64,000 nucleotides of DNA from the human T2T-CHM13v2.0 reference genome, Homo sapiens: assembly GCF_009914755.1 (NCBI RefSeq), contig NC_060925.1, one strand, 5' to 3'. The notes beneath the pieces are model-generated. The model did not search any database. It saw only the letters and a list, made by a program, of their open reading frames with translations, and was not told the DNA's origin. Every line of letters starts with the position of its first letter. The stretch's first letter is position 1. Shown here in pieces: positions 1 to 64,000 of the stretch. Position numbers and translations under genes: made by a program.

Positions 1-215
<215 letters not shown>

Positions 216-408
216 TAATGCACATCTATATATATTATAGACAATTTGAACAAAAAGTCTTAGACCATAATTGAATAACACAAAAAATATCATTCTCAGA
301 ACTCAAAAAAAGTGACTCAAAATAAGCAATACAAAAATATTAATGAGTACTAGAAAAAGAGGGGTTTTTTGGTAAGTTGGCTTTACATTTGTCTACTGTG
401 TTATTTCA

Positions 409-2668
<2,260 letters not shown>

Positions 2669-3059
2669 ACTTGGACAGGGTATAGCACCAGAGTGAATGG
2701 GAGGAATCTCAGAACAGCTTTGTTTAATACAACAAATATTTGAGTATCTACTCTGTCCCAGGCATGGCAGGAGTGTAGGGGACACACTTGTCCATTTTTA
2801 AGCTATGCCCAGTTTCCCTATATGGCTTTATCTGCCCCACTCTACATATCACAAAACTCCATGTCCTACCCCCTCCACCCAGGCCCCAGTCACAGAAAAC
2901 TAGGCCTGGAGTGGACCGCTGGCCAAACAACCAATAGTCAGGGCTGGGCCAATAAGATTCTCTCCCCAGAACAAAACTCAGACACTAAAGCTGAGAGATC
3001 TGTAGAGTTGAGCAGGTATCTTTGACCACCTTGTTTCTAAGGTGAGTAAATGGAGAAAA

Positions 3060-3620
3060 CTGGTCTTGAGAGAGAAACAGGGAGCTCAGATACACAGGGG
3101 AGCATCTATGAGGCCATTTGAAGGGAGAACTGGACAGAAAGACAGGCAGATGGGCAGATATGGATAGGTGGAGGCAGAGACAGCAGAGACAGACAGCAAA
3201 GAGACATGGACAGTGGCAGAGACAGCAAAAACAGAGACAGTGATGAAGACAGATGGAAGACGGTGACAGACGGTGACACAGACTAAAGGTAGACAGTGAC
3301 AGAGACAGGCAGGAAGACAGACAGATGGAGAAAGGAGAGGAGAGAGCGAGGGAATGAAGGGACATAGGGCATGGGGCAAAGGCCAGGCCCACAGAGTACA
3401 AAAGCATGAGCCGAGAGCAAGAGACCAATAATAGCAAGACTGAGAGAGTGAGCCGCGGGAGTGAAAGACCAGGAGAGGAGAGGACATGAGAGACTGAGGG
3501 GAGAGAATGAGACCAAAGGCCAGAGGGAGATACAAAAAGAGAAGAAGAAAACCAGGAAACCCGGAAATATGGTGTTACTAGGGACACGTGAGAGGTAGGG
3601 ATTGGGAAGCTGGAGGGGAG
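3060..3620 (+). repeat. purine-rich (GAGA/GACA) low-complexity tract
   Basis: Degenerate GAGACAGACAG/GGAGAG repeats; this explains the Ser/Leu/Cys-rich minus-strand ORFs. Confidence 0.8.
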
Positions 3621-4055
3621 GAGACATTTTAAATGAAGAGAAGATGAGGAAAGTGGCCACTCAATGAAGTCAGGCTGGAGCACTGTCCCGGAGTGTTCCA
3701 GCCAGGTGGGAAAGCATAAAGGAGAATTTCATCTGACAGGAGAGTGACTAGAATTTAGGAGCTCTTTTTCATTTAAAAAGTATCAGCTATCATTTCAAAA
3801 TAGCAAATGCAGTATACACACTTATTTCCTCATTCTTGAATGATGAAAAAAGATGGAAATGGAACATGAAAGTATTTTATCGAGCTTGTAGGTAACCAAC
3901 TCACTGAACTGAAAAGCAAGGGCAGGCACATACTGCCTGCTTCAGACAGAACACAGGTGTTTTTGTGTGTTGAAAGGAGTACCTAAGTGCACATCCCCTC
4001 ACCAAATTCACCCCCATGACTGAATGGTCTGCACAAAATGTTAAGAAACCACTTT

Positions 4056-4294
4056 TGGCTCATGCCTATAATCCCAGCACTTTGGGAGGCCGAGGCGGGC
4101 AGATCACAAGATCAGGAGATTAAGACCATCCTGGCCAACACAGTGAAACCCCGTCTCTACTAAAATATGAAAAATTAGCTGGGCGTGGTGGCGGGTGCCT
4201 GTAGTCCCAGCTGCTCAGAAGGCTAAGCCAGGGAAATCGCAAGCCGAGATCGCGCCACTGCACTCCAGCCTGGCGACAGAGCAAGACTCGGTCA

Positions 4295-4325
<31 letters not shown>
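4056..4325 (+). mobile_element. Alu with right-arm internal deletion and (GAAA)n(GA)n tail
   Basis: Alu sequence flanked by ACCACTT direct repeats. Confidence 0.85.
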
Positions 4326-4344
4326 CCACTTTATCCAAAGAACA

Positions 4345-5030
4345 AGTAATTGGCTCTCTCAGCCAGGGTCTTGGCAGCAAAATATGACATACTCAATGGG
4401 TAATTTGAGGAATGTTTAATAAAGGAACTATTTACAAAGGTGTGGGAGAGGTATAGGCAGTAGTGTGTTAGCAAGCTAACTCTGGGAAGAAAAGAGTCCC
4501 GATTTATAACACTGGCCAATTTCTAAGGTGTAAATACCTTGCACCTTGGTATAAGCAGTTTTCAAGCTTCCAAAGTGAAGTTCCTGAACCAAGAATAAGG
4601 AACAGATGCACATAATCAGATCTTAAGAGGTAGAACCAGCCAATTGCAGCCTGCTCCAGCACACCACTTAGGAAAACCCCAAGACATTGTGCAGTACCCC
4701 AGGGTTAGTAACAGCTGGAAGCTTTAAGTCTCTAACCCTACCCAAACCCAAAGAGAGCAAGCTAGAGACATAACCTTTAATCAGGGGAAAACAGCTAGGC
4801 TAAGATGACCTCGCAGGAAAGAACAACAAGAATAAGGACTACAACCTCTCTCTTGCTTCCCATTTCGTGTGGTGTACCCCACAAGCTGAAGGCAGCCAAA
4901 AGCCAGAAAGCAAGGGAGCCTACAGGTGTACTCTATACAGGTCAGCCTCCCAGCCTCCAACAAGAGACAGGCTGGTAAGGAAGAGTGTGGTTCTAGGGAG
5001 GCAAACAGAAACTATTCAGTACCTTGGCCC
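4345..5030. mobile_element. old LTR relic (ERVL/MaLR-like) interrupted by a hAT-type DNA element (~4458-4668)
   Basis: LTR-like TTTAATAAAGGAACTATTTACAAAGGTGTGGG; the insert is bounded by CAGTAGTGTGTTAG and CCAGCACACCACT inverted termini. Confidence 0.5.
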
Positions 5031-5746
5031 ACACAGAGGCTTAAAGCACAGCCTTAATGATGATGGCATAGAAGTCTAATATATGCAGTCCCCATAATGC
5101 TGAGAGGAAAAGAAAGCAAATAAAATAAAAACTTAAATATCAATTTAATGGAAATAAATATAGTCTTATCACTCAAATTAACTCCATTTTCTTTACATGG
5201 CCCTGAAGTTCTAGCCTAAAACACATTTTCCAACTTCACTCTTAATACAAATCAAAGTTAAGCCATAGATAATTATCAGTAAAATTTGCCAATACGGTAT
5301 CAACTTTCAAATGCTGACTCCAGCACTCTGAGAATGCCAGTGGAGGATGTCTACATCGTTGCTTTAAGGGAAGAAAAAGGAGATGGAAGGCCGTTTCTCT
5401 TCTTTATAGAAGCACCTGATGTGATTGCAGAACATTTAAAAGGCTATGGGAAATGATGGTTTTTAGTCACTCTCAATTAATAATTACATTAATAATTATA
5501 GGATTGACTCAGTTAATTTCAGAACATCAGTTTCATGCAACATAGGACTGATCAAAAGAGTTGTCATTTTACTTTACATAATGAACAATCAGTATGAGTA
5601 AGCAAATTGACTATTGGCATAACTCTGTAATACCTAATCAGGAGAATTTTAAGTAGTTTTGTCATTAACAGGAGTGTTTCACTGTTAGAGCAGAAACTGT
5701 GAGAATCAAGGGAGATGCTGAAGTTGGCCAGACTGTGATCTGTTCA

Positions 5747-6387
<641 letters not shown>

Positions 6388-7354
6388 ACTGCACTTGCCT
6401 AGAGAACAGCCAGAGCATCAGGCAAATTCCAGTATCTAGGATGTGCTAAAAACTCACACCAATGGATGAGCAACCCAAGACAGCATGCCAAAGAAGACAG
6501 AGCAATGGGATATCCCAGAGGAATGTGGTTTGTTTAAAGAAACCTCAACTGCATCAGAACAAAATGTCACACATTCTGCAATCTTCTTTTAATTCACTTA
6601 CGGGATCTGGTTATCCCACACCCAACCTCACAAAAAAAAATAGCTATAAAATCTAAGAATAATTTTGGGTGAGGTGTTTATAAAGGAAAAATATGTAGTA
6701 AGTGTTGAATCAGTATAACATCCCTTAAATCTTTGGAGAGGTTTACAAAGCATGTTGGCCTCCGTCATAGATTCCTCTGTTAGACCCAGCATCACAAAAG
6801 CTGTACTCATTTTGGTATTCCTACTTGTTAGCACAGTATTGGGCACATAGGAAGTCCATCGTGCTTATAAAACTGAACCATAAGCTAGCCTTTGCTTTTT
6901 GTTTTAATTTTCCATTGAGTTTTGATTCCTCCACTAAATCTGTGCCTTTCCTTCAGTCATTTTGTTTTCATTTCAGTGAAACAAATATAAATCATTCACT
7001 TCCTAGTTCCTTCTCCCTTCCAGCTCTAATTCTTGCATAATCTCTGTCCCCAGGGTTTACTGCTTCTCAAATTAAGAAAATGAATATCCTAAACACACAC
7101 ACACCAAAAAAAAAAAAAAAAAAAATCCCACCACACTTGCATGTACCCTTTGCACATAATTCAAACTGTACAAGTCTTTCGCATCATTTACAATCGTGTG
7201 TGAGGGAGCTCCTCAGAGAGAATACTTCAACCCACAGTGGATACTGATGCCTCCCAAAGGGCAAGAGCAAGTTTTGTTTTCATTTAATTTTGGTCATGTG
7301 CTCCTATTAACATAACTCTCAATGACCCTGTTTTATTAGGTACTAGATTGTTTG

Positions 7355-8390
<1,036 letters not shown>

Positions 8391-11300
8391 AAAAGGGGAG
8401 AAGAATACAATGCAAAACTTATCAAAAGTTTTTTAAAGGTTTGCAGCTGGAAAAAACAATGGGCTAAGTCAGTTTTGTTCCACGGAGCAGACTGCAAATA
8501 AGTGGTAGCTATAAGAAGACAGATTTTGGTAAGACCAAATGACAGCAACAAAGGGAGGAGGAAGAGGCAGAGAGAAGAGAAGAAGAGAAAAACAAGGAAA
8601 GGCGGCAAAAGAAACACAATTATACTTGCTTACAAATAGAATATTCCTCACGAGAAAGTGAGGGTCCCATCACTGAAGCTAGTCAAACACAGGCTGGAGA
8701 ACCATCAGGAGGGAGGTTCTGGAGAGGATTCAGTGGAACAGTGGAAAATGAATTGTATAGCATGTCCCCCCAGAACTAAGATTCTGTGATTCTATTTCTC
8801 TTTCTCAACAGTTACAGGTGTGGCCACTTAGAGAAACAGAAAAAATAAAAAACAAGAAAAGTATGGTCCAAATATCCTAAGTGTATAAAGCAGATACTCT
8901 AGTAGATTTTTAAATGTTTGTTTACAAGCCATTAACTAATCAAAAATAAAGGGAAGGGAAGAATTGAAGAGCTTCAAGGTAATGCTCAAGGAACCACTCC
9001 CAAATGAGGTCCAACCATATATGCAGAGCTGGCATCGGAAACAATGAAGCCAAGGATTCAGTTGACCCACAGTGTTCCTCAAACACATCTATTCTTTTAA
9101 GATAGATTACTAAAATAAATGGGTTGCATAAAAGTCATGGAATTTGGAAGCTTTATTTCCTTAACATTAAATGACAAGGCTTCAGCTTCTCAATCCCCCA
9201 TCTAACATCAGCCAACAGATTTAACTTTTTGACACTTTCAGAGAAAGATAGCTGAGCCTTGGCTGAAGATTGTCTTAGAATATTTTACAAGAAAAAACAA
9301 GCTCTGCTGAGCTGGTAATAATCCAGATTATCATCCATTCCCCCTTGTAGAGGCACAATGGATTTTAACCAGTTTTCTGTTTTATAAATATTACCATGGC
9401 TCAAAACACCCATGAGGAGACACAACATTACTCGTGGTTCTCATCCTGTTTGCTAACTAATTATATCAACAACCTGAACCAACTTAACACTATACAAAAA
9501 CACAGCTGATTTAGCAATCTGTAAATTATACATGTACATAAATCTGTACCAAAATGTGCTGTGTTTCACTCCTGCTAATGTGCATGGATTCTTACTGGCA
9601 CCTACAATTGTTTGATATAGGTTCCCGAACACTAAAACATATGTTCTGCCCAGAATGGGACCATTTAGAGTAATATTTTTGTAGTTTCCTGGCACCAAGG
9701 TCTGCCAGCCTTTCTAAGACAGATCTCCTATTTGCTTCAGCAAACATTCTGACAACAAGTGCCTGCAGATTTAAGCAACTATCAAAAAATATTCTGTAAC
9801 AACAGTTTCCAACCATGAATATAAAGAGAAACAGGCTGGTTTTGCCTATGTGGCAACAAAGCCAGTAGGATTTAAAATGATCACTGACATGACCATAAGC
9901 AAAATCAAATAAAATATGGAGTATTAATTATTTCTGCTGCCTACTTACGGCAATTTAAAGAACAGATAATTATCAAATCTTTCCTTAAATGGGATTCAAA
10001 ATGTACCAAAGAAAGTTAAAAGTCGGTTTTAGTACCAGCAAGACCAGTAAACACCTTAGAAATGTTTTTTAAATACAGTGACAGGCCTAAACAGTCGCAG
10101 CCGGTCAACACTGTAAAATAGGGGCAAGAACCTTGGACCAAGATTCACTAGAATGTAATTTACTAATCACAAGGAGGGTTTCTTGTTTACCACTGTATCC
10201 TCAGTGTTCCATAAATACATTCAATAAATCTTTGTTGAATGAATAAACCAAAAACAACTGCTGGCTAGTCCCTGATCTGTCTCTAATTGCCTTTTCCTAA
10301 TTCTGCCTCTTACGAATTGTAGGTAAATCACTTAACCTGAGGATTCTTAGGTGAGTTTTAGTTTAAGGATTTTAGTTCCTTAAACTCTAAAATGGAGAGA
10401 CTGCACCTCCTCTACTAGCTTATGAGGATCAAAGGTGATACTCTGTGAAAAGTGACTTGGTACTTTATAATGGGGCACACAGATGTTAAGTGCCCATTAT
10501 CCCCGCCTTTGCCTTCAGCTAAACCACTGACAAAGGTGAACAGACTGCATTTCCTTGAAATATAATTAGCCTTTCCTTTGCCCTATTATTCTGTTGAGAT
10601 GTGGTAGTGTGGCTGTTAGCCAAGATGGATGTTGTTCTTGTTGTTATAACATTTTATTTAATCTCCACTGGGAAATTATGCTTCTTGAGAGAATATAATG
10701 GTAACATGAGGAAAGGGTTTTTGCATGGTGTACCATAAAGAATCTGACATTGGACTCAAATGGTTTGGGGCCTCATTAGTTCTGCCCTTAAATATTTGAG
10801 GAAAGCCTCTTGCATCAATTTCCTTATTTATACAATGATGGGGAAGGAGAGGCAGACTAGATAATATTTAAGGTCTGTCTCTTCCCACAGCTCTATGATA
10901 TTCCGGGCATCAGATATTCAAATAACCCAAAATGAAGTCAGTACTATTATTCATTATCATATGAGAAGTTTTTAAAGGATGATAAAAATAGTTCCACAGA
11001 CTAAGTCATAAAAGCTGGAGAAATTATAATGCTGAGAGAAGGATATATGATAGATGTCCTCTAAGGAATACCAGCCTCAGGCATTGTTTGCTCTGCCACT
11101 TTGAATAAGCCACTTAATATTCCTAGGACTCAGTTTTCTGATCTGTAAAAGAGGAACATTAATACTGCACAGGACCACTGGGAGAAAATATCTAATAAAA
11201 TGATCATAAAATATTGCTATTCAAAGGTAAAATGCTATTTTAATACCGTAATGTCCAAAAAAGGGCTCATGGATTTTAGAATGAGACAATCAATATCTTT

Positions 11301-11970
11301 AAATAGACTTTTTCCACCACAGTAAAATAATATAATGCATGCAGATATTGTGATATTTCTAGGAGTTCACATTTTTTCTTCCATTTGTGTTCAGGAAATA
11401 TTATAAAAGGGATCACCTTTTAAACATTGAGTCCCATATTTCAAGATGAGAACCATTTATTCTGAAATAATAATTTTAAAAATTCATCCAACTCTCCCAA
11501 GATGCTTCATTTTTTTTGATGCTATTCATTTGATTGGTTAATTGAAATCAACCTGCTGAAACTGGTGTTGAAATGACAATGCCCATCCTAAAAATATTCC
11601 CAGTGACTTATTCTATTCACATTCTATGATTACAGAGGGAAAGTGGCTCTAATAAGATCAACTAAAATAGACAGTATTCTGCCTTCACAGCTCCAAGATT
11701 CTTAAGGTTCCCTTAAAACCCAAGGCATCTTGTGACTTTTACATGTAAGTTTCTCTTCCTGCTCCCTCCACTCAAAAACATACACAGTATACATTAGGTA
11801 CTGGGTTTCCCCTCTAACTTACAGGGCACTGCCTCTTTACTGAAAAATAGAATTGTCATTGATATTTATGAGAAAGTTGGTGTCACTGACAATGGGATAA
11901 CCAAATTTGCAAGATTGTCTCCATACCCCTTAATAGTCCAATAAAAATAGCAATAATAGCACAGTAACTC

Positions 11971-12204
11971 TTATTTTATTTAAAAATAAATGAACAACTC
12001 CAGCTTTTTTATGGCAAAACAGTTCATTGTGGCTGTTCACATAGCAATTATCATCCCCTTGCATCCCCAGGTAATGACTGTGACCTTGACCTAAAAGCCA
12101 CCTTAGTTTGAATAAGGAAGACCTTGAAAGGAAAGGTGACTGACCAGAAACACTCTTAAGAGGCACACAATAAAGAAATGATCATTTCTAAGAAAGTACT
12201 TAAA
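11971..12204 (+). repeat. left arm of a ~235-bp inverted repeat flanking the KCNH1 promoter and exon 1
   Basis: Hand alignment to the reverse complement of 15910-16156 gives 14 substitutions, a T6 vs T15 run and a 4-bp TTAG indel. Confidence 0.95.
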
Positions 12205-13546
12205 TAATACATGATTATTTGCTATGCTAGTTGATGTGTTTCATTATAAGATAAACTTAAATCACTGTTTAATTAAAGAGTGTTTATTAGTAGCATAAGT
12301 CACTTTTCATGCCCTTCCCCTGAATCCCTAACTAAATCCAAACAGAAGCTCATCATTTTACACAGAAGCTCCTTAGACTCTGAAATCGTGATATTTACAC
12401 ATTATTAAAACCCATTTCCTAAGTTAGCTCCTCATGTCTCCCTGGTAGAAGAATGTCATCTGTTTCTGGAAGGGGTGGGGTGGGGGCTCTAGGAGTCTGC
12501 AAAGAGAATCTTATGCTTGGCTATCTTTCAATATAGCCATTTGATGAACTCGTGCGCTGCGCCTTCCAACTGCCAGGACTCCTAGTCGCTCTGCAAGTGC
12601 TTAGTTGGGGTCTCTCCTCTGTTAAGTCCGAAAGGCGTTTGGAATTCTTCCTTTCCATCCCCGCTCCTAGGACTCTCGCCTCTCAAGGCTTCATGCTACC
12701 GTCGATCTTAATGCCACAAGGAAACAGATGAGTGCTGATTGTCAGTTTATTGGGTAATGGATCTATTTATAGGTTTGGTGAGATTGGGAATTTATAGGTG
12801 AGCAACACTTAAGGGTGGCATAAAACCGTTGTGGGTTTGGAAGAGGGGAAATATAACAGGTTTGTACCTGTGACCATTTAGTTCGCTCTGCACCTGTGCC
12901 CTCCACTTCCCACCTGACGCCAGGAAAACCATCTGCCCCTCACTTCGAAGGTGAGCCTTAACTTCACCTAGAAAGTGGTGGGTGGGTGAAGGGGTGGAAT
13001 CAGGCCGCCGAGAGCACGTCCCGACACCTCGGACTTTTCAGTTGCAGGGATGGAAGGTGGAGGCAGCCGGATCCTCCCATTCTGAGGCAGCGGGGACCTG
13101 GAGTTGCCCGTCTCTACTGCTGGGTCTCCCTGGGGAGAGGCGGCGCCTCTGGGAGCAGCCCGGGAGCCCCAGAGCCTTCGCGGAAGGGTGGGCAGTGCCG
13201 ATGGGGCGCGCGCTGCCGCTCCGGCTGCAGCCAGCTTTCCATCACTTTTCCCAGTACTTTGCTCAGCAGCTGTCACGCATCCTTGGAGATAAGACCGAGA
13301 GGGCGCTAGAAAGGCCCAAAAGGCGTCCCCAGAAGAGCTCTCCTGTTAGGATGGGGACCCATCAGACCCCGCCCCGCCCTGCCCACCTTTCTCTGCCTCG
13401 GGGAGGCTGCCCTGGGTGCCCGCGCCGCGGCTCCTTAGCAGAGCTCGCGGGTTCTGCTGCATCTGCTGGCTCCGAGCGGCGAGAGGTTCTGCAATAAAGG
13501 CACGGATAAAACGCCCGGGTAATCGAAATCCGAATGCACCTCTTAC

Positions 13547-13625
13547 CATTGGACCGCCGAACAATATTCTCCAGAAACGTGTTTTGAGGGGCCACTAGTC
13601 CCCTCCTGCCCCCAGCCATGGTCAT
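13547..13625 (-). CDS. KCNH1: KCNH1 (EAG1/Kv10.1 potassium channel) coding exon 1, PAS-cap N-terminus
   Basis: Minus-strand translation [26 protein letters not shown] matches the KCNH1 N-terminus. It is 79 nt (26 codons + 1 nt, phase 1), followed by the canonical donor AATG|GTAAGA at 13546-13541. Confidence 0.97.
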
Positions 13626-13669
13626 CCTCCCAGCAGCTCGGGGTCCGGCGGGCGTCCTGGCGCGGCTTC

Positions 13670-13729
13670 TTACGACAGCAGGAAACTGGCCTCGGGGCCC
13701 GCACGCAGTCCCGGCTCGAAGCGCCCCAT
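13670..13729 (-). promoter_or_regulatory. upstream ORF (19 aa, [19 protein letters not shown]) in the presumed KCNH1 5' UTR
   Basis: ATG at 13729-13727 and TAA at 13672-13670; out of frame with the main ATG and ending 44 nt before it. Confidence 0.6.
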
Positions 13730-15909
13730 GCGCCCGGCGGGGATCCGCAGGCAGGGCTGGCGGCTCCCTCTGGCTGCTACCCTCGCGCCCTCTTCGCGCC
13801 TCCCTCCCTGCGGCCCGCCTCGCAGTGCACTCGCGCCGGCCTCGGCTAGCGGCAGCCGCCTCCGGGTGGGCGGAGGGAGCAGCGGCGCCTGGGCCGGCGG
13901 CGCCCCCTACCGGGCTCGTGCCCCACCGCCGGCCTGCGGGAGACCAAGCTGGGGGGCTCCCGCAGAGGCAGGGAAGTGGCGGGCGGCCGTGGACCAAGGC
14001 TGGGACGGCAGCGCCACCCTCTGGGTTCAGCCGGGAAATGTGTTCAGGATGTGCCATGGGCTGGGTGGAGAGGAGGGCATTGTGAGCAGCTTTCAGGGCG
14101 GATTCACCCCCAACAAGTCTTAGGGGAGCGTGCTGATGTAACTCTCTTCCTTTGCTCTGTTTCAGGCCGGGGCCCCCGGGACCTGTGAGGCTCTGGGAAC
14201 ACCTTCTTGCCTTCCTGTAAGGTTAGCCTGACTAGTGAAAGTTGCCCCACCTTGATTCTAGGCCAGTGTTTGAGCAGTAATTAATGAAGTCGTATTGCAA
14301 TAGTGCAGATTTAGAGTGACTGGCAGATTCAGCTTCAGAAGAGTTGTCTTGGGTTGTTTTTACCGTAGACACAAATGCAGGCTCCTGATGTTTGGTATGA
14401 TCAGTATCAAACTGCCTGACAAACATCAAAGGGGTGGACTTGTCTCTAAGGGCGAATGCTCAGGAGAGGGGCAGCATTAATTAAGCAACCGTGGCTTTGG
14501 CTTGAAGGGTAGTCTGTAGTGCAGAGGATACAGTTAGTTTTTACAGCTGACCCCTGGTATACGGAAGAACCACATACACCCAAGGTTTCTGGACAGGGGC
14601 TAAGACAACGGTCGTTTGTTCACTTATTTTGGGGGATTTCGACCCACACATAGTCTGTACCTGCCTTTTTACTATGTATCCCCAGTCGGTGCGGTGGGAG
14701 ACTAAGCCTATGTCCCACAGGAGAAATGAATGGAGAGTTTACTAGTTTCAGACTGAGTCAACAGTCAACACAAAAATGTAAGAGAAAAAAAAACTAACCC
14801 TGAAAATTAATTGTCTGGGTTAGCCATCCTGACATATCCTAATGTATTGCAAAGACATCCTGTCTCAGTTAATTAATTTCAAAAACAGAAGAACTAATTC
14901 TTGCCCAGAAATCTCTCAGAGTTGCTGTGAAGATCAAGCAAGAATTATGTATGGGGACAGCACCTTAAATTGTAAAGTGCTGTGCCAAGGTCAGACGTCA
15001 TTATTGGAGTGACTAAATAAATTGGGCCATTACGAATATCACCCTTTATCTCGTCTTGTGTAGAGACAAAGTAAACAGATTGCTGTTAGCAGAGAGTTGG
15101 ATAAGACTGTCATAGGATTTGAAATGCAAGTAATGATACACTTTTTCCTTAAGATAGCCTTCTACCCATCGCCTGTTACCTAGTCTAGAACAGTGATTTC
15201 TTAAACCCTAGCTCCGTCTAGTGGTTCTTTGTTCTATTACAAATGAGATAACACTGGTTGAAGAGAACTTGATTCTGAAATGTATTTGGTGCTGAGCTGA
15301 GCCAGTTTGGTGCCTATCCACTTCATTTGAATAAGTTCATTTAAATAAGGTTTTTAAAGTTGTGTTATCGCACAAACATGCCAAGGGAAGATTTTTCATG
15401 ACAATATTAAAAACCCATCAAGAAACCTCATAATCCTGCTTGTGAAAGGAAGATAAAGAAAATAATGTGGAGGGGAAAACTATCATAGAGAGTTAATAAA
15501 ATTTCTAAGGTTTTAATGAGCTCTCATGTTCTGTGGCTTAGATAAAAAAGGAAACAGATGATATTAGTTTGAGATCAGAGATGTTAAAGCCTTGGTGGGC
15601 AACCTGATGAGAAAAAGAAATAAGATGTCTTCCATTTTAAATGTACTACTGAAATGGATCTCAACATGGACTCTGTGTGTGTGTGTATGTGTGTGTGTAT
15701 TGGCACCTTTTTGAATACTACAATTTTTGGTGGCACACTTGAAGAAATTAAAAGACCTAAAACAAAATGGTGCTACTACAAAGTGGTTCTTTTTTTTAAA
15801 GTTTTAAACCTCCAGATTGTGTGCCATAACACGATCACATTATTTTACGTCTTTTTGCTTAAATAAGACTGGATGCTTATAAAAGCACTGTTATACTGTG
15901 TTATGGCAC

Positions 15910-16156
15910 TTTAAGTACTTGCTTAGAAATGATCATTTCTTCATTGTGTGCTTCTTAAGAGTGTTTCTGGTCAGTTACCTTTCCTTTCAAGGTCTTCCTT
16001 ATTCAAACTAACTAAGGTGGCTTTTAGGTCAAGATCACAGTCATTACCTGGGGATGCAAGAGGAAGATAATTACTACGTGAACAGCTACAATGAACTGTC
16101 TTGCCATAAAAAAAAAAAAAAAGCTGGAGGTGTTCATGGATTTTTAAATAAAATAA
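15910..16156 (-). repeat. right arm of the ~235-bp inverted repeat
   Basis: Reverse complement of 11971-12204, e.g. CTTAAGAGTGTTTCTGGTCAG and CAGTCATTACCTGGGGATGCAAG. Confidence 0.95.
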
Positions 16157-18037
16157 ATATTTAAGAATTAAATTGCTAAAAAGTCAGCAGTCTTTCATCA
16201 CAATGTGAGTGTCTCATGGTGTCTGTGGAGGTACATCCAGTTTTTCCCCCATTCCCTTGGTTCACTCACAACACATCTGACTGCAGGAATAAAATCATGT
16301 TCTGCCCTGTCCACAGCCACATTCTCAATATTCCAGTAAACACTCCCTCTTTCTTGGTGCTAGTTGACGGGATACTGTGCTTCTTACCTTTTACTTGCCA
16401 CCTTTTGTTCCCTCCTTGACATTCAGTTCCAGCACCTGCTCAACTTAAAGTTCTGTCTGAGATCTACCTCTGTAATATGGGAATCTCAGTTAGAGTAAAC
16501 TTTAATCTTACAGATTTGTCAAAACTTGGTAACAGATTTCTAAAGGATTCACAATATACCAATGTACCATGGCAAACCAATTGAGAACGCTTATATTTTT
16601 GCATAACAGACAAAGCCACTCCTTCATTTAAAGGGACAACTTTAAATAACTGTGACCAGAGTTCCAATTCAACTGCCTCTATCCTTCCATGCAGAAAATG
16701 TAGCCCATTTTCTGCAGGGATACAGAGTTCAGATACAGAGTCTGAAATAAATTCTAAAATGTGAGTCTACTATTTCTAGGCTTCTTTCCTCCTGTATCCC
16801 TCAGCATTTTGTTTACCCCTTAGCTATAAGATGTGTTTATGTCTGTATCACACCGTAGATTGTGAGCTCCTTGAAACAAAGACACACTATAACAATTTTT
16901 GTTCTTATAAATGCTATTAAGCTACACTGTAATTAGTGAGTTCACAAAAGTAATAGATAGTGATGAAGGCATAATGCTATAGGGAGAATATGGAGATGGT
17001 GATCTGCAGATTGGCTGGGAAAAGAGTCCAGGAGATGACAGAAAAATCTCTCCCAACAACAACAACAAGTCTATCAAATGAAGAGGATGACAATGCCACA
17101 CATCAGAAGGGGCAAATGTTATCATATAAAGACAGGAACTTCATTTTTCCTTCCATTAAGACCACATGGTGTGGGTGACAGATTTTAGAAAGCCAGGAAC
17201 CTCTCTAACATAGGAAAGTTGCCTGTGAGTCCTAGGTCTGCGAGCTGGAAGGGGCAGGCCATGGATGCATCGTCATTAGCAACTTAAGCGGAGGAGAAAT
17301 TGAACATAGAGGCGACTTCACTACTCAGCCACCAGGAGTGAAATATCTAAATATCTAAAAGTGGAGGAATTTGCAGCATGAGAAATTTCAGCTTCTATAG
17401 CCCAATGACTGACTGACTTATTATATGTGATTTCTGTTAACAAAACTTCTATTTGAATAATCTTATAGGAAGAATGTTGGGCAGACTATATCCATTGAAA
17501 AAAAAAAAGATTCCCTGCTATAGATGTATTTCCCTAGTGTTGGGAGAATGGACAGAATCTGCTTCAAAGGAAATACTAGTTCCTGAATCTAATTGACTGG
17601 GGAAAAGAATGCACTGATGTGGGTCTACACTCACCCATGGTTAACCCAATAGATAGTGTGAAATGTTTGTAGAATTGAATTATATCCTTCCAAGTGCCCT
17701 AAGCTATTCTTCTTTCTCATTTCCTCTAAACAAAAGAGAAAAGGATCTTTCATCACACCCTTCCCTCAGTGGGAAATAATTAAAAGTCATTTACAACAGT
17801 CTCATTTTATTATGACAAACATTTGCATCGTGTCTAGTATATAGCAGACAGGGATAGGTTCTAAGGATTAAAAGATGGTTATGATTGGCACCTGCCCTCA
17901 AGAAATTCAACAAATATTTAATGAATGTGTATGTTCTTCGTCATTTCTTTCAACTGCTTTCCTGTCTCCAATGTGCCCTCTAAATCTTCCTTTCTTTTTA
18001 AATAATCTATAGTTCAACTTGACCTCTTCGCTTAAGA

Positions 18038-18339
18038 TTTTTTTTTTTTTTTTTTTGAGACAGGGTCTTGATCTGTTGCCTAGGCTGGACTGCAGTAGCA
18101 AAATCATGGCTCACTGCAGGCTCAACTTCCTGATCTCAAGTGATCCTCCCACCTCAGCCTCCTAAGTAGCTATAGGGGCAGGCCACCATACCTAGCTAAT
18201 TTTTTTTTTTTCTTGTAGAGACAGGGTCTCCCTATGTTTCCCAGGCTGGTCTCGAACTCCTGGGCCTGAGCCCAAGTAATCCTCCCACCTCAGCCTCCCT
18301 AAATTCTGGGATTAAATGCATGAGCCACCACACCCAGCT
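18038..18339 (-). mobile_element. AluJ-like element
   Basis: Antisense Alu. Confidence 0.88.
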
Positions 18340-19011
18340 AAGACTTTCTTTCCTCCTCTTAACTGAGATCTGGCTTTCCCCTAAAGTCTCAGAGTCCCGT
18401 CGGTCCCACTTTTTTGGAATATATTTATTCTGTCACAGTCCATGTACCTAGAAGCCAGAAGTTGAAGTGAGAAATTGTCTAGTTCCTCATTGCCATATTT
18501 AAACCACTACTCTTCTCCATTCATGTAAAATTTCTCCTACTTTGAAGTTCATGAACAATGTCAATATCACTATACTTCAATTCTTAAAACAAACTTGGGG
18601 AAAATTGTATTCAGTTATGAAAAGGCTGAGTTGCCTGCAGGACATTTCAGAGAAATATCAAGTAGGTAGTTGGATATTCACATCTAGAACCCAAGAGAAA
18701 CATCTGGGTGGTGCTCAAAATTGGAAATCATCAGTTTATAGCTTTCAAAGGAGACTGAGAAGGAGCAGTTTAGAAGTGGAGGGAACCGAGAGAAGTGGTT
18801 TTATAGAAGCCCAGAGGGGAAAGGTCTTTAAATGAAAAGAAAGAAGAAAAGCATCATTTATTGTACACTGTAGAGATAAACACTGGAAAATGTCCATTAG
18901 CTCTAATGATTAGTTGGCCATTTGATACTTTAGTGGAAACATTTTCAATGGAATAGTAGAGAGGGAGCCAAAGTGCAAGGGATTTAAAGATTAAATAGAA
19001 ACATACAATTA

Positions 19012-19331
<320 letters not shown>

Positions 19332-19416
19332 AGAAACATACAATTAAGATGTCAGATGGGGCTAAGGTGCAGTGGGTACCACTTTCCTCTCCTAAGCATA
19401 CAGAAATGCCAGGTAA

Positions 19417-19601
19417 GGCTGGGCATGGTGGCTCACGCCTGTGATCCCAACACTTTGGGAGGCCTAGCCGGGTGGATCACTTGAAGTCAGGAGTTCGAGA
19501 CCAGCCTAGCCAACATGGTGAAACCCTGTCTCTACTAAAAATAAAAAAATTAGCCTGGCATGGTGGCACACGCCTGTAATACCGGCTACTGGGGAGGCTG
19601 A
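19417..19601 (+). mobile_element. Alu truncated in its right arm and fused to L1
   Basis: Ends at GGGGAGGCTGA and runs directly into antisense L1 ORF2. Confidence 0.85.
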
Positions 19602-22290
<2,689 letters not shown>

Positions 22291-22562
22291 AGAATGGTCA
22301 TAAAGAAAATACAATCAAACCAAAATATGCCATGAAAAGAAAAAAAAAAAGATGTAAAACATGAATATGGTAAATGGTAAATACATTGAAAGTGACAGAA
22401 ATAAATTCAAATATATCAGTAATCACAGTTAATGTAAAGGGATTAAATTTGCTTTTTCAAAGAAACTTTTAGATCAGAAAAAAAAAACACCACCTTTTGG
22501 TGGTTTAAAAGAACCTCATGTGGAGCACTGTGATATAAAAATGTTTAAAATGTAAAGAAATG

Positions 22563-23695
<1,133 letters not shown>

Positions 23696-24669
23696 TCAGG
23701 AACAAAAAACAGAGACAACTGAAAACCAAAGCAATGAGCACAAGCACAGTGATCTGACACTGTGACTGCCCAAGCAATTTGGGGAGGAGAGGGTGGAAAC
23801 CCCGATTAAGGCCAGGTCAAGAAAAGTTTTATTGTCATGCTGAATTCAGGCTTTATTCTATGAACAATCTAGTGTAATAAAAGTTTAGGCAAGTGCATGA
23901 CATGATTTGTATTTTATAAAAATATCTCTGATGGCAATGGGATAAACGCGCATGTAGAGAAACAGAGAAGGAAAGTTGAGTAAGGAAGACAAGGGCTATG
24001 CTATGACAATGGTAAGGGAAATAGAGAAGACTGCATGGATATAAGAGCTGTGTGTGAAGTAGAATCCTCAAAACTTGGTGAATCTGTGGATATAAGAATT
24101 TGAGTTAGAACGTCAAAAGTCGTAGCCAGTATTCTGCCTGGACATGTACGTATACAATGGAGCCACTCCTTCAACGGGGAGCACAAAAAATTTCAAAAAG
24201 AGAATCTTCCTCCTCCTTTTGAGGAGGCTGAAAAACAACAAAACATCTCTGACCTTAAATACCTAAATTCTGGTTGAGTGAGACTGGCAAAAATAAATAT
24301 GTTTTTCATGTCTTAAAACATAGATATCTTTCACCACCTTTAATCATTTCATTTTGGAGCTAAAGGAGAATGCTTTAGAGCAGGTATAATTATTATAGAA
24401 AATATAAACTATCAGAATTATTTTACAGCATGGGACTTTGGAGATAAGTGCCATTATGTTAAGGTAAGGGGTACCTCAGTTGTTGCTCAGACTTTCAAAA
24501 GATCCTTTGACATTTTCTTTTCTAGTTGACTTCCTCAGCTCATTCATAAGATTGGAATCTTTAAAATGTTACTGCAATCCAATTCTAACATGACTGTTGT
24601 TAAAAAAAAATCTTATTTTATCTTTTAACGAAACATTGGAGTATCTAACTAGTACTTTGATAACCCCAC

Positions 24670-25523
<854 letters not shown>

Positions 25524-28447
25524 TCTACTTTTGACCCTAAACATCTATCAACCATTGTCTACCACATTCTTCCGTATCTTTGGGATACTCAGGTTACTTA
25601 ATTCATTAACCACTACCGCACCACCACAACCTTTACTTCCCAAGTTATTCAGCTTAGATGGCATGATCTGTCATTTTAGTAACTTTCTCACTAGTATCTT
25701 ACCTGGCCTCTCTATCTTTTCATAATGCCTTATTCGAGATAAACACACTATCTACTTTCTCTTGGCAGGCATCCAGGCAGCTAAGCCATGCTGGATGAAG
25801 TTGCAAAACAGGCCAGGTTGGCATCACTATCCCTTAATGATTTCCTGTTCCACCGGAGCCTTCAACACTGTCTGGCAGTCATGTTATACTGCTCTAAATA
25901 AGCTTGCTTTCTACTCTTCGCCCTTTTAAACCTTTTTCCTTCCTTCTCACTCCCAATTTCAGTTTTGCACCCCACTTCCCAAAACTAAAAGCCAATGGTA
26001 TGAGTTCCCTTGTGCTTCTACCACAAACACCTGCTTATAATTGCTAACTAACATCCCCTCATCTTTTCCACCTTTCGAAATAGTAGTGTGCTCTGAATGC
26101 CATCCCCTGTCACTTTCTCTCTACTGAATCCTTCATATTAGTATTAAAAAGTAAAATCCCCTGACAGCATTTCTGACTACCAGCTGCTCTCCTATATTTC
26201 TCCTCCTCTTCTTCACTGTCAATCTTTAAAGAATTGCCTGGACTATTTCCATTCCCTTACATCCTATTCTTTCTTCAACTCAATACATCTGCTTTCCCTC
26301 CCATCACTCTAATGAAATGGTTCTCACTAAGGTTATTAATGGCCTCCATATCACTAAAGCCAGGAGACATTTTTCAGCCTTCATATTACCAGACCTCTTG
26401 GTGGCATTTATAGCATACTTTTCCATTGGCTTCTGTGATTCCGTATTTTTTATTTTTTTCTTCTGTGTCTTTGTAGTGGCATTATTGATATTTATGGTTT
26501 TCCAACATCTTTTAGGTGCATTTCTATATTGTGTTCATTTCCTTGATTATGAATCCCACCCCTTACCTGCCCAAGTCAAAGACCAGGACCTATATTGCCA
26601 GCCCCTCTCACAATCAAGTTTAACCACGTGATCTAGGGTCCTCTACTCAGTTGCATCCACATGAGACTTGGACTTAGAAAAAAATGATGCAAAGAAGGAA
26701 ACAAGTCAAATTCATTTAGCTTGCATAGGGTATTATGAGGGTTAAATTTTATAATATGCATAGAGTAATTAGAACAGTGCCTGGGACAACACAAGCACTG
26801 TATCTGCATTACCTGTTATTATTCATACAGGAACAGTGATAGTGCTGACGGCTTTTGGGGATAGCAAGAAACATCCTCAGTAATCACAAAAACCAAGGTT
26901 AAGTTTCATTACCCTGACATATAAGTTTCAAATAATCAAAAAAAAAAAATTTAAAGGAGCCCTATTACCACCCTATGTAAGCCAACGATTGTCATCAAAC
27001 ATAAGACACTCAAAGACATCTAAGGACCTGCTACCATGGCTGTATGCCAGGTAAGATGATGGATAGATCAACAAATAAGGAAACAGATCAAGGTGTGTTA
27101 AACATAATCTATAGGAGGTTGGAAGATTCAGTGTGATTTCAATAGTGGTGTCAAATGCTTAATCTACATCTCCAGGTGTGGGCAGCTGCAGAAGGACATG
27201 GTCAACCTTCATACATGGAATTTATTTTTTCAGAAATTAAAAGAGGATCAGGGGAAAAAATGTCTTGGTCTAGAGGGCAAAAGTTGACTCAATTAACCTG
27301 AAACAGGGACTGCCTTTCCCTAATTCTCATCAATGTTTGGGATTAGCTATGACTGTAAATTGTATAAAATGAGAAAAGTTTTTTTTAATGGATTACTGCT
27401 TTGCAAGACTGCATACCTGAATAATATGGGATAATATGTGTAATTTCATATAATCAACACATCTGAATAATGAGAATAATATATTATCTACTTCACTTGG
27501 TTGTAACAAGGAGTGATTAAATAAATTAATAAATATAAAGGAACAAGAGCAATGTCTGGCATACCATTGTTTGCTTGATTTTGTTCATACACTTCATGCT
27601 GTGCCATTCCCTTTTACTGTTCTAAAAACAGTATATGCAGCTAAACTGCCTGCAATTCAGGGGCTCTTTGAGGGTAAGGTCACTCACTGCATGAGAGGAG
27701 AAGGAAGAAAACCCATGAATTGTAAGAGTTTATCTTGGAAGCTAAAGTCCTCCCAACCCACCTTAATCTTTCCAGGATGTTGTAGCAGAGGTCTCCTAAG
27801 AGAAGAGGTGGGCAGAGGCCTTAAGGGTTTCTATTGCATGACAATGCTTAAGGTTATACCTGCCTGCCCCAGACTGGCTTTCCACCCACTACAGTGCCTA
27901 CCTCAGGTAGTGCCTTTCTCTCCTTCCCCAGGCCAGCAATGCCGACTCCCCCAGAGCCTTGAGGGCAGCAGTTTTTATAACCTCAACCACACAAATGATT
28001 GTCCAGCTATAGCCAGAGAGTCCAGGAGAGCAACATAAAGGGATTGCGCTCTCTGCATAACACTGGGCAAGATTCAGAATTTAAAATTTTGAATCCCGCT
28101 GAATAACTACTCCTCTTTGTGCTTTTAAGTCACTGGGGAATCGTTGGTGTGTTTGGATAGCTTTGGTTTATTTACACTACACATGTTCTTGTTATCACAG
28201 ATTTTCTCTTCACCAGCATGGGGTCTGCTTGCCTCTGCGCTTCAAATGCCACTTTGTTTACTCGCTGTGGTCATCCTTTTCTGTAAATACTGTGTCAGCA
28301 TTAACAGCCTCCTCTATGGCTACCTAGCAGGTCACTTAGTAAACTATCTTTTAGTAACAACTACATAGAATGAATACTCAGGAGCCTTAATTCAATTTAC
28401 CTGCATAAAGAAACTATTCACTATTACAACACAGTTCTAAAAGTACG

Positions 28448-29335
<888 letters not shown>

Positions 29336-29673
29336 CTAAGAATATGGAATTCCTCAATATCCTTTTTGCTCTTACCTACTTTATTAAAGAGAATAATATT
29401 TGAACTGTAGTCAACTTTTTACCATCATAAAGAAGAAATTGAAGTCTAAAATATGGAAAAAATATCTTAGGAAACTGTAGCTAAAGTTAGTTCAAGTTTC
29501 CAAGCCCCACTGAATTAAAAACTAGAGGAACTAAAATCCTAAACTCAAGAAAATGTTTTCTTGATTTTGTTCAAGAGGGATAAGAAGTGAATTATTTTGA
29601 AAAACCACACTTTAACTAAATACTTATTCTGGACAAATTGCTGATAGGTTATTAAACAGATGAGTTGGGAGTA

Positions 29674-30087
29674 TGTATTAATCCTTTCTTGCATTGCTAT
29701 AAAGAAATACCTGAGACTGGGTAATTTATAAAGAAAGGGGGTTTAATTGGCTAATGGTTCTGTGGGCTTTACAGGAAGCATGGTGTTGGCATCAGCTGGG
29801 CTTCTAGTGAAGCCTCAGGGAGCTTTCAAACATGGCAGAAGGTGAAGGGGGGACACAGTCTCACATAGCGAGAATGGGAGCAAGTGAGAGAGAGTAGGGG
29901 GAAGGTACCACACACTTTTAAGACCAGATTTCATGAGAACTCACTCACTATCACATAGACAGCACCAAGTGGATGGGGCTAAACTATTCATAAGAAATCC
30001 ACCCCCATGATTTAAATACCTCCCACCATGCCCACTTCCAACACTGGAAATTATATAAGATTTAGAGGGAACATCCAAACTATATCA
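29674..30087. mobile_element. MST-type MaLR solo LTR
   Basis: TG...CA termini, TTGCTATAAAGAAATACCTGAGACTGGGTAATTTATAAAG motif, 5-bp TSD GAGTA. Confidence 0.88.
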
Positions 30088-32018
30088 GAGTACCTACAAG
30101 AAAAGAAGGTTAATTGCTGAGAAGCAGAATAGGTAAATCAAATGGGGAAAGAGAGAGGAGCATAAGGTGGTAGAAGGAGGGAGAGTACAAAAAGTTCTTT
30201 GTAATATGGACCAAAAAGATAACTCAAGGAAGTCTTCAACGAAAAGCAGGCAGTACAGGCACGTACTCACCACGAGGCTTGAGTGAGACTCAGTGCTGTC
30301 CCAGTGGTGGTGGTCACAGGGGTGCTTGTGTCACCCCACCTCAGCTCCAGGAAACTGGAGAGAGAACAGAGAGAGAGAGACTCCATTTATTTGGAAGAAA
30401 ATAAGGGCGAGAACAAGAGTCTTCCTGGTAGTCCAGAGAATTCTTCTGGATCTTATCCAAGACCACCAGGGAGGTACCACAAAATGTCTGCAAGAGACAC
30501 AGAAATACTGAGCTTGGGGTGCCCCCTAATGCAGATACAGCTACAGTGGCCAAAAAACTTAGATCACAACATCCAAGTCCCTTCAAATACCTGGAGAGCC
30601 CTCCTAAGAAGGATGGGTACAAAGAAGCCCAAACTATGAAGATTTCAATAAATACTTAACTATTCAATGCCCATACACTGACAAACATTGAGAAGCATCA
30701 AGAACATTCAGGAAAACATGACCTCACCAAACAAACTAAATAACGTACTAGTGACTTGGCCTGGCGTGGTGGCTCACACCTGTAATCCCAGCACTTTGGG
30801 AGGCCGAGGTGGGTGGATCATGAGGTCAGGAGTTCAAGACCAGCCTGGCCAAGATGGTGAAACCGTGTCTCTACTAAAAATACAAAAAATTACCTGGGAC
30901 AGGTGGCAAGCACCCGTAATCCCAGCTACTCGGGAGGCTGAAGAAGGAGAATGGCTTGAACTCAGAAGGCGGAGGTTGCAGTGATCCGAGATCACGCCAC
31001 TGCATTCCAGCCCAGGTGACAGAGTGAGACTCCATCTCAAATAAATAAATAAATAAAAATAAGGTACTAGTGACCAATCACAGAGACACAGAGATATGTG
31101 ACCTTACAGAGAGAGAATTCAAAATAGCCGTTTTGAGGAAACCCAATGAAATTCAAGGTAACACAAAGAAGGAATTCAGAATCCTAACAGATAGGATTTA
31201 ACAAAGAGATTAAAATAATTTAAAAGAATCCAGAAGAAATTCTGGAGTTGAAAATGCAATTGAGGCCAGATGCAGCGGCTCACACCTGTAATCCCAACAC
31301 TTTGGGAGGCTTAGGCAGGTGAATCACCTGAAGTTAGGAGTTCAAGACCAGCCTGGCCAACATGATGAAACCACATCTCTACCAAAAATACAAAAATTAG
31401 TAGAGTGTGATGGCACATGCCTGTATTCCCAGCTACTCAGGAGGCTGAGGCAGGAGAATTGCTTGAACCCGGGACGTGGAGGTTCCAGTGAGCCAAGATC
31501 ACATGACTGCACTCTAGCCTGGGTAACAGAGATCCTGTCTCAAAAAAAAAAAAAAGCGATTGATATACTGAAGAAAGTATCAGAGTCTCATAACAGCAGA
31601 ATTGATCAAACAAAAGAAAGACATAATGAGCTCGAAGATAGACTATTAGAAAATATACAGAGGATACAAAATAAATAAATAAAAAAGAAAAAGAATGAAG
31701 CATACCTAAAAGATCAAAAACATAGCCTCAAAAGGGCAAATCTAAGAGTTATTGGCCTTTAAAAGGAGATTGAGACAGATAGGAGTAGAAAGTTTATTCA
31801 AAGGCATAATATCAGAGAAAGACATCAACATTCAAGTACAAGAAGGTTACTGAACACTAAGCAGATTTAACCCAAAGAAGACTACCTCAAAGCATTTAAT
31901 AAACTACCAAAGATCAAGGATAAAGAAAGGATCCTAAAAGCCGCAAGAGAAAAGAAACAAATAACCACACAATGGAGTACCAATATGTCCGGCAGAAGAC
32001 TTTTCAGTGGAAACGTTA

Positions 32019-32380
<362 letters not shown>

Positions 32381-32701
32381 CTAGAATAGTATATCTAGAG
32401 AAAATACCCTTCCCACATGAAAAAGAAATAAAGACTTTCCCAAACAGAAGCTGAGGGATCTCATAAACACCAGACCTGTCCTACAAGAAATACTAACAGA
32501 GTTCTTTAATCTGAAAGAAAGGAATGTTAATAAGCAAGAAGACATCACTGAAGGTACAAAACTCACTGGTAATACTAAATACACAGAATATTATAACACT
32601 GTAATTGTGGTGTGTAAAGTACTCAGATCTCAAGTAGAAAGACTAAAAGATGAACTGATCAAAAATAATAATTATATCAAATTTTCAAGACAGTACAATA
32701 A

Positions 32702-32932
<231 letters not shown>

Positions 32933-34292
32933 TAGTAGAGGCAGGGTTTCACCACGTTGACTGGGCTGGTCTCAAACTACTGACCTTAAGTGATCCACCC
33001 ACCTCAGCCTCCCAAAGTGCTGGGATTACAGACATGAGCCACCACGCCCAGCCAAAGCAGGGGGATGAATTTAAACTGTAGAGTATTTATTAGCTGTCTC
33101 TTTGCTCATTAGTTTGTTTATGCAATCATCGTTAAGTTGTCATCAGCTTAAAAATGGGTTTTTAAATATCATTTGTAATACTTGGGGTAACCTCAAATCA
33201 AAAAACATACAACAGATACACAAAAAATAAAAAGCAAGAAATTAAAATGTACCACCTGAGAAAATCACCATCAGCAAATGGAAGACAGGAAAAAAGGAAA
33301 GGAGGAGAAGACTACAAAACAACAAGAAAATAAATAACTAAAATGGCAGAAGTAAGTACTTACTTATCAATAATAATATTGAATGTAAATGGATTGAACT
33401 CTCCAGTTAGAAAACATAGAGTGGCTGCATGGATTAGAAAATAAGACCTAATGATCTGTTACTTACAAGAAACACACTTCACCTATAAAGACACATATAA
33501 ACTGAAAATAAAAGAATTGAAAAAGATATTCCAAGCAAATGGAAACCAAAAAAGAACAGGAGTAGCTACATTTGTATCAAACAAAATAAGTTTTAAGACA
33601 AGTACTATAAAAACAAAGAATGTCATTATATAATAATAAAGGAGTCATTTCAACAAGAAGATGTAAGTGGTAAATCTGCATACACCCAACACTGGAGCAC
33701 TCTGATATATAAAGCAAATATTATTATAGCTTACAGAGAGAGTTAGACCCCAGTACAGTAATAGCTGGAGACTTTGACACCCCACTTTCAGCACTGGACA
33801 GATCTTCCAGACAGAAAATCAGCAAAGACATTGGACTTAATCTGCACTATAGACTAAATGCACCTAACAGATGTTTACAGAACATTTCATCCAATGGCTC
33901 TAGAATACACGTTCTCCTCAGCACATGGATCATTCTCAAAGATAGACCATATGATAGGCCACAAAACAAGTCTTAAAACATTCAAAAACTTGAAATAATA
34001 TCAAATATCTTCTCTGACCACAGTGGAATAAAACTAGAAGTCAGTAACAAGAGAAATTTTGGAAACTATACAAACACATGGAAATCAAACAATACACTCC
34101 TTAATGACCAATATAACAATGAAGAGACTAAGAAGAAAATTGATAAATTTATTGAAACAAATAATGGAAACACAATATACCAAAACCTATGGGATACAGT
34201 GAAAGCAGTACTAAAAGAAAATATTTATAGCTATATGTGTCTACATCAAAAAAGTAGAAACACTTCAAATAAACAACCAAATGATGCATCTT

Positions 34293-42932
<8,640 letters not shown>

Positions 42933-43440
42933 AATGATCCATCTTGAAGAACTAGGAAAGCAAGAGCACACCAAACCAAAGGAGAAAAAAAGAAATAATA
43001 ACAATCAGAGCAGAAATAAATGAAATTGACATGAAAAAAACAATACAAGAGATTAATGAAACAAAAAGTTGGTTTATTGAAAAGATAAATAAAAATTACA
43101 AACCTTTAGCCAGACTAAGAACAAAAGAGAGAAGACCCAAATAAATAAAATCAGATATGAAAAGGAGACATTAAAACTGATTCTTCAGAAATTCAAAAAA
43201 TCATTAGAGGCTACTTTATTGGCATATCAGCAACTATATGCCAATAAAATGGAAAATCTAAAAGAAATAGATAAATTCCTAGACATATACAACCTACCAA
43301 GATTGAACCAGGAAGAAATCCAAAACCTGAGCAAACTAATAAGAAGACTGAAGCTATAATAAAGTCTCCCACCAAAGAAAAGTCTGCAACCTATCGGCTT
43401 CACTGCTGAATTTTACCAAACCGTTAAAGAAGAACTAATA

Positions 43441-44620
43441 CCTATATCCAGAATGGTATTGCCTTGGTTGTCTTCCAGGGTTTTTATAGTTTTATAGTTT
43501 TTGGTTTTACTTTAAATCTTTAATCCAAATTAAGTTAATTTTGTACATGGTGTCAGGAAGGGGGTTTCAATCTTCTGCTTTTGGCTAGCCAGTTACCCCA
43601 GCACTGTATATTGAATAGGGAATCTTTTCCCAATTGCTAGTTTTTATAAGGTTTTTCAAAGATCAGATAGTTGTAGATGTGCAGCCTTATTTCTAGGTTC
43701 TCTATTCTGTTCCACTGGTCTATATGTCTGTTTTTGTGCCAGTACTATGCTGTTTTGGTTACTGTAGCCCCATAGTATAGTTTGAAGTCAGGTAGTATGA
43801 TGCCTCCTGCTTTGTTCTTTTGTGTAGATTGCCTTGGCTATTCAGGCTCTTTCTTTTTTTTGGCTCCAGGAGTTTTAAAATAGTTTTTTCTAGTTATTTG
43901 AAGAATGTCAATGGTAGTTTAGTGGGAATAGCATTGAATCTACAAATCGCTTTGGGCAGCATGGCCATTTTAACAATATTGATTCTTCCTATCCATGAGC
44001 ATAGAATGTTTTTCCATTTGCTTGTGTCATCTCTGATTTCTTTGAGCAGTGTTTTGTAGTTCTCCTTGTAGAGATCTTTCAACTCCCTGGTTAGCTGTAT
44101 GCCTAGGTATTTTATTCTTTGTGTGGGAATTGTGAATGGGATTGCATTCCCGATTTGGCTCTCAGCTTGACTATTGTTGTTGATGCATAGGAATGTTAGT
44201 GATTTTTGCACATTGATTTTGTATCATAATACTTTGCTAAAGTTGTTCATCAGCTTAAGGAGCTTTTGGACTGAGACTATGGGGTTTTCTATATAGAGAA
44301 TCATGTCATCTGATATGCCAAAAATAATCACAACAAAAAAATTGACAAATGGGATCTAATTAAACTAAAGAGCTGCACAGCAAAGGAAACTATCAACAGA
44401 GTAAACAAAAAACCTACAGAATGGGAGAAAATTTTTGCAAACTATGCATCTGACAAAAGTCTAATATCCAGCATCTATAAGGAACACAAACAAATTTACA
44501 AGAAAGAGAAACAACCCCATTAAAAAGTAGACAAAGGACATGAACAGACACTTTTCAAACGAAGGCATACAAGTGGCCAACAATCATGAAAAAAAGCTCA
44601 ACATCACTCACCATTAGAGA
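43441..44620. mobile_element. 5'-inverted (twin-primed) L1 fragment within the host L1
   Basis: Antisense ORF2 at 43441-~44312, then sense ORF2 resuming near the same L1 position. Confidence 0.7.
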
Positions 44621-47616
44621 ACTGATGCACAGGCAACCTTTCAAAGCAAAAAATGGTCAAAAAAAACCTTCTGCACAGTAAAGGAAATAATCAATAAATT
44701 GAAGAGACAACCCACAGAGTGGGAGAAAATATTTGCAAACTATCAACATGACAAGAGATTAATAACCATAATATATAAGGAACTCAACTCTACAGGGAAA
44801 AATCTAATAATCTGATTTTAAAATGGACAAAAAATCTGAATAGACATTTCTAAAAAGAAGACACACAAATGGCAAACAGATATTTGAAAAAGGTGCTCAA
44901 CATCACTGATCATCAGAGAAGTACAAATCAAAATTACAATTAGCTATCACCTTACCCCAGTTAAAATGGCTTTTATCTAAAAGACAGGCAATAACAAATG
45001 CTGGCAAAGATGTGGAGAAAAGGGAACCCTTGTACATTATTGGTGGGAATGTAAATTAGTACATCCACTATGAAGAACAGTTTGGAGATTCCTCAAAAAA
45101 CTAGAAATAGAGCTACCATATGATCCAGCAATGCCACTACTGGTATATATATTAAAAAAAAAAGGAAATCAGTATATCAAAGAGATATCTGCACTTTCAT
45201 GTTTATTGCAGCAGTATTACCTAAGTGGCCGTAACAGACAAATGGATAAACAAAACGTGGTATATATACACAATGTACTATTCAGCCATAAAAAATAATG
45301 AGATCCTATAATTTGCAACAACAGGGACAGAATTGAAGGCTATTATGTTAAGTGAACTATGTTAGGCACAGAAAAACAAACTTCACATGTTCTCAGTTAT
45401 TTGTGGGAGCTGAACATTGAAACAATTGAATTCATGAAGATAGATAGTAGAATGATGGTTATCAGAGCATGAAAAAGGGTAGCTGGGGTGGGGGTGGTCA
45501 ATATAATTAGATAGATATATAAATATATTATTAGAATGAATAAGATCTAGTATTTGATAGCACAAGAGAGTGACTACAGTCAATAATAATTTATTGTACA
45601 TTTTTAAATACCTAAAAGTACAATTGGATTGTTTGTAACACAAAGAAAGGATAAATGCTTGAGGTGATGGATACCCCATTTACCCTGATATGATTATTAC
45701 ACACTGTATGCCTGTGTGTAAAATATCTCATGTACCCTATAAACATATATATTTATTATGTGCCCACAATACTTTTTTAAAAAAAAAAGAAAGGAAAATA
45801 GGCAGTGGCTAGCACATATTTCCAAGATATCTGATTCTATGGGGTCTTTGTGCCTTTCATGGCCTTTGAACTATTTACAACTCTGTAACTTATAGATGAC
45901 TGATAGTGATGCAAATTATTCTTATCCATAGACTGCAAATGAATTATTTTTGACAGTGTTTCAGTTGATTTTCCTCCCCGGTGTTGAAGAAGCCAGTTTT
46001 ACATTTTTGAAGCAAATTCATTTATGTATTCCTGACAGCTCATGTGGCCAAATACGTGTCTGTACTTGATTCTCCTGTGAATCCGTTTTGGTTTTTGTAG
46101 CATCTTACTAGTTCCCTCATTAATAAATGAGTTAAATAAAGTATTTGACCTGTGTTTATATTTGTATAAGATACAACATTTTTCCTTTAAAAATATATAT
46201 TTTTCTATTGGAGGATGGGAGAGGCTTCCAGGCATAGGAAATAATGGTATGTTTTTAAGATATGATAATGAGAAAGAACACAGTATGCTGGTAGCAGAAG
46301 AGGCACAGGAGTAGTAGAGAGGTGAGGCTAGAAGGATAAGCAAAATTTAGGTCACAAGGGCCTTGTGATGTAATGGAAATTTAAAAATGTATTATCTTAA
46401 CAGCTAATATCAGAATTCCTCTTAGGTAGGTTACTATAATTTTTGAGGCAACACTTGGAATGCTGCGTGGTGATAGAACATGAGGTATCAAAGTCAGCAG
46501 GGATCAAGGTAAACATTTTAGGAGGTGGCTAAAGTGATCTTCCTAAAACAAAGAAAGACATTTGTTTTAGCTCCTGAAAAGGGAGGGGAAGAACAGAATC
46601 AAAAATCTGATGTGCAATTTAGACCATGTAAGATGAAGAGCCAGTAAAAATGTTTGTTGTTGAAGCAGCCAAAAAGCGTTTCAAAAAAGGGATGCCTAAA
46701 GCTCAACCTGACATCTTTTGCATTGTCACAACATAAACCCTTTCAAAATTAGCTCTGTGTTGGTGGATTTTACGGGCATGTTCTAGGGGATTCTGTGATG
46801 TTTGTAGAACTTAAAAAGGAACAGAATTACATATCTCAGTTGCTGCAGAGTCACAACCCACTAAAACCTGAGCTCAGAAGTGGGGGTGCTAATGCAAAAG
46901 GTGCTCCCTACAGAGACCCAGAAATCTCAGATAGAAACCAAGATTCCCCTGTGTGTGGAATGAACTTATTTAGCTCTCAATGGGTAATAGATGACATGTG
47001 AGTTACATAAACCAAGCATAATGAACTTCAGCTTAGTCTTGAAAATGATAGAGAGCGACTGAGGTGGCTGGAGTGTTGAGATAGCTGTGCCTGGAGGTTA
47101 AGAAATGACATGAGAACAAGGGCAATGAAGTGCTGACTTGGAGTTGGGAGAGCAACAAGAGAAGAGTTGCACATTACAGAACATCTTATTTTGTAATGGG
47201 CAAAAAAAAAAAAAATCACTTTACATGGGGACCTTAAAAATAAACTTATAAAACTTAGGACACAGAGCAAAGCTATGACTGGCAAAGTAATGGGGAGAGG
47301 GCCAGACAGTGGTTTGGATCACCAACTCATTGTTTCACACTTCTAGTTTCTAGCAGAGGGAAAGTCTAAAATTAGCTTCTCAAATATTGTCAGCATTTAA
47401 GAAATAATATCAGCACTAGTGCAGGGGAAAATGGGAAATGACGTGTGAACAGCTTCCTAGGGAGTGTTGACATTTTTAAAGAATGGTTCAGGGAAGGACC
47501 ATCTTTCTTATCAACCACAAACTCTTTTTGAGGATCAATTTATATTGAAACACTTTGACAGATACAGTTGTTTAAGAGCTCACTCAGTATTGCAGAGCAA
47601 AGGAGAAAAAAATAAT

Positions 47617-50375
47617 TCTATTAGTTCATTCTTACACTGCTATAAAGAAACCTGAGACGGGGTAACTTATAAAGAAAGAAGGTTTAATTGGCTCATGGTT
47701 CTGCAGGCTGTACAGGAAGCATAGTGGCTTCTGCTTCTTGGGAGACCTCAGGAAGCTTCCAATCATGTCAGAAGGCAAAGGGGAAACAAACACATAACAT
47801 GGCCAGAGCAGAAAGAATACAGAGCAAGGGGGAAGGTGCTGCACACTTTTAAACAACCAGATCTCATGGGAACTCCTTCACTATCACAAGAACAACACCA
47901 AGTGGATGGTGCTAAACCACTCATGAGAAATCCACCTCCAAGGTCCCACCTCCAACAGTGGGGACTAGAATTTGACATGAGATTTGATGGGGACACAGAT
48001 CCAAACCATATTATTCCACTCCTGGCCCCCTAAATCTCATGTTCTTCTCACATTGCAAAATACAATCATCCCTCCTCAACTGTCCCTCAAAGTCTTAACT
48101 CTTTTCTGCATTAACTCAAAAGTCCAAAGTCTCATCTGACACAAGGCTACTCTCTTCCACATATGAGCCTACAAAATCAAAAACAAGTTAGTTACTTTAA
48201 ACATACAATGGGGGTATAGGCATTGGGTAGGTACTCCCATTCCAAAAGGGAGAAATCAACCAAAAGAAAGGGGCTACAAGTCCCATGCAAGTCCAAAACC
48301 CAGCAGGGCAGTCATTAAATCTTAAAGCTCCAAAATAATTTCCTTTCACTCCATGTCCCATATCTAGGGCATACTTATGCAAGGGATGATCTCCCAAGGC
48401 CTTGGGCAGCTCTGCACCTGTGGATCTTTAGGGTGTAGCCCCTGCAGCTGCTTTCATGGGATGGCACTGGATGCCTGCAGCTTTTCCAGGTGCATGGTGC
48501 AAGCTGTCAGTGGATCCTCCATTCTGGGGTCTGGAGGACGATGGCACTCTTCTCACAGCTCCAGTAGGCAGTGTCCCAGTGGGGACTCTGTTGGGGGGTG
48601 CTCCAACCCCACGTTTACCCTCCACACTATCCTAGTAGAGGTTCTCTGGGAGGGCTCCACTCTTGCAACAGGCTTCTGCCTGGACATTCAGGCTTTTCCA
48701 TACATCCTCTGAAATCTAGGCAGAGGTGTCCAAGCCTCAACTCTTGCACGTTTTGCCCTCACAAGTTTAACATCATGTGGAAGTTCCCAAGTCTTACAGT
48801 TTGTACCCCCTGAAGCAGCAGCCCAAACCATACCTGGGCCCTTTGAGCTATGGCTGAAGCTGGAGTGGCTACGATGCAGGGACCAGTGTCCTGAGGCCAT
48901 GCAGGGTAACCAGGGTCATGGGCCTGGACCGCAAAACCATCCTCCCCTCCTAGGCCTCTGGGTCTGTGATAGGAGGGGCTGCTGCAAAGGTCTCTGAAAT
49001 GCCTTCCAGACCTTTTCCCCATTGTCTTGGCAATTAGCAATTGGCTCTTTTTTACTTACACAAATTTCTAAGCCCTGCTTGAATTCTTCCCCTGAAAATG
49101 GGCTTTTCTTTTCTTACCACATTACCAGGCTGCAAATTCTCCAAACTTTTGCTTTACTTCCCCTTTAAACATAAGTTCCAACTTAGGTTGATTTTTTGCT
49201 CACACATATAAGCGTAGGCTGTTAGAAGCAGCCATGTCACTTCTTGAACACTTTGCTGCTTAGAAATTTCTTCCACCAGATACCATAAATCATCACTCTC
49301 AAGTTCAAAGTTCCACAGATCCCTAGGGCAGGGGCAAAAAGCAGCCAAATTATTTGCTAAGGCATAACAAAAGTGACCTTTACTTCAATTCTCAATAAGT
49401 TCCTCATTTCCACCTGAGACCTTATCAGCCTGAACTTCACTGTCCTTATCGCTACCAGCATTTTGGTCATAACCATTCAACCAGTCTCTAGGAAGTTCCA
49501 AACATTCCTTCAACTTCCTGTCTTCTTCTAAGCCCTCCACACTTTTCCAACTTCTGCTCATTACCCAGTTCCAAAGTCACTTCCACATTTTCAGGTATCT
49601 TTATAGCAAAGCCCCACTCCTCAGTACCTATTTTCTTCATTAGTCAGTTCTCGCATTGGTATAAAAAAAACCTGAGACAGGTAATTTATAAAGAAAAGAG
49701 GTTTAGCTGGGTGCGGTTGCTCATGCCTGTAATCATAGCACTTTGGGAGGCCAAGGCGGGTGGATCACAAGGCCAGGAGATCGAGACCATCCTGGCTAAC
49801 ATGGTGAAACCCCGTCTCTACTAAAAATACAAAAAATTAGATGGGCATGGTGGCAGGCTCCTGTAGTCCCGGCTACTCAGGAGGCTGAGGCAGGAGAATG
49901 GCGTGAACCCAGGAGCCGGAGCTTGCAGTGAGCCGAGATTGCACCACTGCACTCCAGCCTGGGTGACAGAGCAAGACTCCATCTCAAAAAAAAAAAAAAA
50001 GAAAAGAAAAGAGGTTTAATTGGCTCACATTTCCACAGGCTGTACAGAAAGCATAATGCTGGCATCTGCTCAGTTTATGGGGAGACCTCCAGAAACTTAC
50101 AATCATGGTGGAGGGGAAAGGGGGAGTGAGACATCTCACATGGCAGGAACAGGAGCAAGAAACATGTGGGGGTGGTACTACAGACTTTTAAACAACCAGA
50201 TCTCATGATAATTCACTCAATCACTCTCATGAGAACAGCACCAAGAGAATGGTGCTAAACCATTCATGAAGGACCACCCCCATGATCCAATCACCTCCCA
50301 CCAGGCCATACCTCCAACATTAGGGATACAATTCAACATGAGATTTGGGTGGGGACACAAATCCAAATCATATCA
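47617..50375. mobile_element. complete MST-type MaLR (LTR-internal-LTR) with an AluY-like insertion (~49706-50003) in the second LTR
   Basis: Two similar LTRs (~47617-48013 and ~49636-50375), MaLR internal sequence, 5-bp TSD ATAAT; Alu TSD AAGAAAAGAGGTTT. Confidence 0.88.
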
Positions 50376-50536
50376 ATAATGTTTTATTGGACTCAGGTCA
50401 AAATGTGGTTGAGAATATAAGCTTGGGGGTCAAACAGAATCCAACTTAAGACTGAGCTCTACAACTTACTGGTGATGTGATTTGGGCAAGTTACTTAACC
50501 TCTCTGTGCCTGTTCTCATCTATAAATAAGAGTTAA

Positions 50537-51150
<614 letters not shown>

Positions 51151-51799
51151 GAGTTAATGCAATAATTTTCTTAAATGAGTAATAAGGATTAAACAATAGT
51201 AATGATCATGGCTAAGTACTTAGGCAATGATAGCTTATTATAGCACTTAATATTTTAAACACTGTATAGCATTTTATATGTACTTTTTAATCCCCATAAG
51301 AATTCTGTAATGCAGATACTATTGTCATCCTGATTTTACAGAGGAGATAATGCATGTAAAGTGCTTACATGATGAATACCACATAGCACATGATCAATAA
51401 ATATTCCATGTTATTACAGATGAGCTTGATGTCAGAAAGTACAATTTAGATAAGAAGGGCCAAAGATCACCTCATGACATTTTCTACATTGGACAAGTGC
51501 ATAGTAATAATCTATCACCTTGGACACTCTACCTAGTAGCTTCCTAGTGGAAAAATTTTCTCAGCCTCTTCTATAATAATTTTACTGCTTTGTATCTATT
51601 TAGCATGCAATAGGAGCAATTACAGACTTTTCTGTAGAGCAATGGCATGATCAAATCATGTTAAAGAAGATTAATTTGTCAAGGGTAGGTATGAGGAGAG
51701 GGAAGGCATAGAAACCAACTAGGAAATTAATATTACTGCTGGCAAGAAATCTGACAATAAAACAGGAATAGGAGTCTTGATGAGAGATTTTAGAAGTTT

Positions 51800-53940
<2,141 letters not shown>

Positions 53941-54554
53941 CACTAACCACATTGCGTGTGCTCAATAGCCAAATGTGATTAATGGCCAATGTTTTCAGTG
54001 ACATATATATGAAACATTACTATTAATATTATTGCAGAAAGTTCTATTGGAAACTATTATTCTAGAGCCAGTCTTATCTGACATCAAGCCTTTACTCAGT
54101 GCATCAGTGCTTCTCAAAATTTACTGTGCATTTAGACCAGCTAGGGATCTTGTCAAAATGCAGATTCTGCTTCAGGACGTCTGGATCATACCTGACATTC
54201 TCTATTTCCAACAAGATACTAGGTGATGAGAATGCTATGAGTCAGCAGACCACAGTTGAGCAACACTGTAACCCATGAGATATAAGCGTGCATATATTAT
54301 TAAGTTGGTCTGTTTTCTTTTTATGTGGAAGAAAAACATACTGAAACAAATAAAAATAGACCAATAATGAGAAAAGATCAGTGTAACATCTCATAATTTT
54401 TTTTTTTGCTTTTATGCAATTGTTTCAATACCTAACTGACAACTCTACCTTTACACACAAGTTAATTTCCTAAATACATATTTAGGAGGGTGAGTTCCAT
54501 GTTTCCTTAATTTTAATGTGAACAGACTTTATGCTAAGAAGAGAAAATAGTATT

Positions 54555-55457
54555 CAGTGATATACTAGAGGTGGCTCATACCATTTTATGAGAATTGTTA
54601 AATTTTTAGAAATTTTGCAAGCCATTACGCAAAGTAAAATATAATTAAATTACTTTAAAATAAAGATATAAATTACTCAAATTCATCACTGCCTAATTAT
54701 TTTGCTACTTTTTTTACTATATTATTTTACTACTTTACTATTATTTACCTCTTGAGGTTATTAGCATCTGTTTTATCTGCCCAGTTGAAATACAACATTT
54801 TGGTGAGCTATTACATGTTGGTAGTGATAGTGACAGGAGGCAGCCAAATGCCTAGGCAGATAGGGGCAGGTCCCCAGCAGAACCCCACCTACAAGCTGAA
54901 GACAGTTTAAAGCCTGAAAGCAAAGCTACAAGTTAAATCCTTGGACCAGATCGAGAACCCACCTTCCCATTTGGCATACTTTCCCCTGATTGATCCCCAT
55001 TCTTCAACTATTTTACATATACTTGCCCTTCCCTAGTTGGTTTTCTACACTATTGTGCCCACCTTTGAGTGCTGTCTTTGCTTTGACCTTTTTTGCATAC
55101 TCACAAACCAATCAGCACATACTCCCTATTCTGAGCCCATAAAAGGCCCTGGCACAACAATATTGAGAACTTTCCTGCCTTCAAGTAGGGAGACCATCCC
55201 TGCATCCCCTCCCCACTAAAAGCTTTTTCATCACTCAATATCACTCCCTGCCTTGCTCACTCTTTGAGTGTCTGCATGCCTACTTTTTCCTGTCATGAGA
55301 CAAGAACCCAGAGTTGGCTGAGCTAAGGAGCAAAAAGTCCTGCATCAGTAGCTTGAAATTGACCATTTACACCACAGAAACAAGCAAATACTGCAAATAA
55401 GGGCTTCCCCTTCTTCCCCAGAGGGCTAATTGTTACACATATACCAGCACACCTCTG
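54555..55457. mobile_element. hAT-Tip100-like DNA transposon relic
   Basis: Termini CAGTGATATACTAG and CCAGCACACCTCTG; interrupted by an LTR. Confidence 0.5.
54825..55347 (+). mobile_element. ERV1-class solo LTR (MER50-like)
   Basis: TG...CA termini, 4-bp TSD GTAG, CCAATCAG and CCCATAAAA promoter-like motifs. Confidence 0.75.
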
Positions 55458-56458
55458 ATGGTAGTGCCTTGGGAACCACAGTAAATTCAAAACATACTAG
55501 ATTAAGTAGTGTCTTAAACAATAATATTTCTCACCAATTCTTAGAGTTAACTGGGATCAGACATTTTGAAACATGGGAGAAACATGATAATCAAGCCGAG
55601 AGACAGATCACTTACCCAGGAAAAAAGGCCAGATCCTTAGACCCAGAGAATCTGGCATACCATTATAATCCAGCTTCTTACCCACAGCAGGAACCATGAG
55701 GCTACACAAGGTCTTGAGGAAGAGAAGCAACCAGCTTTGTTCTTAACTGGAACAGACATCTCAGTCATTTATGTGCTGGAGATAAAACTTACTGATGCAG
55801 GACTGTTCCTTCCATGTGCCCTCACTGCCTCTCCACTTCCCAGCACGCCCAGAAAGATCAAAGAGTGTCTGTGCTTTGCCATCACAGTTTCTAGGTCTTT
55901 TATGATGCAGAATTGGAAGAATAAGTAAGAATAGTAAGAACAGGGTATGGGAGAGGAGGAAATGAGATCTAAATTAAGACCTGAAGGATTACCCTTTCTG
56001 AGGGTCAGTGTGGGGGATGGGGAGAGTTACAGGCTAAGTAAATAGAAGGCCAAGAAGAGGTGTAGCTTAATCTAAGAGTTGGAGGAGGCATGGGTAGAGA
56101 TGTGTTTGAAGAGGTTAAGTGGGTGATTACGTTAGACCTTTTTAGCCTGGTAGAGATTCCCTCTATCTAAGAGCAACAGAAGGCCACTGAAGGATTTGAA
56201 AGAGAGAAGATATAGGATTACATTTACATTTTAGAAATAACATTTCAGCTGCAAAGTAGAGAATATGTTGGAATGGGCTAAGCCTGGAGACAGGGAGACC
56301 AGTTGGCAGTGACCTGATGGTAATGAACAATTACAGAAGTTATAGGGTATTTATACCTTTGCAGTGGGCATAGGCAAATAAGACAAGTTTAATATAGGCT
56401 ATTGAAAAGTCATTTGAATACCTGAGATTTTAATCTTTTAACCTTAGATATTTGCCTT

Positions 56459-56875
56459 TGTGAAAGAAAATAAATCTTGGGGCCCCAAAGTCACTAAGCT
56501 AAGAGGAAAAGTTAGGTTGGGAACTGCTTAGGGCACACCTGCCTCCCATTTTATTCAAAATCATCCCTCTGCTCACTGAGAAAAGTACATAGTTGATGGC
56601 CTCCTTTGGAAAGGGTGATCAGAAACTCAGAAGAACGCAACATTTGTCTCTTATCTACCTATGACCTGGACGCCCCCTCCCCACTTCCAAGTTGTCCCAG
56701 TATTGATTGATGACTCATGTCTCCCTAAAATGTATAAAACCAAGCTGTGCTCTGACCACCTTGGGCATATGTCATCAGGACCTGCTGAGGCTATGTCACA
56801 GGTGTACGTCCTTAGCTTTGGCAACATTAACTTCCAAAATTGACTGAGATCTGTCTCAGATATTTGGGGTTCACA
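56459..56875 (+). mobile_element. MER4-like ERV1 solo LTR
   Basis: TGTGAAAG...AATAAATCTTGGGGCCCCAAA...GGGTTCACA. Confidence 0.75.
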
Positions 56876-57467
56876 CTTTATACCTGGGTGTGCAGAGTCC
56901 TCCCTTCCTTATAATTATACAGGATCTATTATATGCAAGGTACTCTGGATAGAGTAAACTTCTAGTGTTCCAAAGGAATTTAAACTATTAAAGATATATT
57001 TATTTTATTGTTGCAAAGTGTCTCTCTTCTGAGGAACAAAAAACACTTTATAATATTGTTTTATAGCCTACTGATTCCCTGTGAAGCCAGAATAATCAAC
57101 AACCACAGTCTTTTGACTCATTAACAGTATTGAGTATTCACAGACTATAAACTATTGATAAACTATCCAGAGAGGGAGCATTCTCTCCTTTGGGGATGTT
57201 CTATGCCATCCTCACTGACAAACCAAACATATCCCCCATGCTACCTTGAAAGATTAAGATTTATGTTTGAGAACTCTAAGGCCCATTAATCAAGAAGACT
57301 GGTGAACAAACTATGCTTTAGTTTATTTGTAAACAGTATATATGTGTTCTCAACCTGAGAATAATCACTAATGCTATCAGCACACCTTGGATATACATTT
57401 TCCCTAAATATTTTAGTTTGGAATAACTTGAGCCCAATTTTCATGCATTAATATTAGTTCATAATTA

Positions 57468-57815
57468 TAGTTATGTGTCACTTCACAACAGGGATATGTT
57501 CTGAGAAATGCAGCCTTAGGAGATATCATTCTTGTACAAACACCATAGAGTGTACTTACACAAACCTATACGGTATAGCCTACTACACTCCTAGGCTGTA
57601 TGGCATAGCCTATTACTCCTAGGCTACAAACATGCACAGCATGTTACTGTACTGAATACTATAGGCAACTGTAACACAATGATAAGTATTTGTTTATCTA
57701 AATATATCTAAATGCAGAAAAGGTACGGTAAAAATACAGTACCATAATCTTATGGGACTACAGTCATATATGTGGTCCGTAGTTGACTGAAATGTCATTA
57801 CACAGTTCATGACTG
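57468..57815. mobile_element. Tigger3-family (TcMar-Tigger) MITE
   Basis: GTTCTGAGAAATGC...CATAGAGTGTACTTACACAAACCTA...CATGACTG, with TA flanks. Confidence 0.75.
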
Positions 57816-59024
57816 TACCACATCTGAAAACACAAAGCAATAGATTCTCTTTTGTTTTTGTTAAAACTGTGTTGGTTCTACCTTCTCTAGCAGAGCTGTA
57901 CCTAAACAACTTTATGCACTCACAAAAACGTGATTGTCTCTTTTGAGAACATTCTGTCTCTACATAGATTAATATCTGTAGAATTCATAAGGAAACACAA
58001 AACAATACGTATCTTTCATTTATATACACACAGATACAGATAAATAGACCATTCCAGAAAAAGAAATTAACTTTGGTGAACTATTTGTAATTCATCCCCC
58101 AAAAAATTAAAGGTTATTTGAAATCTGGAATTCATATTAGACTGTGAAGTTAGACTCTGGGTAAACTTTTTTGATGAAGGGAATTTAACATACCAGAAAG
58201 AACAACTTTCAAATCTCAAGGTCAAACATGGGGCTATGAACTTATGGCCACTGGGGTGATCAAATGGCTGAAATTCATTGCAGTATAATTCAGGTAGTAA
58301 AACCTGGGAAAAGGTGGGAAAAGATGTCATAGGGAAAGTGCCCAAATGTTGGAATAACCCCAAAAGCTAAAAGAAGAGCCTCAGACACATTAGATAGTAA
58401 AGAAGTACCTACAGGAAAGCAAGACTATTACTTATCAGTCATACCACATGTAAGACCTACAACTTGAATGCCCTTATGACACTGAGTGCTAAACAACTCC
58501 TTGCAGGAGAAGTGCTGTGTCTAGGTTTCAGTTCTATAGTTCTGTCTATTCATTTGATCAGCAGATAATGAGAATCTTCAAATGCTGCGCACCATCCAAA
58601 GGCCAGAGTTATAGAGATGAAAGATACTCAAGGGCTTTGGAGCTGAAATGGGAACAAGGAAAGGAAAAAAAAAATAGATGGTGTATTTGAGCAGGGTTCT
58701 GTGGAGTGCTAAGGACTGGAAGATAGTATAGAAACAATAATACACATACATGCTGGCACTGTTATGAACCCTTTGTATGGATTAATGCATTAAATCTGCA
58801 CTATAACATAAGAGATTGGCATAATTCTTACCCCATTTAATAAGGTAGAAATTAAGGTATAAATGTTATGTTATTTGTCCAAGGTCACACTACATTTACT
58901 GCCAAACATTCAGGTGGCCCCACGCACAGTAAAGTAAATGTCCGATCACCTCCAAGAAAGCAACAGGGATCATCATCATCACCACCACTCAATGCGTTGC
59001 ACATGCCAGGCTTTTCTCTAAGTG

Positions 59025-59337
<313 letters not shown>

Positions 59338-59409
59338 TCTCTAAGTGTTTTATATATATTAACTCATCAAATCCTCACAACAACCCTCTTTCTTTTTTGT
59401 TTTGAGGCA

Positions 59410-60400
59410 GACTTTCTAAAATAATTGAATTTTTAGAGAAGTTTGAAGTTTACAAAAAGAATCCTGTGGAAAATACAGACAGTTCCCATATACCATCCTT
59501 TCCCCAGCCCCACCCTCAGCATACATAGTTTTCCTTATTAATATCTTACATTCATGTTGTACTTTCGTTACAATTGATGAGCCAATGTTGATACATTGTT
59601 AAAAGTCCACAGTTTATATGAGGGTTGACTCTGTGTTGTAGGGTTCTACAGGTTTTGACAAGTGTAACATGTATCCATCATTATATCACACAGCATAGTT
59701 TCACTGCTGACAAAAGTCCCCTGGGTTCCACCTATTCCTCCCTGTCTCCTCACCTCCAAACCCTTAGTACCCACTGATCTTTTCACTTTTCAGTTTGCCT
59801 GTTCCAGAATATCATGCGTTTGAAATCATACAGTATGTAGCCTTTTCATAATGGCTTCTTTCTATTAACAATATACATTTACGATTCTTCCATGTCTTTT
59901 TGTGGCTTGATAGCTTATTTGTTTTTATTGCTGAATGATACTCCATCGTATAAATGTACCAGTTTGTTTACCCATTCACCTACTAAAGGACATATTGGTT
60001 ACTTCCAAGTTTTGGCAATTATGAATAAAGCTGTTATAAACATACCTGTGCAAGCTTTTCTGTAGACATAAGTTTTCAACTCATTTGGGTAAATACCAAG
60101 GTGCATGATTGCTAGATCCTATGGTAAGAGTATGTTTACCTTTGTAAGAAACCGCCAAACTGTCTTCCAAAATGGCTGTACCATTTTGCATTCCTACCAG
60201 CAATAAATGAGAGTTCCTCTTGCTCTACATCCTCTCCAGTATTTGATGTCAGTTTTTGGATTTTTGTCATTTTAATATTAATAGGTATGTAGTGGCACCT
60301 CACTATTGTTTTAGTTTGCAATTCCCTAATGATATAGAATGTTGAGCATCTTTTTATATACTTATGTGCCACTTTGATCTTTTGCCCATTTTTAATTGGG
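59410..60400 (-). mobile_element. L1MA/MB-type 3' end fragment
   Basis: GEDVEQEELSFIAGRNAKWYSH ORF2 C-terminus and 3' UTR motifs. Confidence 0.8.
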
Positions 60401-61236
60401 TTAACAACTCCATTTTTAGATGAGATAACTGAGGCATAGGAGTTCAACAACTTGCCCACAGTTACACAGCTGGAGTTGAGCCCAGGCATGAGCCCACATC
60501 CCTAATCACTATTCTATATTGCCTTTGGGATACACATTTTAGAGCTAAAAAGCCTGAGTCTCAATGCTGGCTTTCCAGTTTACTTGGTGTCTAACCTTTG
60601 ATTATTTAATCTCTCTGAGCCTCAGTTTCTTCTACTATAATATGAGCATACCAGTTCTCACCATTGTCATGAGTGTTAAGACAGAGAAAGCACTGAATTT
60701 GTTCTCAGCATATAGCAGCTGCCAGTAAATGGTAGCTACCATTAGTCCAATGCCTCATGAAAGAGTGAGAAAGCCCTATAGTAGCCATAAGAATTAGCTC
60801 CTGCCTGGAAACTAAAATAGATCAGTCTAGAGCTTTAAATTCTGTGGAAACTCAGACATTCTTGGTGAGGTTTTCATAATCAGCTGTCGGCTGACACCTT
60901 AACTCCTTATACCTAGTGCATATGAATGAGTAAAGGGAGTTCTAGTTCTTGAAAGAATTTTTTTTACTGTACTCAATTTCCCTTTACTGTTCATCTTACC
61001 CTCCTGCTATCCCTGCAAAAAAAAAAAAAATTACAATTCTATTAACCTTTCAACTAATGAAGCATGTCTGGAACCAGATGTGCTCTGCGTGCCTCCACTG
61101 AAAACTGGAATGGTGGCAGAAAAGAAAAGCATCCAAGCAATTGTATCTGATGCGAATGAATAACTCTCAGAAGAACCAGGGCTCCTCTGAAACCACAGCA
61201 GATCTGGGTTGAGAGTGTCCTTAAGACCATATTTTA

Positions 61237-61514
61237 GGCTGGGCACAGTGGCTCACGCCAGTAATCCAAACACTTTGGGAGGCCGAGGCGGGAGGACCAC
61301 CAGAGGTCTGTCCAACATGGTGAAACCCCATCTCTACTAAAAATACACCAAAAAAATTAGCTGGGCGTGGCAGCACGCACCTGTAGTCCCAACTATTTGG
61401 GAGGCTGAGGCAGGAGAATTGCTTGAACCCTGAGGCAGAGGTTGCAGTAAGCTGAGATCACACCTTTGCACTGCAGCCTGGGCAACAGAGCAGGACTCCA
61501 TCTCAAAAAAAAAA
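61237..61514 (+). mobile_element. Alu with left-arm deletion
   Basis: Alu sequence with A tail. Confidence 0.88.
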
Positions 61515-62084
61515 GCATATTCTAGAGAGAGAGTTATGAAAAAAATAGATTATAGATTTAAGATTATCAGTAAAAGTAGAAGAAAACCGGATAAACAGTT
61601 TCTGAAATTATTTTCCAATGAAAGTGATCAAAAGCAAAGAATACGAGTTCAAAGAGGAAGAAAAAATTCCTAAAGAAACCTGATCTTCAAACCTCCCACT
61701 TTTGTCTGATGCTGTAGCATCTGTAGAATATCTTACCTTCTTTAAATAATGACCCTTAACTAGTTTAAATAACTTTTCCCCATGAGAGTTGACTAAGTTA
61801 AATAATTTACTTACATATCTGGGATCAAAATTGAAGCTCCTCCCCTTAGTGATTCAAGTTTCCAGAATGCACCTGTCTTCTTCTAGCAGTAGTTAATGAG
61901 AAAGTTGTGTTAAGTAAGACAATACATTAATTAATTACGTTTGGAAGAAACAGGTTTTACAGGCTTAAACTGGTATTAAAATCCTGCAAAGTACTTGGTT
62001 TGGCTTTTAAAAATTTTACCTTTTGATTTTCATTCACCCATTAAACTTTTTTTAGTACTATTACTGTGGTATAACATTGATTTA

Positions 62085-62474
<390 letters not shown>

Positions 62475-62604
62475 CTAATGTTTTAATAGGCACTTACTCA
62501 CTGCCAGTCTTGTTTATATACAGCATTCTATTTCATACTCACAATAATCTCATGACATAAATGATCATTGAGAACTGAAACTAGTAAAACTTCCCACACC
62601 TATG

Positions 62605-63071
62605 TGTCATGTGGGACCCTTATTAACCTCAGTAGGGATGGCACCAGTTTCAAGAGGCCGAAGAAGAGAAGCAGAGCCAGCAAAGGAGACAGGGCTTTAT
62701 TAGCAGGAAACTTACATACAGAGCAATCCCATGGCGGCAGGCTGGCAGAAGAACCATCACTGCTTGTAAAAAACAAAAACAGAAAAATCATGCAATTTAT
62801 ATAGCATTTTCACTTAACACCCTCCCCTTAACCTCCATCTGGCAACCTTCATTTAATCCCAAACAAAGGGCCTCAATCCCCTGTACAGCCCACGTTCCAT
62901 GGGACAGGATGGGAGCTCAGACGATCCTCTATAGATAAGGAATGACTCTTCGGATTGGCCACTCCTGGATTCCTTAGCTCAGAACTCCAAACACACGTTC
63001 AGGTGCATCTGCCACACAGGGTCATTATCAGGGTATGCGTAGTTATTGCTGTCAGGTGTGTCAACCATACA
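62605..63071 (-). mobile_element. ERV-class solo LTR
   Basis: TG...CA termini with CTATG direct repeats; AATAAA and CCAAT motifs on the minus strand. Confidence 0.7.
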
Positions 63072-64000
63072 CTATGTTAAACAGTCCTGGGATTGGACAT
63101 ACCTCTGTGTGAACCAGTACTGAGAAAAAGCAAAAATAACCTAGCTACTTCCTCCTGGAAGACAAGACCACGAGCCAACTAAAATAGTTTAATTTCAAGA
63201 TTAACTATATGCTTGCCACACTTGAGCTCACCAGACCAAAGCTACTATGTCATAATTTCTGCCCAATCCTCAACCAGTTCTCCACCTTAAAACTACCCAG
63301 CCCTCACCCTAACTTCCATAAGTATCCTCCTGACTTCTCCCTTCTGGGATATTACTAAGTCTCTGTCAAGGTGATGTTTGCCCTTATTACAGTAAGTCTA
63401 ATGCATTTAGATTTGTTTGATCAATAACTTGTTTTATTTTTCTTTTCTGGTGGTCTTTTGGAAAGACAATAGCCAATATTTTACAAATGAAGAAATCTGC
63501 CCAAACATACAGTTATTATGAACTACTTTCTTGAAGAGCCAACAGTTAAACCCAGCTGTAACTAATTCTGAAGGTCCTATTCTATCCACAGATGTATACG
63601 TTTAAGCATAAGTGTTAGATTAGATAAAGGAAACACAAGCTTTTACTGTATATTCTTAGAAGTTCACAAGTAAACAACTTTAAAAGAGATGGCAGATTAA
63701 AAATGGCAGTCTATAAATGCAAGGGAAATTCAAGTCCTTAAGTCAAGTCAAAATTTATTCACTGCCATCTGTTCTTCACAGTGACACAGCAATAAAGTGC
63801 ATAAATAAATGAGTCACAGGCTTTAAAAGAGTTGCCCAAATGAGTCTTCAAACAGATACAAACAAAAAAGAACTGAAATCTAAGTATTGATTGTTAACCA
63901 TAAGCGGAGCTTAGAATTTTCCACATGATCCTAAGAAAAATCTCCTAAGCCCTCTTGAGTCAGTGTTCAATGTGCTCTATAATCATAGACTTCTGAGGCC

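What the first reader, a model, noticed from the sequence alone, without database searches (positions are those of the whole stretch)
11971..16156. Non-transposon inverted repeat brackets the KCNH1 promoter and exon 1: candidate invertible on/off cassette
Seen: 11971-12204 and 15910-16156 are reverse complements, with 14 substitutions over 234 bp (~94% identity) plus a T6/T15 difference and a TTAG duplication. They enclose 3.7 kb holding the CpG island, 5' UTR, start codon and first donor, and I cannot match them to a repeat family. Established: inverted repeats can mediate recurrent inversion and be homogenised by gene conversion, as at the FLNA-EMD locus. Inference: recombination between the arms would flip promoter and exon 1 away from exon 2 and silence a channel gene that is normally largely brain-restricted and ectopically expressed in tumours. 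Conversion could also keep a much older pair similar. The arms are short for efficient NAHR, so any inversion may be rare.
Basis: partly seen in the sequence, partly recalled or inferred. Interest (0 to 1): 0.85.

Follow-up and report, generated by a model that had tools for sequence, protein, structure and literature searches.

The report
Small inverted duplication around KCNH1 promoter
Two roughly 240-base copies of one unique sequence sit in opposite orientation on either side of the KCNH1 promoter and first exon, but they look like an old, drifting DNA-repair scar and not a switch that flips the gene on and off.

Summary
Arms 11971-12204 and 15910-16156 are reverse complements with 14 substitutions in 234 aligned bases, a T6/T15 difference and a TTAG duplication. 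They enclose 3705 bp holding the CpG island, the KCNH1 start codon and the exon 1 donor. The pair is not a dispersed repeat. Each arm finds only itself and its partner in the whole T2T genome, while 3 of 3 control repeats from the same window gave 2558-5226 candidates.

The switch reading has no support. The longest perfect match between the arms is 35 bp, well below published homology thresholds. The differences are spaced as random drift predicts, with no conversion tract. No paper I found reports an inversion here.

Divergence (K2P 0.063) suggests an origin about 26-31 Myr ago (interval 14-49) if there was no conversion. The right arm sits in what looks like a composite repair junction. The likeliest story is therefore one templated insertion that copied part of intron 1 to a site 2.1 kb upstream of the start site. 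I could not examine orthologous genomes or population assemblies, so polarity, age and the absence of inverted alleles remain untested.

The parts
11971..12204 (+). Left arm of the inverted duplication. It lies in KCNH1 intron 1 and forms the 3'-terminal part of the last exon of lncRNA KCNH1-IT1. It is the probable donor copy.
   Evidence: Searches give the alignment and the sharp borders. Searches show it is unique in the genome apart from its partner. One search gives the KCNH1-IT1 exon at 11959-12706. One search places AATAAA on the minus strand at 11980-11975, 16 nt before the annotated 3' end.
15910..16156 (-). Right arm, inverted, 2082 bp upstream of the RefSeq KCNH1 start site. It carries the T15 run and the TTAG duplication. 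It is the probable derived copy.
   Evidence: One search gives the distances.
12205..15909 (.). The 3705-bp spacer, which has no homology between its two ends.
13547..13828 (-). KCNH1 exon 1: 5' UTR, ATG at 13625-13623, coding part 13547-13625, GT donor at 13546-13545.
   Evidence: The supplied RefSeq annotation. One search translates the coding part to [26 protein letters not shown] and shows the intron starting GTAAGA. One search confirms the ATG and donor.
13100..13999 (.). CpG-rich block (CpG island) over exon 1 and the promoter.
   Evidence: One search used 200-bp windows and flagged those with GC of at least 0.5 and CpG observed/expected of at least 0.6. One search shows GC rising to 0.79.
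11959..13054 (-). lncRNA KCNH1-IT1 (exons 11959-12706 and 12868-13054). Its last 246 nt run through the left arm and 12 nt beyond it.
   Evidence: RefSeq annotation.
15777..15878 (+). A roughly 100-bp segment whose only other genomic copy is intergenic on chrX. It lies 31 bp from the inner edge of the right arm and may belong to the same composite junction.
   Evidence: (89 of 103 identical).
15898..15909 (-). A 12-nt perfect inverted copy of 15821-15832 that abuts the inner border of the right arm. It resembles snap-back filler at a repair junction.
   Evidence: In one search, 0 of 5000 dinucleotide shuffles had such a pair abutting the border, and 161 of 5000 had such a pair anywhere.
16157..16165 (+). 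The outer junction of the right arm: 3 nt (ATA) followed by TTTAAG, which repeats the first six bases of the arm (15910-15915).
   Evidence: A 6-mer in AT-rich DNA is weak evidence.

Best explanation
This is a fixed, two-copy, local inverted duplication of about 240 bp of unique non-coding DNA. It most likely arose in a single repair event. In that event a broken end about 2.1 kb upstream of the KCNH1 start site was patched with a copy of a stretch of KCNH1 intron 1, by templated insertion or template switching during end joining or replication restart. The copy landed in inverted orientation. The two copies have since drifted apart neutrally for some tens of millions of years. The pair brackets the promoter and exon 1 by accident of position. 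It has no recombinase and no homology tract long enough for efficient homologous exchange, so it does not act as a switch. Shown here: the pair exists, it is unique in the genome, its borders are sharp, its differences are evenly spaced, and its identity tracts are short. Inferred: the mechanism, the polarity (left arm as donor, right arm as copy) and the age.
For: 1. Only two copies exist. Each arm finds 2 of 2 first-look candidates, itself and its partner, in the 3.1-Gb genome at E up to 10. In contrast, 3 of 3 masked repeats of 126-244 bp from the same window gave 5226, 3531 and 2558 candidates at 74-92% identity. The arms are not masked.
2. The homology ends abruptly on both sides.
3. The size of 234-247 bp lies within the 73-414 bp range (median 191) of experimentally recovered templated insertions, and the donor stays intact as in those events.
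4. The hallmarks of an L1-made copy are missing: no A-tail and no TTTT/A target (with criteria).
5. The right-arm side looks like a composite junction. A 12-nt perfect inverted copy of nearby sequence abuts the inner border (0 of 5000 shuffles abut it). A 3-nt filler followed by a repeated TTTAAG sits at the outer border. A second orphan segment, with one other copy on chrX, lies 31 bp away. The borders of the left arm show nothing comparable.
6. The substitutions look neutral: 9 transitions to 5 transversions, evenly spaced, longest clean run 53 bp against a simulated mean of 49.8 (P = 0.35).
7. K2P distance is 0.063, which gives 26-31 Myr at 1.0-1.2e-9 per site per year.
9. The published core promoter (-630/+114) lies about 1.4-1.5 kb from either arm and is active without them.
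Against: The polarity rests on junction features found after the fact; the TTTAAG repeat is only 6 nt in AT-rich DNA, and its first copy lies inside the homology. The 12-nt inverted copy could be chance, since 161 of 5000 shuffles had such a pair somewhere. The chrX pair is nominally more diverged (10 of 99 against 14 of 234, Fisher P = 0.24), so it may come from a separate event. Published templated insertions are described as coming from distant loci, whereas this donor is 3.7 kb away in cis. No empty site was seen because no orthologous or population sequence was available. Conversion older than the last few percent of divergence cannot be excluded. Exchanges between alpha-globin repeats about 5 kb apart have used matches shorter than 50 bp, so a rare exchange here is possible.
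Confidence: 0.6

Rival explanations
1. One reading: the arms are kept alike by gene conversion and mediate recurrent inversion of the promoter and exon 1, so the cassette works as a heritable or somatic on/off switch for KCNH1.
For: The geometry is right: inverted arms enclose the promoter, the ATG and the donor. The arms are only 3.7 kb apart, and proximity lowers the homology requirement, as with alpha-globin exchanges that used less than 50 bp. Overall identity of 94% is above the 92% seen for nearly all pathogenic conversions.
Against: The longest perfect tract is 35 bp, against thresholds of 134-232 bp in cultured cells and 300-500 bp in human meiosis. The differences show no conversion tract. 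Recurrence of human inversions scales with repeat length, and 23 of 32 recurrent autosomal or X-linked inversions have flanking repeats of 10 kbp or more. No site-specific recombinase system for such switches is known in mammals (general knowledge). Three searches found no report of a KCNH1 inversion.
Confidence: 0.03
2. The pair has no function, but it is a low-rate substrate for accidental exchange. That exchange would produce rare KCNH1-null inversion alleles in the germline or in tumours, in the manner of the F8 intron 1 inversion.
For: The layout matches F8 Inv1: one copy in intron 1 and an inverted copy upstream of the gene, with exchange preventing full-length mRNA. Short-tract exchanges do occur between close repeats.
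Against: The F8 repeats are 1041 bp long, about four times longer than these arms. Here the identity is interrupted every 35 bp or less. No such allele has been reported.
Confidence: 0.1
3. The right arm is an L1-made retrocopy (class 1 templated insertion) of the 3' end of KCNH1-IT1 or of KCNH1 pre-mRNA.
For: The left arm is the 3' end of an annotated transcript. The homology ends 4 nt past that transcript's AATAAA and 12 nt short of its annotated end. Templated insertions are enriched for transcribed sequence. A 6-nt TTTAAG repeat flanks the right arm.
Against: The last 12 transcribed nt are missing from the copy, and no A-tract follows it, only ATA and then unrelated AT-rich sequence. The target is not TTTT/A. 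The first TTTAAG is part of the homology and so is not a true target-site duplication. The class 1 criteria are therefore not met.
Confidence: 0.05
4. The duplication is functional. One version: a regulatory module was doubled on both sides of the promoter. Another: the 3' end of KCNH1-IT1 pairs with the upstream copy (RNA:DNA or RNA:RNA) to tune KCNH1.
For: The KCNH1-IT1 RNA has the same sequence as the plus strand of the right arm and is therefore 94% complementary to its minus strand. Both arms keep a perfect 16-nt palindrome. Both arms lie in a 10-kb repeat-free island around the promoter.
Against: The arms overlap no annotated functional element; the three silencer fragments in the region lie elsewhere. 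There is no RNA family match and no structure signal. The substitution pattern looks neutral. The core promoter is active without the arms.
Confidence: 0.05
5. The arms are two copies of a dispersed transposable element, or the terminal inverted repeats of one DNA transposon.
For: Inverted terminal copies with AT-rich ends look superficially like this.
Against: There are 2 genomic copies, against thousands for 3 of 3 control repeats. The arms are not masked. The outer flanks share no target duplication. The interior is the promoter and exon 1 of a channel gene, not transposon sequence. Two members of an old family would not be 94% alike, and a young family would have many close copies.
Confidence: 0.02
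6. The duplication is the by-product of an ancient inversion of the spacer made through staggered breaks.
For: By recall, staggered-break inversions leave inverted duplications at their ends.
Against: Exon 1 now has the same orientation as the rest of KCNH1, and the RefSeq mRNA and lncRNA map collinearly. This model therefore needs two successive inversions of an essential promoter and exon.
Confidence: 0.03

Closest known systems
F8 intron 1 inversion repeats (int1h-1 / int1h-2)
   Same: One copy lies in intron 1 and an inverted copy lies upstream of the gene. Exchange turns the promoter and exon 1 away from the rest of the gene and abolishes full-length mRNA (passage read in PMC7098248).
   Different: The int1h repeats are 1041 bp long and 140 kb apart, and by recall almost identical. 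The KCNH1 arms are 234-247 bp, 94% identical, 3.7 kb apart, with no identity tract above 35 bp, and no inverted allele is known.
FLNA-EMD inverted repeats and other inversion polymorphisms driven by non-allelic homologous recombination (NAHR)
   Same: Inverted low-copy repeats flank a gene-bearing segment.
   Different: Recurrent human inversions mostly have flanking repeats of 10 kbp or more, and repeat length is the main driver of recurrence (preprint 10.1101/2021.12.20.472354, passages). The figures for FLNA-EMD (repeats of about 11 kb, over 99% identical) are recalled and come from no call. The KCNH1 arms are about 40-50 times shorter.
Class 2 templated-sequence insertions (double-strand-break repair patches)
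   Same: The size range is the same (73-414 bp, median 191). The donor is left intact. There is no A-tail and no L1 target site. The junctions carry filler or microhomology (PMC5110952, parts 1-2 of the text read).
   Different: Published cases are described as templated from distant loci and are polymorphic. Here the donor lies 3.7 kb away in cis, the insertion is old, and whether it is fixed in humans could not be checked. No empty site was seen.
Snap-back and templated-in-trans synthesis during polymerase theta / SD-MMEJ end joining
   Same: A short inverted copy of adjacent sequence sits exactly at a junction. This is the kind of scar those papers describe (PMC4912351, PMC2943611 and PMC5728401; search listing and abstract starts only).
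   Different: Those scars are usually a few to a few tens of nucleotides long. A 240-bp copy requires a longer templated synthesis step.
Bacterial invertible promoter switches (fim and hin type)
   Same: Inverted repeats bracket a promoter.
   Different: By recall, those switches need a dedicated site-specific recombinase and use very short repeats. Nothing of that kind is annotated here, and none is known in mammals.

Membership tests
NAHR-competent inverted low-copy repeat pair (F8 int1h, FLNA-EMD type) | Two copies in inverted orientation on the same chromosome | tested here: met
NAHR-competent inverted low-copy repeat pair (F8 int1h, FLNA-EMD type) | An uninterrupted identity tract at or above the minimal efficient processing segment (134-232 bp in cultured cells, 300-500 bp in human meiosis) | tested here: not met
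   The longest perfect run is 35 bp. Thresholds come from passages in PMC2583991 and PMC3966225. The same text reports exceptions below 50 bp.
NAHR-competent inverted low-copy repeat pair (F8 int1h, FLNA-EMD type) | Repeat length in the kilobase range | tested here: not met
   The arms are 234 and 247 bp, against 1041 bp for int1h and 10 kbp or more for most recurrent inversions.
NAHR-competent inverted low-copy repeat pair (F8 int1h, FLNA-EMD type) | Both orientations observed among haplotypes or cells | not testable with these tools
   Only one human assembly was available. Reads, pangenomes and paper supplements were closed. Searches found no report.
Gene-conversion-homogenised repeat pair | Clustered differences, or long identical tracts beyond the random expectation | tested here: not met
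   longest clean run 53 bp against a simulated mean of 49.8 (P = 0.35); spacing CV 0.87 against 0.95 (P = 0.62).
Gene-conversion-homogenised repeat pair | Arms group by species rather than by position in a tree of orthologues | not testable with these tools
   No non-human eukaryotic genomes were reachable.
Dispersed transposable element, or terminal inverted repeats of a DNA transposon | Many related copies across the genome | tested here: not met
   2 candidates for each arm, against 5226, 3531 and 2558 for 3 of 3 control repeats.
Dispersed transposable element, or terminal inverted repeats of a DNA transposon | A target-site duplication flanking the unit | tested here: not met
   The outer flanks of the 4.2-kb unit share no direct repeat.
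Class 1 templated insertion / L1-mediated retrocopy | An A-tail of 10-40 nt lying 10-20 nt after AATAAA | tested here: not met
   The homology ends 4 nt after AATAAA and is followed by ATA and unrelated sequence. Criteria.
Class 1 templated insertion / L1-mediated retrocopy | A target-site duplication of 5 bp or more at a TTTT/A site | tested here: inconclusive
   TTTAAG recurs at 15910-15915 and 16160-16165, but the first copy lies inside the homology and the site is not TTTT/A.
Class 2 templated insertion (double-strand-break repair patch) | Donor intact; insert of about 70-400 bp; no A-tail and no L1 site | tested here: met
   criteria.
Class 2 templated insertion (double-strand-break repair patch) | Junctions with microhomology, filler or locally templated bases | tested here: inconclusive
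   A 12-nt inverted copy abuts the inner border, and ATA filler followed by TTTAAG sits at the outer border. These features were found after the fact.
Class 2 templated insertion (double-strand-break repair patch) | An empty (pre-insertion) site exists in other haplotypes or in outgroups | not testable with these tools
   No other assemblies or species were available.
Programmed invertible promoter switch | A dedicated site-specific recombinase acting on the repeats | not tested
   I ran no ORF scan of the spacer. The only coding sequence annotated there is KCNH1 exon 1. That mammals lack such a system is general knowledge.

The most novel reading that the evidence does not exclude
The arms do exchange at a low rate because they are so close together. 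If so, rare germline or somatic alleles exist in which the KCNH1 promoter and exon 1 are flipped. That would make the locus a small autosomal counterpart of the F8 intron 1 inversion, a recurrent and cryptic null allele of KCNH1 that exome and short-read pipelines would miss. A further variant of this reading: the 3' end of KCNH1-IT1 is targeted to the upstream copy by its 94% complementarity.
Probability: 0.07. Interest if true: 0.55.

Novelty: new member of a known kind. Interest (0 to 1): 0.18.

Why it matters
As it stands, this matters little. It is one more small, old, locally templated duplication, notable only because it frames the promoter of a medically relevant channel gene. It has two practical uses. 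First, it is a clean example of an inverted repeat that is not a transposon and is probably below the length needed for homologous exchange, which makes it a useful negative control for scans that flag 'invertible cassettes' in mammalian DNA. Second, if long-read cohorts ever showed the flipped allele, it would be a cryptic null allele of KCNH1 and would lower the known size limit for repeat-mediated inversion in humans.

Tried and rejected
- **Transposon origin: rejected.** Whole-genome searches with each arm and with each arm plus about 500 bp of flank found only the partner. Three positive controls showed that the search detects families at 74-92% identity.
- **Longer, decayed homology beyond the arms: rejected.** A word-7 blastn found none.
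- **Structured RNA: nothing found.** There were 0 Rfam matches at E up to 1 in 11500-16600. Folding z-scores for the left arm were -0.62 and +0.28.
- **L1-made retrocopy: rejected.** The junctions do not fit (against the criteria).
- **Source of the 19 nt between the chrX-like segment and the 12-nt inverted copy (15879-15897): not found.** It has no other match in the window at up to 3 mismatches.
- **Further similarity between the chrX locus and the window: none.** Only the 100-bp segment and unrelated dispersed repeats matched.
- **Bacterial promoter/terminator scan:** this was a poor choice for a human locus and tells nothing.
- **Literature:** three searches for KCNH1 with inverted repeat or inversion terms returned circRNA reviews, a gibbon synteny paper that mentions KCNH1 only in passing, and clinical papers. 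None reports an inversion at this promoter. A search for KCNH1-IT1 listed 5 expression or methylation papers that I did not open.
- **Not possible with these tools:** RepeatMasker or Dfam, orthologous mammalian sequence, pangenome haplotypes and sequencing reads. Supplements were closed, and the inversion tables of the large surveys (for example the preprint read) could bear on whether an inversion was ever called here.
- **Not attempted:** a sequence-only covariance model search of the genome. Two copies that are 94% alike must share a recent origin whatever their remote ancestry.


Full report
**Observation.** The repeat finder gives three collinear inverted blocks. A gapped local alignment joins them into one pair, left arm 11971-12204 against right arm 16156-15910. 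The pair has 14 substitutions in 234 aligned positions (9 transitions, 5 transversions), a 9-nt difference in a T run (T6 against T15) and a TTAG duplication in the right arm (sequences read). A word-7 blastn of 9000-19000 against the whole window shows that the similarity stops sharply at those borders and that the window holds no third copy. The spacer is 3705 bp. It holds KCNH1 exon 1 (13547-13828, minus strand), the ATG at 13625-13623 with a reading frame that begins [26 protein letters not shown], the GT donor at 13546-13545, and a CpG-rich block at about 13100-13999 with GC up to 0.79-0.80.

**Not a dispersed repeat.** Each arm was searched against the whole T2T genome at E up to 10. Each produced exactly two first-look candidates, itself and its partner. 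Queries that added about 500 bp of flank gave the same answer for the left side. To check that the search would have seen a repeat family, I ran three masked repeats of 126-244 bp from the same window. All 3 returned thousands of candidates (5226, 3531 and 2558), with scored matches at 74-92% identity. Neither arm overlaps a masked repeat of 100 bases or more, and 7995-18028 is a 10-kb stretch with no such repeat. The outer flanks of the 4.2-kb unit share no target-site duplication, and its interior is a gene promoter and exon. Two members of an old family would not be 94% alike, and a young family would have many close copies. The search leaves matches in closed regions unshown and skips very common words, so this is strong evidence but not absolute.

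**Can the pair act as a switch?** Three lines of evidence say this is unlikely.
- *Homology.* The longest uninterrupted identity is 35 bp. Passages in PMC2583991 state that cutting uninterrupted homology from 232 to 134 bp lowered intrachromosomal recombination 20-fold in cultured mouse cells, and that the threshold in human meiosis is about 300-500 bp. PMC3966225 gives more than 200 bp for mouse and 337-456 bp for humans. In a survey of 41 human genomes, flanking repeat length was the main driver of inversion recurrence, and 23 of 32 recurrent autosomal or X-linked inversions had repeats of 10 kbp or more (preprint 10.1101/2021.12.20.472354, passages).
- *Conversion.* If conversion kept an old pair alike, the differences should cluster between long clean tracts. 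They do not. The longest substitution-free run is 53 bp against a simulated mean of 49.8 (P = 0.35). The spacing CV is 0.87 against 0.95 (P = 0.62). The 10:4 split between the two halves is not significant (P = 0.18).
- *Literature.* Three searches found no report of an inversion at this promoter.

One point runs against a flat dismissal. The same review notes exchanges between alpha-globin repeats, about 5 kb apart, that used matches shorter than 50 bp, and it attributes this to proximity. The KCNH1 arms are 3.7 kb apart and 94% alike, above the 92% seen for nearly all pathogenic conversions. A rare accidental exchange therefore remains possible.

**Age.** The raw difference is 0.060 (exact 95% interval 0.033-0.098) and the K2P distance is 0.063. 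At 1.0-1.2e-9 substitutions per site per year, the two copies have been diverging for about 26-31 Myr (interval about 14-49); at 0.5e-9 the figure would be about 63 Myr. The rates are general knowledge, not tool results. Without conversion, the duplication would date to the anthropoid or catarrhine stem. This is a prediction only, because no non-human genome could be reached.

**Origin and polarity.** The two sides of the pair are not equivalent.
- The flanks of the left arm are unique in the genome and show no junction signature. Only 10-11-nt chance-level matches appear, and none lies at a border.
- On the right side, the 12 nt just inside the arm border (15898-15909) are a perfect inverted copy of 15821-15832. 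In 5000 dinucleotide shuffles of the 310-nt inner flank, 161 had such a pair somewhere and 0 had one abutting the border.
- At the outer border, the right arm is followed by ATA and then TTTAAG, which repeats the first six bases of the arm.
- Thirty-one bp from the arm lies a roughly 100-bp segment (15777-15878) whose only other copy in the genome is intergenic on chrX, about 30 kb from TEX13C. The two copies match at 89 of 103 positions. The chrX flanks are unique, and I saw no A-tail or target duplication on reading them.

Short inverted filler at a junction, small non-templated additions and chained patches from other loci are the marks described for polymerase theta / SD-MMEJ end joining (PMC4912351, PMC2943611 and PMC5728401; abstract starts only). 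They are also the marks of class 2 templated-sequence insertions (PMC5110952, parts 1-2 read). Experimental inserts in that work measured 73-414 bp (median 191) and left their donors intact.

The class 1 criteria for an L1-made copy are not met. No A-tail follows the copy. The copy stops 4 nt after AATAAA and lacks the last 12 nt of KCNH1-IT1. The target is not TTTT/A.

My best reading is therefore that the right arm is the derived copy, patched into a break 2082 bp upstream of the RefSeq start site, and that intron 1 was the donor. I put about 0.6 on this polarity and mechanism. The junction features were found after the fact. The chrX pair is nominally more diverged (10 of 99 against 14 of 234, Fisher P = 0.24), so it may be a separate event.

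**Function.**
- There is no Rfam match at E up to 1.
- Neither strand of the left arm folds better than shuffled controls.
- No annotated functional element overlaps the arms; the three silencer fragments lie at 11618-11818, 13045-13235 and 13730-14009.
- The published core promoter (-630/+114 around a 5'RACE start site 152 nt upstream of the ATG; PMC3105031, passages) maps to about 13663-14407. That is roughly 1.4-1.5 kb from either arm, and it drives reporters without them.

One real consequence of the left arm is visible. It supplies the AATAAA (minus strand, 11980-11975) that sits 16 nt before the annotated 3' end of KCNH1-IT1. Because the arms are inverted, the KCNH1-IT1 RNA reads like the plus strand of the right arm and so is 94% complementary to its minus strand. 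I regard any regulatory use of that complementarity as speculation.

**Comparison with known systems.** There a 1041-bp repeat in intron 1 recombines with an inverted extragenic copy 140 kb away and prevents full-length mRNA (PMC7098248, passage). The layout is the same as at KCNH1. The repeat is about four times longer and, by recall, nearly identical. The pair fails the tested defining features of a recombination-competent repeat (tract length and repeat length). It fails those of a transposon and of an L1 retrocopy. It meets the testable features of a class 2 templated insertion. The differences from published class 2 cases are that the donor lies nearby in cis and that no empty site could be examined.

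**Verdict.** The feature is real, unique and correctly described, and I found no earlier report of it. It is best explained as an old, neutral, locally templated inverted duplication. The 'invertible on/off cassette' reading is not supported by anything I could test, although inverted alleles and orthologues were out of reach. Interest is low (0.18). The boldest reading still open is a low-rate, F8-Inv1-like cryptic null allele of KCNH1, at a probability of about 0.07.

Noticed in passing
window 15777-15878; L005 2001-2100 (G000:C23:123667963-123668062): A roughly 100-bp unique segment 31 bp from the right arm has exactly one other copy in the genome. That copy is intergenic on chrX, about 30 kb from TEX13C, and matches at 89 of 103 positions. 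I saw no A-tail or target duplication at the chrX copy. Which copy is the donor is unknown.
   Followed up: partly
window 15821-15832 and 15898-15909: A 12-nt perfect inverted copy whose second member abuts the inner border of the right arm. In shuffles of the flank, 0 of 5000 had such a pair abutting the border and 161 of 5000 had one anywhere.
   Followed up: yes
window 7995-18028: About 10 kb around KCNH1 exon 1 has no masked repeat of 100 bases or more, while 30% of the whole window is masked.
   Followed up: no
window 12174-12189 and 15925-15940: A perfect 16-nt palindrome is kept unchanged in both arms. Its significance is unknown.
   Followed up: no
window 11975-11980 (minus strand) and 16147-16152 (plus strand): Each arm carries an AATAAA near its outer end. 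The left one lies 16 nt before the annotated 3' end of KCNH1-IT1 at 11959. The right one would face any upstream antisense transcript running out of the CpG island.
   Followed up: partly
window 15672-15702: An imperfect (TG)n microsatellite. It accounts for the short 30-38-nt genome hits to query positions 262-309.
   Followed up: no
window 14363-14394 and 14420-14451: An imperfect 32-nt inverted repeat (72% complementary, 25 nt apart) just upstream of the core promoter. It is probably chance.
   Followed up: no
window 53078-53557: The annotated processed pseudogene RPS25P2, which is unrelated to the finding.
   Followed up: no
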